Under the pieces are notes generated by a model. That model was not told the origin of the DNA. It was given only the letters and a program-made list of their open reading frames with translations, and ran no database searches. A DNA stretch of 64,000 bases from a virus. Lineage: Duplodnaviria > Caudoviricetes. Positions 1 to 64,000 of the stretch are shown piece after piece; within the stretch, counting starts at the first letter, position 1; each line of letters opens with the position of its first letter. A program made the position numbers and the translations under genes. The stretch lies in the IMG/VR virus record IMGVR_UViG_3300024297_000001. One strand, given 5' to 3'.

Positions 1-2
1 AT

Positions 3-308
3 GAAAACGCTGATACGATTGGTGGAACAGCAGGTGTTGAGAAGAAACAAATTCAAGTTGACGAACTACCAGAACACGAACACGATATGCGTGGACCAAG
101 TGGAACACAATATTACGCAACAAGAGATGTACAAGGTGCACCAGTAGATGCAGATGCTACAGTGGCAGACGCACCGCAAGGTACAGATGCAGGACAAAAG
201 TTTCCATTCTCAGGTGGAGTGGTAAGCAACACAGCAGTTGGGCAAGACTTTAATGTAATGAACCCGTACTTGGCAATTAACTATCTAATTTATGCGGGGG
301 CAAAATAA
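3..308 (+). CDS. Tail-collar-domain virion protein, C-terminal part (truncated at window start)
   Basis: The frame of ORF 87..308 is open back to nt 3 (ENADTIGGTAGVEKKQIQVDELPEHEHDM...). GG..G.E......ELP.H.H and the terminal N.MNPYLAINYLI are typical of tail-collar/short-fibre proteins. Confidence 0.75.
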   Translation, partial: ENADTIGGTAGVEKKQIQVDELPEHEHDMRGPSGTQYYATRDVQGAPVDADATVADAPQGTDAGQKFPFSGGVVSNTAVGQDFNVMNPYLAINYLIYAGAK

Positions 309-2392
309 TGGCATATCAGATTAATAAAACAAACGGCGACTTACTTGTAAATCTTGTAGACGGACAAGTAAACACACAAACAACTGATATTTCATTAATT
401 GGTAGAAACTATTCAGGATTCGGTGAAAGCATTAACGAAAACTTCGTTAAGATGCTTGAGAACTTTACTAACACACAAGCACCAGCAACTCCGCTAACAG
501 GACAGTTATGGTATGACAGTGGCGAAGCAAGATTAAAATTATATGATGGCGCACAATTTAAAAGTGCAGGCGGTCCAATTGTAAGTCCTACACAACCACA
601 AATGGTTACAGGTGATCTTTGGATTGACAATCAAAACAATAAATTATATTTTTACGATGGAACAGATTTAGTACTTGTTGGTCCTGACTTTTCATCATCA
701 GAAGGAACTTCAGGTTTTACAACTGAAACAGTTTTAGATACAACGCAGTCAAACAGAACACTTGTTAACTTAAACGTTGGTGGACAAAAAGAAGCAATAC
801 TTTCAAATATTAGATTTACACCTAATTCAGCAAATCCTATTACAGGAATTGTTGGAGCAGTTGAAAAAGGTATTAATGTAATTGATGATGACTTTAAGTT
901 TCACGGAACAGCAACTTCGGCAGATACAATTATTAACGCACAAGGCGTTAAGAAAAACGCATCACAGTTTATGCCTACAGATGCTAACGCAACTTCAAAT
1001 GGTACTATCAGCACAATTAACAACGGTGGTATTACAGTAGGACCAGAAGATAATATTAACATTGGTATTGTTGCAAATCAAACAATAATTGCAAACCAAG
1101 TTAGAGATAGAAACTTAGATATCCAAGTAAGAAAAGCAAGTGGTGCAACTTCAGCAATTAAAGTTGACACAGCAAATAGTTACTTAGGTATTTTCAAAGC
1201 ATCACCTACAGCAACACTTGACGTTGGCGGTAGCGTAAAAATTGATGGCGACTTAACAGTTAGTGGTAACACTTTTAGTACAGACGTTGATAACTTAAGA
1301 ATTAAAGATAAAAATATTGAACTTGCTATTACAAGTGATAGTACAGTATTACCAGATGCAGATGTTAATGACGCAGGTATTATTGTTAAAGCAAATCCAG
1401 ACGATAAAGAATTTATTTGGAAACTGGCAACAAACGCATTTACATCAAACGTATTCTTTGATTCAACAGCAGGTTATAAGATTAACGGCAACACAGTTAT
1501 ATCAGGTACAACATTAGGAACAATTACAAGTGCTCCACAAATGCAAACACTTGGTACACTTACAGCATTAGGTGTTGACAACGTTGAAGTTGATGGACAG
1601 AAAGTTTCATCAAACGTAGGTAACTTGCAACTTGAAGCCGCAACAGGCGTAATTGAAATACTTAACACTAATAAGATTTCAGGATTAGGCGAACCAGTTG
1701 CAGGATCAGATGCGGCAACTAAAAATTATGTAGATACTGCTATTGACGGCGAAGGCGTTGCAATGGCACTTGATATCACAGGCATGGGTTACAATCCAGG
1801 TGCAGGAGGCGGAGCGCCTTTTGGTGCTAAACTTGTTACACTGCTTGAGGAGATTGTTCCATCAAGTACAAAAGTAAACGGAACACAAGCAAAAATTCAT
1901 GCAACTGACCAAACATCAGCAAGTGCTACATTGACAGCAAGTGCGTTGAATACAGGGTTAGATGAAACTACAGTAGCAGTTGATAAAACAGTTACAGTAG
2001 CAACAAGAACAGTTGCGTCTATTACTAAAGGTACATTAACTATCTTAACATTAGATGCAGTTCATGGATATGATGCAGGCCGTAATGTAACAATTTCGGG
2101 TGCATTAGGAGTTACAGCAATTAATGGTACATACGCTATTAATAGGATTGTAAGTTCAACAGAAATAGAGATAAACTTAGATACAAGCAGTGAAGTTGGT
2201 ACATATACAGCGGATAGTGCGAGTGTATCGAGGGTAACAGAAACAGGGCAGGAAAACGAGACCGTACTAAAAGATGTACAGTTTAGTGACGTAACAGGAT
2301 CGGTTTCACTAACAGTTAACAGATACGTATTAACATGTACTGTAACTGCTGGTGCCTGGGTTTATACCAGCGGAGTAAGTTCGACGGTATAA
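308..2392 (+). CDS. Virion structural / tail-fibre-baseplate protein (694 aa)
   Basis: N-terminus MAYQINKTNG...LIGRNYSGFGESINENFVKMLENF is paralogous to 2426..3904. Body is Thr/Ser/Gly/Asn-rich and beta-like, with a DAATKNYVD fibre motif. Confidence 0.75.
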   Translation: MAYQINKTNGDLLVNLVDGQVNTQTTDISLIGRNYSGFGESINENFVKMLENFTNTQAPATPLTGQLWYDSGEARLKLYDGAQFKSAGGPIVSPTQPQMVTGDLWIDNQNNKLYFYDGTDLVLVGPDFSSSEGTSGFTTETVLDTTQSNRTLVNLNVGGQKEAILSNIRFTPNSANPITGIVGAVEKGINVIDDDFKFHGTATSADTIINAQGVKKNASQFMPTDANATSNGTISTINNGGITVGPEDNINIGIVANQTIIANQVRDRNLDIQVRKASGATSAIKVDTANSYLGIFKASPTATLDVGGSVKIDGDLTVSGNTFSTDVDNLRIKDKNIELAITSDSTVLPDADVNDAGIIVKANPDDKEFIWKLATNAFTSNVFFDSTAGYKINGNTVISGTTLGTITSAPQMQTLGTLTALGVDNVEVDGQKVSSNVGNLQLEAATGVIEILNTNKISGLGEPVAGSDAATKNYVDTAIDGEGVAMALDITGMGYNPGAGGGAPFGAKLVTLLEEIVPSSTKVNGTQAKIHATDQTSASATLTASALNTGLDETTVAVDKTVTVATRTVASITKGTLTILTLDAVHGYDAGRNVTISGALGVTAINGTYAINRIVSSTEIEINLDTSSEVGTYTADSASVSRVTETGQENETVLKDVQFSDVTGSVSLTVNRYVLTCTVTAGAWVYTSGVSSTV

Positions 2393-2393
2393 C

Positions 2394-2401
2394 GATAAAT
2401 A
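2394..2401 (+). promoter_or_regulatory. T4-late-like promoter box GATAAATA
   Basis: Intergenic variant of TATAAATA, followed by SD-like AAGGGG and the ATG at 2426. Confidence 0.55.
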
Positions 2402-2425
2402 CTAACAATGAAGGGGTAATATACT

Positions 2426-3904
2426 ATGGCATACATTATTAACAAAACCGACGGTAGCCAGATTGCAGTAGTTGAAGACGGTACAGTCAATCAAACTACT
2501 GATCTTAAACTTGTTGGTAAAAATTACGCTGGTTATGGCGAGATTCAGAACGAAAACTTCGTTCATTTGCTTGAGAATTTCTCAAGTGCGAATGCTCCGT
2601 CCAGAGCAATCAGCGGACAACTTTGGTTTGACTCAGGAACGAGCAAATTAAAGTTCTATGACGGAACAAAATTTAGAACAACTGGTGGAGCAGAAGTAAG
2701 TGCAAGTCAACCATCAGGACTAACTGAAGGTGACTTTTGGTGGGATAACGCAAACAATCAGTTGTATGCGAACACTGGTGCAGGCTTTGTACTAATTGGT
2801 CCACAATCACAAGGCGCTACAGTTACATCATTTGTAACTGATTCAGTAACAGACATTGCAAATGTACAAAGAACAGTAATCAAAGGTACTATCAATGATG
2901 AAGTAGTAGTGGTATTAAGTGCCGCTGACTTTACAATCGACGGAACTGTCCCTAACAATGCCATAACAGGGTTCGACGTTATTCATCAGGGTATGACTTT
3001 AAAGAATACTACTAATGCACAACAAGGTGTTACTTCAACAGGACATAGATTCTGGGGTACAGCAACAAACGCAGATAAATTAGGCGGACGTTCAGCAAGT
3101 GAATATGTTGTATCAATTCCAGGACAAGAAAGTTCATTTAACGAAGTTGTAAGATTTGCAGATGCAGGATTTACAGTTGGTGATTCAAATGACTTATCAG
3201 TTAAAATTGAAAACGGTAACCAAGCAGTTATTAGTAACGATGTTGGTACTGTAATTAGATTTAAAGTTGATAATGCATCAGCACAATCAACAGAGCCAGT
3301 ACAGTTTAAAGCAGAGGGTATTTTCCCAGGTGCTAATACAACTTTTGACATTGGTTCAAGTGCATTAAAATTTAGCAACATGTGGGCAACTACATTTAAC
3401 GGTACGGCAACTTCTGCTAACGCAATGGTTGTTGGATCTAATAACAGAACAGCAAGTACTTCAGCAACTAACGACACAGTAGCAGTTAGAGATTCAAGCG
3501 GTGACTTGTTTGCTAACAACTTCCAAGGTGTTGCAAGTTCGGCAAAATACGCTGACTTGGCAGAGAAATATACTACAGACGATCAGTATCCAGTAGGAAC
3601 TATTATGACAATTGGTACAGATGAAGGTAGTGAAGCAACTTGGTGCCCAATGACAGAGATGCCAATTGGTGTTATTAGTACTAAACCAGCATACTTAATG
3701 AATGCAGACGCAGAAGGACAAGCGATTGCACTTAAAGGTAGAGTACCAGTAAGAGTTATAGGACCTGTTAACAAAGGTGACAAACTATACGTAGGTGCTA
3801 ACGGTACTGCACAAAAAGCAGACGAAGGCGACTTGGTTGGTATTGCTTTAGAATCAAATGATAGACACGAAGAAAAATTAGTTGAAGCGTTCTTGAAAGT
3901 ATAA
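2426..3904 (+). CDS. Tail fibre/spike protein with C-terminal intramolecular-chaperone (peptidase G2-like) domain
   Basis: N-terminus paralogous to 308..2392. C-terminal AKYADLAEKY...GT....G...IGVISTKPAYLMN...IALKGRVPVRVIGPV.KGD.L is typical of the phi29-gp12-type autocleavage domain. Confidence 0.75.
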   Translation: MAYIINKTDGSQIAVVEDGTVNQTTDLKLVGKNYAGYGEIQNENFVHLLENFSSANAPSRAISGQLWFDSGTSKLKFYDGTKFRTTGGAEVSASQPSGLTEGDFWWDNANNQLYANTGAGFVLIGPQSQGATVTSFVTDSVTDIANVQRTVIKGTINDEVVVVLSAADFTIDGTVPNNAITGFDVIHQGMTLKNTTNAQQGVTSTGHRFWGTATNADKLGGRSASEYVVSIPGQESSFNEVVRFADAGFTVGDSNDLSVKIENGNQAVISNDVGTVIRFKVDNASAQSTEPVQFKAEGIFPGANTTFDIGSSALKFSNMWATTFNGTATSANAMVVGSNNRTASTSATNDTVAVRDSSGDLFANNFQGVASSAKYADLAEKYTTDDQYPVGTIMTIGTDEGSEATWCPMTEMPIGVISTKPAYLMNADAEGQAIALKGRVPVRVIGPVNKGDKLYVGANGTAQKADEGDLVGIALESNDRHEEKLVEAFLKV

Positions 3905-3917
3905 GAGGAAGTAACAA

Positions 3918-4838
3918 ATGGCAATAATTACAGCGGCAAGATATAACTCGTTACAAGCAACAGTTGAAAACATAATGGGTAATGGTGCGGGTCAGTTCGG
4001 TTATGGACAGACTTTAGCGTCATCACAGGTTGCGGCGGACACTGTAATTGATTCAGGACACATGTCCACACTTTACACAGATTTAATTAATGCAAGAGTA
4101 CACCAAGTAGGTAGTGTTCCTAATTCAGTTGCAACGGTAAGTGCAGGTGATGTTATTGAGGAAGATGCTACAGACACAGGTACTGCAAGAGGTATTTTAC
4201 AATACGAAGATTTAGCAAGTACTGTTGAAACTGACAAAGCATTAATTTATACTGCTGATACTTCACAAAGTACAATCACTGCAAACAAAACAAACAGTTC
4301 ATCAACTAATGCATGGGCAGGAGTACGTGACCATATTGTTACAGTAACGTTTGCAACAGCAGATGCACGTAGACACTTTTTTAATGCAGGTGGTGAAATT
4401 AGATTTACTGCTGACTTAGATCCAGCGGCTTCAAATGGTAAGAACAACGATTGGAACTCATTGTTAGCAAACATGGGAACAGTTACATTTAAATCAAATA
4501 ACTGTCCATCATTAGGTTCAAGTCCAGGAACAAGTTTCAATATTGGTAACTTTGACATGACTGCTACAGACCAACTTGTATTCCAAAAAGATGGTACAGG
4601 TGTATATGCAGAAAACGATTACAATATTAAAGCAAAAGAACTTAATTCAACTACAATACAGTTTACTATTCAATTTAGAGATGATGACGTAGGTGATGAC
4701 ACAAACAACGATGGTGCATTCAACCCACAAGATGAATCAGTAACAGGTACATTACAAAGTGTGGTTGGAGAAAGACTACCTACAGGGTCAAGAGTTTCTT
4801 TAACTTCCCCAACATTTAATACCACAAATACTCTTTAA
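3918..4838 (+). CDS. Virion structural protein (306 aa)
   Basis: Starts MAIITAARYNSLQ...G.GQFGYGQ; Thr/Ser/Asn/Asp-rich; co-oriented with the tail genes. Confidence 0.6.
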   Translation: MAIITAARYNSLQATVENIMGNGAGQFGYGQTLASSQVAADTVIDSGHMSTLYTDLINARVHQVGSVPNSVATVSAGDVIEEDATDTGTARGILQYEDLASTVETDKALIYTADTSQSTITANKTNSSSTNAWAGVRDHIVTVTFATADARRHFFNAGGEIRFTADLDPAASNGKNNDWNSLLANMGTVTFKSNNCPSLGSSPGTSFNIGNFDMTATDQLVFQKDGTGVYAENDYNIKAKELNSTTIQFTIQFRDDDVGDDTNNDGAFNPQDESVTGTLQSVVGERLPTGSRVSLTSPTFNTTNTL

Positions 4839-4851
4839 TACCTTAGTACGT

Positions 4852-4859
4852 AGTAAATA
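4852..4859 (+). promoter_or_regulatory. Late-type box AGTAAATA, 5 nt before ATG 4865
   Basis: Sequence AGTAAATA-TTACT-ATG; no room for an SD. Confidence 0.55.
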
Positions 4860-4864
4860 TTACT

Positions 4865-5209
4865 ATGGACGAGAAACTATCAAAAGCCTTAGAATTTGGA
4901 AACTATTCTGCAACTCTTAATAACCAAAGAAGAATGTTGAAAGAAAAGTTTGCTACAGAGTCAATGTATTTCTTTGCAGGTGGACAATTTACAATTACTA
5001 AAGAGTTGATTAACTATGTTTACACATTAAAATCAACAGAGCAAGATTCATTTGTATTAATTGATGATACAGATACTCCGATCTTAATTGAAGACATATC
5101 AGACTTTTACAATAATATTACAGACAAATACTATGTTGCACTAAACAACTATCACAAAGATTACAGCAAACTTGAAAAAAGTAGATCTGTAGACGGATTG
5201 GTGGAATGA
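4865..5209 (+). CDS. Hypothetical protein (114 aa)
   Basis: Clean ORF after a late box; ATGA overlap with the next gene. Confidence 0.7.
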   Translation: MDEKLSKALEFGNYSATLNNQRRMLKEKFATESMYFFAGGQFTITKELINYVYTLKSTEQDSFVLIDDTDTPILIEDISDFYNNITDKYYVALNNYHKDYSKLEKSRSVDGLVE

Positions 5210-6027
5210 GCAGTGGAGTACTATTATTTGCATTTAATAATGAGCAAGTGGATTATGTATCACAGGCTCAGTACCTTGCAAAAAGAATACGCAAATATTT
5301 AGACTTACCAACTACACTTGTAACAGATGATGTAGAACGTGTTGTAAAATTTTACAACGGAAAAGAAGTGTTTGACGAAATTCTTTCTTCGTCTATAGAA
5401 CAAAAAAATCACAAAACATATCACGACGGAAGTTTATCTAAAAAAGTATTAGAGTTTAAGAACTTTAATAGAAGTGATAGTTACGATATAAGTCCTTATG
5501 ATAGAACTCTTGTGTTAGATACGGACTACATTATAAGTAACGACTTACTTGCACAAGCAATGAAGTTACCACATGAACTAATGATGTATAAAGACAGTAT
5601 GGATATTAGTGGTTGGCGTGATACAAGTGAGTTTAAATTAATTAGTGAAACATCAATAGACTTTTGGTGGGCAACTTGTATTATATTTGACAAGTCAGAA
5701 CGTAATAATGCTTTCTTTGATCTTGTAAAACATATAAAGAAAAATTACGAACACTATCGTAATCTATATCAAGTTACAACAACAGTATTTAGAAATGATA
5801 TTGCATTTAGTATTGCAAATAACATCATGGGTTATACAAAAGAACTGCCGGGCAAAATGGTTTATAGCACAGGCAAAGATATATTACAAGAAATTAAAGA
5901 CGATGAATTAACTTTACTTGTTGAAAAACAAGATCGTGTAGGAGAATATACACTAATAAAGTCAAAAGGTATAAATTTGCATGTAATGAATAAGTTTAGT
6001 TTAGGAAGGGAGATTACAAATGCCTAA
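5206..6027 (+). CDS. GT-A fold glycosyltransferase-like protein
   Basis: GVLLFAFNN...Y...A..LA N-terminus and a TLVLDTDYI DxD motif; paralogous to 6020..6835. Confidence 0.6.
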   Translation: MSSGVLLFAFNNEQVDYVSQAQYLAKRIRKYLDLPTTLVTDDVERVVKFYNGKEVFDEILSSSIEQKNHKTYHDGSLSKKVLEFKNFNRSDSYDISPYDRTLVLDTDYIISNDLLAQAMKLPHELMMYKDSMDISGWRDTSEFKLISETSIDFWWATCIIFDKSERNNAFFDLVKHIKKNYEHYRNLYQVTTTVFRNDIAFSIANNIMGYTKELPGKMVYSTGKDILQEIKDDELTLLVEKQDRVGEYTLIKSKGINLHVMNKFSLGREITNA

Positions 6028-6835
6028 TTTTACCTTCCTTGCACAAAACAGCGAATACAATTACATACGTCAAGCAGAACTATTAGCATTAAGCATTAGG
6101 AAAACTAATCCAGATAGTAAAATTTGTTTAATTACCAACGATGATGTAGAACAAAAAGAATTGTTTGATGACATTGTACCTATACCATGGGAAGATAAAG
6201 CAGAAGAACACAAGTGGAAAGTACAAAACCGTTGGAAGATTTACCATGCTTGTCCATATGATGAAACTTTTGTATTAGACACAGACATGATTGTATGTCA
6301 TGACCTAACACACTGGTGGAACCTAATGCAAAATTACGAAGTTTTTTACACAACAAACGTTACAGATTATAAACAAAGTAAACTTAATGTAACATATTAT
6401 AGAAAAATGTTTGAAGCAAACAACTTACCAGACATTTATGTTGCACTACACTATTTTAAGAAGTCTGACTTTGCAAAAAAGTTTTATGAAGCGTTAGAAT
6501 ACACAATGAAAAATTGGGAAGAGTGTTATACAAAGTATGCACCAAAGAAAATGCAAAAGATTGCCAGTGTAGATGTGTGTACAAGTATTGCAATTAAGAT
6601 GTTAGGTGTAGAAAACAAAGTTACAAACAAGACTTTAGCATTTCCTACGTTCGTTCATATGAAGCCTTATGCACAAACTTGGAATACACAAACAAAGAAG
6701 TGGCAAGATCGTGTAGGTTGTTTTGTTAATGACGATGCACAGTTAAGAGTAGGCGGGCATTTACAAGACACAGTGTTTCATTATACTGAAAAAGATTTTA
6801 CGGATAGATTTTATGACAGATATGCACAAAGATGA
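6020..6835 (+). CDS. GT-A fold glycosyltransferase-like protein (GT8-like)
   Basis: YIRQAELLALSIRKTNP..KICLIT, TFVLDTDMIV (DxD) and a C-terminal FVHMK/FHY motif. Confidence 0.65.
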   Translation: MPNFTFLAQNSEYNYIRQAELLALSIRKTNPDSKICLITNDDVEQKELFDDIVPIPWEDKAEEHKWKVQNRWKIYHACPYDETFVLDTDMIVCHDLTHWWNLMQNYEVFYTTNVTDYKQSKLNVTYYRKMFEANNLPDIYVALHYFKKSDFAKKFYEALEYTMKNWEECYTKYAPKKMQKIASVDVCTSIAIKMLGVENKVTNKTLAFPTFVHMKPYAQTWNTQTKKWQDRVGCFVNDDAQLRVGGHLQDTVFHYTEKDFTDRFYDRYAQR

Positions 6836-7376
6836 AGTACAAACATATATAGAGTTTGATCCTAAGACAGGAAACATTCAAACTATTACCTCCTATCCTC
6901 AGAACCAACACATAGAAGTTAATCCTGATGATGTAAAAGGATTATTAGATGGCTCAGAAAACTTCTTACACTACAAAGTACAGTTCAACCCAACTTCAAC
7001 CATGTATGAACTTGTCAATGTGTATGATGAAGAACGTTTCGAATACAATGTACACAACAGCATATACAAAGTACCTACAGATATTGAAGCAGACATTAAT
7101 ATTATAAAAAATTACAAAACAAAAACATGGCAACTACAGTTTGGCAAACTATTTTCCAAAACATTAGAAAAGAATAGTGTAACATTACAAACTGTTAAAA
7201 ATTTTAGCGTAGTTGCTAAGAACGATCCTTATAAACTACATAGAACATTACGATTTAATTTAGCAGATACAAATTTAGACTTGCAATTTGATCAAGATGA
7301 TGCTATAATAACACAATACGACTTATATACTAACAAGTTGTTCAACAGTTACAGCACAGGAGTCATTAATGATTAA
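6813..7376 (+). CDS. Hypothetical protein (187 aa)
   Basis: ORF overlapping both neighbours in the operon; no recognised motif. Confidence 0.6.
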   Translation: MTDMHKDEVQTYIEFDPKTGNIQTITSYPQNQHIEVNPDDVKGLLDGSENFLHYKVQFNPTSTMYELVNVYDEERFEYNVHNSIYKVPTDIEADINIIKNYKTKTWQLQFGKLFSKTLEKNSVTLQTVKNFSVVAKNDPYKLHRTLRFNLADTNLDLQFDQDDAIITQYDLYTNKLFNSYSTGVIND

Positions 7377-8256
7377 GATTGCAGAACAAGATATTATTTT
7401 TTTAAGTTACGATGAGCCTAATGCTGAAGAAAACTGGGCAGACTTAAAAAGAAAAGTGCCGTGGGCAAAACGTGTACATGGTGTAGAAGGTAGTGATGCC
7501 GCACACAAGGCATGTGCAGACTTATCAGAAACTAAACACTTCGTTACAGTTGACGGAGACACTATTGTTGATCCTAAATTTATAGAAGTAGTATTAGACT
7601 TAGACAAGTTAGGTGTAGATGACGACTATCAGTTTAGTTGGTGTGGTAAGATTGACGTCAACGGACTAATGTATGGTAACGGTAGTTTAAAAATGTGGAC
7701 TAAAGAGTTTGTTAAGAATATGAAAACTCATGAAAACACAGATGGTTCTGATGATACACAAATAGAATTCTGTTACTTTGACAACTATTATCAACTCAAC
7801 GAAAATTATAGTAAAAGTATTATTACTGCTACTCCACACCAAGCATGGCGAGCAGGATTTAGAGAAGGTGTTAAGATGTCATTGGATAGAGGAACACCTA
7901 TTAATGACTTGAAAGAGTTATGGTGGCAGAATTATCATAGATTGTTAGTCTGGATGATGGTAGGTGCAGATGTTGAAAACGGTTTATATAGTATTCTTGG
8001 TGCAAGACAAGGTTGTTATAAAACAATGTGTACCGAATGGGATCATACGCAAACAAGAGATTTTTTATACTTAAATAAACTGTGGGAAGAAAGCGATTTT
8101 CACAGTGGTAATGTTGTGGATCGTATTACAGATATAGGAACTTTAATTAGAAATGAATTAGATGTTCCTCTTGCAGTACATCCATATGATAATGAACAAA
8201 GTGAATTTTTTAAAACTGTTTACAAAAATAGTGATAGGGTGATTAGACGAAAATGA
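7369..8256 (+). CDS. GT-A-like (GT2-like) protein
   Basis: IIFLSYDEPNAEENW...AAHKACA...FVTVDGD (DxD); paralogous to 14965..15654. Confidence 0.55.
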   Translation: MIKIAEQDIIFLSYDEPNAEENWADLKRKVPWAKRVHGVEGSDAAHKACADLSETKHFVTVDGDTIVDPKFIEVVLDLDKLGVDDDYQFSWCGKIDVNGLMYGNGSLKMWTKEFVKNMKTHENTDGSDDTQIEFCYFDNYYQLNENYSKSIITATPHQAWRAGFREGVKMSLDRGTPINDLKELWWQNYHRLLVWMMVGADVENGLYSILGARQGCYKTMCTEWDHTQTRDFLYLNKLWEESDFHSGNVVDRITDIGTLIRNELDVPLAVHPYDNEQSEFFKTVYKNSDRVIRRK

Positions 8257-8498
8257 AAATTAGGTACTATCGAAATATCAAGGGGTGGCGTTGGTTAGGA
8301 TTTTTTCTTGCCATGGCATCTGCTTATATTTTAAGTAGTGGTAATCCTGACTACCAAGTTATGGGTTGGAGTGTTGCATGTTTTAGTTGTGGCATTTGGA
8401 TTTACATGGGTTGGAAAGACGGAGATACACCACGTGCATTGATGGAACTGTTTTATTTGGTACTTGCTATACGTGGAATTATTAACTGGATTCAATGA
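8253..8498 (+). CDS. Small 3-TM membrane protein (half-transporter-like)
   Basis: 81 aa with three hydrophobic segments; pattern similar to 57445 and 58491. Confidence 0.55.
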   Translation: MKIRYYRNIKGWRWLGFFLAMASAYILSSGNPDYQVMGWSVACFSCGIWIYMGWKDGDTPRALMELFYLVLAIRGIINWIQ

Positions 8499-9862
8499 GC
8501 GAAGTAGAAAGAATAAAGCAGATAATGCCAGAGGTCGACAAGATCTCTCCTACCTTCTGCTTGGCTAAATGGCACCACGTAACAATATATTTGCAAACAG
8601 GCGAAACACACAGTTGTTATCACCCAGCACCACATAAGATTCCACTTGAAGGATTAATTGACAATCCAAGTCAACTACACAATACACCGCAAAAGAAACA
8701 AGAACGTAAACAAATGCTTGAAGGCGAAAAGCCAAGCGGTTGTCAATACTGTTGGAATATTGAATGTATGGGTAAAGACTATATTAGTGATAGGCATATT
8801 AAAACAGCAAGTATATACACACCTAAACGTATTGAAGAAATAAAAAGTAATCCATGGGATTATAATATTAATCCAGAATACATTGAAATAAATTTTAGTA
8901 ATGAATGTAATTTTAAATGCGGTTACTGCCATCCTAAGTTTAGCAGTAGATACTATAACGAAATTAAAAAAGAAGGTCCATATACAGATGTATCTGCACA
9001 CCGTAATGACATTGATTGGTTTGAATTATATGAAGAAGAAACTAATCCTTATGTAGAAGCATGGTGGAAGTGGTGGCCAGAAGTTAGTAAGACACTAAAC
9101 ATCTTACGTGTTACAGGCGGCGAACCTTTAATGCACAAAAGTACTTGGCGTTTGTTTGACGAACTTGAAGCAAATCCTAAACCACATATTCAAATTGAAG
9201 TAAACAGTAACATGGGTGTTAAGGAATCTCTTGTACACAAACTTGTAGAACGTGTAAAAGAACTTAAAGCAAAGAACTGTATAAGAAGTTTCAAATTATA
9301 CACAAGCATAGATACTTGGGGACCTAAAGCAGAATACACAAGACGTGGATTAGATATTGAACTATGGGAAAAGAATTTAGATTACTATCTAACAGAACTT
9401 GGTTATCCTGTAACGTTTATGATTACATTTAACTTGTTTGCTGTAACGAGTTTTGATTTATTGCTTAATAAAATACTTGAATGGCGTAAGAAGTACACAA
9501 GATCTAATGCAGGTGTACAATGGCAAAACATTAGATTTGATACTCCTTATCTAAAAGAGCCAATACAGTTTGACATGAACATATTACCTAAGGATCAGTT
9601 TGTTCCGTACATGACAAGGCACCTACAGTTCATCGGAGACAACGTTGATGACAATGACCGCCATAAGTTTAGTTTGTTGGAGTATGAGCGTTTTAGACGT
9701 GTTGTAGACTATATGCGTACAACTACTTACGATGATAAGAAGTTAGCAATAGGACACAAAACTTTTTATAATTGGTTTACGCAATATGATAAACGTAGTG
9801 GTAGTAGTATTGTTAAAACGTTTCCGGAACTTAAAGAATTTTATGATTCTTGTAGATCTTAG
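8495..9862 (+). CDS. Radical SAM protein with N-terminal twitch/SPASM-like Cys region
   Basis: CNFKCGYC motif, TGGEP, and N-terminal CLAKW...SCYH...CQYC. Confidence 0.9.
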   Translation: MSEVERIKQIMPEVDKISPTFCLAKWHHVTIYLQTGETHSCYHPAPHKIPLEGLIDNPSQLHNTPQKKQERKQMLEGEKPSGCQYCWNIECMGKDYISDRHIKTASIYTPKRIEEIKSNPWDYNINPEYIEINFSNECNFKCGYCHPKFSSRYYNEIKKEGPYTDVSAHRNDIDWFELYEEETNPYVEAWWKWWPEVSKTLNILRVTGGEPLMHKSTWRLFDELEANPKPHIQIEVNSNMGVKESLVHKLVERVKELKAKNCIRSFKLYTSIDTWGPKAEYTRRGLDIELWEKNLDYYLTELGYPVTFMITFNLFAVTSFDLLLNKILEWRKKYTRSNAGVQWQNIRFDTPYLKEPIQFDMNILPKDQFVPYMTRHLQFIGDNVDDNDRHKFSLLEYERFRRVVDYMRTTTYDDKKLAIGHKTFYNWFTQYDKRSGSSIVKTFPELKEFYDSCRS

Positions 9863-10850
9863 AAGCAAGAATTTGATTGTGTGTTAACACAGCATTCATT
9901 TCATTTAACATTTCTTTACAGTCATCAATACTTAATAACTTAATGCTATCTAACAAGTAACGTATTTTGTTCATACGTTTTGTATGATCTTCTTCAGTAT
10001 CGTAACTTTCGTCCCAAGTAAATGTTTTAAATCCTAACTCACGAATGTATTCTAATGTATAAGGTGGTGCAACGCAAACAAAAGGACGTTTATGTATCAT
10101 TGCGTTAACAGTTTTCTCACTAAAGTTTCCTGTAGGCTGATAGAAACGTGTTTCGTTTGCTACAACGCAAAAACTTTTTTCATAGTAAGCAGATAAACTT
10201 GCTGGACCGTTTAGTTGTCCTATAGGCCATTTTTTATGTGCAGGGTCTATACTTTGTAATTCTGTATCAATGCTTAATGCTGGATCACTAAATGCCCAAC
10301 TATAGTAACCTGGTGTATCTTGTAAGTGTTCTATTATTAAACGTCTGTGTAAACTATAACGCCAATTAGGACAAATAAAGTGTTTATCAATATTGTTGTT
10401 AACATTAACAATACCGCCGTTGAATTGATTGCGTAAAAATATATCAAAGCATTTAAGTTCAAACGGATAGTAGTCTATATGTTTGTTTACATTGTAATCA
10501 CAAGTGTATACAGTAATTTCTGCATTTAATTTTTTACTAAATTCTAAAATACTATCTAATTCATCAGCACGTAATTTTTCTCCGCCTTGAAATTCGCTAA
10601 AGAAATCTCTGTTATGCTTTTTACCATCTTCGTATAATGTTAATGGTTCGTACAAATATATGTTAAGTTTTTTAAGTTTCTTTAACATTTTAGGAGTAAG
10701 AGGAAACTTATCAAAGTCTATATTATTTGTACCTGTGTATATAATAAAAGGATCTTTAGGAAACCAATGTTCAAATAGTTCAGTAAACATTGAACCTAAC
10801 TTTGTAGATTTTACAGGAAGGTTACCCCAGAATATATCTTGTTTGAACAT
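9831..10850 (-). CDS. GT-B/exostosin-like glycosyltransferase-like protein
   Basis: C-terminal FCVVANET...FSEKT..AMIHKRPFV...L..LGFKTF.WDESYD resembles GT-B (GT10/GT47-like) nucleotide-binding halves. Confidence 0.45.
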   Translation of the reverse strand: MFKQDIFWGNLPVKSTKLGSMFTELFEHWFPKDPFIIYTGTNNIDFDKFPLTPKMLKKLKKLNIYLYEPLTLYEDGKKHNRDFFSEFQGGEKLRADELDSILEFSKKLNAEITVYTCDYNVNKHIDYYPFELKCFDIFLRNQFNGGIVNVNNNIDKHFICPNWRYSLHRRLIIEHLQDTPGYYSWAFSDPALSIDTELQSIDPAHKKWPIGQLNGPASLSAYYEKSFCVVANETRFYQPTGNFSEKTVNAMIHKRPFVCVAPPYTLEYIRELGFKTFTWDESYDTEEDHTKRMNKIRYLLDSIKLLSIDDCKEMLNEMNAVLTHNQILASKIYKNHKIL

Positions 10851-11344
10851 TACCAGTAAGTGCCGGTGATTTGTAAAGTGTATCTTGGATCAACTCCAAT
10901 GTTGCTGGCCGCATGTGGAGTATCAGGTTGCCATAAAACATATTCACCTGCTTTCCAATTTACAAATGCTTTGCTATCTACTTCAAAGTAGTGTCCTGGT
11001 TTCCAGTCTTCTAAGAAAACAATAGCACGTCTTACTTCGTTACGTTCTTTGTTAAACACTTTACAATATGTATTATAATGATCAACGTGTGTAGGCATGA
11101 TATCTAACGTATCCATTTTGTAAAATACAAAACCAGGATTATGTAAATTAAGTAATTGTGCTACTTGAATTGCATAGTCAGGCATTGTATTACGACTGTC
11201 ATACATTTTGCCTGTTGTATTTTCATGCGTATAGCCTTGCTTACGCCAAGCGTCAGACTCAGCACCTGTAATAGGTTGTCTAACGTAATTGAAGTATTTG
11301 TATCCTTCGTCCCATAATACAGGACATTTACCTTTAGTCCACAT
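10850..11344 (-). CDS. 2OG-Fe(II) oxygenase/cupin
   Basis: PTHVD (HxD) ... PHAASN (distal His) ... RYTLQIT. Confidence 0.7.
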   Translation of the reverse strand: MWTKGKCPVLWDEGYKYFNYVRQPITGAESDAWRKQGYTHENTTGKMYDSRNTMPDYAIQVAQLLNLHNPGFVFYKMDTLDIMPTHVDHYNTYCKVFNKERNEVRRAIVFLEDWKPGHYFEVDSKAFVNWKAGEYVLWQPDTPHAASNIGVDPRYTLQITGTYW

Positions 11345-12302
11345 CTCTTTTTGTATCCAATGTTACGCAGTGAAATCCACCGCCAAGTGTACGTTGATGT
11401 CGCATTGGTAACATAGCACACTCTATTCCTTGGTGCTCAAGAAGGTGTCTTAGATCCTCTTGGTGTTCTTCTAATGCAACTAACTTTGTATTTACACTAA
11501 ACAAGTTCATGTTAATCCACGTACTTGCATTACACCATTTAGGATAGTGGCCAATGTCTACAGGTTCAGGACACCATATAATATCCCAATTTCTAAATGG
11601 CTCAGGTAAATCTTCTCTTACTTTTATTCTACTTGGATTAACAAGTAATAACCCTTCACGTAAAAATGCAACAGTACTGTCAATATGCATGTAACTATAA
11701 ACATTTTGTAATAGGTTTACTTTAGCAGTAGCACCTAAGGCACCTTGTAATAAATTTGCACCTAACTTGTTTGCACTATTACTAACCAAGTATAACAGTT
11801 GGTCGTTTGCACGAATTATATTCGCGGCATCAAAAGCAGGACTGTATTCATTAAGTGCTAAAATATCTTTATTGCCAATACATTCTTTATTGTATAATTG
11901 ACTTTCGTTGAAGCAACGTATTTCTTTTGGGTTATCTAAATGATCTTCAAATGCTCTCCACTCGCCTTTTCTTGCACGTATAGGCATTGGTGTAGCAAGT
12001 GTTAGGTTACCATGTATAAACACACTGTCTCGAGGACAGTAATTATAGTAATGACAATCTGTTTTCTCTGGACGTACAACTTCTACACTTTCTGCTTGTA
12101 AAAATTTTACAAATGTTTCTAAGTCTTCATTTGCTTCTTCAATAACTTTACTTGGGTAAGGACCTTTGATAATTTCTGTTTCGTCTTTTTTATCTGCAAA
12201 ATTAACACAACGTAAACTAATATCTATATCATAAGGTATCTTGGCTTTGTCTGCAATGCCAACAATTACTTTTCTAAGTTGTCCCCATTCGTTTGTGTTC
12301 AT
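11334..12302 (-). CDS. Amidinotransferase (AGAT/StrB1-like)
   Basis: NEWGQLRKVIVG, CPRD, FDAAN (Asp), MHIDST (His) and GGGFHCVTLD (Cys) give the full pentein catalytic triad. Confidence 0.9.
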   Translation of the reverse strand: MNTNEWGQLRKVIVGIADKAKIPYDIDISLRCVNFADKKDETEIIKGPYPSKVIEEANEDLETFVKFLQAESVEVVRPEKTDCHYYNYCPRDSVFIHGNLTLATPMPIRARKGEWRAFEDHLDNPKEIRCFNESQLYNKECIGNKDILALNEYSPAFDAANIIRANDQLLYLVSNSANKLGANLLQGALGATAKVNLLQNVYSYMHIDSTVAFLREGLLLVNPSRIKVREDLPEPFRNWDIIWCPEPVDIGHYPKWCNASTWINMNLFSVNTKLVALEEHQEDLRHLLEHQGIECAMLPMRHQRTLGGGFHCVTLDTKRDVD

Positions 12303-12883
12303 TTAAAAACCTTCATGTCTGGAAGATATGGATAATCATTACTGCTCCATTCCTTTGTTGGTTCAGTAACGTTTTCTAATTTTTCAATACCAAGTTGTGC
12401 AGTTTCTGGAGTCATATAATAATGATATCCTATGTATTGAATGTCTTGTTCGCCCCATGGCTTATCATCTGTTCTACCATCATGTGCCATTGCTTTTAAT
12501 ACTGCATAGTCTGTTTCATTAGGACATAATATTGCACCGCCTCTACCTAAACTTAACATTTTCTTATGTTGAAAACTCAAACACTTATAGGTGTTAGGCA
12601 TGTAACTATTACGTTTGAAACTAACAGCACCGTCTATAATTCTTGTACCACCTAATACATATTCTTCATTCCAAGAAGCATCAACAAACTCCCAATCAAT
12701 GTTTAACTTCATTAATGTAAATGGAATACTAATATACGTTCTTGTAGGTATCTTTACGTGGTTAGGCTTTAGATATCGTAAACAAAGTTCAATAGAATGG
12801 GTACAACTATCCGTTGCAACGGCAAATGGTGCATTATAATACTCTGCAATGCGTTTTTCGAACTCTTTCACGGTTTCAAACAT
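12299..12883 (-). CDS. Short DegT/DnrJ/EryC1/StrS-family PLP aminotransferase
   Basis: FEKRIAEY...ATDSCT, IIDGA, LSFQHKKMLSLGRGGAI (Schiff-base Lys region), GYHYYMT; about 194 aa. Start placed at ATG 12883. Confidence 0.8.
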   Translation of the reverse strand: MFETVKEFEKRIAEYYNAPFAVATDSCTHSIELCLRYLKPNHVKIPTRTYISIPFTLMKLNIDWEFVDASWNEEYVLGGTRIIDGAVSFKRNSYMPNTYKCLSFQHKKMLSLGRGGAILCPNETDYAVLKAMAHDGRTDDKPWGEQDIQYIGYHYYMTPETAQLGIEKLENVTEPTKEWSSNDYPYLPDMKVFK

Positions 12884-12888
12884 ACACA

Positions 12889-12896
12889 TATTTATA
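12889..12896 (-). promoter_or_regulatory. Perfect T4 late box TATAAATA, 5 nt before ATG 12883
   Basis: Plus strand tatttata at 12889-12896; divergent intergenic region. Confidence 0.65.
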
Positions 12897-12905
12897 TGCG
12901 TAGTT

Positions 12906-12913
12906 AATAAGTA
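12906..12913 (+). promoter_or_regulatory. Late-box variant AATAAGTA, 5 nt before GTG 12919
   Basis: Same N5 spacing as the other boxes, but with TAAGTA instead of TAAATA. Confidence 0.35.
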
Positions 12914-12918
12914 ATAGT

Positions 12919-12984
12919 GTGAGTGAAATTATTAAATTATCCGTATGGTCTGAAAAATATCAAAATATTGGAGAGAACGCATGA
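12919..12984 (+). CDS. Putative 21-aa leader peptide MSEIIKLSVWSEKYQNIGENA
   Basis: GTG start 5 nt after a late-like box; the TGA stop overlaps the ATG of 12981 (ATGA). Not in the ORF track. Confidence 0.3.
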   Translation: MSEIIKLSVWSEKYQNIGENA

Positions 12985-14165
12985 ATATAGGATTTTTAGG
13001 AGTCGGTAAACTCGGTATACCATGTGCAGAAGAAATAGTCAAAAAAGGTCATACAGTTTTTGGTTATGATACTGCTAAAATTACCAGCGAATTAATTATA
13101 CAAAAGCCTACAATCAAAGATGCAGTAACTGGTGCAGACATTGTGTTTGTTGCAGTACCAACACCGCATCACGAAGATTATGACGGTAAACGTCCTACAA
13201 GTCATTTACCACCAAAAGATTTTAATTACGATATTGTAAATGATGTTCTTGAAGAAGCAGACATGCATATGACAAAGGATCAATTGCTTGTTCTTATCAG
13301 TACAGTATTACCAGGTACAACACGTAGAGAATTTGTACCACGTGTTACACATACACGTTTTGTATATAACCCATATCTAATTGCAATGGGTACTGTGGGT
13401 TGGGATATGATTAATCCTGAGATGGTAATGATAGGAACTGACGATGGTAGCGAAACAGGTGATGCAAAACAATTAAAAGAATTTTATCAAAGCATTATGG
13501 AAAATGACCCACGCTATGTTATAGGAACATATGACGAGTGCGAATGTATCAAAGTGTTTTACAATACATTTATTTCTACTAAATTAAGTTTTGTTAACAT
13601 GATTCAAGATGTTGCACAACGTCAAGGTAACATTAATGTTGACGTAGTAACAAAAGCCTTAGCAGAAAGTACACAACGTATAATGAGTCCTGCATATATG
13701 ACAGCAGGCATGGGTGATGGTGGTAGTTGTCACCCAAGAGATAATATTGCTTTACGTTACATGGCAAAAGAATTAAATTTAGAATATGATATTTTTGATA
13801 ACATTATGAAAGCAAGAGAAATACAAGCAAAAAATCTTGCAAAGTTTGTTGTTGAAACAAAAAAGAAATATGGCGGAAGTATTTTCTTAAATGGTATATC
13901 ATACAAACCAGGCGTACCTTACATTGACGGAAGTTATGCACTACTTGTTGATCACTATGTTAAGGAACTTGGACACAGTATGATTTACATTGATCCACTT
14001 GCAAGTGAAATGCCAAGTAGTCAAGTAAGCCTTGGAGGTATTATTTTACTTGCACACCCAACCCCGTACTTAGAATACTCAACAGACTCAGTGTTTATTG
14101 ATCCGTGGAGAAAAATGAAACCTAATTCTAAGTATCTTGTCATACAATACGGAAACACAAGATAA
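12981..14165 (+). CDS. UDP-glucose/GDP-mannose dehydrogenase family protein (non-canonical motifs)
   Basis: GVGKLG Rossmann motif, VAVPTP, LISTVLPGTT, IKVFYNTFISTK and GDGGSCHPRD (catalytic Cys); C-terminal domain present. Confidence 0.9.
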   Translation: MNIGFLGVGKLGIPCAEEIVKKGHTVFGYDTAKITSELIIQKPTIKDAVTGADIVFVAVPTPHHEDYDGKRPTSHLPPKDFNYDIVNDVLEEADMHMTKDQLLVLISTVLPGTTRREFVPRVTHTRFVYNPYLIAMGTVGWDMINPEMVMIGTDDGSETGDAKQLKEFYQSIMENDPRYVIGTYDECECIKVFYNTFISTKLSFVNMIQDVAQRQGNINVDVVTKALAESTQRIMSPAYMTAGMGDGGSCHPRDNIALRYMAKELNLEYDIFDNIMKAREIQAKNLAKFVVETKKKYGGSIFLNGISYKPGVPYIDGSYALLVDHYVKELGHSMIYIDPLASEMPSSQVSLGGIILLAHPTPYLEYSTDSVFIDPWRKMKPNSKYLVIQYGNTR

Positions 14166-14977
14166 TGTTTTACACTAAGGATCATCCGTTATTATATTTT
14201 CCTGAAATAGCAGGTAAAAGTTTACAATGGTATTGTGGTGACGATTTAGAAAACTACAATCAGTACAACAAAGAAGGTTGGGAGTATCATAATACTGCTG
14301 ATAAGTTAGAATACAACTTTAACAGTCTTGGATATCGTACAAAAGAATTAACGGGTCTTAATAACGATTATATTTTAGTGTTCGGGTGCAGTTATACTGA
14401 AGGCGTAGGTTTATACGAAGAACAAATATGGTGTAATAAAATTAGCAAGATGTATGATATAGACGTAATAAACTTAGCCAAAGCAGGTACAGGACCTGAT
14501 ATTGTTGCGTTAAATACACAATTATTCATAAAGAACAAATTTGTACTTCCTAAATGCGTCTTAATTCAATGGCCACAATCGTCACGAAAAAGTTTTGCAT
14601 ACACTGAAAAGAAATTGTTTACTAATCAAATAAGATTAGAAGATAGGAATATTATGTTCCTTCCAGACGGAACTGAAGAAGAATACGAAATGATGGACTC
14701 AGTTTGGTACCACAAACGTTGGGTTCATGAACAAGGACAAATGAATTATGAGAATTTGTATCATCTAAATAGTGTAAACAATATATGGAACGCACTTGGT
14801 GTGCCTGTACATAATTGGACATTCCAAGCAGACTTTAAAACAAAGTATGACAAAGATATGGTACAAACAGTAAAAACAAAGATGACTGGTCGTGCAAGAG
14901 ATGAGGCCCATGACGGAGAAAGCATACACGACCAAGTTGTCGCACAAATAAAGGATAAAGTAAAATGTATGATATAG
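14165..14977 (+). CDS. SGNH hydrolase/acyltransferase-like protein
   Basis: LVFGCSYTEG (block I Ser), NLAKAG, and C-terminal RDEAHDG (DxxH). Confidence 0.55.
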   Translation: MFYTKDHPLLYFPEIAGKSLQWYCGDDLENYNQYNKEGWEYHNTADKLEYNFNSLGYRTKELTGLNNDYILVFGCSYTEGVGLYEEQIWCNKISKMYDIDVINLAKAGTGPDIVALNTQLFIKNKFVLPKCVLIQWPQSSRKSFAYTEKKLFTNQIRLEDRNIMFLPDGTEEEYEMMDSVWYHKRWVHEQGQMNYENLYHLNSVNNIWNALGVPVHNWTFQADFKTKYDKDMVQTVKTKMTGRARDEAHDGESIHDQVVAQIKDKVKCMI

Positions 14978-15654
14978 TCTTCATAAGTTACGGCGAACCA
15001 AACGCTGATGAAAACTGGAAACATATTAAGCAAATGTTTCCTATGGCGAAACGTGTAAAAGATGTTAAAGGTTTACATCAAGCACACATTGCCGCGGCTA
15101 AAAAATGTTTTACAAAAATGTTCTGGGTTATTGATGCTGATGCAGAGTTAATGCCAGACTTTGATTTTAATTTTGAGGTTTCCGAGTGGGATTTAGAAAC
15201 AGTGCATGTATGGCGAAGTATAAATCCGATCAACGACTTGGAATACGGGTATGGAGGTGTAAAGTTATTACCGCGATCACTCACACTGAACATGGACACT
15301 TCCATGCCCGACATGACTACAAGTATCAGTGATAAGTTCAAAGCAATGCCAGAGATAAGTTGCGTAACAGGATTTAACACTGATCCTTTGAGTACTTGGC
15401 GTGGAGCATTTAGAGAATGTGCAAAATTAGCAAGTAAAACTATTCCAGGACAAGTAGATGAAGAAACAGAGAAGCGTTTGGAAACATGGCTTACTGTTGG
15501 TGCTGAAAGACAGTACGGAAAGATTGCAATGCACGGAGCGGCATGTGGTAAGCAATTTGGAGAACACTATAGAGGCAATGTAGAAGCACTTGCAATGTTA
15601 AATGATTTTGATTATTTAGAAGAGGAGTTTAATGAACACAAAGATTCCTTTTAA
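14965..15654 (+). CDS. GT-A-like (GT2-like) protein
   Basis: IVFISYGEPNADENW...AHIAAAK...WVIDAD (DxD); paralog of 7369..8256. Confidence 0.55.
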   Translation: MYDIVFISYGEPNADENWKHIKQMFPMAKRVKDVKGLHQAHIAAAKKCFTKMFWVIDADAELMPDFDFNFEVSEWDLETVHVWRSINPINDLEYGYGGVKLLPRSLTLNMDTSMPDMTTSISDKFKAMPEISCVTGFNTDPLSTWRGAFRECAKLASKTIPGQVDEETEKRLETWLTVGAERQYGKIAMHGAACGKQFGEHYRGNVEALAMLNDFDYLEEEFNEHKDSF

Positions 15655-16591
15655 GGATATTGTCAGCCTTGGACAAAAGACAATGCTGGATACTAATCTA
15701 TTCAGCGTTAGTTGGATCCTCGGCAGGTTTTGTAATTACAAGTGTAGTTACTGTTGGCCTTATGCTAACACTGACAAGCCAGACTATCAGGAATTAGAAA
15801 TCTATAAAACATCTATTGATGAAATTAAGAAACAAGCAAAAGCAAATGGCTTTGACAAGTTTCATTTTAGTTTTAGTGGAGGAGAGCCTACAGCATACAA
15901 AGGCTTTTTAGATTTAGTTAATCACTATGAAGATTATGAAAGTGAATACCTAAGCATACACATGACAAGTAATTGTAGTCCAGCAAAGAAATGGTGGAAG
16001 AAGTTTTTAGATGTTACAGATGTTATGGACAGAAGAAGTATTACAGCAAGTTTTCATGCAGAATTTGCAAATGAAAAAGAATTCGGAGATAAACTTTTAT
16101 ATCTCCAAGACGAAGGTGTACTTGTAACTATTAATCAAGTTATGGTACCCGAACTATGGGAGGAATATTATGCCAGAAGTAAAAGATTTATTGAACGGGG
16201 TTTACACGTTACTCTTAAGCCTCAGTCTGATCCTACCGCTTCTTTTGTGGTTGATGGTTATACCGAGGAACAAAAAGAAATATTGCGTACCGAAAGCGAA
16301 CAATCGGTCCATCAAGTATCGCTCAAAGATGTTAATGGAGTAGAATACAGTATTGACCAAGCAGAAAGATTAAATGCTTTTGGTTTTAATAAATTTAAAG
16401 GTTGGGAATGTAATAGCGGATATCAAAGTTGTATAATTAGAAACAATGAAGTTAAACGTAGTTACAGTTGCCATGATACACCATTAGGAACATTAACTGA
16501 AGGGTTCAGTTTGTTTGATAAGCCAATGCCTTGTATTACACCAAGTTGTGTAAGCAGTGCAGATAGTAAAATACCAAAGAGAAAAATATGA
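15632..16591 (+). CDS. Radical SAM protein with C-terminal Cys cluster
   Basis: CNYKCSYC, SGGEP, C-terminal GWECNSG...C...CITPSC; paralog of 21383..22327. Confidence 0.9.
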   Translation: MNTKIPFKDIVSLGQKTMLDTNLFSVSWILGRFCNYKCSYCWPYANTDKPDYQELEIYKTSIDEIKKQAKANGFDKFHFSFSGGEPTAYKGFLDLVNHYEDYESEYLSIHMTSNCSPAKKWWKKFLDVTDVMDRRSITASFHAEFANEKEFGDKLLYLQDEGVLVTINQVMVPELWEEYYARSKRFIERGLHVTLKPQSDPTASFVVDGYTEEQKEILRTESEQSVHQVSLKDVNGVEYSIDQAERLNAFGFNKFKGWECNSGYQSCIIRNNEVKRSYSCHDTPLGTLTEGFSLFDKPMPCITPSCVSSADSKIPKRKI

Positions 16592-17340
16592 AAATAGGAA
16601 TAGCAGGATACGGATATGTCGGTAAAGCCATTGCCGAATCTATGAAAGACAAATACGAAGTGCTAATTAACGATCCAGCACTTGGTCATAAAGCAAGTTT
16701 TAAAGAAGTACAGGCACTTATAGTGTGTGTAAGCACACCAAGAAGTTCAGCAGGTTATTGTGTAATGGATAATGTGTATCAGGTAATAGAAAAAGCATCT
16801 AATGAGATTCCTATACTAATTAAAAGCACAATTAGTCTTGAAGGTTGGCGTATGCTTAAAGATACGTTTCCTGAAAAGGAAATAACATTCAGTCCAGAGT
16901 TTTTAACTGCCGCAAATGCAAACTCAGACTTTGCAAACACGCAACAAATTTTACTTGGTGGAGATAATACACAGTTTTGGTCAGGATTTTTTGTAGACTT
17001 ACTTGGTACTGTTGATGTAAAGATTGCAGATCCAGAAGATCTTGTAATAGCCAAGTATGTACGTAACAGTTATCTTGCATTAAAGGTTACATATTTTAAT
17101 CAGTTGTATGATTTCTGTGAAAAAGCAGGTGTAGACTTTGAACAAGTAAGGAAATATGTTGCAGATGACTCTCGTATAGGATACAGTCATACTAATGTAA
17201 CAAAAGAACGTGGATTTGGTGGGCATTGTTTTCCTAAAGACGTAGATGCGTTCTTACATCAAGCAAAAGGATATAATACTGAACTTTCACTGCTTGAAGA
17301 AGCAGTTAAATATAATAGTAAGATTAGAAATGAAAATTGA
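16588..17340 (+). CDS. UDP-glucose 6-dehydrogenase-like protein lacking the C-terminal domain
   Basis: GYGYVG, LIKST, FSPEFL, AKYVRNSYLALK, GFGGHCFPKD; ends at 250 aa. Confidence 0.85.
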   Translation: MKIGIAGYGYVGKAIAESMKDKYEVLINDPALGHKASFKEVQALIVCVSTPRSSAGYCVMDNVYQVIEKASNEIPILIKSTISLEGWRMLKDTFPEKEITFSPEFLTAANANSDFANTQQILLGGDNTQFWSGFFVDLLGTVDVKIADPEDLVIAKYVRNSYLALKVTYFNQLYDFCEKAGVDFEQVRKYVADDSRIGYSHTNVTKERGFGGHCFPKDVDAFLHQAKGYNTELSLLEEAVKYNSKIRNEN

Positions 17341-17938
17341 TATTCAAGATATTAAGTTCTGGATGGACGCAATTCGCAATAGCGAAGATAAAGATCGTAC
17401 ATTAGAAACTTTCTGGGGTGGTCAAATACAATCCAAGTTATGGTTGATTGAAACTGTCGCTGAAAAAAACAAAATGATCCGAAATGCTGAAATTGTTATA
17501 CATGGAGGTTGGAATGGATTGTTAGCAAGTATGCTATTCAACAGTGAAATAGGTATTAAGAAAGTTGTAAGTGTTGATGTTGATCCTGTATGCAAAGAAA
17601 TTGCAACTACAGTAAACAAGAGATACGAAATGGAAGGTAAGTTTGAAGCAGTAACCTGCGATATGGTAGATTACGAATACACAGCAGAACCATACATTGT
17701 AATTAATACAAGTTGCGAACATATTACACAAGACAAATACAAAAAGTGGTTAGCAAAAGTTCCTGATTCAGCACAAGTTGTTGTACAAAGTAATGACTAC
17801 TATGAATTAGAAGAACATATTAACTGTTGTAAGAACTTAGAACAGTTTGCAAGACGAAGTTTGTTAGATGTAGATATTAAAGACGAAATAGAATTACCCA
17901 AATATAAACGTTTTATGGTTATAGGAAAGAAAAAATGA
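17330..17938 (+). CDS. Class I SAM-dependent methyltransferase-like protein
   Basis: VIHGGWNG followed by VVSVDVDP (motif I/II) and VINTSCEH. Start moved to ATG 17330. Confidence 0.6.
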   Translation: MKIDIQDIKFWMDAIRNSEDKDRTLETFWGGQIQSKLWLIETVAEKNKMIRNAEIVIHGGWNGLLASMLFNSEIGIKKVVSVDVDPVCKEIATTVNKRYEMEGKFEAVTCDMVDYEYTAEPYIVINTSCEHITQDKYKKWLAKVPDSAQVVVQSNDYYELEEHINCCKNLEQFARRSLLDVDIKDEIELPKYKRFMVIGKKK

Positions 17939-18552
17939 TTCACAGACTTACACAATACGGTCAACTTATAGAATTAGACATCACAACAGATGCTGAGGCA
18001 ATGATTGCTTGGGCAAATGAATTTGATTGGGTAAAATATAATCCACGTAAGGATATTAATCGTTGGGGTTTAAGTATTACAAGTTTAGATGGCGGTATTA
18101 CAGGTGTACCAGACTTAGATAGTTTGTATGAATATAACAAAGAAAACAAAACAGGATATAACGAAAAAGATTTTAATGTGCCTACACCAGTTCTAAACAA
18201 ACAAATAGAAGAAGTGTTAGAACCTTGGAAGGACAATTACTATAGAACACACTTTTTAAAGTTTGGTCCAGGCGGATTCTTTCCTCCACATAGAGATTGG
18301 AACTACAGTTCAGGTAGAGCAGACAGTTTTAGATTGATAATGCCTTTGCGTAATGTTAATCCACCTTATTTTAATTTTGTATTAGAAGATAAAATGCTAC
18401 ATTGGGAAGTAGGTAGACTATACTTTGTAGATACTTTAAAAATGCACTACCTATTCAATAGTGGCTTTAATGATAGTTACTGGTTAATTGTAAATGTTGA
18501 TCTAAATCCAGACACTGTTAATGCTACACTTGGGAGATTAAATCAAAAGTAA
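17935..18552 (+). CDS. 2OG-Fe(II) oxygenase (Asp/Asn beta-hydroxylase-like)
   Basis: GGFFPPHRD (HxD) ... DTLKMHYLFN. Confidence 0.75.
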   Translation: MIHRLTQYGQLIELDITTDAEAMIAWANEFDWVKYNPRKDINRWGLSITSLDGGITGVPDLDSLYEYNKENKTGYNEKDFNVPTPVLNKQIEEVLEPWKDNYYRTHFLKFGPGGFFPPHRDWNYSSGRADSFRLIMPLRNVNPPYFNFVLEDKMLHWEVGRLYFVDTLKMHYLFNSGFNDSYWLIVNVDLNPDTVNATLGRLNQK

Positions 18553-19550
18553 TGTATAACTACGAAGATATTACATCAATACATTTAGAAGTAACTTCTA
18601 AGTGCCAAGCAAGATGTCCTATGTGTCCAAGACGATTACATGGCGGACCGTTACTTGAAGGCTTAGACTTGGAAGAAATATCTATTGACACTTTTAAGGA
18701 ATGGTTTCCTGTAAGTTTTGTACAACAATTAAAGTTTCTTAATATGTGTGGTAACTTGGGCGATCCTATTGTTGCAAAAGACACATTAGAAATTTTTAGA
18801 TATCTACGTGAAAACAATTCAGAAATGACATTGCAAATGCACACTAACGGAAGTGGTAGAACTAAAGAGTGGTGGCGCGGACTTGCAGAACTAAAAGTAA
18901 AAGTTGTGTTTGGCATTGACGGACTTGGAGATACTCATGCACTATACAGAATAAACACTAACTGGGAAAAGATTATTAACAATGCATCACAGTTTATACA
19001 CGTAGGCGGAGATGCACGTTGGGACATGCTTGTATTCAAACATAACGAACACCAAGTTGATACTTGTGAAAAGATGAGCAAGGAGTTAGGATTCAAAGGA
19101 TTTAGTATTAAACATACAACAAGATTCAAAGACGGTAGGTTTGATGTGCTTGATGACAACTACAAAATCACACATACCTTATTGCCGTCAAGTAAGAGTC
19201 TTGAAATGATTGCTCCGGCAAAAGAAGCACAACAAGAAAAGTTGCCTTTAATTACTTGCAAAGCAAAACAAGATAATCAAATGTACATAAGTGCAAATGG
19301 TAATGTTAGTCCTTGCTGTTGGTTAGACTTAGAATGGTTACCACAGCACAGTGGTAGTAGAATAGATTACATGGTAAAGATTGGTAAGTTTCCTAACTTG
19401 CATAAACAATCATTTAAAGAAATATTTGACAGCAACTTCTTTAGTAGTATTAGTGGTTGTTGGACTTCAACAGGACTTGCAGAATGTTCTAAACAGTGTG
19501 GAAAGTTTGACAAACTAAATGCACAGTTTGAAAGGAAGGAACATGTCTAA
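18552..19550 (+). CDS. Radical SAM protein with C-terminal twitch/SPASM domain
   Basis: CQARCPMC; C-terminal C...YISANGNVSPCC...C.KQC; paralog of 25672..26658. Confidence 0.9.
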   Translation: MYNYEDITSIHLEVTSKCQARCPMCPRRLHGGPLLEGLDLEEISIDTFKEWFPVSFVQQLKFLNMCGNLGDPIVAKDTLEIFRYLRENNSEMTLQMHTNGSGRTKEWWRGLAELKVKVVFGIDGLGDTHALYRINTNWEKIINNASQFIHVGGDARWDMLVFKHNEHQVDTCEKMSKELGFKGFSIKHTTRFKDGRFDVLDDNYKITHTLLPSSKSLEMIAPAKEAQQEKLPLITCKAKQDNQMYISANGNVSPCCWLDLEWLPQHSGSRIDYMVKIGKFPNLHKQSFKEIFDSNFFSSISGCWTSTGLAECSKQCGKFDKLNAQFERKEHV

Positions 19551-20847
19551 AACATTTTGTCCTTTACCTTGGATACATTTAGCAACAAGACCTAACGGCG
19601 ATGTTAGAGTTTGTTGTACTGCTAATGCATCAGGTGCAGGAGTTGAAGATGACAAGACAGCAGGACTTGTTAAGAAAGACGGAGTAAGCATGAACTTGCG
19701 TGAACACACTATTGAAGAAGTATGGAATAGTGAACACATGCGTCGAACAAGATTGCAAATGTTAAATGATGAGATACCAGCAAGTTGTCGTAAATGTTTT
19801 GCAGAAGAAAGCAAAGGTATTGTTAGCAAACGTCAATGGGAAACAGAAGTATGGAAACAACGTTTAGACATAGATAGTATTGTAGCAAAAACAGGAGAAC
19901 AAGGTGACTTACCTGTAAATGTTCCTTACTTTGATTTACGTTTAGGTAATGTATGTCAACTTAAATGTGTTATGTGTAGTCCACATGATTCAAGTAGTTG
20001 GATTAAGGAATGGAAACTAAATCATCCTAAGTATACAAACAAAGATTTAATTAACGATCAAAGTTGGAATGAAGACTTTGATTACACTTGGTATAAGAAA
20101 GGATCGTTTCTTGATTCTATGAAAGACCAAGCACAGCACATCAAAGAATTATATTTTGCAGGTGGCGAGCCTCTAATGATTCCTGAACACTATAACATAT
20201 TACAATTTATGGTTGATGAAGGACATGCTGAAAATTGTTGTATTAGATATAACAGTAATGGACTTGTATTGAAACCTGAACTGTTTGTGTTATGGCAACA
20301 CTTTAAAGAAGTAACATTTAACTTTAGTATTGATGCATATGGTGAAAAGAATGATTACATACGTCACCCAAGCAAATGGGCAGACATTGAAAAGAATATA
20401 AAAATACTTGATTCAAGTAATGCAAATATTAATATTAACATAGCGTCAGCAGTACAGATGTTTAATGTAGCACATCTTGATGAACTTGCTGAATGGAAAC
20501 TTGATCAAAAGTTTAGTAAAGTAAATGCACAAACACAAGGCGGTATGATTAGTACACACCTTGTATACTTTCCGTCTTACTTAAATGTACGAGTGTTACC
20601 AGAAGAGTATAAACAGTTTGCTAAAAAACGCATTGAAGCATTTATAGAAAGACAAAAATTTAACACACAATGGATTCAACACCCAATGGGCCAAGTACGT
20701 TGGGAAGGTTTAATAAAATATATGATGGAAGAAGACTGGTCAGCAAAGTTACCTCAAACACTTGATTACATAAGAGTACTTGATGAACAACGTGGATTAG
20801 ACTACACTAAAATATTTCCTGAACTTGGAGAGGCTTTATGCAAGTAG
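19543..20847 (+). CDS. Radical SAM protein with N-terminal twitch domain
   Basis: MSKTFCPLPW...NGDVRVCC...CRKC, then CQLKCVMC and AGGEP. Confidence 0.9.
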   Translation: MSKTFCPLPWIHLATRPNGDVRVCCTANASGAGVEDDKTAGLVKKDGVSMNLREHTIEEVWNSEHMRRTRLQMLNDEIPASCRKCFAEESKGIVSKRQWETEVWKQRLDIDSIVAKTGEQGDLPVNVPYFDLRLGNVCQLKCVMCSPHDSSSWIKEWKLNHPKYTNKDLINDQSWNEDFDYTWYKKGSFLDSMKDQAQHIKELYFAGGEPLMIPEHYNILQFMVDEGHAENCCIRYNSNGLVLKPELFVLWQHFKEVTFNFSIDAYGEKNDYIRHPSKWADIEKNIKILDSSNANININIASAVQMFNVAHLDELAEWKLDQKFSKVNAQTQGGMISTHLVYFPSYLNVRVLPEEYKQFAKKRIEAFIERQKFNTQWIQHPMGQVRWEGLIKYMMEEDWSAKLPQTLDYIRVLDEQRGLDYTKIFPELGEALCK

Positions 20848-21428
20848 GATTAACAGGACACAAAGCAGGAATTGGAAAAGCATTTTACGAATTATACAAA
20901 CATGATTATGTTTGGGTACTGCTTGACAGAAATGAAGAATGGGCATGTGATGTAAGAGATACTGGAAAAGCATTTGATCATTTACGTGATGTTGATATCT
21001 TTATTAACAATGTTTACTGTGAAAATACACAAAGTACACTGTTTGATATGTGGAGTGTGTTTAATCAAGACAAAGACAAGTTATGTGTAAACATAGGATC
21101 AGTTGTTGCAAATACTACAAATGATATTTTCTTTGAAGAAGATTATTACAAAAACAAATTAGAACTACACACAAAAACACATCAATGGAATAGTTTAAGA
21201 CCTGAGTGTAAAGCAAGTCTTGTTGTTCCTGCATTTTGTGATACAGACTTTGCAGGCAAAGATGTTTATAAAAGCAAAGAAGTATTAGAAGAACTAAGAA
21301 CAAAGTTTCATTATTTTAAAAAACAACACAAATTATTAAAACCAGAATCAGTTGCAAAAGTAATTAAGTTTATAATTGATGAATGGGAAAGTGGAAACCA
21401 TATCAATACATTAGAGATGAGAAATTGA
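20838..21428 (+). CDS. Short-chain dehydrogenase/reductase
   Basis: TGHKAGIG (TGxxxGxG), FINN, NIGS, YYKNK (YxxxK). Confidence 0.75.
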   Translation: MQVGLTGHKAGIGKAFYELYKHDYVWVLLDRNEEWACDVRDTGKAFDHLRDVDIFINNVYCENTQSTLFDMWSVFNQDKDKLCVNIGSVVANTTNDIFFEEDYYKNKLELHTKTHQWNSLRPECKASLVVPAFCDTDFAGKDVYKSKEVLEELRTKFHYFKKQHKLLKPESVAKVIKFIIDEWESGNHINTLEMRN

Positions 21429-22327
21429 AATTAGAATATGTAGACATAACGAAAAAAGATTGGTTCCTTGTTAGTTGGACTCTCAGCAACAAGTGTAACT
21501 ATCGTTGTGAATACTGTCCAGACATTTTACATAACGGAAGTACAGGACAACCTAAATGGGAAACTGTAAAAAACTTTGTTGAAAAATTAAAAGTACCTAA
21601 GACAATGTGTTACAGAATAAGTGGTGGAGAACCTACATACTGGAAACACTTTATTGATCTTGCAAAACTTGTAAAAAAACAAGGACACTATTTTAGTTTT
21701 GTCACAAACGGAAGTCAACGTGTAAAGTATTACAAAGAAATTAGTAATTACACAGACGGATTTATTATTTCGTATCATCCACAATACGCAGACGTAGAAC
21801 ATTTTATTGAAGTAGCAAACAGTGTTGACTGTCCCGTTGCTGTACACCTAATGATGGTACCAGAAAAATTTAATGAGTTAGAAAGCATTGCTAAACAGTT
21901 ATATGAAGGTAGTGATAATCTTACAGTTGAGCCTAAGGTGATCGTAGACAAAACAAGTCAAGAACACGTAACAAATGAAGTTACAGTTTACACACCAGAG
22001 CAAAAAGATTTGATCAATAACTGGAAGTACAAACGAGAGTTTGACTTTAGTAATTTACACCGCGGAGAGTTACTACTAAATAATTCAGTAGTTACTGCTA
22101 ACGAAATCCTACTGCAAGAAAAAAATATGTTTAGTGGTTGGAAATGTTGGGCAGGTATTGATGGAGTAAATGTAGATATGTGGGGTAACCTATATAGAGC
22201 AGATTGTCAATTCGGCGGTGCGTTAGGTAACCTTGAACGTTATAAATTACCCACTGAGCCAATAGTATGTGGTAAAAGTGTGTGTAGTTGTTTAAGTGAT
22301 ATATTCATTAGGAAGGAAGTTGGATGA
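21383..22327 (+). CDS. Radical SAM protein with C-terminal Cys cluster
   Basis: CNYRCEYC, SGGEP, GWKCWAG...C...CGKSVCSC. True start may be TTG 21425. Confidence 0.9.
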   Translation: MGKWKPYQYIRDEKLKLEYVDITKKDWFLVSWTLSNKCNYRCEYCPDILHNGSTGQPKWETVKNFVEKLKVPKTMCYRISGGEPTYWKHFIDLAKLVKKQGHYFSFVTNGSQRVKYYKEISNYTDGFIISYHPQYADVEHFIEVANSVDCPVAVHLMMVPEKFNELESIAKQLYEGSDNLTVEPKVIVDKTSQEHVTNEVTVYTPEQKDLINNWKYKREFDFSNLHRGELLLNNSVVTANEILLQEKNMFSGWKCWAGIDGVNVDMWGNLYRADCQFGGALGNLERYKLPTEPIVCGKSVCSCLSDIFIRKEVG

Positions 22328-22575
22328 CAAACGTAACACGCAAAGATGCATATAGAGTTTTTTGGTTAGTAAAAGGTCACTTTAATGCAACAGAAGATTG
22401 TATCTTTGATTGTTATGATAGTTATTTTAAAAGAGTTTGGTACATGGAAGAAACATATTTACATGAAGAAGGTTTTGAAGAAGCATACGCAAAGGTAACA
22501 AACACATATACTCAACGTGCTTGGGACAGAACAGTTGGTTATGGAACAGTGCCAGAGGAATACAAATGCGAATAG
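22324..22575 (+). CDS. Hypothetical protein (83 aa)
   Basis: ORF overlapping both neighbours. Confidence 0.55.
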   Translation: MTNVTRKDAYRVFWLVKGHFNATEDCIFDCYDSYFKRVWYMEETYLHEEGFEEAYAKVTNTYTQRAWDRTVGYGTVPEEYKCE

Positions 22576-23114
22576 TTGTAACAGGTAATCCTAAGTATGA
22601 AGGATTATGCTCAGGTATATGGGAAGCCTACAGTCGTAATCAAGTAGAATTTATTGGTAGATGGAATGACTGGGATCTTACAGATGCTGACGCAGTAGCA
22701 GAATACGTAAAAGATCATAATGTATTTGTAAACAGTCAATACGGTCCTAATGGCGAACAAGTAGAATTGTTACGTAAGGTATATGAAAAGTTTAATGGTG
22801 AACACATTATTAATATTTCAAGTACAACAAGTTATTGGGGTGACGGTTATAATCCAGGCGACTATCTTAAAAACAAAACTGAACTTGATGAATTAAGTAA
22901 GAAGTATTCACAGTACGGAACATTTGGTAGTAGCAAAATTCGTGTAAGCAATATTGCGTTTGGTCAACTTGCATCACAAACACAATTAGATAAAAGCACT
23001 AATAATAAAATTAGTTTACTTGAAGCAGGTAAACTTGTTAAATGGGTAATTGATAGTCCACGTAGTTACAACTTACACTATATGGCACTTGATCCTATAC
23101 AAAGAGATCTTTAA
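22566..23114 (+). CDS. Short-chain dehydrogenase/reductase-like protein
   Basis: MRIVVTGN, FVNS, IINISS, YLKNK (YxxxK); paralog of 20838. Confidence 0.65.
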   Translation: MRIVVTGNPKYEGLCSGIWEAYSRNQVEFIGRWNDWDLTDADAVAEYVKDHNVFVNSQYGPNGEQVELLRKVYEKFNGEHIINISSTTSYWGDGYNPGDYLKNKTELDELSKKYSQYGTFGSSKIRVSNIAFGQLASQTQLDKSTNNKISLLEAGKLVKWVIDSPRSYNLHYMALDPIQRDL

Positions 23115-24213
23115 GTTCCGGACAAAAATTTAAAACACTTGTATCTCTAATCTTATCTAAATCCTTAGTATAGTTTACAAACATATCTAATAGTTTACTA
23201 TTGTTTTGTTCGTATGTTATGTTAGGCAACTTATGTTTAATGTTGTGTAATATTTCATTAGGCAATACACGTGGATTCAAATAGGCAGGTTGTGCTACAA
23301 CATTATTAAAGTATATACTCCAATTATCTTTTTTGTTAGCATCAAACCAATCTTGTATTTTATCCAAGTGTGAAATGTTATATGCCATTACAGTTACAGC
23401 AATAATAATTCTATCAAAGTCATATTGTTTTAAATTATCATTTAGTTGTTCAAACGTAAAGTTCTTTCCACCTCTAATGTATTCATACAATCCATCAGTA
23501 CCTTCAACACTTACAGTCCATTTAGTTTCGCCATAATGTCTTGCAAGTTCTTGTACTTCCTCATCAACGATCGTACCATTCGTAGTCCAGTCAAGTGTAA
23601 CATTTTTTGCAACTCCTAAGTCTATAAACTTCTGCAATATCTTTTTGTTTGCAGGTTCCATATAAGGCTCTCCGCCTTTAATACTAAGATAACGTAACCC
23701 CATAAACGGAGTAGGATCTTCAAATAGTCTTTGTATTATTTGTTCACTTTTATTAACATATCCAAACTCTGGATTGTCAATTCTTCTATGATATGGGTTA
23801 CCATTTTTTGCAAGTTTCAATTCGTCCTTGACCCAAGCACTTGAATTGATTCCATCGCACATACGGCATTTCAAATTACAAATATTACTCATATTGAACT
23901 CCAAAAATTTGATATCGTGGAAGTTTTTTGAGTAATCATTATTGGATCCTTCAAGCATAGGATTCAAAATATCACGGAAGAATAATCTTCGGCTATGACC
24001 TACTGTAGCCTCTTTTAAAGCACATTGTTGGCACTCGGGCGGTAACACTCCATTACGGATACTATCCTTTGTGTATGACGCTGTAAATGCGTTTAAGACG
24101 GTGTTTAAGGGCTCTTGTAGCACGTTTCCGTAGCGGTTTGTGTACACACCATCGGGTACAATATCGCCGTTAAAACGTACCAAAATACTATGCCAAGGTG
24201 CGTAACATTTCAT
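23095..24213 (-). CDS. Radical SAM protein with N-terminal twitch domain
   Basis: MKCYAPW...NGDIVP...CQQC, then CNLKCRMC and KGGEP. Confidence 0.9.
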   Translation of the reverse strand: MKCYAPWHSILVRFNGDIVPDGVYTNRYGNVLQEPLNTVLNAFTASYTKDSIRNGVLPPECQQCALKEATVGHSRRLFFRDILNPMLEGSNNDYSKNFHDIKFLEFNMSNICNLKCRMCDGINSSAWVKDELKLAKNGNPYHRRIDNPEFGYVNKSEQIIQRLFEDPTPFMGLRYLSIKGGEPYMEPANKKILQKFIDLGVAKNVTLDWTTNGTIVDEEVQELARHYGETKWTVSVEGTDGLYEYIRGGKNFTFEQLNDNLKQYDFDRIIIAVTVMAYNISHLDKIQDWFDANKKDNWSIYFNNVVAQPAYLNPRVLPNEILHNIKHKLPNITYEQNNSKLLDMFVNYTKDLDKIRDTSVLNFCPELKDLFV

Positions 24214-24652
24214 CGAATTTCTCTCCAAAAGCAGACCTTAAATCGCTTTCCAATTTATCAAAAACCACATTGGGTTGATACACACCTACATTGTCCCAAT
24301 CAATTAATTCATAGGAATCACCCTGTACAATAATGTTACTGAGTACCCAATCTCCGTGTGCAAATGGTTGTGTTTCATTTATGTTCTGTAAACAAAAGTC
24401 GTATATGCTTTTTACAAATTCAGATGTGTGCGGTAGTGTGTTTGCTACAGTGCCTTCGATAATTTTAGTATCAATAAACATTCTGCCACCTTCAACACCA
24501 TGATTAATAATGTAACCAGGACGCACTTCTTCCATTATATCAATATGGTCGTCAAGCCATTCTTGATTTGTAAAGTCCCATTGCTTACGATAAAAGTTTG
24601 CACCTTTGTAAACACGTCTTAGTTTTTCTTTATTTTCCTTTATTAATTCCAT
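24188..24652 (-). CDS. Minimal APH/choline-kinase-like phosphotransferase
   Basis: AHGDWVLSNII (Brenner HGDxxxxN motif) and LIDWD (metal-binding DxD/DFG equivalent). Confidence 0.7.
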   Translation of the reverse strand: MELIKENKEKLRRVYKGANFYRKQWDFTNQEWLDDHIDIMEEVRPGYIINHGVEGGRMFIDTKIIEGTVANTLPHTSEFVKSIYDFCLQNINETQPFAHGDWVLSNIIVQGDSYELIDWDNVGVYQPNVVFDKLESDLRSAFGEKFDEMLRTLA

Positions 24653-25682
24653 ATGCTTCTGCAACTTCAGGAATGTAATCCTGTATGTGGCATCCTCTTA
24701 ATTTATCAAATGTTTTTATCCAATGTAAAAATGCATTTTGTTGTACTTGATCTGGTTCTTGGTTTACCCAATACTTAAATTTTTCTGGCGAAAACTTTTT
24801 AATTGTATCAGGTGCATTCTTTGAATCAAAGTATGTAGGATGAAAAAGTAAATTATCAAACACATCAAAGTCATTTGTTTTTGCCCATGCAACAATATCA
24901 TTGTAATTATGTAAGTTCATTATTTGTATAGTTGGACCTACACTTTTATATTTTACAAATTCTGCCCAACGTAACATATTTGTTTCTACAGTTTTCCAAT
25001 CACTTCCCCAACGTATGTAATCATTTACTTTACCTATACCGTCAATACTAAAACACATATTAACAGTATCGAAACGTTTTAGTTCTTCATATACATTAGG
25101 ATTAATAATTGTAGCATTAGTATTAAATCTTATTTCAACACTGTTATCTAACTTCTTAAGAAACTTATGTAAGCCTCTTACCATCATAGGTTCGCCACCT
25201 GTTAAGTACACTTCTCTAAGTTCAGGTAAACTTGCAAGGTAATCTCCACGTTCTTCTGTGTACCAATCGTAATTAGGAAACTGTTCATTACCCCAAGGCG
25301 ATTCCATACCTTTTGCAATTAGTTCTTTATGATCCTGATTAACACCGCTTGATGTTGCAGGGTAACACATAGTACACTTTAAATTACAGTTACTACCAAA
25401 ACGTAAATCAAGATGACTTACACCAGGCCCGTATGGTCTTGGTTTTGTACGTTGACTACCTTCACCGGACGCTTCTTGTATTTCGCATTTTTTACAAGCC
25501 TCTGGGAATTCATTATTATCAAACTTTTGAACTGCGTCTTTAAACACTTTACTTTCACGCCATTCTTCTATAGTGTGTGTTTGAATGTTTTCTTTGTTTG
25601 TAGGTTCGTTACTAATACAACACAGACGAAACTCGCCAGAAGTTCTAATGCAAACTTGATGATCTAAATATTTACACTTCAC
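24630..25682 (-). CDS. Radical SAM protein with N-terminal twitch domain
   Basis: KCKYLD...SGEFRLCC...CKKC, then CNLKCTMC and TGGEP. Confidence 0.9.
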   Translation of the reverse strand: MKCKYLDHQVCIRTSGEFRLCCISNEPTNKENIQTHTIEEWRESKVFKDAVQKFDNNEFPEACKKCEIQEASGEGSQRTKPRPYGPGVSHLDLRFGSNCNLKCTMCYPATSSGVNQDHKELIAKGMESPWGNEQFPNYDWYTEERGDYLASLPELREVYLTGGEPMMVRGLHKFLKKLDNSVEIRFNTNATIINPNVYEELKRFDTVNMCFSIDGIGKVNDYIRWGSDWKTVETNMLRWAEFVKYKSVGPTIQIMNLHNYNDIVAWAKTNDFDVFDNLLFHPTYFDSKNAPDTIKKFSPEKFKYWVNQEPDQVQQNAFLHWIKTFDKLRGCHIQDYIPEVAEAYGINKGK

Positions 25683-26658
25683 CGCAAGTTACCTCACATA
25701 TTTTAAATCTATTGTCACTTGGATGATTTAGTATATCGCTTTCAAGTATTTCTTCTAATGGCATATTATTAACATTAGGCCATTCTACACTGTTACATTC
25801 TTTTGCATAAGGACTATCAGGATTTTTAGCATAACGATCACTTAACAAATAGCAACAAGGAAACACTTCGCCTGTATGACTTATTTGTATTTTTTGTTTT
25901 TTCTTCCACTTACAAGTTATACAACCTTTATCAAATCCTTTTTCAATCAAACCTTTTACACGTTTTACATTATCTAACTTACTTGTATCATATGCAATGG
26001 TACGTGCTTGTTCTTTTTTAGTTGCTTTAAAAGTTTCTACTGCTTCATTAATAACACTATCAATAGCAGTAAAAGTATAACCACCATTAATGTCAAAAAC
26101 TTTGAAACCCATGTCTTTGCTTAATTCTTCTGCTTGTTCTATTTGATGTTTGTTATGTTCAAACACAAGCATACGCCAACGTGCAATACCACCTGAGTCT
26201 ATAAATGCTTTTGCATTTTCCATAACACTTTTCCATACCACATGTCGTCTATATAAATGATTAGTATCTTCCAATCCGTCTATGCTAAAGGTAATAATTG
26301 CTTGAGGGAAGCCACTTAAAATTTGTGCTAACATTCTATATAAATTAGGTTTACCTATACCACCATTAGTGTGTATCATAATTTTACATTTTAATTTTTT
26401 TCTTGCATACTCTAATGCAAAAGGTAAATTAGGATTCATAATAGGATCGCCATAAGATCCATTAAAAATTATTTCATCAATTCCTTTAGCATTGTCAACA
26501 ATGTTCTTCCAAGTGTCCATATCCATATGACCAAGAGGCATGTTAGGATTGACTTTTACTCCGTCAATATTCCGTGAGCAGTTACCGCACATAGCATTAC
26601 AATGGCTCGTGAAGTCTACTACAAGTGTCTTTAAGTCCTTTTTTCGTACGAATGGCAT
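25672..26658 (-). CDS. Radical SAM protein with C-terminal twitch/SPASM domain
   Basis: CNAMCGNC, FSIDGLEDTNHLYR, C...ISHTGEVFPCC...CEVTC. Start placed at ATG 26658. Confidence 0.9.
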   Translation of the reverse strand: MPFVRKKDLKTLVVDFTSHCNAMCGNCSRNIDGVKVNPNMPLGHMDMDTWKNIVDNAKGIDEIIFNGSYGDPIMNPNLPFALEYARKKLKCKIMIHTNGGIGKPNLYRMLAQILSGFPQAIITFSIDGLEDTNHLYRRHVVWKSVMENAKAFIDSGGIARWRMLVFEHNKHQIEQAEELSKDMGFKVFDINGGYTFTAIDSVINEAVETFKATKKEQARTIAYDTSKLDNVKRVKGLIEKGFDKGCITCKWKKKQKIQISHTGEVFPCCYLLSDRYAKNPDSPYAKECNSVEWPNVNNMPLEEILESDILNHPSDNRFKICEVTCGEV

Positions 26659-26663
26659 CATAG

Positions 26664-26671
26664 TATTTACC
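26664..26671 (-). promoter_or_regulatory. Late-type box GGTAAATA, 5 nt before ATG 26658
   Basis: Minus strand reads GGTAAATA-CTATG-ATG; one half of a divergent pair. Confidence 0.55.
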
Positions 26672-26703
26672 GCCAAAAAAGTAGCACTTAATGAACCCTG
26701 GCA

Positions 26704-26711
26704 GGTAAATA
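26704..26711 (+). promoter_or_regulatory. Late-type box GGTAAATA, 5 nt before ATG 26717
   Basis: GGTAAATA-TGAGT-ATG; divergent partner of 26664-26671. Confidence 0.55.
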
Positions 26712-26716
26712 TGAGT

Positions 26717-27433
26717 ATGCAGGAATTAGAAAAATACCATAGCGAACATGGCATCCTGAAGCAAGAATTATACCCAGATACATTTGATCCGAAGTGGTTA
26801 GTAATGGAAAGCGGTTGGGGTTATTTTCATCTTAGTGCTTTAGATAACCAACCATGGAAAGAAATGCACAAAGAAGCAGAAGCACTTGCTGATAAGTTTC
26901 ATAGTCATAGAGAAGATAGTTATGGCAAAGGTTGGAAGAGTCTAACACTACATGGACTAAATGAAGATACACAAAGTTTAAATCAATATGGCGATAGAGA
27001 TAAAGTTCTTGAAGAATTAGATTGGACTTGGGTAGCAGACGAATGTCCTGTTACTAAAAAGTTTTTAACAACAGTATGGCCTGCAGAGTTTTTAAATCGT
27101 GTAAGGTTTATGTTACTTGAACCAGGCGGTTACATACTACCACATCAAGATCGTAAAGACGAAGAAAAGCGTTTGAGTGTTTGTAACATCAGTCTAAACA
27201 ATCCAGAAGAATGTCAATTTGTTTACAAAGACAAAGGCATTGTTCCTTTCAAAGACGAAGGTAGTGCGTTCTTAATGGATATTAGTAACGTACACAGTGT
27301 TTGGAATCGTAGCGACAAACCAAGAATACATATGATTATACATTACGAACTTGGTAGACGTACAAGAGATATGTTTTATACATTAAGGGAAAGTTTCTAC
27401 ACTAATAGGAGAACACTTGATGGATTGGAATAG
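26717..27433 (+). CDS. 2OG-Fe(II) oxygenase (Asp/Asn beta-hydroxylase-like)
   Basis: GWKSLTLHG, LLEPGGYILPHQD (HxD), SNVHSVWN...RIHMI. Confidence 0.8.
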   Translation: MQELEKYHSEHGILKQELYPDTFDPKWLVMESGWGYFHLSALDNQPWKEMHKEAEALADKFHSHREDSYGKGWKSLTLHGLNEDTQSLNQYGDRDKVLEELDWTWVADECPVTKKFLTTVWPAEFLNRVRFMLLEPGGYILPHQDRKDEEKRLSVCNISLNNPEECQFVYKDKGIVPFKDEGSAFLMDISNVHSVWNRSDKPRIHMIIHYELGRRTRDMFYTLRESFYTNRRTLDGLE

Positions 27434-28874
27434 TCTTACAGTTGATCGTTATTACGAAGATCTAAATTCTAATAACGAAGTTGGTGTAGGTATATTAGAC
27501 ATCACACGAGATATCGATAACGAATTTGTTGCCAAACGTACATTCGATATGACTTACTTCTACATTAACAGAATGATTAAAATGAACTTATGTTCATATG
27601 TAGGACGACATAAGACTGTAAAAGAAATATTAGAAAATGCAATTATAGAAGGTAAGAAATATTGCATGGTGGCATGCCAAGGATTACTATTATATAGAGG
27701 TCCAAGTTTAGTGCAGAAAAGTGTTGCATACGCAGAAAACAATCCGCAGTTTTTTGTTATAGGACATATTATGGACAAGCAAGGCCAACATCATTATCTA
27801 ACCAAAGGTGCTTATCCTGGATTACATAGACAATACTTGTTTGTAAATTTAAACAAATGGGTTGAATTAGGACAACCAGAGTTTGATGAACTTGGTGTGT
27901 TTACTGACCGACCAAGAAACTACCGCAATGTAGAATACAGTGAAGAAAAGGTTCACAGTGAATATACACCTAAGTGGGTAAAAGGTGCAGAAGGTTATAT
28001 GCAGAGTACTATTACTGCTGATGGAAGTAACTGGATACATCTTGCCGCAGAAAATGATATTACTATTGACAATCTTGATAACGATATGCGAGAATGTAAA
28101 GTATTTTTATATCCTTACAACAAGCCAGACATACTTGAAAAGGTATGGTTAGATAAAACTAATGACAAACTTGTTGATCAATTAAACTACAGTCAACGTG
28201 CATGGATACGTAAATTAGGATATCAAGAAGAAATAGAAAAGAACAGAGTGTATGCTTTTAACACAGAAAGATTAAGTGGAGAAGGTGTACGTACAAGTAC
28301 TTTTATAGATCATTTCTTTAGTGCGGCCGCAGGATTTAAACCACTTGCAATATTAAATGCAAACGGCTTTCATGAAGGTACTACAGTACATTACTTTGAT
28401 TGGTGCGAAGCAAGTTTAAACTATAAGAAGCATTTATTAGAAACTTGGGACGGTTATGATTTGGATAAATGGCTCTTAGAAAACGATTTACAGTATAATT
28501 TCAGTAGCACTTACCGTGCCAACTATAAACAATTCTGGGAACAAGAACTAAAAGAGTTCGGTGGAAACCTTGCTTTTCAAAGATTATGGTCAAGGTATAG
28601 AGATTTAAAACATGAGTTTCATGTAATTGATATTGTACAAGACAGTGATAAACTGTTTGATATAATAGATAATGTACACGGAACAAAAGTATTATGGACT
28701 ACAAACATATGGTCAAGCGAAATGCTACAATGGAATATAGAACCAGAAGAACTTGAAAAGCATTACACAAAATTTAAAAGCAGAGTAAAAAATCTCGTAG
28801 TATACGGACACGATTACTGCGGTATTGATTTAAACGATAGTGTCAAAGGAAACTATACACATGTCAAATTTTAG
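27420..28874 (+). CDS. Hypothetical two-domain protein (possible GT-A-like N-terminus, SAM-binding-like C-terminus)
   Basis: 484-aa ORF; C-terminal SAAAGFKP...VHYFDWCEASL loosely resembles a degenerate Rossmann SAM site. Confidence 0.5.
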   Translation: MDWNSLTVDRYYEDLNSNNEVGVGILDITRDIDNEFVAKRTFDMTYFYINRMIKMNLCSYVGRHKTVKEILENAIIEGKKYCMVACQGLLLYRGPSLVQKSVAYAENNPQFFVIGHIMDKQGQHHYLTKGAYPGLHRQYLFVNLNKWVELGQPEFDELGVFTDRPRNYRNVEYSEEKVHSEYTPKWVKGAEGYMQSTITADGSNWIHLAAENDITIDNLDNDMRECKVFLYPYNKPDILEKVWLDKTNDKLVDQLNYSQRAWIRKLGYQEEIEKNRVYAFNTERLSGEGVRTSTFIDHFFSAAAGFKPLAILNANGFHEGTTVHYFDWCEASLNYKKHLLETWDGYDLDKWLLENDLQYNFSSTYRANYKQFWEQELKEFGGNLAFQRLWSRYRDLKHEFHVIDIVQDSDKLFDIIDNVHGTKVLWTTNIWSSEMLQWNIEPEELEKHYTKFKSRVKNLVVYGHDYCGIDLNDSVKGNYTHVKF

Positions 28875-29436
28875 AATAGAACGGGTTGGCAGATATTGTA
28901 GAATAGCAGATTGGCAAGTAAATGTTGACCTAACAGATTATTATAAAAGAGCAAAAGAAAAAGGCTTTGTTAATAATGCAAGTCGTGAAATGCTTATTGA
29001 TTGTTTTAATAATGAAAGCCAAATGCACTTGTTCTTACTTTACGAAGATGATACAATTATTGGAACACAGGTGTTACATACGTTTCCAGAGATGGGACCT
29101 AATTGTTGGAGAGTAGGAAGAACAAGTTTACTTGTACCACCATTAGGCAAAGGCAAAAGTATTATTACAAAGTTTCAAAATCATACAGATCAATTTTTAC
29201 ATCCTGCCGTTATTAAATTTGTATCAGAACGCAAAGGTGAATTGTATTCAACTACAAATATGAATCCAGAAGCCAAACAAAATCAATCACACTTAATATA
29301 TTTTCCTTTAATAGAAAAGATGGGTGTAGTTGATAAAGTTGGAGATATGGATTACAGATATACCAAACAGTCAGTTTGGAAATTTAACTTTAATCGTTTT
29401 TGGGAATTGTATAACTTATTTCCTAAATGGAATTAA
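28861..29436 (+). CDS. Hypothetical protein, possibly GNAT-like
   Basis: LFLLYEDDTIIGTQVLH...CWRVGRT pattern resembles GNAT beta-strands; weak. Confidence 0.4.
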   Translation: MSNFRIERVGRYCRIADWQVNVDLTDYYKRAKEKGFVNNASREMLIDCFNNESQMHLFLLYEDDTIIGTQVLHTFPEMGPNCWRVGRTSLLVPPLGKGKSIITKFQNHTDQFLHPAVIKFVSERKGELYSTTNMNPEAKQNQSHLIYFPLIEKMGVVDKVGDMDYRYTKQSVWKFNFNRFWELYNLFPKWN

Positions 29437-30743
29437 GCAATCATTGCCACCCACGCCGCGCCTGTATAGAACACTGGGTAAGGTGTTGATCCACTGTAAC
29501 TTGCTGGATCCCAATTAGTTTTGTTAGCAACTGCAATCATTCCAATAACTGGAGTAGCCGGAGCCGCCGTTTGTGGTTCCAATGTCATTACACCTTCAAC
29601 GTCAAGTGTTGATCTTGCACTTGTTCTGTTAACTGCAAGTTGACCTTTAGCGTCAAACAACATTGTTTTAGCAACAGGTGTTGTACCTGTGCCTGCGTTA
29701 GTTACAAATTCAATTTGACCTTTTGCAGTATCGTTTGCAATAGCCTCAGTTGGATCTGATCTAAATAAAATTAATGAAGAAAGAACTTTCTTTCCAGTAC
29801 CGTTACCATCAAAGTCTGGATCAAATGCCAATGCACTTAATTCACCAATGTAATTACCTGATGTAATTTTAACTTCACTACCACTGCCGTCAAAGCCACC
29901 GTAGTAACCGTTAATTGAAAAACCTGAAATGTTTGCTGATGTGTTACCGTTTAATCCGTTAACTCTAATTGCTGTCGCTTCATCTCTGTTGTATGCTTCA
30001 AGTACTGTTGAAGTTGATTCAGTTTTGTTACTAACTTCTACGTTACCTGTAGATGATGTAAGTGAGTCAGCAGTAATATCCATTACGCCATTGTAAAGTC
30101 TTACTGTACTTGATATACCATCAACAAGTAGTGTTGAGTCATCGCCAAATACTGAACCTTTTAGATCAGCATTTAAGTTTACGATAGATGCGTTAGCAAG
30201 ATCTAAGTCACCTGGCTTCCACTGTGAATTTGTATCATCCCATACCAAGTATTGTCCTGGTGTTGGTTCGTCTGCACCTGATGTACTAACATCACCTAAG
30301 CCGTCAATACTCTTACTTGCAAGTTGTGTATCAAAGTTAAAACTTGCGAAATCTTCGTCTGCTACTTCCCAGTTAGTTGTAGATGCATTGTATTTTAAAA
30401 TTTTGTTATTAACAACACCTGTTACATCAACATCTGTTAATGCACCAATAGTAGTTGTAAGGTTAAGTGTAGACGCTTCAAAACGTGCATTTGATGTATT
30501 CCAAGCAAGTACTTGTCCTGTTGCTGGTGCTAATGAAGGATCAACGTCTGTTAGTTTAGCAATTGAAATTGGAGGATTAACTGCAATACCGCCGCTTGTT
30601 GCTCCGTCACCTATGTATAATGTGCCGTTTTCACCGTTAATGTTTACTTTATCAGTTACCCAAATAGGTTCTGCAAGGGCAGGATTAGCGCCAGTCATTG
30701 CGCCACGTTCTGCTGTTGTACCTCGTCTAATCTTAAGTGCCAT
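29433..30743 (-). CDS. Tail-fibre-like structural protein (Mtd/hyaluronidase-type N-terminus)
   Basis: MALKIRRGT...EP.W.TD....LYIGDG..GG N-terminus; three L.DV...GQVL.W...W repeats. Confidence 0.75.
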   Translation of the reverse strand: MALKIRRGTTAERGAMTGANPALAEPIWVTDKVNINGENGTLYIGDGATSGGIAVNPPISIAKLTDVDPSLAPATGQVLAWNTSNARFEASTLNLTTTIGALTDVDVTGVVNNKILKYNASTTNWEVADEDFASFNFDTQLASKSIDGLGDVSTSGADEPTPGQYLVWDDTNSQWKPGDLDLANASIVNLNADLKGSVFGDDSTLLVDGISSTVRLYNGVMDITADSLTSSTGNVEVSNKTESTSTVLEAYNRDEATAIRVNGLNGNTSANISGFSINGYYGGFDGSGSEVKITSGNYIGELSALAFDPDFDGNGTGKKVLSSLILFRSDPTEAIANDTAKGQIEFVTNAGTGTTPVAKTMLFDAKGQLAVNRTSARSTLDVEGVMTLEPQTAAPATPVIGMIAVANKTNWDPASYSGSTPYPVFYTGAAWVAMIA

Positions 30744-30775
30744 ACTTACCTACTCCAAATTTGTTTTGCTATATG

Positions 30776-30783
30776 TATTTATC
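30776..30783 (-). promoter_or_regulatory. Late-type box GATAAATA upstream of 30743
   Basis: Intergenic, followed by SD-like GGAG/AGGT. Confidence 0.55.
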
Positions 30784-30811
30784 CAATACCAATTGTTTTA
30801 CTATAATGTAT

Positions 30812-31183
30812 TTATTTCTTGAAACGTGCTTTTTTAAATAGGTTTTTGGTGCCTTTTTGTACGTCTTCTTTGATCTTCTTACTGTCCACTGCAAAGTCTA
30901 CATTCTGTATTGTAGTGCCGTATTCATTGAATAGTTCGCGGATATCTTTCTCAAAACGCTTCTGAGACAGCGAAGGCGTACATTCTATGATCCACTTTTT
31001 CCTATTGGAAAACGTTACCTCTATATGCTGAAGGTATTCGAGTGGTATAGTTTTTACTTCTATGCCCTCGAATACTTCAGGCCAATGTCTAATAACGTCC
31101 GCAGGAAGTTTTAGTAGTTTCTTCCTCGGCATAGCGGTGCTACGCTTTTTTCTTTTTGGTCGGAACCAACGCCTCAGCATCAC
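30812..31183 (-). CDS. Hypothetical protein
   Basis: ORF in co-oriented run; start uncertain. Confidence 0.6.
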   Translation of the reverse strand: MMLRRWFRPKRKKRSTAMPRKKLLKLPADVIRHWPEVFEGIEVKTIPLEYLQHIEVTFSNRKKWIIECTPSLSQKRFEKDIRELFNEYGTTIQNVDFAVDSKKIKEDVQKGTKNLFKKARFKK

Positions 31184-31742
31184 GCCTCAATTGAGCCGCT
31201 TCTTTGCTTAAACGATCTGCTTGAGATCTGTAAGATTTTGCTAAATCTTCATCACTCATTACACCATCACTTGATGCTGGTGTAGTAGGTTCATTGCTTG
31301 GTGCATACGCATCAGCACTTGCAGGTGTTTCACTAACAGTTGCAACGTCCTGTGTATCGTCCTTAAGAGCCAAGTCAGCAATGCTAACACCTTTTTGCTC
31401 TGCAATAACCTTGTTTAATTCAGCAAGATTAATAGTGTCAGTGTTTGTAGGCATCATGTCTACATCTGTTGTTGGTACTCTTTGCAATTTACCAGTAGAA
31501 TGGAATCTTGCTAACATAACACTACCGTCTGAAAGACGTGTACGTGCCATTGCTTCAGCAAGTTCGCCAGCATCTTGTCCTGCTGGTGATTCTACTAATT
31601 GCATTAAGATATCGTGATCTGAATCTGTTAAGTTTTCAGTCGATACGATCAATGCATGTTCTGGATCATTAGGAAGGGTTCTGTATGCAACAGCCACCTT
31701 TCTTTTATTTGACTTTAATTTGCCAATATGTTTAATCGCCAT
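31140..31742 (-). CDS. Hypothetical protein (200 aa, coiled-coil C-terminus)
   Basis: SD GGAG; stop/start overlap with 31742. Confidence 0.7.
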   Translation of the reverse strand: MAIKHIGKLKSNKRKVAVAYRTLPNDPEHALIVSTENLTDSDHDILMQLVESPAGQDAGELAEAMARTRLSDGSVMLARFHSTGKLQRVPTTDVDMMPTNTDTINLAELNKVIAEQKGVSIADLALKDDTQDVATVSETPASADAYAPSNEPTTPASSDGVMSDEDLAKSYRSQADRLSKEAAQLRRDAEALVPTKKKKA

Positions 31743-32086
31743 TATTTCTTCTCCGTTGTTGGTGCAGTTGGTTCAGCACTCATTGCCGCCGCCGCGTCTG
31801 CTCCACTAATAGGTTGTGCCGTTGCTGGAACTCCCTCTGGTGTTGCTGGTGCGTTTTGGTCTTGCTGAGCCTTCTGTACCTGCTGAAGGAACATATCTAA
31901 CTTGTTGTAAGTAGTTCCAACTGCTTGTAATTCATTTGCTTTGAAGGCGCCACGTTGTGTAGCGATATCAATCACAGTTCTTAATGTATTTAGATCTTGA
32001 ACTGTAAGATCTACCTGCCCACCTGCCGCTGGAGCATTTGCCGATGCTTCAGTAGGTGCCGCAGTCTTTTGGTTTGTATCAGACAT
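31742..32086 (-). CDS. Hypothetical protein (114 aa)
   Basis: SD AAGGAG; central DLTVQDL..L...IDIA.QRGAFKANEL..VG..YNKL core. Confidence 0.7.
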   Translation of the reverse strand: MSDTNQKTAAPTEASANAPAAGGQVDLTVQDLNTLRTVIDIATQRGAFKANELQAVGTTYNKLDMFLQQVQKAQQDQNAPATPEGVPATAQPISGADAAAAMSAEPTAPTTEKK

Positions 32087-32129
32087 TGTCTTCTCCTTTG
32101 TTAACTTATTAATGTATATACTTAATTAC

Positions 32130-32405
32130 TTATTTGTATTTTAAATGAGGACACGCCAAAGCGAAATATGAAAGTTCTTTTGGATCCTCAAATCCAATTC
32201 TGAGTTTACTTGCTACTTCATTAGAGTCTGTTAAGGTAACGTTTTTACCTACGTAAAAGCGACTCTTACAATTGGTAAGTATCCAATTACTGATTGCTTT
32301 TTCAATATTATAATTTGGTGAAATTTCCATGTACTCTAAATGCGAGCCTGGATAATCTAACTTCCTTATGCCGAAAAAATTAAGCGGATTTGGTTTCATC
32401 TTCAT
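32130..32405 (-). CDS. Hypothetical protein
   Basis: ORF; start moved to MKMKPN to reduce overlap. Confidence 0.6.
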   Translation of the reverse strand: MKMKPNPLNFFGIRKLDYPGSHLEYMEISPNYNIEKAISNWILTNCKSRFYVGKNVTLTDSNEVASKLRIGFEDPKELSYFALACPHLKYK

Positions 32406-33681
32406 AGTGGGTTGTAACTCCAAAAGGTGCTTGTAAATTTTTATCATGGTTACTATGGATTACAAATACAGTATCACAGTAATCTTCGTCACCCCATGTG
32501 TCCCAAGTATAACCATCAGTAAACATAATGAACTTCTTAGGATTAATATCATTCGCTTTCATGTATTCCCAATTTGCCATAAAGTCAGTACCGCCACCGC
32601 CAGCAACTTCATACTCTAATAGGTTGTCATTACTTGCGTCAAAATCTTGTTCATTGTAAACTTCTGTATCGAAACACCATAGTTTAATTTTATAATCTTG
32701 GTATTGTTCCATAATACCTTTGATCTCTGATAAAAATATCTGTGCTTGTTTATTACTAATACTACCTGACATATCAATAGCAATACACAAGTCAATAGTT
32801 TCATCATAGTTTAGTCCTGGAAGGATAGCACTTGTATGCCAAGCCTTACGTGAAGGACGAGTAAATGTATAATCATTTCTAATTGTACTTTGAATCTGTT
32901 GCTGAAGTAATTCTCTCCAGTTCATCTTAGGTTCAGTAAGTTCCTTAATCATACGTTCGATTTCTTTAGGCATATTACCTGCACCAGCCGCCTGTGCTGA
33001 TTGTAACATACTGTCTTTGATCTCGTCACGTATCTTTTTAAGTTCTTCTTTACTGTATGAAGGTTTGTCTCCTTTATCTTTACCACCTTTAGAAGGTGCT
33101 TTACCTTTTGGCTGATTCTCTTTATCCCAGTCAATGTGTTCGTCAAGTAATTGACCAAGTTGTTCTAATTCTTCTTCATCATACTTTTGATAGATATCAT
33201 CATATACAGCCTCTGACGTCCAACCATCATATTTAAAGTCTTGGAAAATTGGAATGTCTCTCGGCTTTTCACCAATGTTATCTCTAACAAGTGTATTGTT
33301 TACAATATAGTCTGCGGCAATGTTATGTATCTGTGGATCTCTATCTTCTCTACGTGTCATATGGTCAAATACACAATGCATAATTTCATGTGCAATAACA
33401 AATTCAACTTCTTTATTAGACATCTTAGCAAAGAATGGAACACTATAAAATAAGTGTCTGCCATCTGTTGCGGCAGTAGGACACCAATCACTTGCTTCTT
33501 TAATGATAAGTCTTGTAGCCATGTTACCAAAGAACGGATGTCTTAGCAACAAACCAACACGAGCAACGATGATACGATCTTTTACTTCTGCACGAAGTTC
33601 GTCAGTTATCTCAGGCTGTTCATCAGCCTTCTTCTTAATCTCTTCCCATCTATCTAAAACTTCTTGATCTTGTGTTGCCAT
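32380..33681 (-). CDS. Metallopeptidase-vWA domain protein (DUF2201-like)
   Basis: TAATDG, AHEIMH (HExxH), and C-terminal vWA MIDAS DMSGS...GGGTDF...FTDG. Confidence 0.9.
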   Translation of the reverse strand: MATQDQEVLDRWEEIKKKADEQPEITDELRAEVKDRIIVARVGLLLRHPFFGNMATRLIIKEASDWCPTAATDGRHLFYSVPFFAKMSNKEVEFVIAHEIMHCVFDHMTRREDRDPQIHNIAADYIVNNTLVRDNIGEKPRDIPIFQDFKYDGWTSEAVYDDIYQKYDEEELEQLGQLLDEHIDWDKENQPKGKAPSKGGKDKGDKPSYSKEELKKIRDEIKDSMLQSAQAAGAGNMPKEIERMIKELTEPKMNWRELLQQQIQSTIRNDYTFTRPSRKAWHTSAILPGLNYDETIDLCIAIDMSGSISNKQAQIFLSEIKGIMEQYQDYKIKLWCFDTEVYNEQDFDASNDNLLEYEVAGGGGTDFMANWEYMKANDINPKKFIMFTDGYTWDTWGDEDYCDTVFVIHSNHDKNLQAPFGVTTHYEDETKSA

Positions 33682-33709
33682 GTGCCTATTCCTTATTGTT
33701 TATAATATT

Positions 33710-33738
33710 ATTATAGTATATTTAATTGGATTTGTCAA
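33710..33738 (-). promoter_or_regulatory. Consensus sigma70 promoter TTGACA-17-TATAAT for the vWA gene
   Basis: Both hexamers perfect, 17-nt spacer. Confidence 0.8.
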
Positions 33739-33740
33739 TC

Positions 33741-33777
33741 AAAAAAATGGGGTAGTATACCAAAATATACTACCCCA
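33741..33777 (-). terminator. Rho-independent terminator after the MoxR gene
   Basis: 12-bp perfect stem (33748-33759/33766-33777), 6-nt loop, then a T7 tract on the minus strand. Confidence 0.8.
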
Positions 33778-33783
33778 AAGTTG

Positions 33784-34872
33784 TTACGAAGCCTGTGCGG
33801 CAGTTACGTACTTTCCAAACTTTTCATGGAACTCATCAAAACAGTCAACTTCATCTGGATCGATTGGAAGTTGGTATTGTGTAAGTGCCAATTTGATACC
33901 CATTACAACTAATTCAGTATCAAAGTTCTTCATAGCAAACAATAAGAAGTTATTAACCATAGAGTCAAATTTCTTATCGCCTTTGTCGCTGGCTTCTTTT
34001 AGTTCATAGCAGAGCGAAACTGTTAAGGAATACATGGCACTGATTTCTTTAGTTTCTAACTCTGTTACCTTACCTTTCAAAATCTCCGATGGATTCGGAA
34101 GTTTTGAAGCCATCTTACGATGGGCCATGAACTTCACTGCAAGGCCTTCGCCTACAGAACCACTAACCAAATCGGTAGTGGTATTCTCGTCATCATCGTC
34201 TTCAAGTAACTCAGACACAAATGACCAAGAACGAGGTGTAGCAAATGAACGACTTGGTGACTTAGGATCAAAGTCATATAAGTCCTTCTTGCTAAAGGTC
34301 AAGTAACCCACAACGTCTGTGTGGATTTTATTCTCAGTTGCCCACTGAAACCAATCATCAAAGTCCACCTTAAGTTCTAAGTGAACAAATCTGTTTGCCA
34401 ATGGTGCAGGCATTCTGTATGTAACACCCTTATCAGCATCTCTGTTACCAGCCGCTACGATAAGAACGTTATCAGGTAGTACATAAGTACCAACCCTACG
34501 ATTCAAAATTAACTGATAAGCCGCCGCTTGTACAGCCGGAGCCGCCGAGTTCATCTCGTCCAAGAATAAAACAATGGTCTTATATTTCTTAGCCATTGCC
34601 GCATCTGGAAGTTCCATTGGCGGTGCCCATTTCATTGTATTATCATTTGCGGCATAATACGGCATACCTTTAATGTCCGTAGGATCCCACAATGACAAAC
34701 GAATGTCGATTAGTTTTGAATCTTCAAAAGTATTAGTGATTTGACTTACAATGTCCGACTTACCAATACCTGGAGGTCCCCAAATAAAGATTGGACGTTG
34801 TTTCTTCATAGCCCTAAGGATACTTTTCTTAGCATCATTTGGACCAATTGTTCTTGTTGCAATGTTTTCCAT
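33784..34872 (-). CDS. MoxR-like AAA+ ATPase
   Basis: Walker A GPPGIGKS, Walker B LFLDEMN, AAGN sensor, PLANRF Arg finger. Confidence 0.9.
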   Translation of the reverse strand: MENIATRTIGPNDAKKSILRAMKKQRPIFIWGPPGIGKSDIVSQITNTFEDSKLIDIRLSLWDPTDIKGMPYYAANDNTMKWAPPMELPDAAMAKKYKTIVLFLDEMNSAAPAVQAAAYQLILNRRVGTYVLPDNVLIVAAGNRDADKGVTYRMPAPLANRFVHLELKVDFDDWFQWATENKIHTDVVGYLTFSKKDLYDFDPKSPSRSFATPRSWSFVSELLEDDDDENTTTDLVSGSVGEGLAVKFMAHRKMASKLPNPSEILKGKVTELETKEISAMYSLTVSLCYELKEASDKGDKKFDSMVNNFLLFAMKNFDTELVVMGIKLALTQYQLPIDPDEVDCFDEFHEKFGKYVTAAQAS

Positions 34873-34928
34873 TTTGTACTCCTTATACGTTTACTTCAGT
34901 GCCATACTTAATTTCTAAGTATGTATAT

Positions 34929-34957
34929 ATAATACAGTCATTAGGAGCAAAGGTCAA
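34929..34957 (-). promoter_or_regulatory. sigma70-like promoter TTGACC-17-TATTAT for the MoxR gene
   Basis: Near-consensus with 17-nt spacer in an intergenic region. Confidence 0.65.
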
Positions 34958-35019
34958 CCATTATTTGCACTTTTTTTAAATTATTTTTGGATAAGGCTTA
35001 CCAAAATAAGCCAGTAAAA

Positions 35020-35415
35020 TCAAGAGGTTAGTTCTTCGTCGGCTCTTTTCAATGCTTTTGTAAGGCCATATTTCTTAACATCTCCACTAAAAAGATGTAA
35101 TTCGAGTGCTTTCTTTTCGTCAAATACAGTGATTCCTCTGTTAGTTAGATAGTATGGACACGTAATAAAACGGTCTAACCAAATTACTGTATTAGTTGTA
35201 AGTTGAAAGTCTTCTGGGAAAGGAACATCATATGATACTAAATCTAATTTTTCTGTGAGAAATAGCATACCAGCATCAGTTAATCTTAAGCCACCTTCGT
35301 CTTTGGCTCTTGTGTTTTGCCACCATGCAGGCAAATACTGCTTCATGGTTGCTTCGTTAATGCTAATGTCTGCTTGTTTTAAGAAGACCTTTGTATAGGT
35401 TTCTTTCCAATTCAT
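35020..35415 (-). CDS. Hypothetical protein (131 aa)
   Basis: Clean ORF abutting 35416. Confidence 0.7.
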   Translation of the reverse strand: MNWKETYTKVFLKQADISINEATMKQYLPAWWQNTRAKDEGGLRLTDAGMLFLTEKLDLVSYDVPFPEDFQLTTNTVIWLDRFITCPYYLTNRGITVFDEKKALELHLFSGDVKKYGLTKALKRADEELTS

Positions 35416-35868
35416 TTACTTCTTCTTTGGCTTGGGTGGTGTAACTATACCTTCACGGATTAATTTTTCTCTGTTTGCCATGTGTTTCATTTGAACTTCT
35501 TCTTTCGATCCGCCGAAGTATGCTACAGCATATCCCTCTTCAATAAGTATGTCAGTGCATCTTTTGTCGTCTTTGGTGATAAAGTCTCCAAGGATTCTTC
35601 CGAACTTTCCTTTTTTATCTTCACCGCTTCTGTCGATTTCTGTTTTAAGGATTTGTATGGATCCGATTGGTAACAGGTCTTTAAGTTTGGCTTTCGATGC
35701 GAGTCCAAATGCTTTCTCCACTTTATCACGTGTTCTTGATTCAGGAGTGTCTATACCCATCATTCGAACACGTTCTTTGTGCATCCACATGCCAAAGCCA
35801 AGATCGATATCTACGTCAACGGTATCACCGTCTACTACTCTTAAAATTTTACATTTATATTCATACAT
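35416..35868 (-). CDS. Thermonuclease (SNase-like) family protein
   Basis: RVVDGDT, RVRMMGIDTPE, GKFGRILG. Confidence 0.85.
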   Translation of the reverse strand: MYEYKCKILRVVDGDTVDVDIDLGFGMWMHKERVRMMGIDTPESRTRDKVEKAFGLASKAKLKDLLPIGSIQILKTEIDRSGEDKKGKFGRILGDFITKDDKRCTDILIEEGYAVAYFGGSKEEVQMKHMANREKLIREGIVTPPKPKKK

Positions 35869-36162
35869 TTATTTGCCCTCTGTAATTACTGTTCCATCTT
35901 TAAGTTCTACAACAGTAAACTCGCTACAGTTAAACAAGTCGTTTAACTTCTTAGCAAGGTTGTGTGCATGTCCTGGATTACTAAAAGAAACTTTCTTGTA
36001 CTTAGGTCCTGGAAAACTTGATAATGAATTTTGTGTTTTTAGATTGAAAGGTTTTCCCTGATAGAAAACTGCCCAAATCGCATCGGCCGCGAGTATCTGA
36101 TCTGACTTGTAAGTCTTCTTATCAATGTACTCCAACAGTATTGTTGGTTTAGGTCTACTCAT
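35869..36162 (-). CDS. Hypothetical protein (97 aa)
   Basis: SD AGAGG and an upstream late box at 36195-36202. Confidence 0.7.
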   Translation of the reverse strand: MSRPKPTILLEYIDKKTYKSDQILAADAIWAVFYQGKPFNLKTQNSLSSFPGPKYKKVSFSNPGHAHNLAKKLNDLFNCSEFTVVELKDGTVITEGK

Positions 36163-36194
36163 ATACGTTGTTCCTCTTTTATAAACTACGTATA

Positions 36195-36202
36195 TATTTA
36201 TC
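36195..36202 (-). promoter_or_regulatory. Late-type box GATAAATA
   Basis: Immediately after the stop of 36203; upstream of 36162. Confidence 0.5.
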
Positions 36203-36817
36203 CTAATTCTCAGTAATTGTTATGTTGAATGCTGTCGTTATTCTCGGTACATCAGATTTTTGTACAGGAATACTATGATTTAAATAGGGTGGAAAGAATA
36301 TCATATCGCCTTCTAAGGCGTCTGCATTAACGACTTCTTTTGGCCACATTGTAGGTAAGTTATTTGTAATAGGCGTAGGAGCACTACTACGTATGCCATC
36401 GCTTGATGGATTATAAAATATTGTAGGAGTATGATGTTCAGGATCGTACTTTACATAATGTACTGCACTAATTTGTATTGTTCTTGGACTTGATAAGTGA
36501 TTGTGTGTTTCTCCCCAACCGCCTTTTCCTGTTACGTTATACCAAGCATCAATACCAACCTTCCAGTTGTGCGAATCTTTATATCCGTATTCGTTTAGAA
36601 ACTCTTGTATCGTTGATTGATACTTTGGAAGAATGTCTTCCCAGTCTACTGGCCGAGCGCCTGAAAAATAATCACTGTATACATTGCAGAAATCGCAATT
36701 AGGACCTTTAACATTATATTCACTTTCTATGTTTGAGACGAAGAAACTTTTTAGTTCTTCTTGTTGCTTAACTTTTACCTTGTATATATCTGTTGAAAAC
36801 AAAGTTTGTTTTATCAT
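36203..36817 (-). CDS. Putative 2OG-Fe(II) oxygenase
   Basis: WYN...HNH...SAVHY...GDMIFFPPYLNHSIP...RITTAFNI. Confidence 0.8.
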   Translation of the reverse strand: MIKQTLFSTDIYKVKVKQQEELKSFFVSNIESEYNVKGPNCDFCNVYSDYFSGARPVDWEDILPKYQSTIQEFLNEYGYKDSHNWKVGIDAWYNVTGKGGWGETHNHLSSPRTIQISAVHYVKYDPEHHTPTIFYNPSSDGIRSSAPTPITNNLPTMWPKEVVNADALEGDMIFFPPYLNHSIPVQKSDVPRITTAFNITITEN

Positions 36818-37068
36818 TACTCTTTGAATCCACCACCGTCCATCTCTACGTTAATAACTTCTGATTCTTTTTCTATTGCTTTGGTAGAAATAAATTCTTC
36901 TATGTTACCAAGTAGACGGGCATTGATTTGCCCTAATGTAAATGCAAGTAATTTAGCATCGTCGAGTGTTAGTCTTACATCATGTGCATTGCTTGACTCG
37001 GCGGCCTTTACTTGCGAAAAGAACTTTTCTAAAGGAACTGTATTAATTGGCTCTTTTTGCATCTGCAT
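36817..37068 (-). CDS. Hypothetical protein
   Basis: ORF; start moved to MQMQKEP. Confidence 0.6.
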   Translation of the reverse strand: MQMQKEPINTVPLEKFFSQVKAAESSNAHDVRLTLDDAKLLAFTLGQINARLLGNIEEFISTKAIEKESEVINVEMDGGGFKE

Positions 37069-37534
37069 TTGCCTTTGATAGTTCCGAACGCATTTCGAGT
37101 TCTGTTTTGAAAGGTCCTTTTGAAACATAATTTTCACAAGTTACCATCTTAGGACAAAAACTTCTTACCCAGCCTTTGTCAAATTTAATAATGTAGTAAC
37201 CTGCACAATATAAACTTTTAGATTTTTTACTCTTTGTAAACAAAGGTAACTTCTTTTTTACATCATACATACTATTGTGTGGTACACATGAAGTTGGAAA
37301 TCCATGTACTTCTTTATCTGCAACCTTATCTTTGTTTGCATCAGAAATAGTTGTTTCCCATTCGATAGCAATCTCTTTACTTAACTGCTTTTCGCTTTCA
37401 TAAAATTTTGTATGTGTATTGCAACAGTACATATAAGTTTTATCTTCTTGTTTAGAAAGAGTACCGATACGTTCACCGTCCTCTTCAACAATCCAAAACT
37501 TGCCTGCTACAATAGATTTTCCTTTAATAGTCAT
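37043..37534 (-). CDS. Hypothetical protein (163 aa)
   Basis: SD GGAGG; clean ORF. Confidence 0.7.
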   Translation of the reverse strand: MTIKGKSIVAGKFWIVEEDGERIGTLSKQEDKTYMYCCNTHTKFYESEKQLSKEIAIEWETTISDANKDKVADKEVHGFPTSCVPHNSMYDVKKKLPLFTKSKKSKSLYCAGYYIIKFDKGWVRSFCPKMVTCENYVSKGPFKTELEMRSELSKANADAKRAN

Positions 37535-38066
37535 TTATTCCTCCTAATACTTCAGTTGTTATGACAGTTACATCTAAACTTTTGTTTGACGCCACGGCCG
37601 CATATAATCTTGTTCTGCCATCGATAACAAATCGACCGCTGTCTAATTCTATAATCAAAGGTGGGCGACATGACCCGGCTTCTACTGCTTCAATAATAGG
37701 CTCTAAAGGAAACTCTCTTTCTCTACTATCACGTTTATCACGTGCAGTTAGTTCCTTAATGTACACTTCTCTATACCCTTCTTTACCACTTATATCCTGT
37801 AATGCTTTAAGCATATAAGGGTCTTGAGGCATATTGTCTAAGTTATTTAACTTCGTTATTTCGCTAACTGACATATTTTGGACAGGTAAATCGTCTAAAA
37901 TAGTACCTAATTTCTTGGCTACGTTCTCCCTTAATACAACCATTCTACGTGTTTCTACACCGCCATTTAAGAACGGAAATTTAGTAGTAACGGCTTTTTG
38001 TACATCAGGATCTAATGAGCAAAGTAGTTCATATGCGTCAGCATAATTTTCGTCCATTAGTTGCAT
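37524..38066 (-). CDS. ParB/Srx-like domain protein
   Basis: C-terminal PPLII......VIDGRTRLYAA resembles the ParB-N GxxR motif. Confidence 0.5.
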   Translation of the reverse strand: MQLMDENYADAYELLCSLDPDVQKAVTTKFPFLNGGVETRRMVVLRENVAKKLGTILDDLPVQNMSVSEITKLNNLDNMPQDPYMLKALQDISGKEGYREVYIKELTARDKRDSREREFPLEPIIEAVEAGSCRPPLIIELDSGRFVIDGRTRLYAAVASNKSLDVTVITTEVLGGINDY

Positions 38067-39046
38067 ACGTATCTCGCATTTAATGGCTCGCTATAACTCT
38101 GTACTTGTTCACCTACTTTTACCAAGTCGTGTTTAGCACAGAACTTCATAAGTTTAATACCTACTTGTGTAATTGCCTTAGGCTCTACTGTAGCATCTTT
38201 GATTACACTATCAATAATACTTCTAATGTTATCTGGCTGTGCAGTCAAATCACAAAGTGTTACGTTACGAGTATAGTCATCTAATACTCTATGTTCGTCA
38301 CCATTATGATCTACCCAACGTTGTAACATCAAGTTATTCCAGTTGTAGCCTTTGCTATCCTTGTCAGCAAACGCCTCTGTTAAGCCTACCTTGTTCTTTG
38401 TACCTTTTACTCTTACACCAGGATATGCACTGAACACGTTATCACTTGTGTCACCTCGCATACACTTTTCAAACAATAACCATTGTGGATTAGGTGCAGG
38501 ACGTTCTGCCTTAGTTTTCTTATCTATAACACGATTACCTTTCTTATCAAAGTAACCTTCATGTGTAATAGTCATGTCTTGAATACCATTGTATTGTTTA
38601 CAGTTAGGAGCAATAAGTTGTGCAAAGTCGCCATCAGTTGAAACAATAACATGATTATCATTAGGGTGTGCTTGTACCCAACCTGCAATCAAGTCATCTG
38701 CTTCAAGTTCAGGATGTTGTAATACAGAACAATTAGTTTTATTACCTACGAAATCTTTGAACTCATCAAACATTTCCCAGAACACTTCATCTTCTTCTTG
38801 TTGTTGTGGAGTAGCCGCCGCTCGTGCATCACTTCTATTTCGCTTGTACGGCTCATAAAAGTCCTTACGCCAACTACGACCTTCTAAACAAAATACAACA
38901 TGCGACCCATCAAAGTCCTGCCAAGCCTTTCTTACACCAGCAAGTGTAATATGAAAAGCCATACCAACCTTATCTGTAAGGTTACCACGAATTACGTGTC
39001 TTGCACGAAAAAATGTGTTAGCAGTATCAACGAGTATGTATGTCAT
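38057..39046 (-). CDS. rnh: T4 RNase H-like 5'-3' exonuclease
   Basis: ILVDTAN, SWRKDFYEPYKRNR, EADDLIA, IVSTDGDFAQL, GDTSDNV. Confidence 0.9.
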   Translation of the reverse strand: MTYILVDTANTFFRARHVIRGNLTDKVGMAFHITLAGVRKAWQDFDGSHVVFCLEGRSWRKDFYEPYKRNRSDARAAATPQQQEEDEVFWEMFDEFKDFVGNKTNCSVLQHPELEADDLIAGWVQAHPNDNHVIVSTDGDFAQLIAPNCKQYNGIQDMTITHEGYFDKKGNRVIDKKTKAERPAPNPQWLLFEKCMRGDTSDNVFSAYPGVRVKGTKNKVGLTEAFADKDSKGYNWNNLMLQRWVDHNGDEHRVLDDYTRNVTLCDLTAQPDNIRSIIDSVIKDATVEPKAITQVGIKLMKFCAKHDLVKVGEQVQSYSEPLNARYVCN

Positions 39047-39078
39047 TTAGTTGTCCTCTTGTAATAAAATATAGTGTT

Positions 39079-39107
39079 ATTATACTACTTTTTAGTACTG
39101 TTGTCAA
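39079..39107 (-). promoter_or_regulatory. Consensus sigma70 promoter TTGACA-17-TATAAT for rnh
   Basis: Perfect hexamers; the -35 lies in the last codons of 39085..39813. Confidence 0.8.
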
Positions 39108-39813
39108 CCTGTTTATTTGCTTCTGCTTGTGCTTTATACTTTTCTTGTATTTTGGTTAGCACTTCTTTGTTCATAAACGGAATGGCATTCATTTCTTCGT
39201 GATTGAATGAACCCGTTAATCTTAAATCAAATGCTACACTAACTCTTGGATCTTTTGAATCATGCTCACCTGTATAGTGTTGTGTGCTACTCGGGAACAT
39301 TACACAGCCACCTTTTTTATTTGGTAAGCCAAGTTTTGATTCAGGATCATAACAACTTCTGTAAAATGTTGCAGTTGAATAATCTTCCAAATGCATATTA
39401 CCACTCAAATAAGAATCTGGTTGAGCACCGTGTGAGTGCGGTTCCATTGCTTCATTTTGTTTAAGAATGTTTGCCCAACATACAATCTGCAAGTCTTTAA
39501 GTTCAAGTTGTGCAGTTTGCACGTACTCAATATATGAATATCTTAAAAACGTTAGCAGTTCATTAAATGCAGGATCGTCTTGTGATAGTAAGTTATACTT
39601 TCCAAAACGTGTTGTAATATGATCTTTGCTTAGACCTGTACCACCTGTTGAGGTATATTCGTAATCTAAGATAGTCTTCTCGTTATCAATTATCCATTTT
39701 TTAATGGCATCTACATGCTCATGGTCAGTCCAGTTTGTTAACCAAAGAGGAATATTCCAACTTGGTGCAAACTCTGTTAATGGATGAAAACTTTTAATTC
39801 TTACAATACTCAT
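39085..39813 (-). CDS. Putative 2OG-Fe(II) oxygenase
   Basis: WANI...PHSH...YLSGN...MFPSSTQHYT...RVSVAFD. Confidence 0.8.
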   Translation of the reverse strand: MSIVRIKSFHPLTEFAPSWNIPLWLTNWTDHEHVDAIKKWIIDNEKTILDYEYTSTGGTGLSKDHITTRFGKYNLLSQDDPAFNELLTFLRYSYIEYVQTAQLELKDLQIVCWANILKQNEAMEPHSHGAQPDSYLSGNMHLEDYSTATFYRSCYDPESKLGLPNKKGGCVMFPSSTQHYTGEHDSKDPRVSVAFDLRLTGSFNHEEMNAIPFMNKEVLTKIQEKYKAQAEANKQVDNSTKK

Positions 39814-39935
39814 TACTTAATCTTCTTTCCGATATGACACATTTCTTTTAGTATCATTCTTAAATTTCTTGCAATCTTATATAGAAAAAATACTCCTGCA
39901 ATCATTATTGCGGTATCTAAATATTCAATTATCAT
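39813..39935 (-). CDS. Small membrane protein (40 aa; not in ORF track)
   Basis: SD GGAGG, MIIEYLDTAIMIAGVFFLYKIARNLRMILKEMCHIGKKIK, TAATG overlap with 39813. Confidence 0.6.
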   Translation of the reverse strand: MIIEYLDTAIMIAGVFFLYKIARNLRMILKEMCHIGKKIK

Positions 39936-40312
39936 TTTACCTCCGATTTATCTTTGCTTATTTTTGTTGTGTTAATATAACCTGCACCTCTTGTAGTGTC
40001 CATGCCTTCTTCTGCAAGTACATTTCTTGCGAGGTCTTTAAACCACAGGTCAACAATTTCTTCATTTGACTCACCTTTGTAACCAGCATCAAGCAGTTGC
40101 TCAATAAACTCGTTGTTCCAGTCAAGTTCAAAGAAACCATTTTTAATATTATCTTTGTTTACTTGTGTATCAAGTACGCCAACCCAAGGTTTCTTAGCCT
40201 TAGTTGCCGCTTCTTTTTCTTTTAACATAAGATCTCTATGCGAGAGCTCAGTTCCTTTTGTAGCCTTTTTCATGCCTAACATGTCTTTCATTTTATCTAA
40301 CATATTCACCAT
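39932..40312 (-). CDS. Hypothetical protein (126 aa)
   Basis: Clean ORF; FELDWN.EFIE.L..AGY core. Confidence 0.7.
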   Translation of the reverse strand: MVNMLDKMKDMLGMKKATKGTELSHRDLMLKEKEAATKAKKPWVGVLDTQVNKDNIKNGFFELDWNNEFIEQLLDAGYKGESNEEIVDLWFKDLARNVLAEEGMDTTRGAGYINTTKISKDKSEVK

Positions 40313-40746
40313 CCTGCCTTTCTAATAGCATCTTCGTCAAGTTGCTTGTTTTTGTTTTTCTTCTTACGTTTCACTTCGTCACGTGCCTCGTTCATTTCTT
40401 TATATGGATATAAACCGTCTGAATGTAAATGTACATCATTATCGACTTTTACTTTTTTCTTTGTTAACTTCTTAACAAGTAATGGAAGATACACACTTAC
40501 GCCTACAACCGTCCAAAAGGTTGCCAGCACTGTGAAATATAACTTCCAGTTAGCAATGTCTACCGCCATACCTAACGTAACACCACCTATCCATACATAA
40601 TCTAATAAGGCATGGAAACGTTTCCAATTACTTCCATACTTGGCTATTAGTGCTTCTCTCTTATGTGCAAACCAAGGGTGTACGTGTCGCATGATCACGA
40701 ACCCTTCGTTCAATACCATAACAGTAAATCCTAACCAAAATATCAT
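40306..40746 (-). CDS. Membrane protein
   Basis: Hydrophobic N-terminal and central segments, basic C-terminus. Confidence 0.6.
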   Translation of the reverse strand: MIFWLGFTVMVLNEGFVIMRHVHPWFAHKREALIAKYGSNWKRFHALLDYVWIGGVTLGMAVDIANWKLYFTVLATFWTVVGVSVYLPLLVKKLTKKKVKVDNDVHLHSDGLYPYKEMNEARDEVKRKKKNKNKQLDEDAIRKAGW

Positions 40747-40747
40747 A

Positions 40748-41647
40748 TTATGTTCCTATGGCGTTACCAAACAAGTAAACGTGTACTCGTGCCGCCACAT
40801 TATATCCTCTCTGAAAAGCCATCTTTGCAACATCACCTGCCGTTGCAGTTTGCTCTTCTTCTCTGGCTCCTACAGGCATAACCCATACAGGCCATTCAAC
40901 GCCTTCTGCTCTAAATTTTTCTATAACAGAATCCATTTCATCCCATTGTCTTTGTTCAGAACCAACAACAAACTTTAATTGTCCTGCTTTAGATAGTTCT
41001 GCATATTCGCCAACTACTTCTGGAATAATTGCTTTTTTACTTTCTTCACCTGCTACTGTCCATAATTTAGGACTACAACTAAAGAATACTTCTTCATTAA
41101 TTCTTTTTACCCATTCTTTAAATGGATCTCTTAACTTCTGTGTGCCGTTAGTTTCAAACGTCATGCTATCAGGCAAGTTACCTTGTCTTTCAAGTTCTTC
41201 ATATATTCCAACACTTGCCGCCTGTCCTGTAACCATTAAAGGTTCACCGCCAGTAAAACATAAGTGTTGTCTTTGTTTACTCATAGGATGAAGAAACAAT
41301 CCTTCTGGATTGCTATCTGTTTTTAATATATCAACAATCTTATTTGCTAATACAGTAGGAGTTTCTTGTCCCATTAAGTGTTTATACTTCTTTGCCCAAG
41401 TATAAGAACTATCGCAACCTTTTTCCCATACAGGTAAGTCTTCAACTCTTTTTACTTGGCTTACGTCATAATCCAGGAACGGCAGGTCATATGTATCCGG
41501 GTTAGTTGGATCTACTTGACCAAAGCCGCTACACTGTAAGTTACACAAGAAGAATCTAATCCATGCTGTCGGAACACCAGTATAGTGTCCTTCACCTTGA
41601 ATGGAGTGAAATATCTCACTGTAATAATACTTCTTCTCAGTTGTCAT
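40748..41647 (-). CDS. queE: 7-carboxy-7-deazaguanine synthase (radical SAM) with extended Cys motif
   Basis: YSEIFHSIQGEG.YTGVPTAWIRFFLCNLQC...GCDS, FTGGEPL, FETNGT, SPKL, RVHVYLFGN; adjacent to folE. Confidence 0.9.
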   Translation of the reverse strand: MTTEKKYYYSEIFHSIQGEGHYTGVPTAWIRFFLCNLQCSGFGQVDPTNPDTYDLPFLDYDVSQVKRVEDLPVWEKGCDSSYTWAKKYKHLMGQETPTVLANKIVDILKTDSNPEGLFLHPMSKQRQHLCFTGGEPLMVTGQAASVGIYEELERQGNLPDSMTFETNGTQKLRDPFKEWVKRINEEVFFSCSPKLWTVAGEESKKAIIPEVVGEYAELSKAGQLKFVVGSEQRQWDEMDSVIEKFRAEGVEWPVWVMPVGAREEEQTATAGDVAKMAFQRGYNVAARVHVYLFGNAIGT

Positions 41648-41659
41648 TATAAGAGCCTC

Positions 41660-42343
41660 CTAACAAGCAAACTGTTGTTGCAGTTTTACGTTGTCTATAA
41701 ACTCTTTTTTAGTTGCTGGATCGTCTTTAAATGCTCCACGTAATACAGTAGTTTGCGTTAAAGAACTATGTGCTTTAATACCTCTGTTCTCACAACAACC
41801 ATGTGTTGCTTGTACATAAACACCAACGTGTTCACTACCTGTTTCTTTTTGTATTGCATTTGCAATCATAACATTAAGTTCTTCTTGCAATGTTCCACGT
41901 GTTGCACACCATTGTGCGATCCTTGTGTACTTACTAAGACCTAAAAGTTTCGGACCTGCAATGATACCAATGTATGCTACTCCTTTAACAGTCTGGTGAT
42001 GATGTGAACATAAACTTGTAAGTTCACTCCTTACTACCAACATACCTTCATAACCACCTTCAATGTAGTTTGGAAATGCACTTGGGTTAGGCATCTTATC
42101 ATAACGTCCGGCCATAATCTCATTAATGTACATCTTAGCCATACGTCTTGCAGTATCCATACTGTTAGGATCTGTTTCTGTATCAATTAACAGTTTTTGC
42201 AATACATTTTCAAAAGCAGGAATTGCCTCTTCGATAAGTGCTTGTTTGTCACCTTCTTCGAGTACTTCGCTAATATTATCATTAGCCCAGTAACGAATAC
42301 CTTGCTCTTTTAGTTTTGCTTTTATTTCTTCTACTTTACTCAT
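41660..42343 (-). CDS. folE: GTP cyclohydrolase I
   Basis: SLCSHH, GLSKYTRI, LQE, HGCCENRG, TQTTVLRGAF. Confidence 0.95.
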   Translation of the reverse strand: MSKVEEIKAKLKEQGIRYWANDNISEVLEEGDKQALIEEAIPAFENVLQKLLIDTETDPNSMDTARRMAKMYINEIMAGRYDKMPNPSAFPNYIEGGYEGMLVVRSELTSLCSHHHQTVKGVAYIGIIAGPKLLGLSKYTRIAQWCATRGTLQEELNVMIANAIQKETGSEHVGVYVQATHGCCENRGIKAHSSLTQTTVLRGAFKDDPATKKEFIDNVKLQQQFAC

Positions 42344-42392
42344 TTACTTCTCCGATGTTAAGGCAGTGGATTGCCTGTCTTAGTTGTATTAT

Positions 42393-42421
42393 ATTATACG
42401 ATATATTTAGATCAATGTCAA
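42393..42421 (-). promoter_or_regulatory. Consensus sigma70 promoter TTGACA-17-TATAAT for folE-queE
   Basis: Perfect hexamers, 17-nt spacer. Confidence 0.8.
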
Positions 42422-42438
42422 ACACTTTATATATGGAT

Positions 42439-42642
42439 TTAACCAAAGTATTTGTTGAGCATTTCTAAACGATCGTGCGCCTGAGCCATTTTATCCAATT
42501 CCTTTTGGATGGTCTCAATAATATCTGAGTGTTCACCAATTCCAACTACCTGTTGCATGTACACTTCGATATTAGCCTTGTGCAAGTCAATCTCTGCTTC
42601 TGCATGTTTTCTTGCCGCATCTATCATTACTTGTTTCAACAT
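42439..42642 (-). CDS. Hypothetical protein (67 aa)
   Basis: Clean ORF with SD GGAAG. Confidence 0.65.
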   Translation of the reverse strand: MLKQVMIDAARKHAEAEIDLHKANIEVYMQQVVGIGEHSDIIETIQKELDKMAQAHDRLEMLNKYFG

Positions 42643-43448
42643 AAACTTCCTTTCATGTTAGGGATATATTCGTTTGCAATAAGAGTATGTGCTTCTAAAT
42701 TGAAATGCTCATCATCTACTACAAAGTCTTGTAATTCACCCTTGGTTAATAAAAACTGTGTTGCAGTTTTTTCTGATACGTCCGCTTGTACGTTCCCAAT
42801 GATATTTAGATCTTTAGGTAGCCAAGTCTGGTCGTTTATGGCAAAGATTTTTAACACCGCGTTGTTTTCTTTGCACATTTGATTCCAAAGATATACTTCT
42901 TTGAAAAACTGTCTTTGATTAACAACAGTCATTACTTCGTACCATGCTTTTACTCTTTGGTAACCTTCCTGTTGTAAGTTTGGTTCAACTAAATCAAACG
43001 GATCAAACTTCATACTTAATGTTGGTTGTATTGCATAATCACCAGACATAGTTATACGTCCGCCATCAAAACTTTTAAGTTCGTCATTCCACATATTAAT
43101 ATTATAACAATCAATACGTCCTTTTGTTTCTTCTTGCATCATATGAGCATCAAGTGGAATAATGTTTTCGTAATAACAAGGATTACTAAATCCTAATCTA
43201 TAACGATTCCAATATGTTTGTTGTATAACAACTTCGTCAATGTCGTCATACTTTTTAAACAAGAAAGCAAGACGCTCACTATAATCATACCAACCTCTAC
43301 CAGGACAAGCAAATATCACACCGTCCTTGTTTTGATTGTTAATATAAACTTCCGCCCAGTTGTTATCATTCCAACGGTCACGTATACCATCGGGAGCAGG
43401 GAATTGATATCCTGCACTATGACTACAACCTATAACGGCAGTTCTCAT
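42636..43448 (-). CDS. SGNH hydrolase-like protein
   Basis: AVIGCSHSAG (block I) and C-terminal VDDEHFN (DxxH); resembles 14165. Confidence 0.5.
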   Translation of the reverse strand: MRTAVIGCSHSAGYQFPAPDGIRDRWNDNNWAEVYINNQNKDGVIFACPGRGWYDYSERLAFLFKKYDDIDEVVIQQTYWNRYRLGFSNPCYYENIIPLDAHMMQEETKGRIDCYNINMWNDELKSFDGGRITMSGDYAIQPTLSMKFDPFDLVEPNLQQEGYQRVKAWYEVMTVVNQRQFFKEVYLWNQMCKENNAVLKIFAINDQTWLPKDLNIIGNVQADVSEKTATQFLLTKGELQDFVVDDEHFNLEAHTLIANEYIPNMKGSLC

Positions 43449-43840
43449 TATACGCAATCTCCTTCAAGAAATAAATCTGGTTGTTTAGGATTTGAAATTG
43501 TATACTTTTGCATATTAGGAATAACTCCACGTACACCGCCTTTAGGATCAGACATGTCGCCTTTGCGTCTTGGAATTAAATGTACGTGTGGATACATAAC
43601 AGTTTGTCCTGCTTCTTCTCCAACGTTCTGTCCTACATTAAAAGCATCACAGTAGCCACGTTCAACCCAATCGTAACCCCATTTATATGCCGCTTCCCAA
43701 CACTTAACAATATCTTGCCAAGACTGCTCTTTCGGTACAAAAAGAAGATGTCCTTCTGTTACTGGATACTTGTCTTTAAAAACTGTAAAACCTTTAGCAT
43801 CAAGTAAAACATCTTTCCATGGTGTTTCGTTAAATTGCAT
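43448..43840 (-). CDS. HIT family nucleotide hydrolase
   Basis: DKYPVTEGHLLFVPK, FNVGQNVG..AGQTV, HVHLIPR. Confidence 0.9.
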   Translation of the reverse strand: MQFNETPWKDVLLDAKGFTVFKDKYPVTEGHLLFVPKEQSWQDIVKCWEAAYKWGYDWVERGYCDAFNVGQNVGEEAGQTVMYPHVHLIPRRKGDMSDPKGGVRGVIPNMQKYTISNPKQPDLFLEGDCV

Positions 43841-44413
43841 TTAATATACTCCTACGTTTTCCCAAGGATAAACCAACCAGACGTCTTCCTCGGCTTTGTT
43901 AACTTCATGACAACTATAACTCACCTGGCTAAAGTTGCTGGCTAAATTTTCTGTAAGTGTAGCAAATTTTACACTGTTTCCCCATACCGCATTCCAGGCA
44001 ACATCTTCTTGTGGCAAACAACCACTTTGCCAATCATTCTTAATCCAATTAAATGTAGCACCAGTATCGTTGATGTCATCTACAATAAGTATCTTCTTTC
44101 TTAAACTTGGATCCCATCTTGAACCTGCAACCTTAGTTGTTGTACCTGTGGTATCTTCATTGTAACCAAATGCATCACTGGCCATCCAGGCGGCACTATC
44201 ATTATAGCCACCTTTCTCTCCATCACGTAAACTTACCTTAAGTGCTTCGCAACGTATTCCTGTCATGTTACTAATAATAGTTGCAGGAACATTACCACCT
44301 CGTGTAATGCCTACAATATAGTCAGGACGCCAATCGTCCTTGTACATCTGATTTATAATACTTTGACACATATTTTCTACGTCAGTCCAAGTATAATAAT
44401 GCTTCTTAACCAT
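43841..44413 (-). CDS. Type I phosphoribosyltransferase (Gpt-like)
   Basis: IVGITRGG, PRPP motif ILIVDDINDTGAT, WLVYPWE. Start at ATG 44413. Confidence 0.85.
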   Translation of the reverse strand: MVKKHYYTWTDVENMCQSIINQMYKDDWRPDYIVGITRGGNVPATIISNMTGIRCEALKVSLRDGEKGGYNDSAAWMASDAFGYNEDTTGTTTKVAGSRWDPSLRKKILIVDDINDTGATFNWIKNDWQSGCLPQEDVAWNAVWGNSVKFATLTENLASNFSQVSYSCHEVNKAEEDVWLVYPWENVGVY

Positions 44414-45038
44414 AGTTTCTCCTAATTTGTAATACGTCTTGATTACCTTGTTGAACAATTATTCCAGTACCGTTGCCTTTACCTGCCTCAACAAATTTAA
44501 GTGCAGGAACAAATCTTGCAGTGTTTCTAAATCCTGTAGCACTATGATTAATGCTACTCTTAAAGAAACAGAACCTGCCTGGTATTGGTGCGATACTTAA
44601 CACCAATGGATCTGTGTTTCCTTGTATATCTTGAAGTTTATATCCATCAAGATCATCTTTAGTAATATAGAACTTTGTTTCTCCTTTATCATCAGGCTTC
44701 CATGATGTATTGCAGTAATAAAGCAATGTCCAATCACAATCATCTTTGTGATAGTATGCATCTTCGCCTGTTGCAAAAAAGTTTAAGTTACTTCTACGGT
44801 ATTCTAATCCTTCAAGGTCTTTTAGTTTTTCATTAACTACGTTCCATAAAGTTTGCCATGAATGAGTAGGCTCAAAGTCAAAGCATTGTAATCCTGTAGG
44901 TGGTTGATCTGGATTGTCTCTCGTACCCCACTTAAACGGAACATCTTGAATATTCTTTTCAAGAGCACCTATAGTATTAGGTGTAAACACGTTATCGTAT
45001 GTTATTATAAGTCCGCCAAAGTAAGATGTTCTATCCAA
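44406..45038 (-). CDS. 2OG-Fe(II) oxygenase (prolyl-hydroxylase-like)
   Basis: YYHKD (HxD), LLYYCN..W....GET.F, FFKSSINHSA...RF. Confidence 0.8.
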   Translation of the reverse strand: MDRTSYFGGLIITYDNVFTPNTIGALEKNIQDVPFKWGTRDNPDQPPTGLQCFDFEPTHSWQTLWNVVNEKLKDLEGLEYRRSNLNFFATGEDAYYHKDDCDWTLLYYCNTSWKPDDKGETKFYITKDDLDGYKLQDIQGNTDPLVLSIAPIPGRFCFFKSSINHSATGFRNTARFVPALKFVEAGKGNGTGIIVQQGNQDVLQIRRNYG

Positions 45039-45549
45039 TGTTATTCTCCCGTTCGTTCAAGTATTCTTCATTATGAACCCATCTGTAACCTGCATTGGCC
45101 CATTCATTACCTGAGTTACCATATACGAAACGTACAAATCCCCATTCCTTTTCTTTACGTCCCATATAAAAAATACTCCAACAAGGTATTTCATTTCCAT
45201 CTTCGTCTTTAGCAAGTTCTAACCAATGTAAGTCATCTGCTTTTCTAAAACGGAAACTACCAGGTCCACGCCATACTTTTGTTGAACCAACGACAGCACC
45301 TTCCTGTGAATGTATTGGAATGTGTTCCCAATATCCACCTTTAATAATAAATGCTCCCCAATTCCAAGGATGATCATGCAATGTAGGTTCATCACTTACA
45401 AGAACCTTATGCAATGTAATATTGAAAGGAAACTTCTTTCTATCTTTTAGAAACAAGTAGTAACGAACAAGATATGGTATCTTGCCTGTTCTATCTGTAA
45501 TAACTCGGCGTCTTCCGAGCATGTCCATTATTTTAGAAAGGAAGTTCAT
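45031..45549 (-). CDS. Cupin-like protein
   Basis: LHDHPW...IIKGGYWEH...DLHWLEL His-rich cupin pattern. Confidence 0.6.
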   Translation of the reverse strand: MNFLSKIMDMLGRRRVITDRTGKIPYLVRYYLFLKDRKKFPFNITLHKVLVSDEPTLHDHPWNWGAFIIKGGYWEHIPIHSQEGAVVGSTKVWRGPGSFRFRKADDLHWLELAKDEDGNEIPCWSIFYMGRKEKEWGFVRFVYGNSGNEWANAGYRWVHNEEYLNERENNIG

Positions 45550-45835
45550 CTTTATAATCGTCTTTCACTAAATTGTATACTTCTAAAAATTTTTCATATT
45601 GTATTTTTAAAGCAGGATATTGTTTAATCATTTCTTGTACTTTGTATTCGCTTGGCCATGTTTCTTCTTTGTATGATGTGCCTGCAAAGTCAGTGTTAAT
45701 TGTTAATGGAGTAGTACCGTCTTGACCATCTAAGTCTGAAATGTCAAATGTGTATGTTGGTGTTTCACTCACTATGCCGCCAACTGTTTCACCACTGTAT
45801 GTAAGTGTATAATCAGTGCTATCATCGTCCATCAT
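45533..45835 (-). CDS. Hypothetical acidic protein
   Basis: ORF with SD GGAG; C-terminal YPAL..QYEKF..VYNLV. Confidence 0.6.
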   Translation of the reverse strand: MMDDDSTDYTLTYSGETVGGIVSETPTYTFDISDLDGQDGTTPLTINTDFAGTSYKEETWPSEYKVQEMIKQYPALKIQYEKFLEVYNLVKDDYKDELPF

Positions 45836-46877
45836 TATCTCCAATAGTTTTATATAATGCTTTTCCTGAAAAGAACTCGCCTTTCAGTTTATTAACTTGT
45901 TGTTGTACTTTTAGCAAGTACTTGTCATAGTTCTCAACATAATCTGTAATAAGATTCATTACTTTTTGTTTATGTTTTTTGTAACTATCTAAGTCTTGTG
46001 TCCATTCACTTGGATATAAAAACTCTGGCAATGCCATTTCACTGTAACTTAATCTATCTGGCATCATTGGCAATGCATCTACAAGAGCACCTTCATACCA
46101 ACTAATACCTAATGTTTCTTGTAAGTTAGCACTAAACACAACCTTTGCTTCACCTAATAAATTATGATATTCATTTTTAGTAAGTTCACGTTCTTGACAA
46201 ATAACAAATTCGTATTGTGTCATGCTTTCTTTTAAATCTCTAAATATATCAACTTGCTTCTCTGGAGCAATTCTATGCGGAAACAAAATCATGTTTTTCT
46301 TTGTCATGCCTTTGTACTGTGCAAAACTATTTGCCAAGTACTCCATAGGCCAACCTACTATGTTTGACTTTGTTAATAATGTTGGAAAACTTTGTATATA
46401 CAGTTGTTTATGAAACTCTGTTGCAAAAAAATTATTATCATAGCATTCATACATACTACGTTCTGCACTTCTACACCAATCAGCATCACCAATTAATCTT
46501 CCTAAGAAGTCTTGTGGATCATAACTGCCGGCGTGCCACATACCACCTACCTTAATCTTAACACCAAGTAATTCAGCCATATACTTTAATTGTATTACAG
46601 TTGGATTCCAAGCATCTGTGTATAGGAAGTAGTCGCCATCTTTAATTTCACCATTAGCAAATAGTCTGCTAATTTCTAACATTTGCTGAGACTTATAATT
46701 GTTAGTCCCTGCAAAGTTAAGGAATGCCCCAGGCGTTGTAGCCTGAGGCACTTCTCCGCCACTAATAACAACTACCTCAGAATTAGTTGCACGTTTCATT
46801 TGCTTTGGAAGATGTTCCTTCCACTGCTTTGTGTAACGTGTATCAACTGCTTCAATGTCTACGATGTAAATTGTCAT
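45822..46877 (-). CDS. GT-B glycosyltransferase (GT4-like)
   Basis: FPHRIAPEKQ (R...K) and QETLGISWYEG...PMMPDRLSYSEM (ExxGxxxxE nucleotide-sugar motif). Confidence 0.75.
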   Translation of the reverse strand: MTIYIVDIEAVDTRYTKQWKEHLPKQMKRATNSEVVVISGGEVPQATTPGAFLNFAGTNNYKSQQMLEISRLFANGEIKDGDYFLYTDAWNPTVIQLKYMAELLGVKIKVGGMWHAGSYDPQDFLGRLIGDADWCRSAERSMYECYDNNFFATEFHKQLYIQSFPTLLTKSNIVGWPMEYLANSFAQYKGMTKKNMILFPHRIAPEKQVDIFRDLKESMTQYEFVICQERELTKNEYHNLLGEAKVVFSANLQETLGISWYEGALVDALPMMPDRLSYSEMALPEFLYPSEWTQDLDSYKKHKQKVMNLITDYVENYDKYLLKVQQQVNKLKGEFFSGKALYKTIGDNDGR

Positions 46878-46887
46878 TAGTGTCTCC

Positions 46888-47490
46888 TTATTTTAGTGCA
46901 TACTTCTTTTGAAGTTGTTTCAACAATAGTCCGTATGCTGGTAGGAATACAATTAAGCCTACTGCAATTTTGAGTACAGTTTGTGATCCTGCAATCTCAA
47001 CCCAGTTAGCCGCCATGTATTCATCTGCCGAGTTATTAAATGCGACAGCAAAGAACGTATACGTGTCAATGATGTTCGCCGCGATAGTAGATACCGCAGG
47101 TGCTAACCACCAATTCTTTGTAAACGCTTCTCTAATGTATTGGAATACATATACATCAAGCATTGTACCAATAGCATAAGCCGTTGCCGAAGCAAAACCA
47201 ATACGCATTGCTACTGATTGTGGTGCTCCTTCTGCAAGTACAACTGCAATGGATCCAATGATTGCCAATGGATACGCCGCCGCGATTGTTGATCTTGCAA
47301 TATTTTTTCCAAGTAGTCTAACAGTCAAGTCCGTTGCTATTACAACTAATGGGAAAGTAAATGCCGCCCACGTTAGTTTCACACCTGCAATTTCTACAGG
47401 GATTGCCACCAACGCATTTGAAACAGTGATCACGATAACGTGAAGTGCCACTAATTTCATCAGCATACTTTTATCTACGTCTTTGAACAT
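46888..47490 (-). CDS. yhhQ: Queuosine-precursor (preQ0/preQ1) transporter
   Basis: HVIVITVSNALV..P...TWAAFTFP..VIATDLTVRLLG...AR; AYAIGTMLDVYVF; WWLAPAVST...IDT; closely follows the YhhQ pattern. Confidence 0.85.
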   Translation of the reverse strand: MFKDVDKSMLMKLVALHVIVITVSNALVAIPVEIAGVKLTWAAFTFPLVVIATDLTVRLLGKNIARSTIAAAYPLAIIGSIAVVLAEGAPQSVAMRIGFASATAYAIGTMLDVYVFQYIREAFTKNWWLAPAVSTIAANIIDTYTFFAVAFNNSADEYMAANWVEIAGSQTVLKIAVGLIVFLPAYGLLLKQLQKKYALK

Positions 47491-47724
47491 TTAAGTCCTC
47501 CTATACATCTTCTTTTTATTTGGCTTGTACTTAGGCTTCTTGCCTTGAGTGAACAAAACGTATGTTCTCCAAGCCTCGCTTTTGTTGTTATAAAGATCAC
47601 GTTCGTCAAAGCGATAAGAACGTCCGTAACCCGTTACCCAAGAAGTCTTTGAACAAAAGTCCTTGAATTTCTCGAGATCAGTGAACACCTGCTCATAGGC
47701 TTCACGATTAAATTTGAGTGACAT
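47491..47724 (-). CDS. Hypothetical protein (77 aa)
   Basis: SD AGAGG; abuts yhhQ. Confidence 0.6.
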   Translation of the reverse strand: MSLKFNREAYEQVFTDLEKFKDFCSKTSWVTGYGRSYRFDERDLYNNKSEAWRTYVLFTQGKKPKYKPNKKKMYRRT

Positions 47725-47736
47725 CGCATTTTTCCT

Positions 47737-48171
47737 CTATCTTGCATACTCAATATGGGCACCGTTTTCTCCATCTTCACTTACGTCAATATGGACTTCA
47801 CGGCCTGGGTGTTTAGCATTGATCTCTTTGTAAAGATCATCTGCCATCATTTCACAACTCTTATAATCTAACTCTAATGTTTTCTCCTCATAAAGTTTTT
47901 CTAACCATCTTTTAAATTGTATAAACTCGATATCTCTATCATTGTGTGTAACTGTGATTGCTACCTTAAAATGAAAGATGTGTCTGTGTGGATATCCTAA
48001 GAAACTAACATCATACTCATCACCTGTTGCAAGTGCTGGATCATCTAATGCCGCCGGATACTTGTGAATACCTTCCTTACGGAAAGTTACCCAAATCATT
48101 CGTTTTGCTGTATTCATAATTCTTGCCTTGTTGTCTTTATCTGATTGTTCTTTAATTAACTGATCTGTCAT
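47737..48171 (-). CDS. T-fold QueD-like protein with LxxxHRHxF motif (DpdL-like)
   Basis: SFLGYPHRHIFHFKV...RDIEFI.FK...SCEMMA...V.EDGENGA T-fold pattern. Start is 48171 or 48177. Confidence 0.75.
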   Translation of the reverse strand: MTDQLIKEQSDKDNKARIMNTAKRMIWVTFRKEGIHKYPAALDDPALATGDEYDVSFLGYPHRHIFHFKVAITVTHNDRDIEFIQFKRWLEKLYEEKTLELDYKSCEMMADDLYKEINAKHPGREVHIDVSEDGENGAHIEYAR

Positions 48172-48173
48172 AC

Positions 48174-49406
48174 TCATATTATAAAGCCTTTCGCCTCATT
48201 TGTCAATGGTTTTTCTTGATTTATTTTGGTTACCAAGTCATCGAATACGTTCAAAATATAATCTGTTTCGACTTTCTTAGTTTCATAAAAACTACAAAAT
48301 TTAATTGTAGTTGTCGAGTATTGCCAAATACCGCAGTTATTTAGGAATGCTCGAATTTCGTTTAGTGTCTTTACGTCTCTACCTTTGTCCATTTTACAAT
48401 TTAAGAAACTGTTTTTATATGATACATCAAAAGTTTCTACCTGTTCAAGTATCTCTGCAAGTTGCACCAAAAATTTTGTAACTTGATTTGTTACGTTAAA
48501 CATCAATTTATTTTTATCACAGTATTCAAGTGCGGCCACTACCGCAGTTGCTCCTACAGGATCTTGGCTACGTGAGTTACCAACTGCTATAGGCAATGCC
48601 CAACCTGTGTCTGTTGGCTTTGAAATCTTATCATACATCTCTTTTGAAAGGCAAGTGATTGCAAAAGAACTAAATCCACCTGCAAGTGCTTTACCAAAAC
48701 AAGCAATGTCAGGTTGTAGATTACGTTCCATGCTATGTGCGAAACTACCAAATCTATACATACCTGTAAATATTTCGTCAGCAATAATTTTATAATCGTA
48801 TTTGAATTTACCTTGTTTAATTTTCTTAATAAGTTCATCGGACATTTCACTAACACCGTTAAACCAACTTACAGTATCACACAATACGGCACAAATGTTT
48901 CCTTGGTGTTTTTCTAATACAGTTGTAAAGTCATCATCATAAAAGTCTACATACTCTACATCAGGAAGGTGTGTACTCCAACCTCTGTAATCACTCATTG
49001 CCCAACCACTTAAACTTCCGCTATGGAAACTTCCTTTACGTACAAGTACTTTGTTTTTCTTTTTATTGTTGTAGTATTGGAAACAAAACTTTAGTGCATT
49101 GTCTGTTGCATCACTTCCGCTATGTGCTGGAATGAATGCAAAATAATCTGGAAGTTTCTTTTGTAATATATCTTCTAACTTTGTCCATATCTCAGGTTTA
49201 GCATTCCAATCGTTGCTTGGCCAAACTCTATGTGCATGAGAAATATGATATTGTATGTATTCGTTGTTAAAGCCTAATACGTTGCAACCTTTACCTGCAC
49301 TAATGTCATAGTAGTTCTTTCCTTCCGAATCAATAAACCTTCCGTTAAAACTCGTAACAGTAGGCATTGTGTCAGTTGGATCGCAAAAACTATGCAGTAG
49401 TTTCAT
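48174..49406 (-). CDS. Class-III PLP aminotransferase
   Basis: YYDISAG.GCNVLG, SGSDATDNALK, GSFH, IIADEIFTGMYRFG, PDIACFGKALAGG. Confidence 0.9.
   Translation of the reverse strand: MKLLHSFCDPTDTMPTVTSFNGRFIDSEGKNYYDISAGKGCNVLGFNNEYIQYHISHAHRVWPSNDWNAKPEIWTKLEDILQKKLPDYFAFIPAHSGSDATDNALKFCFQYYNNKKKNKVLVRKGSFHSGSLSGWAMSDYRGWSTHLPDVEYVDFYDDDFTTVLEKHQGNICAVLCDTVSWFNGVSEMSDELIKKIKQGKFKYDYKIIADEIFTGMYRFGSFAHSMERNLQPDIACFGKALAGGFSSFAITCLSKEMYDKISKPTDTGWALPIAVGNSRSQDPVGATAVVAALEYCDKNKLMFNVTNQVTKFLVQLAEILEQVETFDVSYKNSFLNCKMDKGRDVKTLNEIRAFLNNCGIWQYSTTTIKFCSFYETKKVETDYILNVFDDLVTKINQEKPLTNEAKGFII
48178..48206 (-). promoter_or_regulatory. Consensus sigma70 promoter TTGACA-17-TATAAT, 6 nt before ATG 48171
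   Basis: Perfect hexamers embedded in the last codons of the aminotransferase gene. Confidence 0.75.
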
Positions 49407-49913
49407 TTAGTCCTCCGAGGGGCTATCGTCGCCGTACTTTGACCAATCTGTAAATTTATCCCATTGTAGTAACGGGTGAACTTGATGTACCCATACACCT
49501 GGATTAGAATGATCAAAATCAGCATCGTCAATCTTAATACAAGCATTGTAGTTAAGTTGTTTTACGTATGGTAGTTTAACACTAATCATACTAATAAAAT
49601 TATGTCTTTCATTGTAACCTGTTTCAAGTACCCAGTCATGATACTTTGCATCATAGTCAAGTGTTACAAGATATTTCTTGTCAAGCAATCCAAACACAAG
49701 ATCGTCCCAACTTTCTTTAGGAACAAAACTATGATTAGCACCTAAGTAAATATGATCTACTACGTGTTTCTTTGCTTGTGCTAATACATCTTCTAATGGT
49801 TGACAACCTGTAACAAACAATGTGTCCATACCTTCAGCAGGAGTTTTTTCAACTTCATAACCTGTAAAGTAGATTACATCATCTTTTACGCCATCTGCAT
49901 ATTGTCTTTCCAT
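49407..49913 (-). CDS. Hypothetical protein adjacent to the TGT-like gene
   Basis: SD AGAGG; FTGYEVEKTPAEGMDTLFV, HIYLGANHS and KIDD.DF..SNPGVW.H. Confidence 0.7.
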   Translation of the reverse strand: MERQYADGVKDDVIYFTGYEVEKTPAEGMDTLFVTGCQPLEDVLAQAKKHVVDHIYLGANHSFVPKESWDDLVFGLLDKKYLVTLDYDAKYHDWVLETGYNERHNFISMISVKLPYVKQLNYNACIKIDDADFDHSNPGVWVHQVHPLLQWDKFTDWSKYGDDSPSED

Positions 49914-49914
49914 A

Positions 49915-51375
49915 TTATTCCTCTGTAAATAAATTGCCAAACTGTGTTTGTGCGTTTACTGTTTTCTTTCCTGTTGCGCCACGTGTTCCAATAATTGACA
50001 TCCAGAACTTACTATAATGTTCAATTACTGCGTTCGCTTCATCTCTGCTGTCTGTTGCAAATATTGCCTCCACAACATCTCTAAAAAATAACCTGTCGAA
50101 CCGTTCCTCCACAAGCATGTTCGGAATGACTCCATTGTCGTATTGTCTATTTGCTTCTTGTACTGCATTAATATGACTCCATACATTATGACCCATCTGG
50201 ATCGCATATGAAAAACTATCCCAAGATGTTTTTCCTTCTTTGCCTATTTTGTTCAAGTCACCTTGTGCATACTTACAAATGTCTTGTGCAGTTAGTCCTG
50301 TTGTAATAGGCGAATCTTTAAAACTTGTATGCTTACCTTCTCTAACAAATGCTTGACTGAATGGCGTTGTATCAGTTGCTAATCCTTTATCATCAATGCT
50401 TGGCACCATTCTGTAAACCCATTTCTTACGATCTAATGTTTCAAGTTCGCAATAAATTTGTCCATTAGCAGTTGCTAAGAACGGACTTGCACAATCAAAC
50501 GTAATCATAAAGTTTGGATTATGATACTTACGTACTGCTCTTTGTATATCTGTAAGTAGTGTTGCCCACTCTAATTTACTTGTACCTAAGAAGTGCATTA
50601 CATCATGTACGCCTTTCTCAAGTAGTCCATCAAATCTAAGTGCAACAAGTCTTTTAAGAACAAGATGAATATCACACATATTCTGTCCACCCATACTCCA
50701 ACCATTAAAGTGTGTGCCAGGATACTTAACTGGATCACAATAGTCTTTCATTTGCTGATACCAATCTTCTGCGTCAGCATGATTTTCACCTTGTAATACA
50801 TTTAAGAATTTACAAGCACCACTTCTATGTTTCATAAAGTAGTCATTGTTAATACGTGTAGCATTAACGGCATCTTGATAATTGTCAATTCCAGTTGCTT
50901 TAGCACCTTCGGGAGACCGTGCTACCCAAGCCGGAATATCAAGTATCATTCCATAGTCCATATATGCGTCCATCCATCTAAGAACTTGTTCACGTTTCTT
51001 TTGTGCTTTAGGACAATTAGGATTCTTCCAATCGCCTTCCCATACACCTTTACCTATCTGGAAACCACCACTGTCACCTAACAACCAAGAAGTGTTACGA
51101 TCTCTATCTCGTACCATATCTTCTTTGGGTGCGTCCTTGTTAATATCAAGTTCGGCGTGACCTGCGGAATACAAACTCCATTGATACTCAAACAACGACT
51201 TACTCGGATTAAGCCAGTTCATGCTCTCAACACCATTTGTAAAGTGTTTAGGTATACGATTATATTCTACGTACTCCTCACGTCTTTGCTTACCTACAAA
51301 GGTTGCAAAGAAGCCACTCAGTGCTGGCAAGAAAGTTGCGTAATCTTTTTGTGCAGTTGTTAAGTTAGTATTCAA
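49915..51375 (-). CDS. dpdA: tRNA-guanine-transglycosylase-like protein, probable DNA 7-deazaguanine transglycosylase (DpdA-like)
   Basis: LLGDSGGFQ (TGT catalytic Asp motif), MILDIP, NVLQG, GWSMGG, HFLG, ITFDCASP, HN; clustered with folE, queE and yhhQ. Confidence 0.8.
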   Translation of the reverse strand: MNTNLTTAQKDYATFLPALSGFFATFVGKQRREEYVEYNRIPKHFTNGVESMNWLNPSKSLFEYQWSLYSAGHAELDINKDAPKEDMVRDRDRNTSWLLGDSGGFQIGKGVWEGDWKNPNCPKAQKKREQVLRWMDAYMDYGMILDIPAWVARSPEGAKATGIDNYQDAVNATRINNDYFMKHRSGACKFLNVLQGENHADAEDWYQQMKDYCDPVKYPGTHFNGWSMGGQNMCDIHLVLKRLVALRFDGLLEKGVHDVMHFLGTSKLEWATLLTDIQRAVRKYHNPNFMITFDCASPFLATANGQIYCELETLDRKKWVYRMVPSIDDKGLATDTTPFSQAFVREGKHTSFKDSPITTGLTAQDICKYAQGDLNKIGKEGKTSWDSFSYAIQMGHNVWSHINAVQEANRQYDNGVIPNMLVEERFDRLFFRDVVEAIFATDSRDEANAVIEHYSKFWMSIIGTRGATGKKTVNAQTQFGNLFTEE

Positions 51376-51573
51376 TTAAATGTCCGTCCTTACAATATGT
51401 TTTCTAAGGGCTCTAACAAGTTCTTCGATCTTGTCTACTACAGATATCATATCTTTGTCTGTAATATACTTTTGTTTCTCTCTCAACTTGTCATACTCCT
51501 TAAGTGGTATGGTTACTGTGCTACCTTCATTTTCAAACGATCTATCGTCATCTCTTTCATCAACACTTGTCAT
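51376..51573 (-). CDS. Hypothetical protein (65 aa)
   Basis: SD AAGGA; short ORF abutting dpdA. Confidence 0.6.
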   Translation of the reverse strand: MTSVDERDDDRSFENEGSTVTIPLKEYDKLREKQKYITDKDMISVVDKIEELVRALRKHIVRTDI

Positions 51574-51580
51574 AAAGTCC

Positions 51581-52309
51581 TTATTTTGTTTGAGCTGGAA
51601 GAATATAATTATATTCTGCTAATCCAGAATCAACGGTTAATTGCATTGCACCTTGATCTGAAATACTCATTGTTACTTTGCCGTCCAAGTTCAAGATTGC
51701 TTGTACTTGTGCTACAGGCCATGCCCATGCATGTTTCAAACTACCTGTTACATCTGTTTGGAATACAAACGAACCTGCGTGTTGTGAAGCATCACCGAAA
51801 CTAAACACAAGGTTAGTACCTTCTGTTCTTACTGTAAATACAGTTTCTTCTGCGTGTGCCATGCTCTGAAACTTCATTCTTTGAATTGAAGCCATGCTTG
51901 GTTCTACAACAACGTCCCACGATGCACCTTTAAACTTTACAGTTTTAAGTTTCTCATCAATGATTTGTTTATTCATAAACCTATAATCATTTTCAAAGTC
52001 ACCTGCTTCGTTCTCAAAGTGAATATGAGTTGGAACAGTTTCACCATTGCGTTCTGCTTGTTCAACACTAACTTTTGCGTTAGTTTGATACTCAGGACAC
52101 TTAAGGTGTAATGCTAATTTGTCTAAGTTAGGCATACCAAATGTACCAGCAAATTCTGCCACTGGGTTTTTAGTCTGCGAACTTAAAATTACAGATCTAT
52201 CTTCTGCCATCGATTCAATAGTAGTATCTGCTTCGCTCGTTACTTTTACAATGTTAAGAAATCCTAACGAATGTGTATGAGCAACGATATCTTGTAAAAT
52301 GTCTTTCAT
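51581..52309 (-). CDS. Probable sliding clamp (gp45-like)
   Basis: 242 aa with an alternating beta/alpha PCNA-like pattern, own early promoter, near the DNA polymerase. Assigned from size, pattern and context. Confidence 0.55.
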   Translation of the reverse strand: MKDILQDIVAHTHSLGFLNIVKVTSEADTTIESMAEDRSVILSSQTKNPVAEFAGTFGMPNLDKLALHLKCPEYQTNAKVSVEQAERNGETVPTHIHFENEAGDFENDYRFMNKQIIDEKLKTVKFKGASWDVVVEPSMASIQRMKFQSMAHAEETVFTVRTEGTNLVFSFGDASQHAGSFVFQTDVTGSLKHAWAWPVAQVQAILNLDGKVTMSISDQGAMQLTVDSGLAEYNYILPAQTK

Positions 52310-52333
52310 GTTTTTTAGTCTCCTATTTTAACT

Positions 52334-52362
52334 ATTATACTTACAAAATTATGATTTGTCAA
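52334..52362 (-). promoter_or_regulatory. Consensus sigma70 promoter TTGACA-17-TATAAT
   Basis: Perfect hexamers; the -35 lies in the last codons (LDKS*) of the epimerase gene. Confidence 0.8.
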
Positions 52363-53086
52363 GTGCTTTTTCCTGGCTGACGAATTCTAATGCATCAATT
52401 TTTGATTTCCAACCAATTGATGATAAATGACTAATGTCTGCGACATTGTCTTTACGTTCATGCTCGTCACCGTTTCTTTCTTCATAATTTTCTAAGCCTA
52501 CTGCTTTGCAGTAATCCGATAAAGGTCTTGACGTACCCGTTCCTACATCAATTACTCCTGTTAAATCACTTTCTAACAATTGAGTAACTGCTCTACACAC
52601 ATCAGATATATGTATAAAATCTCTTTTATGATCTACATTAATAAATGTAACTTCATTGTTTAATAATTTTGGTACAAACATATAGTCTCTACCTGCTCCA
52701 CCAATTACAGTTGTAAATCTCATACCTAAACTATCTTCAGGTGCAATACGTTCTACAACATATTTTGACATTGCATATGGATTTCTTTGTGGCTCTTTTG
52801 CAGTGCTTGAACTTGCATATAAGATCCTTGCATTTGGAAATGCTTTAAACAATCTATTTGATGCAACAACATTATTATCAAAATATTCTTGCGGAACTTC
52901 AAGGCTTTTTCTTACACCACTCATTGCCGCTAAATGAACTACTGCATCTACTTGATAATTTAACTCACAGTCAAGTAAGTCATTGCCAGACTTAATGTCA
53001 ATTGGTATTACGGTATGCATACCTGCCCAATACTTCTTAAGTACTGAACCTATCATTCCGTCACTACCTGTTAGTAATATTCTCAT
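52349..53086 (-). CDS. NAD-dependent epimerase/dehydratase
   Basis: LTGSDGMIG, VVHLAA, YASSS, YAMSK (YxxxK), MRF.TV.G. Confidence 0.9.
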   Translation of the reverse strand: MRILLTGSDGMIGSVLKKYWAGMHTVIPIDIKSGNDLLDCELNYQVDAVVHLAAMSGVRKSLEVPQEYFDNNVVASNRLFKAFPNARILYASSSTAKEPQRNPYAMSKYVVERIAPEDSLGMRFTTVIGGAGRDYMFVPKLLNNEVTFINVDHKRDFIHISDVCRAVTQLLESDLTGVIDVGTGTSRPLSDYCKAVGLENYEERNGDEHERKDNVADISHLSSIGWKSKIDALEFVSQEKALDKS

Positions 53087-53484
53087 TATGTTATTTCCTC
53101 CTCGATGTATCTTTTTAATTCATGGTCTTGTACATCGTTTGGTATATTATTTTTATAAAAGATCTGATAACTATCCGAACCATACTTGCCTACGCCATAT
53201 AGTTTAGTAGCATCTTCTCCGTCCCAATTTAAAAAGTCTTTTGACATTTGTCTAATTGTGTTTTCACGTCTATTATAAAAGCCTAAACTCTTAATAACTT
53301 CTATTACAGTTTTCCTATCGCTTTTTAAATACTTTTGTGGAGTAGGCCATTTGTCAAAGAACTCTGGTAATACTCTTTTAACCTGTACCCTACCTGTTTG
53401 ATTCAAACAAATAACACCTACAAAGTGTTGCCATAAGTTAGCAACCTGTTGTTGTACCATTAAATCAGGATCCATTATTTTCAT
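53086..53484 (-). CDS. HhH-GPD DNA glycosylase, MBD4-catalytic-domain-like
   Basis: W....VICLNQT, FF.KWPTP, LGFYNRR, LYGVGKYGSDSYQIF, VQDHELKRY. Confidence 0.8.
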   Translation of the reverse strand: MKIMDPDLMVQQQVANLWQHFVGVICLNQTGRVQVKRVLPEFFDKWPTPQKYLKSDRKTVIEVIKSLGFYNRRENTIRQMSKDFLNWDGEDATKLYGVGKYGSDSYQIFYKNNIPNDVQDHELKRYIEEEIT

Positions 53485-54177
53485 TTATTCTTCCTCATAA
53501 AAAAATACATCATAACCTTTGCCACGTGTGTCGCCACCGCCGTTATCAAGTTCATGTTCTCCATATGTTACACGTTCTAATATTTCTTCGTCATTGGGCA
53601 TTGTGCTTGAATAAAACTTAAACTTATTAATATCAAACTTTTCGCCTCTCAAATGTAACATACCATCATAGAACGTACCTTTCTCATGACTAATCATTTG
53701 TGCATAATGTCCTTTAGGAATACTATATCCTTTGTCATCAATATCATGTTCGCAAGTTACATTTTCAAAGAAATCGTAAAACTCTCCGTCATAGTGTTCT
53801 TTTATAGTTTGTGCAGAATAACCTTCGCCTGATACTTCTTCAATCATTAATTTACAATTACCAATGCTACCACCATACCAATGACTTTGTTCATTAGGTG
53901 GTTCATGCCATTCACTATGCCCTTCACTATCTTGATCCCAAAGAAAGTCTGCTTCTTGAGGCATATCATGTTGCTGTCTAAATTCTTCAGCACCACTCAT
54001 ATATTCTGAGGCATAGATATCGTTTTCATTCTCATTTGCTTTCCACCAATCATGACACTTTTTTGTTATAGGACACCATGACATTTCTGCACCATATCCA
54101 TAAAGCGATACACGAAAGTACCTATCAGGATTTTTAATATTTTCAATAAGTTCTTGTTTTTCTTCTGTAGTAGCCAT
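53485..54177 (-). CDS. Hypothetical acidic protein (230 aa)
   Basis: Clean ORF in the replication operon. Confidence 0.7.
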   Translation of the reverse strand: MATTEEKQELIENIKNPDRYFRVSLYGYGAEMSWCPITKKCHDWWKANENENDIYASEYMSGAEEFRQQHDMPQEADFLWDQDSEGHSEWHEPPNEQSHWYGGSIGNCKLMIEEVSGEGYSAQTIKEHYDGEFYDFFENVTCEHDIDDKGYSIPKGHYAQMISHEKGTFYDGMLHLRGEKFDINKFKFYSSTMPNDEEILERVTYGEHELDNGGGDTRGKGYDVFFYEEE

Positions 54178-54722
54178 TACCTTGCTTTCGTAATATTAAA
54201 ATGCTTATAAGTTTGTTGTACACACTTTGCTTGATAATAACAGTCAGCAAGTGCATTGTGCAATTCTTCTTGTATTGCTTTACGTGGATCACTTGGCATA
54301 AGTGCAAACAATGTTCTGCTATCTCTAATTTGCCAATAGTTCCATGGAGTAGGCTTACCAATATTTTTATACAAGTTTTGTAGTATTGCATAATCAAATA
54401 AAGGACCTTGACACCATAAGTAATCAAGTCCTACACACCATTTGTTTAATTGCTTTGTTAGTGTGTCCATGTTTACTCTTTCATGGTCACCAAATGCTTC
54501 ATCACGTATTTCAGGCTTTTGTTTGCCCCACCATTCAAGTGTATTGTCATCTATTGTACGTCCATACTTTTCACTTTGTTCTTCTATGTCAAGTCTTAGA
54601 TACAAAGGTTGATGTGGCTCTGCATTAGTTGTAGGATCAAACTTAACTGCGCCAAGTGTTATGATTACACTATCTGGTTCTACACCAAGTGTTTCTAAAT
54701 CTATCATTCCATGTGTTGCCAT
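54177..54722 (-). CDS. DEDDh 3'-5' exonuclease (Rv2179c-like)
   Basis: MIDLETLG, FDYAIL, RDSRT, HNALADCYYQA. Confidence 0.85.
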   Translation of the reverse strand: MATHGMIDLETLGVEPDSVIITLGAVKFDPTTNAEPHQPLYLRLDIEEQSEKYGRTIDDNTLEWWGKQKPEIRDEAFGDHERVNMDTLTKQLNKWCVGLDYLWCQGPLFDYAILQNLYKNIGKPTPWNYWQIRDSRTLFALMPSDPRKAIQEELHNALADCYYQAKCVQQTYKHFNITKAR

Positions 54723-57397
54723 TATTCTTCACCTCCAAAGTCAAACAAGTTGTTAAATGTATTCTTTTGTTTTGTACTTTCTAAGTCATAGTTTAGCGGA
54801 CCAATCAAGTTACCCAACTTGTTATCAATGATTGTTTCTTCCATAGCATCACCATCGAATGGTAGTTCCTTAAACCATTCTGGCAAGTGTAATTCATCTA
54901 CAGGATATGCTACACTTGTATAACCCATTGGATTCTGTTTTAGTTTACAAACAATAACTTTCATACCATCTACAATCTCTTGACTGTATTTGTCACTGTT
55001 CATACGTTTTAATGTGTTCCAGTTAATACTTGCTCGAACGTGTCCGGGCATATTTGCTTTGCCTTGTTTCTGTTCAAGTTTCTGATAATGTCCAATCTTG
55101 TTTGCACGTTTCGGACTACCTTTTTCATGTCCTGGACGACTCTTAAAGTCTGTTCTAAATTCTGCAATGCTGTCAAGTATTTCATCTTCTGTGCCTTTTT
55201 GTAATACTTTAAGCAGTACTTCGCTCAAGAAGTCTTGCATAAACACAGGAGTATCAGAACGTTTTAGATCAAGACCCATTGCTTTTACTTTGCCTGGCTT
55301 ACCATCTACATCACGTCTTGTACCTTCATCATCATACACAAGAATTGCATAACGTTTCTTTGTAATAAACAATCCGCTTTCGCCAACAATCTCTCTACCT
55401 GCCGCGATAACATCTGATCTGCTCTTTGGACAATGGAAAGTATCTAACATAAACTTACCAAATGATTTGTTTGCTTCATCACAAACTTGTTCATATAGTT
55501 GTACTACACTTTCTTTAGTCCAAGGAATACTACCTTTATCTATTTCGTCTTTTAGTATTGGATATGCACTAAAGTACACAGAGTCTGTGTCTCCGTAAAT
55601 TATACTCTTACCTACGTAATTGTATTCACCTGTAATAACTTTGTTTACTTCTGCACTCATGTGTTTAACAATTTGTCTACCTGTTAGTGTTGTACTTTGA
55701 CCAATACGTCCATCAAAGAATCTACAACCAGGATTAAGAATAGCACCATATAAACTATTTAGGTTAATCTTCTTAACAAGTTGTCTTTTATCCCAAAATT
55801 CTATTTCTGCTTTGTTCTCTGCGGCCAATGCCTTTTTCTTCATAGCCTGCATTTCTTTACGTTCACTGTACCAACGTTTAAGTAGTCCAGGAATAACACC
55901 TTCAAACTCTGTTGTAAAGATTGTACCGTTAGCACTGATCATCCACGGCTTGTTGCTATTAAAGATAACTTCATGTATTTGTGCACCACTCATTACGTCT
56001 GACTCGCCATTCTCCCAGTCAACTGTAATGCTGATGTCTCTACGTTTTTCCATGACAGCATCAAACTCGATAGTACCGAATCTACCTTCCCATGCCGCGG
56101 CAAAACTCTTTTTCTTTAGACCCATTTGTTCACCAACATATTTGTTAGTGTGTTCTGGACGAAGTTGTCCTATAACAGTTGCTGGATCCATATTCAAACT
56201 TCTAATAACAGATGGATACAGTGAATTCAAGTCCATTGATCCAATCCATTCATGTACGCCTACCTTAGGATATGCAACATAGGCACCCGCCGCTGGCTCT
56301 GAGCCTGGCTCACGTTTTATTCTATTAGGAACTTGTTGTCCACGTCTGTGTGCTTCATTAATAATTGCTTGTTCTGTAACTGCGACAGCACCCATAGTGG
56401 TCTGTAGCAAAACAGTATTTGCATGAGCAAGTTCGTTACTAAGATCAATAAACCTTAGTTTTTTGTCCAACTTGTCCAGTAGTGCAACGTCTTGTCTGTT
56501 GTACTCAATGAACGTTCTGAAGTCATTGTTATAAAGGGCATCGAGTGTACCTTCGTACACAGTTTTCGTTTCGCCAACTTCCATTTCACCAATGGCATCA
56601 AGTCTGTAAGTGTGTCTTTCTTCATACGTATATTTACGATATAATTCCAAACTATCTAAATGCACTCTACCTATTAGGTCATAGGTTTCTTGTTGTCTAC
56701 CAAACTTTTCATATTCTCTTTTCTTAGGAAACTGATCAAACAAACAAAAACGTCTTGTGTCATCTTTGCTTAATACTTTTGCTACACGGTTAACAGTATA
56801 TGGAATATCATAACCTTCACTGTTCCAACCTGTAATAATATCACTGTCTTGTATTAGATCAAGGAATGTTTTTAACATATCTCTTTCATCTGCAAACAAG
56901 TGTGTGTTAGGGAATTCTTTACATTGCTCTTGTGCTTCTTCCATTGTAAGTGTCTTAGGCGGTACTGCAAGTGTTACAAGTGTATCAAGCCACTGTAGGT
57001 GTACGGAAATAGCAGTAATAGGCATAAACGGATCACTTGGATCAGCGAAGCCTCGCTCTGGATCATAGTCTGTCTCAATATCAAAAAATGCTACGTTTAG
57101 TTTAGGAGCATCTTGATTAAGATAGTTTTCACTTAAACATTGAAAGATAGGATTAATATCGCTTTCAAACAATTTCTTGTTTTTATTAATTGCTTGTTCT
57201 TTACGAAAGTCTTTTGTATTCTTGGATACAATTCTACTTAATGGATCACCGTAAATACTTCTGTACTTACCTCGTTGATCTTCATAATAGAAAGTATATT
57301 TTACAGGGTATTCAGCAAACTGACGTTTGCCGTCTTTTCGTTCTACAACACGAATAATATCTGCGTTGCGATCAAAGTGTGCGTCTACATAACTCAT
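54722..57397 (-). CDS. gp43: Family B DNA polymerase (T4 gp43-like)
   Basis: Exo I FDIETD, Exo II WNSEGYD, Exo III YNRQD, DLNSLYPS, KINLNSLYG, YGDTDS; uninterrupted 891 aa. Confidence 0.97.
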   Translation of the reverse strand: MSYVDAHFDRNADIIRVVERKDGKRQFAEYPVKYTFYYEDQRGKYRSIYGDPLSRIVSKNTKDFRKEQAINKNKKLFESDINPIFQCLSENYLNQDAPKLNVAFFDIETDYDPERGFADPSDPFMPITAISVHLQWLDTLVTLAVPPKTLTMEEAQEQCKEFPNTHLFADERDMLKTFLDLIQDSDIITGWNSEGYDIPYTVNRVAKVLSKDDTRRFCLFDQFPKKREYEKFGRQQETYDLIGRVHLDSLELYRKYTYEERHTYRLDAIGEMEVGETKTVYEGTLDALYNNDFRTFIEYNRQDVALLDKLDKKLRFIDLSNELAHANTVLLQTTMGAVAVTEQAIINEAHRRGQQVPNRIKREPGSEPAAGAYVAYPKVGVHEWIGSMDLNSLYPSVIRSLNMDPATVIGQLRPEHTNKYVGEQMGLKKKSFAAAWEGRFGTIEFDAVMEKRRDISITVDWENGESDVMSGAQIHEVIFNSNKPWMISANGTIFTTEFEGVIPGLLKRWYSERKEMQAMKKKALAAENKAEIEFWDKRQLVKKINLNSLYGAILNPGCRFFDGRIGQSTTLTGRQIVKHMSAEVNKVITGEYNYVGKSIIYGDTDSVYFSAYPILKDEIDKGSIPWTKESVVQLYEQVCDEANKSFGKFMLDTFHCPKSRSDVIAAGREIVGESGLFITKKRYAILVYDDEGTRRDVDGKPGKVKAMGLDLKRSDTPVFMQDFLSEVLLKVLQKGTEDEILDSIAEFRTDFKSRPGHEKGSPKRANKIGHYQKLEQKQGKANMPGHVRASINWNTLKRMNSDKYSQEIVDGMKVIVCKLKQNPMGYTSVAYPVDELHLPEWFKELPFDGDAMEETIIDNKLGNLIGPLNYDLESTKQKNTFNNLFDFGGEE

Positions 57398-57409
57398 TCA
57401 TTCTCCTCT

Positions 57410-57427
57410 TGTCCTTTGCGGCGGACA
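57410..57427 (-). promoter_or_regulatory. 5-bp stem/8-nt loop hairpin directly 5' of the polymerase SD (possible translational operator)
   Basis: Minus strand TGTCC-GCCGCAAA-GGACA, then AGAGGAG, then ATG 57397. Confidence 0.4.
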
Positions 57428-57444
57428 TATACCAATTGTTTCGT

Positions 57445-57705
57445 TTATTGGCCGAAAAAACCATCTTGTATAAGACCTGCAATATATATTATTGTAAGTC
57501 CTGCGTTTAAAATAATCAACGACTTTTCTTTCCAAAGTACTCCAACAAGTACCCAAATACTATTTGCAATAGTAAATGCGTAACTATACCAAGGATACAT
57601 ATTGAAAGCGGCCATTGTTGCGGCTATCAATAATACTGTTGTCCCTGTCCATGCTAACCATTGATATGGTTTAACCTGTATATCGTTTGTTTCTAAAGTA
57701 CTCAT
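57445..57705 (-). CDS. Small 3-TM membrane protein (half-transporter-like)
   Basis: WLAW.GT..L...; YPW...AN.IW..VG.LWKEKSLI.LN; three hydrophobic helices. Confidence 0.65.
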   Translation of the reverse strand: MSTLETNDIQVKPYQWLAWTGTTVLLIAATMAAFNMYPWYSYAFTIANSIWVLVGVLWKEKSLIILNAGLTIIYIAGLIQDGFFGQ

Positions 57706-57982
57706 CTGCGTTTTGTGCCTTGTCATCTATCCAAATATCGTAGTGTGGTTTGTGAAATCTAACACTTGTATATTCTACTCCCCACTCTTCTAATTGCCTA
57801 ACTGTAAACTGTGACCAATCTTTGTGCGAGTTTGCACCCCGAGCAGTCCAATAGTGTACCTCATTGCCTTGTGCCAAAAGTTCATTAAAATACTTAATTC
57901 GCTCTTTATTGGGAACACTATTTTCATAATTACTGTTAACAGTATAACATATAGTCCCGTCGATGTCAACCATATATTTCAA
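57671..57982 (-). CDS. Minimal HAD phosphatase (capsule-biosynthesis-phosphatase-like)
   Basis: YMVDIDGTIC (DxD), WTARG, KPHYDIWIDDKA. Confidence 0.85.
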   Translation of the reverse strand: MKYMVDIDGTICYTVNSNYENSVPNKERIKYFNELLAQGNEVHYWTARGANSHKDWSQFTVRQLEEWGVEYTSVRFHKPHYDIWIDDKAQNADEYFRNKRYTG

Positions 57983-58491
57983 TATTTTGACTCCTTAGGT
58001 TCTTCAAAAAAGTGTTTGTCACCCATTGCTTCTCGTATCTTTCTGAATATCATATTATGCGGATATGTTTTGTAATAATCCGTTTGGTATAGTTTTTCGC
58101 TTGCCTTTTTAGTTTCTGTAATCTTTTGTATAATGAATAGCCTAATTGTTGGATCGTTTAGTTCATTTTTATAATGATCATAATTATATTCAATAAACAA
58201 CAAATCCCTGTCTACAAAGTATTGTGTTTTACACAAACCAATTAAATCTTGTCCTTCATTTCTATCTTGAACTCCATGCAATACAATTAACAATCCGTGT
58301 AAGTTATCTTCATAAGGAAAGTTAATCATGTGCTTCATGATATCCATATATTGGTCTGTGTGAATTACTGGTACTTTCGAACTGTATGCCCAAGGACATC
58401 TTGCCACTGAGCCATCTGTTGGTTGAGATAATTCTTTAAGGTGTATCTCTAACCAATCATCAATTCGTTTTTTATCTTCTTCTAATACCAT
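57979..58491 (-). CDS. Hypothetical protein
   Basis: ORF with TAATG coupling; ARCPWA motif. Confidence 0.6.
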   Translation of the reverse strand: MVLEEDKKRIDDWLEIHLKELSQPTDGSVARCPWAYSSKVPVIHTDQYMDIMKHMINFPYEDNLHGLLIVLHGVQDRNEGQDLIGLCKTQYFVDRDLLFIEYNYDHYKNELNDPTIRLFIIQKITETKKASEKLYQTDYYKTYPHNMIFRKIREAMGDKHFFEEPKESKY

Positions 58492-58772
58492 TAGTACCAA
58501 CCTGCGGCTACTCCGTATCCAAATATATTAACGCATACGAACCAACCTGTTATTAACATTACCCAAGCGGCACCTCTACGATAAGATGCATAGCATTGTG
58601 TTGTACTACCAACAAAAAATGCAGGATAAACTAATAACATATTAGGTTCTTTGGCTGTTATTGCCAGCGTCATACTTGCGCCGACTGTAAAAATAAAACT
58701 GACAAGTTCGAATGAAAATGCAATCTTATCTGATTTGTAACTGTTAATCCAAAAGTCTTTTATCTTTTGCAT
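58491..58772 (-). CDS. Small 3-TM membrane protein
   Basis: 93 aa, three hydrophobic segments; resembles 8253 and 57445. Confidence 0.65.
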   Translation of the reverse strand: MQKIKDFWINSYKSDKIAFSFELVSFIFTVGASMTLAITAKEPNMLLVYPAFFVGSTTQCYASYRRGAAWVMLITGWFVCVNIFGYGVAAGWY

Positions 58773-59032
58773 TACTTGTCTTTGCCGACTGTGACAACAA
58801 GTGTTTCAAGATCATCAAATTCATCAGCAACTTTATGCCAATCTTGTTTGTGTGCAATCTTAATTGCCTTGTTGATCAATGCAGGCTTAATGTCTAATTC
58901 TTGAGCAACTGCTTTTACAGTTTCTCTTAGACCTTCTTGCAAGTCTTCGACTTCTCTAAGAACAGTAGCACCTTCATTTACCAATCTTTCAAGTTTGGCT
59001 TTTTCGTCACCACCATAAGTTCTGTCTGACAT
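58772..59032 (-). CDS. Small DNA-binding protein (T4 DsbA-like)
   Basis: 86 aa helical protein, L.E.VKAVAQELDIKPALINKAIKIAHK; strong early promoter and SD AGGAG. Confidence 0.5.
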   Translation of the reverse strand: MSDRTYGGDEKAKLERLVNEGATVLREVEDLQEGLRETVKAVAQELDIKPALINKAIKIAHKQDWHKVADEFDDLETLVVTVGKDK

Positions 59033-59064
59033 AAATCATCTCCTAAGTTTAAATTATGTTTTAT

Positions 59065-59093
59065 ATTATATATTCGTTAGATACAGAAGTCAA
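59065..59093 (-). promoter_or_regulatory. sigma70 promoter TTGACT-17-TATAAT
   Basis: Near-perfect; intergenic. Confidence 0.7.
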
Positions 59094-59105
59094 CTGTTAA
59101 TGTGA

Positions 59106-59756
59106 CTACGTGTCCAAAGTTTCGTCTTTTGATTTGTATGCCCAATCGTCAGTGTGTCCTACTGACCATTTTGGTGTGTTTTCAACTGTGTAGTTTTGAG
59201 TACATACTTTGAAGTCTGGTGTTAGTCTGTTTGGATTTACAAGGCTTTGGTCTGTGAATACAGTTCTATTATTTGGTTGTGCGGCAAACTGTCCGTTGTC
59301 TAATTTAATAACATTAAACGTCTTATGCTCTGGATCGTGTTCGCTAAAATTAATATCAAGTGTTGAGTGTTGTGCATGACACGTATCAAGTGTAAACATA
59401 TATTCGCCTTTGTGCATCTTTCTGTCCTTGCCAAAAAACTCACAATCGCATAGTAAAGGTTTTTTAATTAGTGTAATGTCGTAATCAAAACAATCCCATA
59501 TTTGTAATGTGTCTAAAGGAAGTTGATCTTCTGGATTGAAATCTTCTTTCCATACAAATGCTGAGATAGGAAGTTTGTCATACAATGCTCCATACTCTGT
59601 TAGCAGTGTTTCAAAATATAATGCTTTGGATTGAATGCTTCTTATTGAGATCCATACACCTGGAGTAAGTTCTCCGTGGCCCTTCTGGTGATCATATAGA
59701 TACTCTTTTTTAACATATACTTCTACAGGTGGTAGGTTATGTACTAAGAAAGCCAT
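59106..59756 (-). CDS. Hypothetical protein (216 aa)
   Basis: SD AGAGG, upstream TATAAATA; no recognised function. Confidence 0.75.
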   Translation of the reverse strand: MAFLVHNLPPVEVYVKKEYLYDHQKGHGELTPGVWISIRSIQSKALYFETLLTEYGALYDKLPISAFVWKEDFNPEDQLPLDTLQIWDCFDYDITLIKKPLLCDCEFFGKDRKMHKGEYMFTLDTCHAQHSTLDINFSEHDPEHKTFNVIKLDNGQFAAQPNNRTVFTDQSLVNPNRLTPDFKVCTQNYTVENTPKWSVGHTDDWAYKSKDETLDT

Positions 59757-59785
59757 ATGGATCCTCTGTTAAATTTGTTACTGAG

Positions 59786-59793
59786 TATTTATA
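59786..59793 (-). promoter_or_regulatory. Perfect T4 late box TATAAATA
   Basis: Intergenic, upstream of 59756. Confidence 0.65.
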
Positions 59794-59826
59794 TGAAAGT
59801 GTTAGAGTGGAAGGTAGTTTAGTGAA

Positions 59827-60435
59827 CTACATCTTAACGCAGTTGTCCACAGTTTTACCACCTTTTTTCTTTGTACCCATTCGCTTGTAGCCTTTCCAGC
59901 ATACCTTGCCGTCAACGCCTTTTTGCTTTTCTTCTGGGAGTGTAGTGTAACTTGGATTACCACATTCTGAACAGTTAGACTTTTCAGCAAGTTTGCTTTC
60001 AAGTACTTGTGCTAAAGATTCTTTGTAATCTTTTTTCTTTTCGTCTTTAGTATCTTTACCATTCTTCTTTGCTAATGCGTCAATAGCCGCTTGTGGCATT
60101 TTGCCTTCTTTAGCAACGTCTTCTTTTTTCTTTTTGCTACCACGATCGTGATTGTATTTTTCTGTAGTTTGTTTTGCTTCTTGAACTTCGTCAAACTTTT
60201 GCTCGTAGTCCATATGGTGATAAACTGAACCCATATAGTCTGCGGCTTTAGTAATTTTTGATTGCACCCAACCTTCAAGTCCTTCACGCTCTTCTACGCC
60301 TTTAAGCATCTCGTGCATCTTAATTGCATACTTGGCAATCTTGTATAGTTCTGCACGTGCCATTTGCACTTCGTGATCTGATTCAGCCTTGTAGGCTAAA
60401 TCTGCTAAACCTTCTTTAAGTTGTTTTGCTTTCAT
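59827..60435 (-). CDS. Lys-rich modular protein, probable internal head protein
   Basis: N-terminus MKAKQLKE; modules HEVQMAR...WVQSKITKAADY and CWKGYKRMGTKKKGGKTVDNCV; late box upstream. Confidence 0.6.
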   Translation of the reverse strand: MKAKQLKEGLADLAYKAESDHEVQMARAELYKIAKYAIKMHEMLKGVEEREGLEGWVQSKITKAADYMGSVYHHMDYEQKFDEVQEAKQTTEKYNHDRGSKKKKEDVAKEGKMPQAAIDALAKKNGKDTKDEKKKDYKESLAQVLESKLAEKSNCSECGNPSYTTLPEEKQKGVDGKVCWKGYKRMGTKKKGGKTVDNCVKM

Positions 60436-60440
60436 AATAG

Positions 60441-60448
60441 TATTTACC
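60441..60448 (-). promoter_or_regulatory. Late-type box GGTAAATA, 5 nt before ATG 60435
   Basis: GGTAAATA-CTATT-ATG. Confidence 0.6.
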
Positions 60449-61418
60449 TTCTAACTGTTGCTCCGCCCATCAAATTATCTTTGATATCAAGAGCGTTTTC
60501 TGCTGTACCGTCTGCCTTTTTCTTCTGTGGTGCTTTAGGTAATCCTTTTGAGTCTTTAGGTCTTTGACCTTTTGCTTGAGCAGGGTTGGCTACTGATGCA
60601 ATATTACCAGCGGAAGTTGCTCCTGCTGTTGCAAATTCGTTAATACCTGCAAGTTTTTTTAATTCTTCTGAGTATGCTGTTTGTGGAGTACTTGCTTTAG
60701 AAACTATACCTGCAAGTTGCTTAATAGCATCTACTTCAGCATCTTCTTTGTATCCTTTATCTTTTCCTTCTTTGTCTAACTCGTACTTCTTTTTCATTAA
60801 CTCTTTTTTAAGTTCATCGTCTTTGTGCGTGTTAGGATCCATTTGGATATCTTGTAGTGCTTTTTTCTTTGCTTGGTAATCATCTTTGTTTTTAGCCATG
60901 TCTTCTTGTGCAACATCTTCTGCCGGAGCCGCACCTTTTTCTGCTTGTTTAACAAGCATCATAAATTTTTGTCTTAGTTGTTGATTACCTAAAATAGTAG
61001 TTAACTGTTTTGCAAATGGAGCAATCTGTTTAGAAAGTGCACCTGTCATTGCGCCACCTGATGCAAGTTTATCTAAACCCTTTGCCATCATTGCGCCTGA
61101 TCCGCCTTTTGCTCCCATAGCGTTTGCCGCCATCTTAGAACCTTGAGCAGTCTTTGCCGCCGCCTGTTTATCACCGCCGGAAGCCATACCAGCAACTTTA
61201 CCTGCAACGCCACCTTGTTGTTGTGCCGCCGCTTTAACATCACCTTTAGATGCTCCTGTAGCGCCTGCTACTGCACCTACGGCCATATCAGCACCTTTTT
61301 GTGCTACTTTGCCAGCCGCCGACTTAACTGCACCTGCCGCCTTCTGAGCACCTGTTTTCACAGCGGTTAACGGATTTTCAGTTACTACTGTTGATTCTGT
61401 AATTTCTCTCAGTTTCAT
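60444..61418 (-). CDS. Ala/Gly/Lys-rich modular protein, probable internal head protein
   Basis: N-terminus MKLREITE; low-complexity AGK region; KQLAG and ELKKLAG motifs. Confidence 0.6.
   Translation of the reverse strand: MKLREITESTVVTENPLTAVKTGAQKAAGAVKSAAGKVAQKGADMAVGAVAGATGASKGDVKAAAQQQGGVAGKVAGMASGGDKQAAAKTAQGSKMAANAMGAKGGSGAMMAKGLDKLASGGAMTGALSKQIAPFAKQLTTILGNQQLRQKFMMLVKQAEKGAAPAEDVAQEDMAKNKDDYQAKKKALQDIQMDPNTHKDDELKKELMKKKYELDKEGKDKGYKEDAEVDAIKQLAGIVSKASTPQTAYSEELKKLAGINEFATAGATSAGNIASVANPAQAKGQRPKDSKGLPKAPQKKKADGTAENALDIKDNLMGGATVRR
60645..60659. repeat. Dispersed coding repeat ACCTGCAAGTTTTTT (KKLAG motif)
   Basis: Identical 15-mer at 63956-63970; 11-mer ACCTGCAAGTT at 60708-60718. 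Confidence 0.6.
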
Positions 61419-61422
61419 ACTA

Positions 61423-61629
61423 CTATTTACCTTTTTTCTTTCGTCCGCCCTTCATGTTGGCGCACCAATGATACATCTTAGCCTTCTCTCCAGATGCGTT
61501 TTTAGCCTTCTTACGCAATGATGTTACGCTACCATTACAACTTGCACCCGATTTTTTGACTCTTCCGGGCCTACTTTTGCCCTTCTTTTTGCCATCAGCA
61601 AAGTTTTCAACTATTTCTAATACTCTCAT
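61423..61629 (-). CDS. Small basic protein, probable internal head protein
   Basis: N-terminus MRVLEIVE; very Lys/Arg-rich 68 aa. Confidence 0.6.
   Translation of the reverse strand: MRVLEIVENFADGKKKGKSRPGRVKKSGASCNGSVTSLRKKAKNASGEKAKMYHWCANMKGGRKKKGK
61424..61431 (-). promoter_or_regulatory. Late-type box GGTAAATA, 5 nt before ATG 61418
   Basis: GGTAAATA-GTAGT-ATG. Confidence 0.6.
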
Positions 61630-63776
61630 CTTTTAATTAAACTTTTATCTTTTTTCTTTAAGAATTTTTTATCTGTAGTGTTCTTTTTAATAAAGTCATT
61701 TGCTTGTACTTCAACACCAGCAAGTCTGGCATTTAGTGCATCAATTTTTGGTTCAAGTTCTTTAAACTTTTTTAGTACTGTTTTAAGTTTATCGTTTTGT
61801 TCATCATCTACTTTATCGTTATCTTGATCAGTATCAACAACTGATTTAAGTAATGCATCTAAAGGATCACTTGCATGTGGATACTTTGCTCTAAGATCTG
61901 CTAACGCCTGCATTGTTTCAGGATCAAAACCCTTAATTACTTCACCTTCGTCATCTTTACCCTTGCTTAATCTTTTTTCATGTAAGTTTTGTACATAGTC
62001 GTCAAGCATAACAACACGAGCCATTTCTTTACCTTGTGTAGCAAGAGCATCATATCTATGATGTCCATTTACTATTCTGCCTCTACGATCTACTACGATT
62101 GGTTCGTATGTATCTTCACGTACTTTTTTGTATTGTTTTGTAAGTTTAATGAAATCTCTTTCCTTTTGTACAGGCTTCATGTTTGATAACTTCATCATAC
62201 CTTTTTTACCATCTACATCTTTGCCTTTGATTTGTGGTGGTGCTTGTCCGTCTGTAGGCTCTGGGTCAAAGTTATGATCTTGATATCCACTTACGTCACC
62301 TACCTTGTATCCTAAACGTTTTAAGTTACTGATCATATGTTTTGCTTCATCTGCTCCACCAAAGAAGTTTAACATAATATCTTGATCGCCCATATTGGCA
62401 TCATCTGGATTTGTAGTTTTTATGTTAGCCATGTTACGACCTAACTTCATAAAGTCATAGTCTGTTGCATCACTATCTACTGATACACTGTTCTTTGGTA
62501 ACGGAATAAGATCACCTTCGTTTGTATCTTTGTCTAAATTCTTTTTTAATTTGTCTATTGGACTTTGTGGTATGTCAGCATCTGGATTGTTAGGCAAAGT
62601 AATGTCAACTTGTATACCTAAGTTGTTAAACAATCCTTTTGCATTGTTAACACTTGTTAATGCTTTTTGCATAAGTTCTTGTTCATCTTTAGCACGTTTT
62701 TCATAGAAGTCAATAAACTTACGTGCCTGCTTTGGTGTAAGACTAACTGTTCCGCCTGTACTTGCACCGCCAGTATCTTTGTAACTTAATGGAAAAGGTT
62801 TTCCATCTTTACGATCAGCAATGTTATAGATTACATCAAGTTTTGGTCTTTGTTGTTGTACTACCAACTCTGAAACTTGTTCTTCATCTACAGGCTTATT
62901 CATGTGTGCTTTTAATTCTTTAGCAGTTCTTTCAAACTTATGATCTTTGTGTTTAAATCCAACACCACCTGCCGCTTCCCATTTAGCAACGTTTTGTCCA
63001 AAGTCATCAATTAGTATGTTAGGTGTACCACCTGTTGAAGTAGCATACTTGGCTTTGTCTGTTGTAATAATAACCTTCTTAGGAGGAAACGCAGTTAAGT
63101 TCTTTTCAATCCATTCACGCTTGTGTGGTTCTGCTCTTGGATCATCTGCAAGAGGAGCACTTAAAATATTGTACTCGCCTCTAATTTCTTTTACTAATCC
63201 TAACAGTTTATCTGCGTTAGGTGTAGGCTTTAGTTTAAGCCAAAAATCTTCTGTATCTCTAATGTCTTGTAATGCTTTGCCAACGTTTTTAATTTGTTTC
63301 CAATCTTTAACGCCTTGCATTTTAGTCCACTCGCCAAAGAAGTCAACAAGCACACCGTCCATGTCAATGTATATTTCACTTGCTTCTGATAATTCATCTG
63401 CTTGTAGTTCGTGTACTTGACCTTCCTTTGCCATCTTAGTTGCTGTTGCATACATAACTGCTTCAGCATCTTTGCCGTAACGGTCTTTAAAGTCGCCTTT
63501 AGACTTCTTCATACCTTTTACATACTTTTCTTTTTTCTTTTCTTCGCCTTTAGATAATGAACGTTCTTCAACACTTTCAGCCATTCCTAAATTAAACAGT
63601 ACGTTTGTTTTAGAACCTTTTACTTTTTTAGATAGTGTAGGTGGACGACCGTCTTTGTCTACTTTGTTTCCAAACTTGGCCGCTTGTTTCTTAATAGCAT
63701 CAACGCCAACATCGGGTGTAGTGTTAACACCTTTTACAACACGACCGCCGTTTTCTTTTATATCAACGAATCTCAT
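61626..63776 (-). CDS. Multidomain protein: capsid-targeting-like N-terminus, 5'(3')-deoxyribonucleotidase-like HAD domain, ParB-like domain
   Basis: MRFVDIKE; IYIDMDGVLVDF...ILSAP...KAKYA...ILIDD...W..AGG.G (HAD); PIVVD..GRIVNGHHR (ParB-N); coiled-coil tail. Confidence 0.75.
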   Translation of the reverse strand: MRFVDIKENGGRVVKGVNTTPDVGVDAIKKQAAKFGNKVDKDGRPPTLSKKVKGSKTNVLFNLGMAESVEERSLSKGEEKKKEKYVKGMKKSKGDFKDRYGKDAEAVMYATATKMAKEGQVHELQADELSEASEIYIDMDGVLVDFFGEWTKMQGVKDWKQIKNVGKALQDIRDTEDFWLKLKPTPNADKLLGLVKEIRGEYNILSAPLADDPRAEPHKREWIEKNLTAFPPKKVIITTDKAKYATSTGGTPNILIDDFGQNVAKWEAAGGVGFKHKDHKFERTAKELKAHMNKPVDEEQVSELVVQQQRPKLDVIYNIADRKDGKPFPLSYKDTGGASTGGTVSLTPKQARKFIDFYEKRAKDEQELMQKALTSVNNAKGLFNNLGIQVDITLPNNPDADIPQSPIDKLKKNLDKDTNEGDLIPLPKNSVSVDSDATDYDFMKLGRNMANIKTTNPDDANMGDQDIMLNFFGGADEAKHMISNLKRLGYKVGDVSGYQDHNFDPEPTDGQAPPQIKGKDVDGKKGMMKLSNMKPVQKERDFIKLTKQYKKVREDTYEPIVVDRRGRIVNGHHRYDALATQGKEMARVVMLDDYVQNLHEKRLSKGKDDEGEVIKGFDPETMQALADLRAKYPHASDPLDALLKSVVDTDQDNDKVDDEQNDKLKTVLKKFKELEPKIDALNARLAGVEVQANDFIKKNTTDKKFLKKKDKSLIKR

Positions 63777-63994
63777 TTTTTACGTCCTCTAAACGTTGGT
63801 GTGCCAGTCATGAAAGGTTGACTAAACCAAAGTTTAAACCATTCAGCATCGCCAGGCTTTAATCCTAATTTCTTTTCTTTTGCTTTTAATGCCGTAGCAG
63901 TAACACTTGGGTTCTCATCAAGTTTGTATGGCGAATAACCATTCCACTCGTTTACACCTGCAAGTTTTTTAAGTTCGTCTATGCTATCGTACAT
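63773..63994 (-). CDS. Small protein with ELKKLAG motif
   Basis: MYDSIDELKKLAGVNE; TAATG coupling with an upstream gene outside the window. Confidence 0.65.
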   Translation of the reverse strand: MYDSIDELKKLAGVNEWNGYSPYKLDENPSVTATALKAKEKKLGLKPGDAEWFKLWFSQPFMTGTPTFRGRKK

Positions 63995-64000
63995 TATGCC

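Follow-up and report, generated by a model that had tools for sequence, protein, structure and literature searches.

The window is the whole 64,000-nt stretch of viral DNA that was analyzed. The part discussed here is a run of genes, all on one strand, in which a gene for a glycosyltransferase (GT) stands among genes of 7-deazaguanine metabolism:

40748-41647, minus strand: QueE-like radical SAM CDG synthase; weak matches to TIGR04322/TIGR03963, and 38% identical to the "QueE-like" gp162 of PA5oct
41660-42343, minus strand: FolE, GTP cyclohydrolase I (PF01227, E 2.9e-37)
43841-44458, minus strand: protein like 6-oxopurine phosphoribosyltransferases (PRTases) (PF00156; best PDB matches purine/HGPRT PRTases), present in 49/49 marine relatives
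45031-45549, minus strand: cupin-like ORF with an HDHPW motif, downstream of the GT
45822-46877, minus strand: GT4-like GT-B glycosyltransferase P0001, 351 aa, assigned from the AF2 fold and conserved motifs
46888-47490, minus strand: homologue of the 7-deazaguanine-precursor transporter YhhQ/Vut_1, 200 aa (PF02592, E 2.5e-24, 86.8 bits)
47491-47724, minus strand: basic 77-aa ORF (p77) between DpdL and yhhQ/GT
47737-48177, minus strand: DpdL, a QueD-like T-fold protein and proposed CDG decarboxylase (phrog_17812)
48178-48206, minus strand: sigma-70 consensus promoter TTGACA-17-TATAAT (12/12 match), directly upstream of DpdL
48174-49406, minus strand: class-III aminotransferase, an accessory insert (PF00202, E 3e-34)
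49407-49913, minus strand: orphan of about 168-177 aa tightly coupled to DpdA, in 61/61 marine relatives
49915-51375, minus strand: DpdA-like DNA guanine transglycosylase of predicted TGT fold, 486 aa, with DSGGFQ at residue 101
52349-53086, minus strand: short NAD-dependent epimerase/dehydratase-family SDR (PF01370, E 4.5e-20)

The first-pass annotation had placed the GT gene inside a deazaguanine run, 10 nt after yhhQ, with an NAD epimerase at 52349, and all of this is borne out by the genes listed above, among them FolE, a weak QueE, DpdL, and a TGT-fold DpdA-like protein. The ATG of the GT lies 10 nt past the yhhQ stop codon, and a GGAG ribosome-binding site is found 8 nt ahead of it. The YhhQ homologue scored 106.9 bits against the TIGR00697 model "queuosine precursor transporter," above its cut-off of 50.95, and 192 bits against NF008406, under the cut-off of 252. 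The sequence LGYPHRHIF in the 47737-48177 product fits the signature LxxxHRHxF, by which DpdL is known and which stands in place of the CxxxHGH of its T-fold paralogue QueD; DpdL lacks the catalytic Cys of PTPS/QueD, and its role as a decarboxylase has been proposed and is unproven in the literature (PMC10516641). H64-R65-H66-I67-F68 is invariant among 15 DpdL sequences, and the window protein is 34-70% identical to the DpdL proteins of phiST (34%), ACP17 (54%), PA5oct, and Phosso. No strong terminator-like site was found from DpdL to the start of the GT gene, and one was found within the GT ORF; judging from the sequence, the promoter at 48178-48206 likely drives DpdL, p77, yhhQ, and the GT as an early operon. 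p77, which had no Pfam or PHROG family match, lies between DpdL and the GT in 41 of the 61 marine relatives.

Neither PDB nor Pfam gave a match to the DpdA-like protein in sequence and profile searches, and a fold search was needed to place it. Its AF2 model, with a mean pLDDT of just 65.8, gave tRNA-guanine transglycosylases as all of its best 50 PDB matches in Foldseek (E 6e-6 to 5e-5), at TM values of about 0.4-0.5 to TGTs, which together with the DSGGxQ loop suggests a TIM-barrel TGT fold. The protein is 36% identical to gp168 of PA5oct (E 1e-91), and the DSGGxQ motif is common to every GT-linked DpdA. A profile of its clade matched ACP17 DpdA weakly (E 2e-5) and did not match phiST DpdA3 (CGPG_00065; E 0.79). 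The orphan coupled to it had no PDB, Pfam, or NCBIfam match and shares 35% identity with the ORF that immediately precedes DpdA in ACP17. QueD is not in the window and is encoded elsewhere by relatives, and QueC is absent from the pathway in the window; both were checked in contigs of three relatives. No cultured phage was matched by Megablast with 14 kb of the window; this marine phage has no close cultured relative.

The AF2 model of P0001 has a mean pLDDT of 95.3 and a pTM of 0.92. Foldseek retrieved 498 PDB matches at E <= 1e-3, of which the best 50 are all GT-B proteins, and VIA-align superimposed 290-328 residues, i.e., the whole length, on BshA, MshA, sucrose-phosphate synthase (SPS), GlgM, and PglA with Z scores of 22-27. 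The modeled protein thus shows the two Rossmann-like domains, the C-terminal helices crossing back, and the whole-length match that characterize the GT-B superfamily. The ExxGxxxxE motif read by the first-pass annotation corresponds to E254-T-L-G-I-S-W-Y-E262, in which E262 is invariant and E254 and G257 are conserved at >=90% among 51 homologues; together with R202 and K207, which are also conserved over the whole family, these residues make up the EX7E motif and the R/K pair that binds the diphosphate of NDP-sugars in the C-terminal domain of GT4 enzymes. A profile of the family aligned the FPHRxxPEK and SxxLQETLGIxxxE motifs with the solved glycosyltransferase 8xsg (E 5e-5), and a single-sequence PDB search was empty. 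Although the three structural methods agree with the GT-B/GT4-like fold that had been read from the sequence, P0001 found nothing at E <= 0.01 among Pfam, PHROG, NCBIfam, and PADLOC models, including the GT4 models PF00534 and PF13439, and its relatives gave only sub-threshold Pfam scores (E 0.0038 for the L109 homologue). The label "GT4-like" therefore stands on fold and motifs, and P0001 represents a separate family that is GT4-like in both. In so far as a model can confirm it, P0001 is a complete GT4-like GT-B glycosyltransferase with intact donor-site motifs.

The N-terminal, acceptor-side domain lacks the usual Gly-rich loop and has a family-specific conserved set of residues: E9, R14, Y15, W19, Q65, D88, and W90. 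Across phages of unrelated hosts, 21 columns are conserved at >=90% in this domain versus 19 in the donor domain, which argues for one common acceptor and not for host-specific glycans. The family comprises about 1,240 clusters at 50% identity, and more than 8,000 homologues occur in ocean metagenomes, on contigs of up to 405 kb; no fused forms of 616-2000 aa were found. When the GT was modeled in complex with three DpdL copies, without controls, the score was 0.00, a value that has no bearing on binding either way.

Co-occurrence with dpd genes, which had been set beforehand as the test of the link between the GT and deazaguanine, is strongly borne out. In 61/61 marine relatives the order DpdL-(p77)-GT is kept, the median gap being 243 nt, and a gene for a TGT-fold DpdA-like protein lies within 5.5 kb of the GT in 59 of these. 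Five cultured phage lineages having the GT were compared: the GT directly adjoins DpdA and/or DpdL in PA5oct, where it is gp167, in ACP17, where it is gp124, and in the Sinorhizobium phage Phosso, while in the Xanthomonas phage BUDD and in BCSR5 it adjoins DpdA and DpdL is elsewhere in the same locus. It likewise adjoins DpdA and/or DpdL in the metagenome contigs L090, L092, and L100, whose GTs are 27-33% identical to P0001, and in PA5oct, ACP17, and L100 the start and stop codons of the GT and DpdA ORFs overlap. DpdL is present in every cultured lineage that has a GT with full-length similarity, while several lineages with DpdL, including phiST, have no GT; such nesting is the pattern expected of a step downstream of the base pathway. 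The GT family hardly ever occurs apart from deazaguanine genes, and its independence from dpd genes in related phages, which the first-pass annotation had named as grounds for giving up the idea, was not observed. One contig, L101, has no recognizable dpd neighbor within 5.5 kb, and a distant relative (24% identity) in PhiXhv/Ep032-type phages lies beside GlmS and a deacetylase, without DpdL.

In bacteria, DpdA and/or DpdL is found within a few kilobases of the GT in 33/35 bacterial or MAG loci, and DpdA in 28/35. Integrase-flanked islands of alphaproteobacteria, located beside the defense genes GmrSD and ABC-3C, carry DpdA-YhhQ-(DpdL)-GT, and the three-gene cassettes DpdA-YhhQ-GT among them encode no other acceptor and no visible DpdB-like partner. 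The GT occurs in bacterial cassettes without FolE or SDR. Ochrobactrum sp. MYb379 and Methylobacterium sp. EM32 are among the carriers of the bacterial cassette. The idea that yhhQ is the partner of the GT does not hold for the phage relatives, in which yhhQ is accessory (1/61 marine relatives) and the conserved neighbor is DpdL, but it does hold for the alphaproteobacterial islands, in which YhhQ-GT adjacency recurs independently (at least 13 of 17 bacterial loci).

Several neighbors were considered as helpers of the GT and set aside. In 45/61 marine relatives the epimerase is present, but outside the lineage it has no clear counterpart, PA5oct giving a single partial and weak match (E 6e-4), and it is therefore not part of the conserved core; it is possibly a lineage-specific donor-sugar enzyme rather than the dedicated one. 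The class-III aminotransferase is rare (2/61) and was rejected for the same role. The cupin, which might suggest a hydroxylate-then-glycosylate logic, occurs in 33/49 marine relatives and was undetected in other lineages: tblastn, which distant cupins could escape, gave no match in the five cultured phage lineages, and among bacterial or MAG loci a cupin is found only in L102, L103, and L108, which have phage-like gene content, and not in the alphaproteobacterial islands. No hydroxylase is a universal companion of the GT in these phage and bacterial loci.

From the observed fold, donor-site residues, operon layout, and gene linkage in phages and bacteria, we infer that the acceptor is a deazaguanine and that it is glycosylated in DNA and not as a free base. 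P0001 is predicted to be a catalytically competent, NDP-sugar-dependent enzyme of the retaining, GT4-like type, and its family would be a component almost solely of one type of 7-deazaguanine DNA-modification cassette, composed of a large DSGGxQ TGT-fold DpdA, usually DpdL, and often YhhQ, to which phages add FolE and QueE. In the proposed route, FolE and QueE, together with a QueD from another part of the genome, would produce 7-carboxy-7-deazaguanine without QueC, DpdL would convert it, presumably into 7-deazaguanine, and YhhQ might import deazaguanine bases. The DpdA-like enzyme would then exchange guanine in phage DNA for the deazaguanine, and the GT, probably co-transcribed with DpdL from the early sigma-70-type promoter, would transfer a sugar from an NDP-sugar onto it as T4 alpha-glucosyltransferase does on hmC, adding a second layer of protection. 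We put the probability that the GT, as a cassette component, transfers a sugar onto the inserted 7-deazaguanine in DNA at roughly one half, or slightly below.

The first-pass annotation had expected a 7-substituted deazaguanine as the acceptor, and this part needs correcting, because a DpdL-type pathway without QueC gives bare 7-deazaguanine in phiST (PMC10516641). 7-Deazaguanine, the base expected here, carries neither an exocyclic hydroxyl nor an exocyclic amine at C7 and offers no obvious sugar acceptor, so the earlier interpretation is supported in part: the linkage to dpd genes stands, and a 7-substituent is not expected. N2 is the sole position with a biochemical precedent (HuiG), and the chemistry of a transfer to C7 or C8 would be new.

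The gene linkage is compatible with an acceptor at the DNA level and at the precursor level alike and cannot tell them apart. One possibility, which we consider rather unlikely, is that the GT puts the sugar on a free deazaguanine base or nucleotide (CDG, DG, or an imported base), either ahead of insertion into DNA or in its place, and that the product might be the true substrate of DpdA, a form for storage or transport, or a small-molecule effector. HuiG, a GT4-family enzyme (PF13439), indeed puts GlcNAc on the 2-amino group of a free preQ0 derivative; P0001 adjoins the base transporter YhhQ and the base-processing T-fold enzyme DpdL, its conserved N-terminal domain has many Asp, Glu, and aromatic residues, as purine-binding pockets might, and the universality of the 6-oxopurine PRTase in the marine relatives suggests that base- or nucleotide-level chemistry occurs in the module. 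The strict link with DpdA (28/35 bacterial or MAG loci) would, however, be unexplained if DNA were not the end point. The incoming base must offer a free N9 to TGT-family enzymes, which also read its 2-amino group; a glycosylated base is therefore an unlikely substrate of DpdA. Another possibility is that the GT-B protein acts as an accessory factor of the DpdA-like base exchange, through delivery, DNA handling, or glycosylation of a partner protein, and might loosely resemble DpdB, which bacterial DpdA needs. The overlapping GT and DpdA ORFs, the three-gene cassettes without a DpdB-like partner, and the finding that ACP17 DpdA and DpdL, without further genes, were inactive in E. coli (PMC10516641) are consistent with such a factor. 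Nevertheless, the full donor site (R202, K207, E254, and E262) is conserved family-wide, pointing to real sugar transfer, and phiST replaces all of its G by dDG (PMC10516641) without this GT, which together make a purely accessory role improbable.

The acceptor might also be unrelated to deazaguanine (another DNA base, a host envelope polymer, or a protein), with the GT merely riding with DpdA in a mobile anti-restriction or defense set. The usual acceptors of GT4 enzymes are sugars, lipids, small acids, and teichoic acids, and both L101 and the distant PhiXhv/Ep032-type homologue could be examples of a GT with such an occupation. We nonetheless judge the chances of this to be small, given that the adjacency holds down to 27% identity in phages and bacterial islands of otherwise unrelated content, that the acceptor domain is conserved though the hosts range from Pseudomonas to marine bacteria, and that the GT is apparently under an early promoter together with DpdL. 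The presence in the window of FolE, a T-fold protein, and an SDR beside the GT also recalls the cyanobacterial biopterin glucoside pathway (BGluT), and the tetrahydrobiopterin glucosyltransferase 9v0l is among the Foldseek matches of P0001, at rank 37. Dozens of other GT4 enzymes are, however, at least as close as that structure, which is outside the VIA top 50; DpdL is without the Cys required of a PTPS and is tied to dDG in DNA in phiST (PMC10516641), and the GT is linked to DpdA, also in bacterial cassettes devoid of FolE and SDR. Synthesis of a pterin glycoside is therefore very improbable.

If a sugar is indeed transferred to deazaguanine in DNA, the implication would extend beyond the window. 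To our knowledge, natural DNA glycosylation occurs on pyrimidines alone, i.e., as glucosyl- or arabinosyl-hmC, base J, and sugar-modified thymidines, and we know of no GT4 enzyme that acts on DNA. Cui et al. (2023) list eight 7-deazaguanine DNA bases, none of which bears a sugar (PMC10516641), and no description of a GT-deazaguanine link in DNA, or of a sugar-bearing guanine analogue, was found in the open-access literature. The GT, as an obligate partner of a single DpdA clade, would bring together the themes of DNA glycosylation and deazaguanine modification, and the recurrence of the pairing in unrelated phages and bacterial islands predicts such a guanine analogue as a new base. A broader reading, quite possible as a whole but short of even odds, is that a glycosylated 7-deazaguanine replaces guanine in abundant marine jumbo phages, PA5oct-like and ACP17-like phages, and in some alphaproteobacterial chromosomes, where a portable DpdA-(YhhQ)-(DpdL)-GT cassette would make the first sugar-bearing purine analogue in DNA, possibly through a reaction without precedent, N2- or C-glycosylation of the deazapurine in duplex DNA by a GT4-type enzyme. 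The DNA of the therapeutic jumbo phage PA5oct resists cleavage at G-containing restriction sites, and its base was not chemically identified in that work (PMC12191111); the GT is a candidate for the enzyme behind this modified G, and also for the component missing from the failed reconstitution of ACP17 DpdL/DpdA in E. coli. Because the family is very abundant in ocean metagenomes, the base could be common in marine viral DNA, and it would then affect sequencing, restriction-based methods, and the interplay of defense and counter-defense (GmrSD-type and END-type nucleases, DNA glycosylases). A new self-marking system is suggested as well by the DpdA-YhhQ-GT islands of bacteria.

Among known systems, that of the Cellulophaga phage phiST, described by Cui, Hutinet et al. 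(2023, NAR; PMC10516641), is similar to the window in having FolE, QueE, DpdL, and a TGT-like transglycosylase without QueC. As in the window, its dpd genes lie beside replication genes, and it has QueD, which the window itself lacks. It is a bare dDG system without a homologue of P0001, and its DpdA3, of 259 aa and without DSGGxQ, is not detectably similar to the 486-aa DpdA-like protein; the GT, the DpdA-coupled orphan, and the purine PRTase are what the window and its relatives have beyond phiST. The alpha- and beta-GTs of T4 share with P0001 the GT-B fold, early expression (likely for P0001), and a gene located by that of a base-modifying enzyme in a replication cluster (b-gt adjoins gene 42), and T4 beta-GT is, at 351 aa, equal in length to P0001. 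An argument that so acidic a protein as P0001 is no DNA enzyme was dropped, because T4 alpha-GT is likewise acidic (pI 6.1). P0001 is, however, not a member of the T4 families: BLASTP against a-gt and b-gt gave E > 0.6, the profile gave no match, no Pfam-A family was matched (which covers the T4 GT families if the library includes them), and its structural neighbors are GT4 enzymes, without special similarity to either T4 enzyme. In a BFVD fold search with the P0001 model, the "alpha-GT" of cyanophage S-TIM5 appeared only at rank 49. The acceptor differs as well, being hmC for the T4 enzymes and, as proposed, a purine analogue for P0001.

HuiG of huimycin biosynthesis, the only biochemical precedent for glycosylation of a 7-deazaguanine base, resembles P0001 as a GT4-type GT-B enzyme that uses UDP-GlcNAc at the 2-amino group. 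HuiG modifies the free base, however, as part of secondary metabolism in actinomycetes, and its clusters contain no dpdA. BshA and MshA, which transfer GlcNAc to malate or inositol phosphate before a deacetylase acts, are the best structural matches of P0001 (Z 25-26) and have the same EX7E and R/K donor motifs, but the identity is 9-12%, the genomic context is entirely different, and the Gly-rich loop is missing from P0001. A polysaccharide deacetylase gene follows the GT-DpdA pair in L100, and an LmbE-type deacetylase gene precedes the distant GT of PhiXhv, an arrangement that echoes the BshA/BshB logic. The bacterial Dpd system (dpdA-K), which places preQ0 or ADG in DNA, is similar to the new cassettes as a chromosomal island whose DpdA inserts a 7-deazaguanine into the DNA of the host. 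The alphaproteobacterial cassettes differ from it in having no PADLOC match and a DpdA of a different clade, and they carry the GT and YhhQ where the Dpd system has DpdB and DpdC.

The window is a phage-like replication region (GC ~0.35) encoding a family-B polymerase, an RNase H-like exonuclease and a DEDD exonuclease, and no close cultured relative of it was found. The following genes are considered here.

Glycosyltransferase and deazaguanine genes of the window
40748-41647, minus: QueE-like radical SAM protein, same strand as the glycosyltransferase
41660-42343, minus: FolE, same strand as the glycosyltransferase
45822-46877, minus: glycosyltransferase (GT) P0001, 351 aa; GT4-like GT-B fold and donor-site motifs
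46888-47490, minus: YhhQ/Vut_1 transporter, 200 aa; Pfam E 2.5e-24, TIGR00697 "queuosine precursor transporter" above cut-off
47737-48177, minus: DpdL (T-fold protein); LGYPHRHIF, corresponding to LxxxHRHxF
49915-51375, minus: DpdA-like protein, 486 aa; TGT catalytic-loop motif DSGGFQ; 36% identity, E 1e-91, to PA5oct gp168

The first-pass annotation had described a GT-B, GT4-like enzyme amid deazaguanine genes, and the ORF coordinates, fold, motifs and neighbors all agree with this: 10 nt separate the yhhQ stop codon from the P0001 start, with GGAG 8 nt before the ATG. P0001 found no match in Pfam, PHROGs, NCBIfam, PADLOC or a single-sequence PDB search. Its AlphaFold2 model, made from 51 homologues (mean pLDDT 95.3, pTM 0.92), resembles GT4-type retaining GT-B glycosyltransferases along the entire length, with Foldseek E values of ~1e-10 to glycogen synthase, BshA, MshA and GlgM, and VIA-align Z scores of 22-27 over 290-328 aligned residues to sucrose-phosphate synthase, BshA, MshA, GlgM and PglA. 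The ExxGxxxxE motif recognized earlier is E254-x7-E262, which is kept across the family, as are R202 and K207 of the FPHRxxPEK motif, and both motifs line up with their counterparts in the solved glycosyltransferase 8xsg. With this fold and these four conserved residues, P0001 looks catalytically competent and NDP-sugar dependent. Among phages of unrelated hosts, 21 columns conserved at ≥90% fall in the acceptor side (residues 1-170) versus 19 in the donor domain. Co-folding of P0001 with a DpdL trimer scored 0.00 and is given no weight either way. A 12-bp GC-rich, terminator-like hairpin with a T-rich tail lies on the coding strand in the 5' part of the ORF (46723-46752, minus) and may be due to chance, given that six such hairpins were found versus 4.1 expected in shuffles.

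The LxxxHRHxF motif is the signature of DpdL, a candidate 7-carboxy-7-deazaguanine decarboxylase (Cui, Hutinet et al. 2023, PMC10516641). The AF2 model of the 486-aa protein is moderate (pLDDT 65.8), and its best 50 PDB fold matches are all tRNA-guanine transglycosylases, so that the protein can be read as a putative DpdA-type DNA transglycosylase. QueC was found neither among the window ORFs scanned nor above cut-off in the contigs of three relatives (119-257 kb), two of which carry a canonical PTPS/QueD ~60 kb away. The presence of DpdL and the lack of a detected QueC therefore point to a QueC-free, DpdL-type pathway, which yields 2'-deoxy-7-deazaguanosine (dDG) in Cellulophaga phage phiST (PMC10516641). 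A perfect 12/12 sigma-70 consensus promoter (TTGACA-17-TATAAT; 48178-48206, minus) stands immediately 5' of DpdL, which makes DpdL, a 77-aa ORF, yhhQ and the GT look like one early operon. A second one, equally perfect and of the same sequence, stands at 52334-52362 (minus), just before the block of the clamp-like p242 and DpdA; two such promoters within 9.5 kb suggest that the modification genes would be transcribed early by the host RNA polymerase.

Other genes of the region deserve mention. An orphan ORF (49407-49913, minus) is coupled to the DpdA stop codon and shares 35% identity with the ORF directly upstream of DpdA in Acidovorax phage ACP17; family and PDB searches gave no match. DpdL and DpdA of ACP17 produced no dDG in Escherichia coli, and further enzymes may be needed (PMC10516641); the orphan is a candidate for a second missing pathway component. 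Downstream of the GT, a 6-oxopurine phosphoribosyltransferase (PRTase)-like gene (43841-44458, minus) could serve either to salvage DpdA-released guanine into GMP or to ribosylate a deazaguanine base. Adjoining the polymerase/deazaguanine region is a stand-alone 132-aa HhH-GPD DNA glycosylase domain protein (53086-53484, minus), whose position varies among many relatives.

The GT family comprises >8,000 homologues (1,240 clusters at 50% identity, E ≤ 1e-3), mostly marine, on contigs of up to 405 kb. Among 80 IMG/VR loci of marine relatives, whose GTs are 66-87% identical, the gene order is polB-epimerase-p242-DpdA-orphan-DpdL-(p77)-GT-...-PRTase-(HIT)-FolE-QueE-RNase H, p77 being the 77-aa ORF. 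Counting presence only where the flank was long enough, DpdL and the DpdA-coupled orphan each occur in 61/61 loci, DpdA in 59/61, the epimerase in 45/61, the PRTase in 49/49 and a cupin in 33/49, whereas yhhQ occurs in one of 61 and the class-III aminotransferase (window 48174-49406, minus) in two. A pairing of the cupin with the GT is not conserved. DpdL is therefore the conserved neighbor of the GT in close relatives. Both yhhQ, which is common only to the window and its nearest relative, and the aminotransferase are recent accessory insertions and, being so rare, lie outside the conserved module of this phage lineage.

By tblastn, the GT (25-48% identity) was found in five cultured lineages, namely Sinorhizobium phage Phosso, the PA5oct group, ACP17, Xanthomonas phages BUDD and X1, and Burkholderia phage BCSR5, always within a FolE/QueE/DpdL/DpdA cluster. 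The GT has DpdA as its direct neighbor in PA5oct (gp167, beside the DpdA-like gp168), ACP17, BUDD and BCSR5, and DpdL in Phosso, PA5oct and ACP17, the stop codon of one gene frequently overlapping the start codon of the next; in ACP17 the GT (gp124) lies exactly between DpdL and DpdA. Divergent metagenome contigs (GT 27-33% identical) show the arrangements DpdL|GT...DpdA (L090), FolE...GT|DpdL (L092) and QueE-FolE-DpdL...GT|DpdA-deacetylase...QueD (L100); no recognizable partner was found on L101, a single 5.5-kb contig. Some DpdL-positive phages lack the GT (the phiST group, RHph_I1_18, Ahp1_CNU-2021 and others). The distribution is accordingly nested, with the GT dependent on the deazaguanine module and the module able to do without the GT. 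The deacetylase of L100, directly after GT-DpdA, is of the polysaccharide type (PF01522; L100:10303-11073). A very distant relative of the GT (24% identity) in PhiXhv/Ep032-type phages adjoins GlmS and a deacetylase without DpdL; in Xanthomonas phage PhiXhv-15, GlmS and an LmbE-type deacetylase precede it (L006:6225-6833). By analogy with BshA/BshB, there is a hint, useful as a lead only, of a GlcNAc-then-deacetylate logic in some lineages.

In bacterial and MAG assemblies, DpdA and/or DpdL lie within a few kb in 33 of the 35 loci whose GT match was substantial, the two exceptions being short contigs. Compact cassettes, DpdA-YhhQ-(DpdL)-GT or YhhQ-GT-DpdA, occur in isolates of Ochrobactrum, Methylobacterium, Pelagibacterium, Devosia, Azospirillum, Shimia, Sulfitobacter, Thalassobius and Aurantimonas. 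Co-occurrence with dpdA and yhhQ, which the first-pass annotation had proposed as a test, holds for DpdA; the yhhQ-GT adjacency, although rare in the lineage of the window, recurs in at least 13 of 17 bacterial compact-cassette loci. In Ochrobactrum, a GmrSD type IV restriction gene and an integrase flank the cassette, and that of Shimia adjoins an integrase and an ABC-3C system. Integrase-flanked islands of alphaproteobacterial chromosomes with DpdA-YhhQ-(DpdL)-GT (L109:641-13823 of Ochrobactrum sp. MYb379; also L110, L112, L115 and L118) further encode conserved unknown proteins of ~840-853 aa and 377-411 aa and have no PADLOC match; such an island looks like an undescribed deazaguanine-based modification system of bacteria, perhaps also of restriction. 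Shimia ponticola also encodes an ordinary glycosyltransferase of the GT1 family (PF00534, sub-threshold; L118:12275-13471, minus) ~3 kb from the YhhQ-GT-DpdA cassette.

Comparative evidence argues very strongly that the GT belongs to a 7-deazaguanine DNA-modification cassette, and the proposal of a glycosylated deazaguanine in DNA as its product, now partly supported, is the best-supported reading. The deazaguanine base would come either from GTP through FolE/QueD/QueE/DpdL or from import by YhhQ, the DpdA-like enzyme would exchange guanine for this base, and the GT would then put a sugar on the base in DNA. We infer this order of events and give glycosylation after DpdA-like insertion a probability of about 0.48, on the grounds of the GT4-like enzyme, its conserved acceptor-side domain, the near-obligate linkage to the DSGGxQ DpdA clade and the predicted early co-transcription with DpdL. 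Chemistry poses the main problem: 7-deazaguanine lacks a side chain and a hydroxylase is not universally linked, so the acceptor atom would have to be N2, C7 or C8, unless DpdL in GT-bearing systems does something besides simple decarboxylation.

N2 is the only one of these positions with a precedent, namely HuiG, the GT4-family N-glycosyltransferase of huimycin biosynthesis, which acts on a free 7-deazapurine; a HuiG-like reaction, with the free base or a nucleotide as acceptor, is unlikely in our estimate. We put still less weight on the idea that the GT is an accessory to DpdA rather than a decorator of the base, against which its conserved donor site speaks, and no more on an unrelated acceptor for a GT merely co-mobile with DpdA genes, against which it counts that the adjacency is still seen with GTs as little as 27% identical, in genomes that are unrelated in other respects. 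A pterin glycoside pathway seems very improbable. Glycosylation of deazaguanine in DNA is a sharp prediction for an abundant family, and cultured phages for testing it exist (PA5oct, ACP17). The modified guanine of PA5oct was deduced from homologues of QueE and QueD and not by mass spectrometry (PMC12191111), and in the open-access literature we found no glycosyltransferase tied to DpdA or to deazaguanine in DNA.

The closest system is the DpdL/DpdA3 dDG pathway of phiST (PMC10516641), which shares FolE, QueD, QueE, DpdL and the lack of QueC with the module of the window. The latter adds the GT, the DpdA-coupled orphan and the purine PRTase, and its DSGGxQ DpdA is much larger than DpdA3, without detectable similarity. 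P0001 has no detectable sequence relation to the T4 alpha- and beta-glucosyltransferases. The proposed reaction would formally resemble that of the alpha enzyme, also an acidic retaining GT-B enzyme encoded in a replication cluster, and in T-even phages glucosylation is nested relative to hmC in the same way as the GT is relative to the deazaguanine module.
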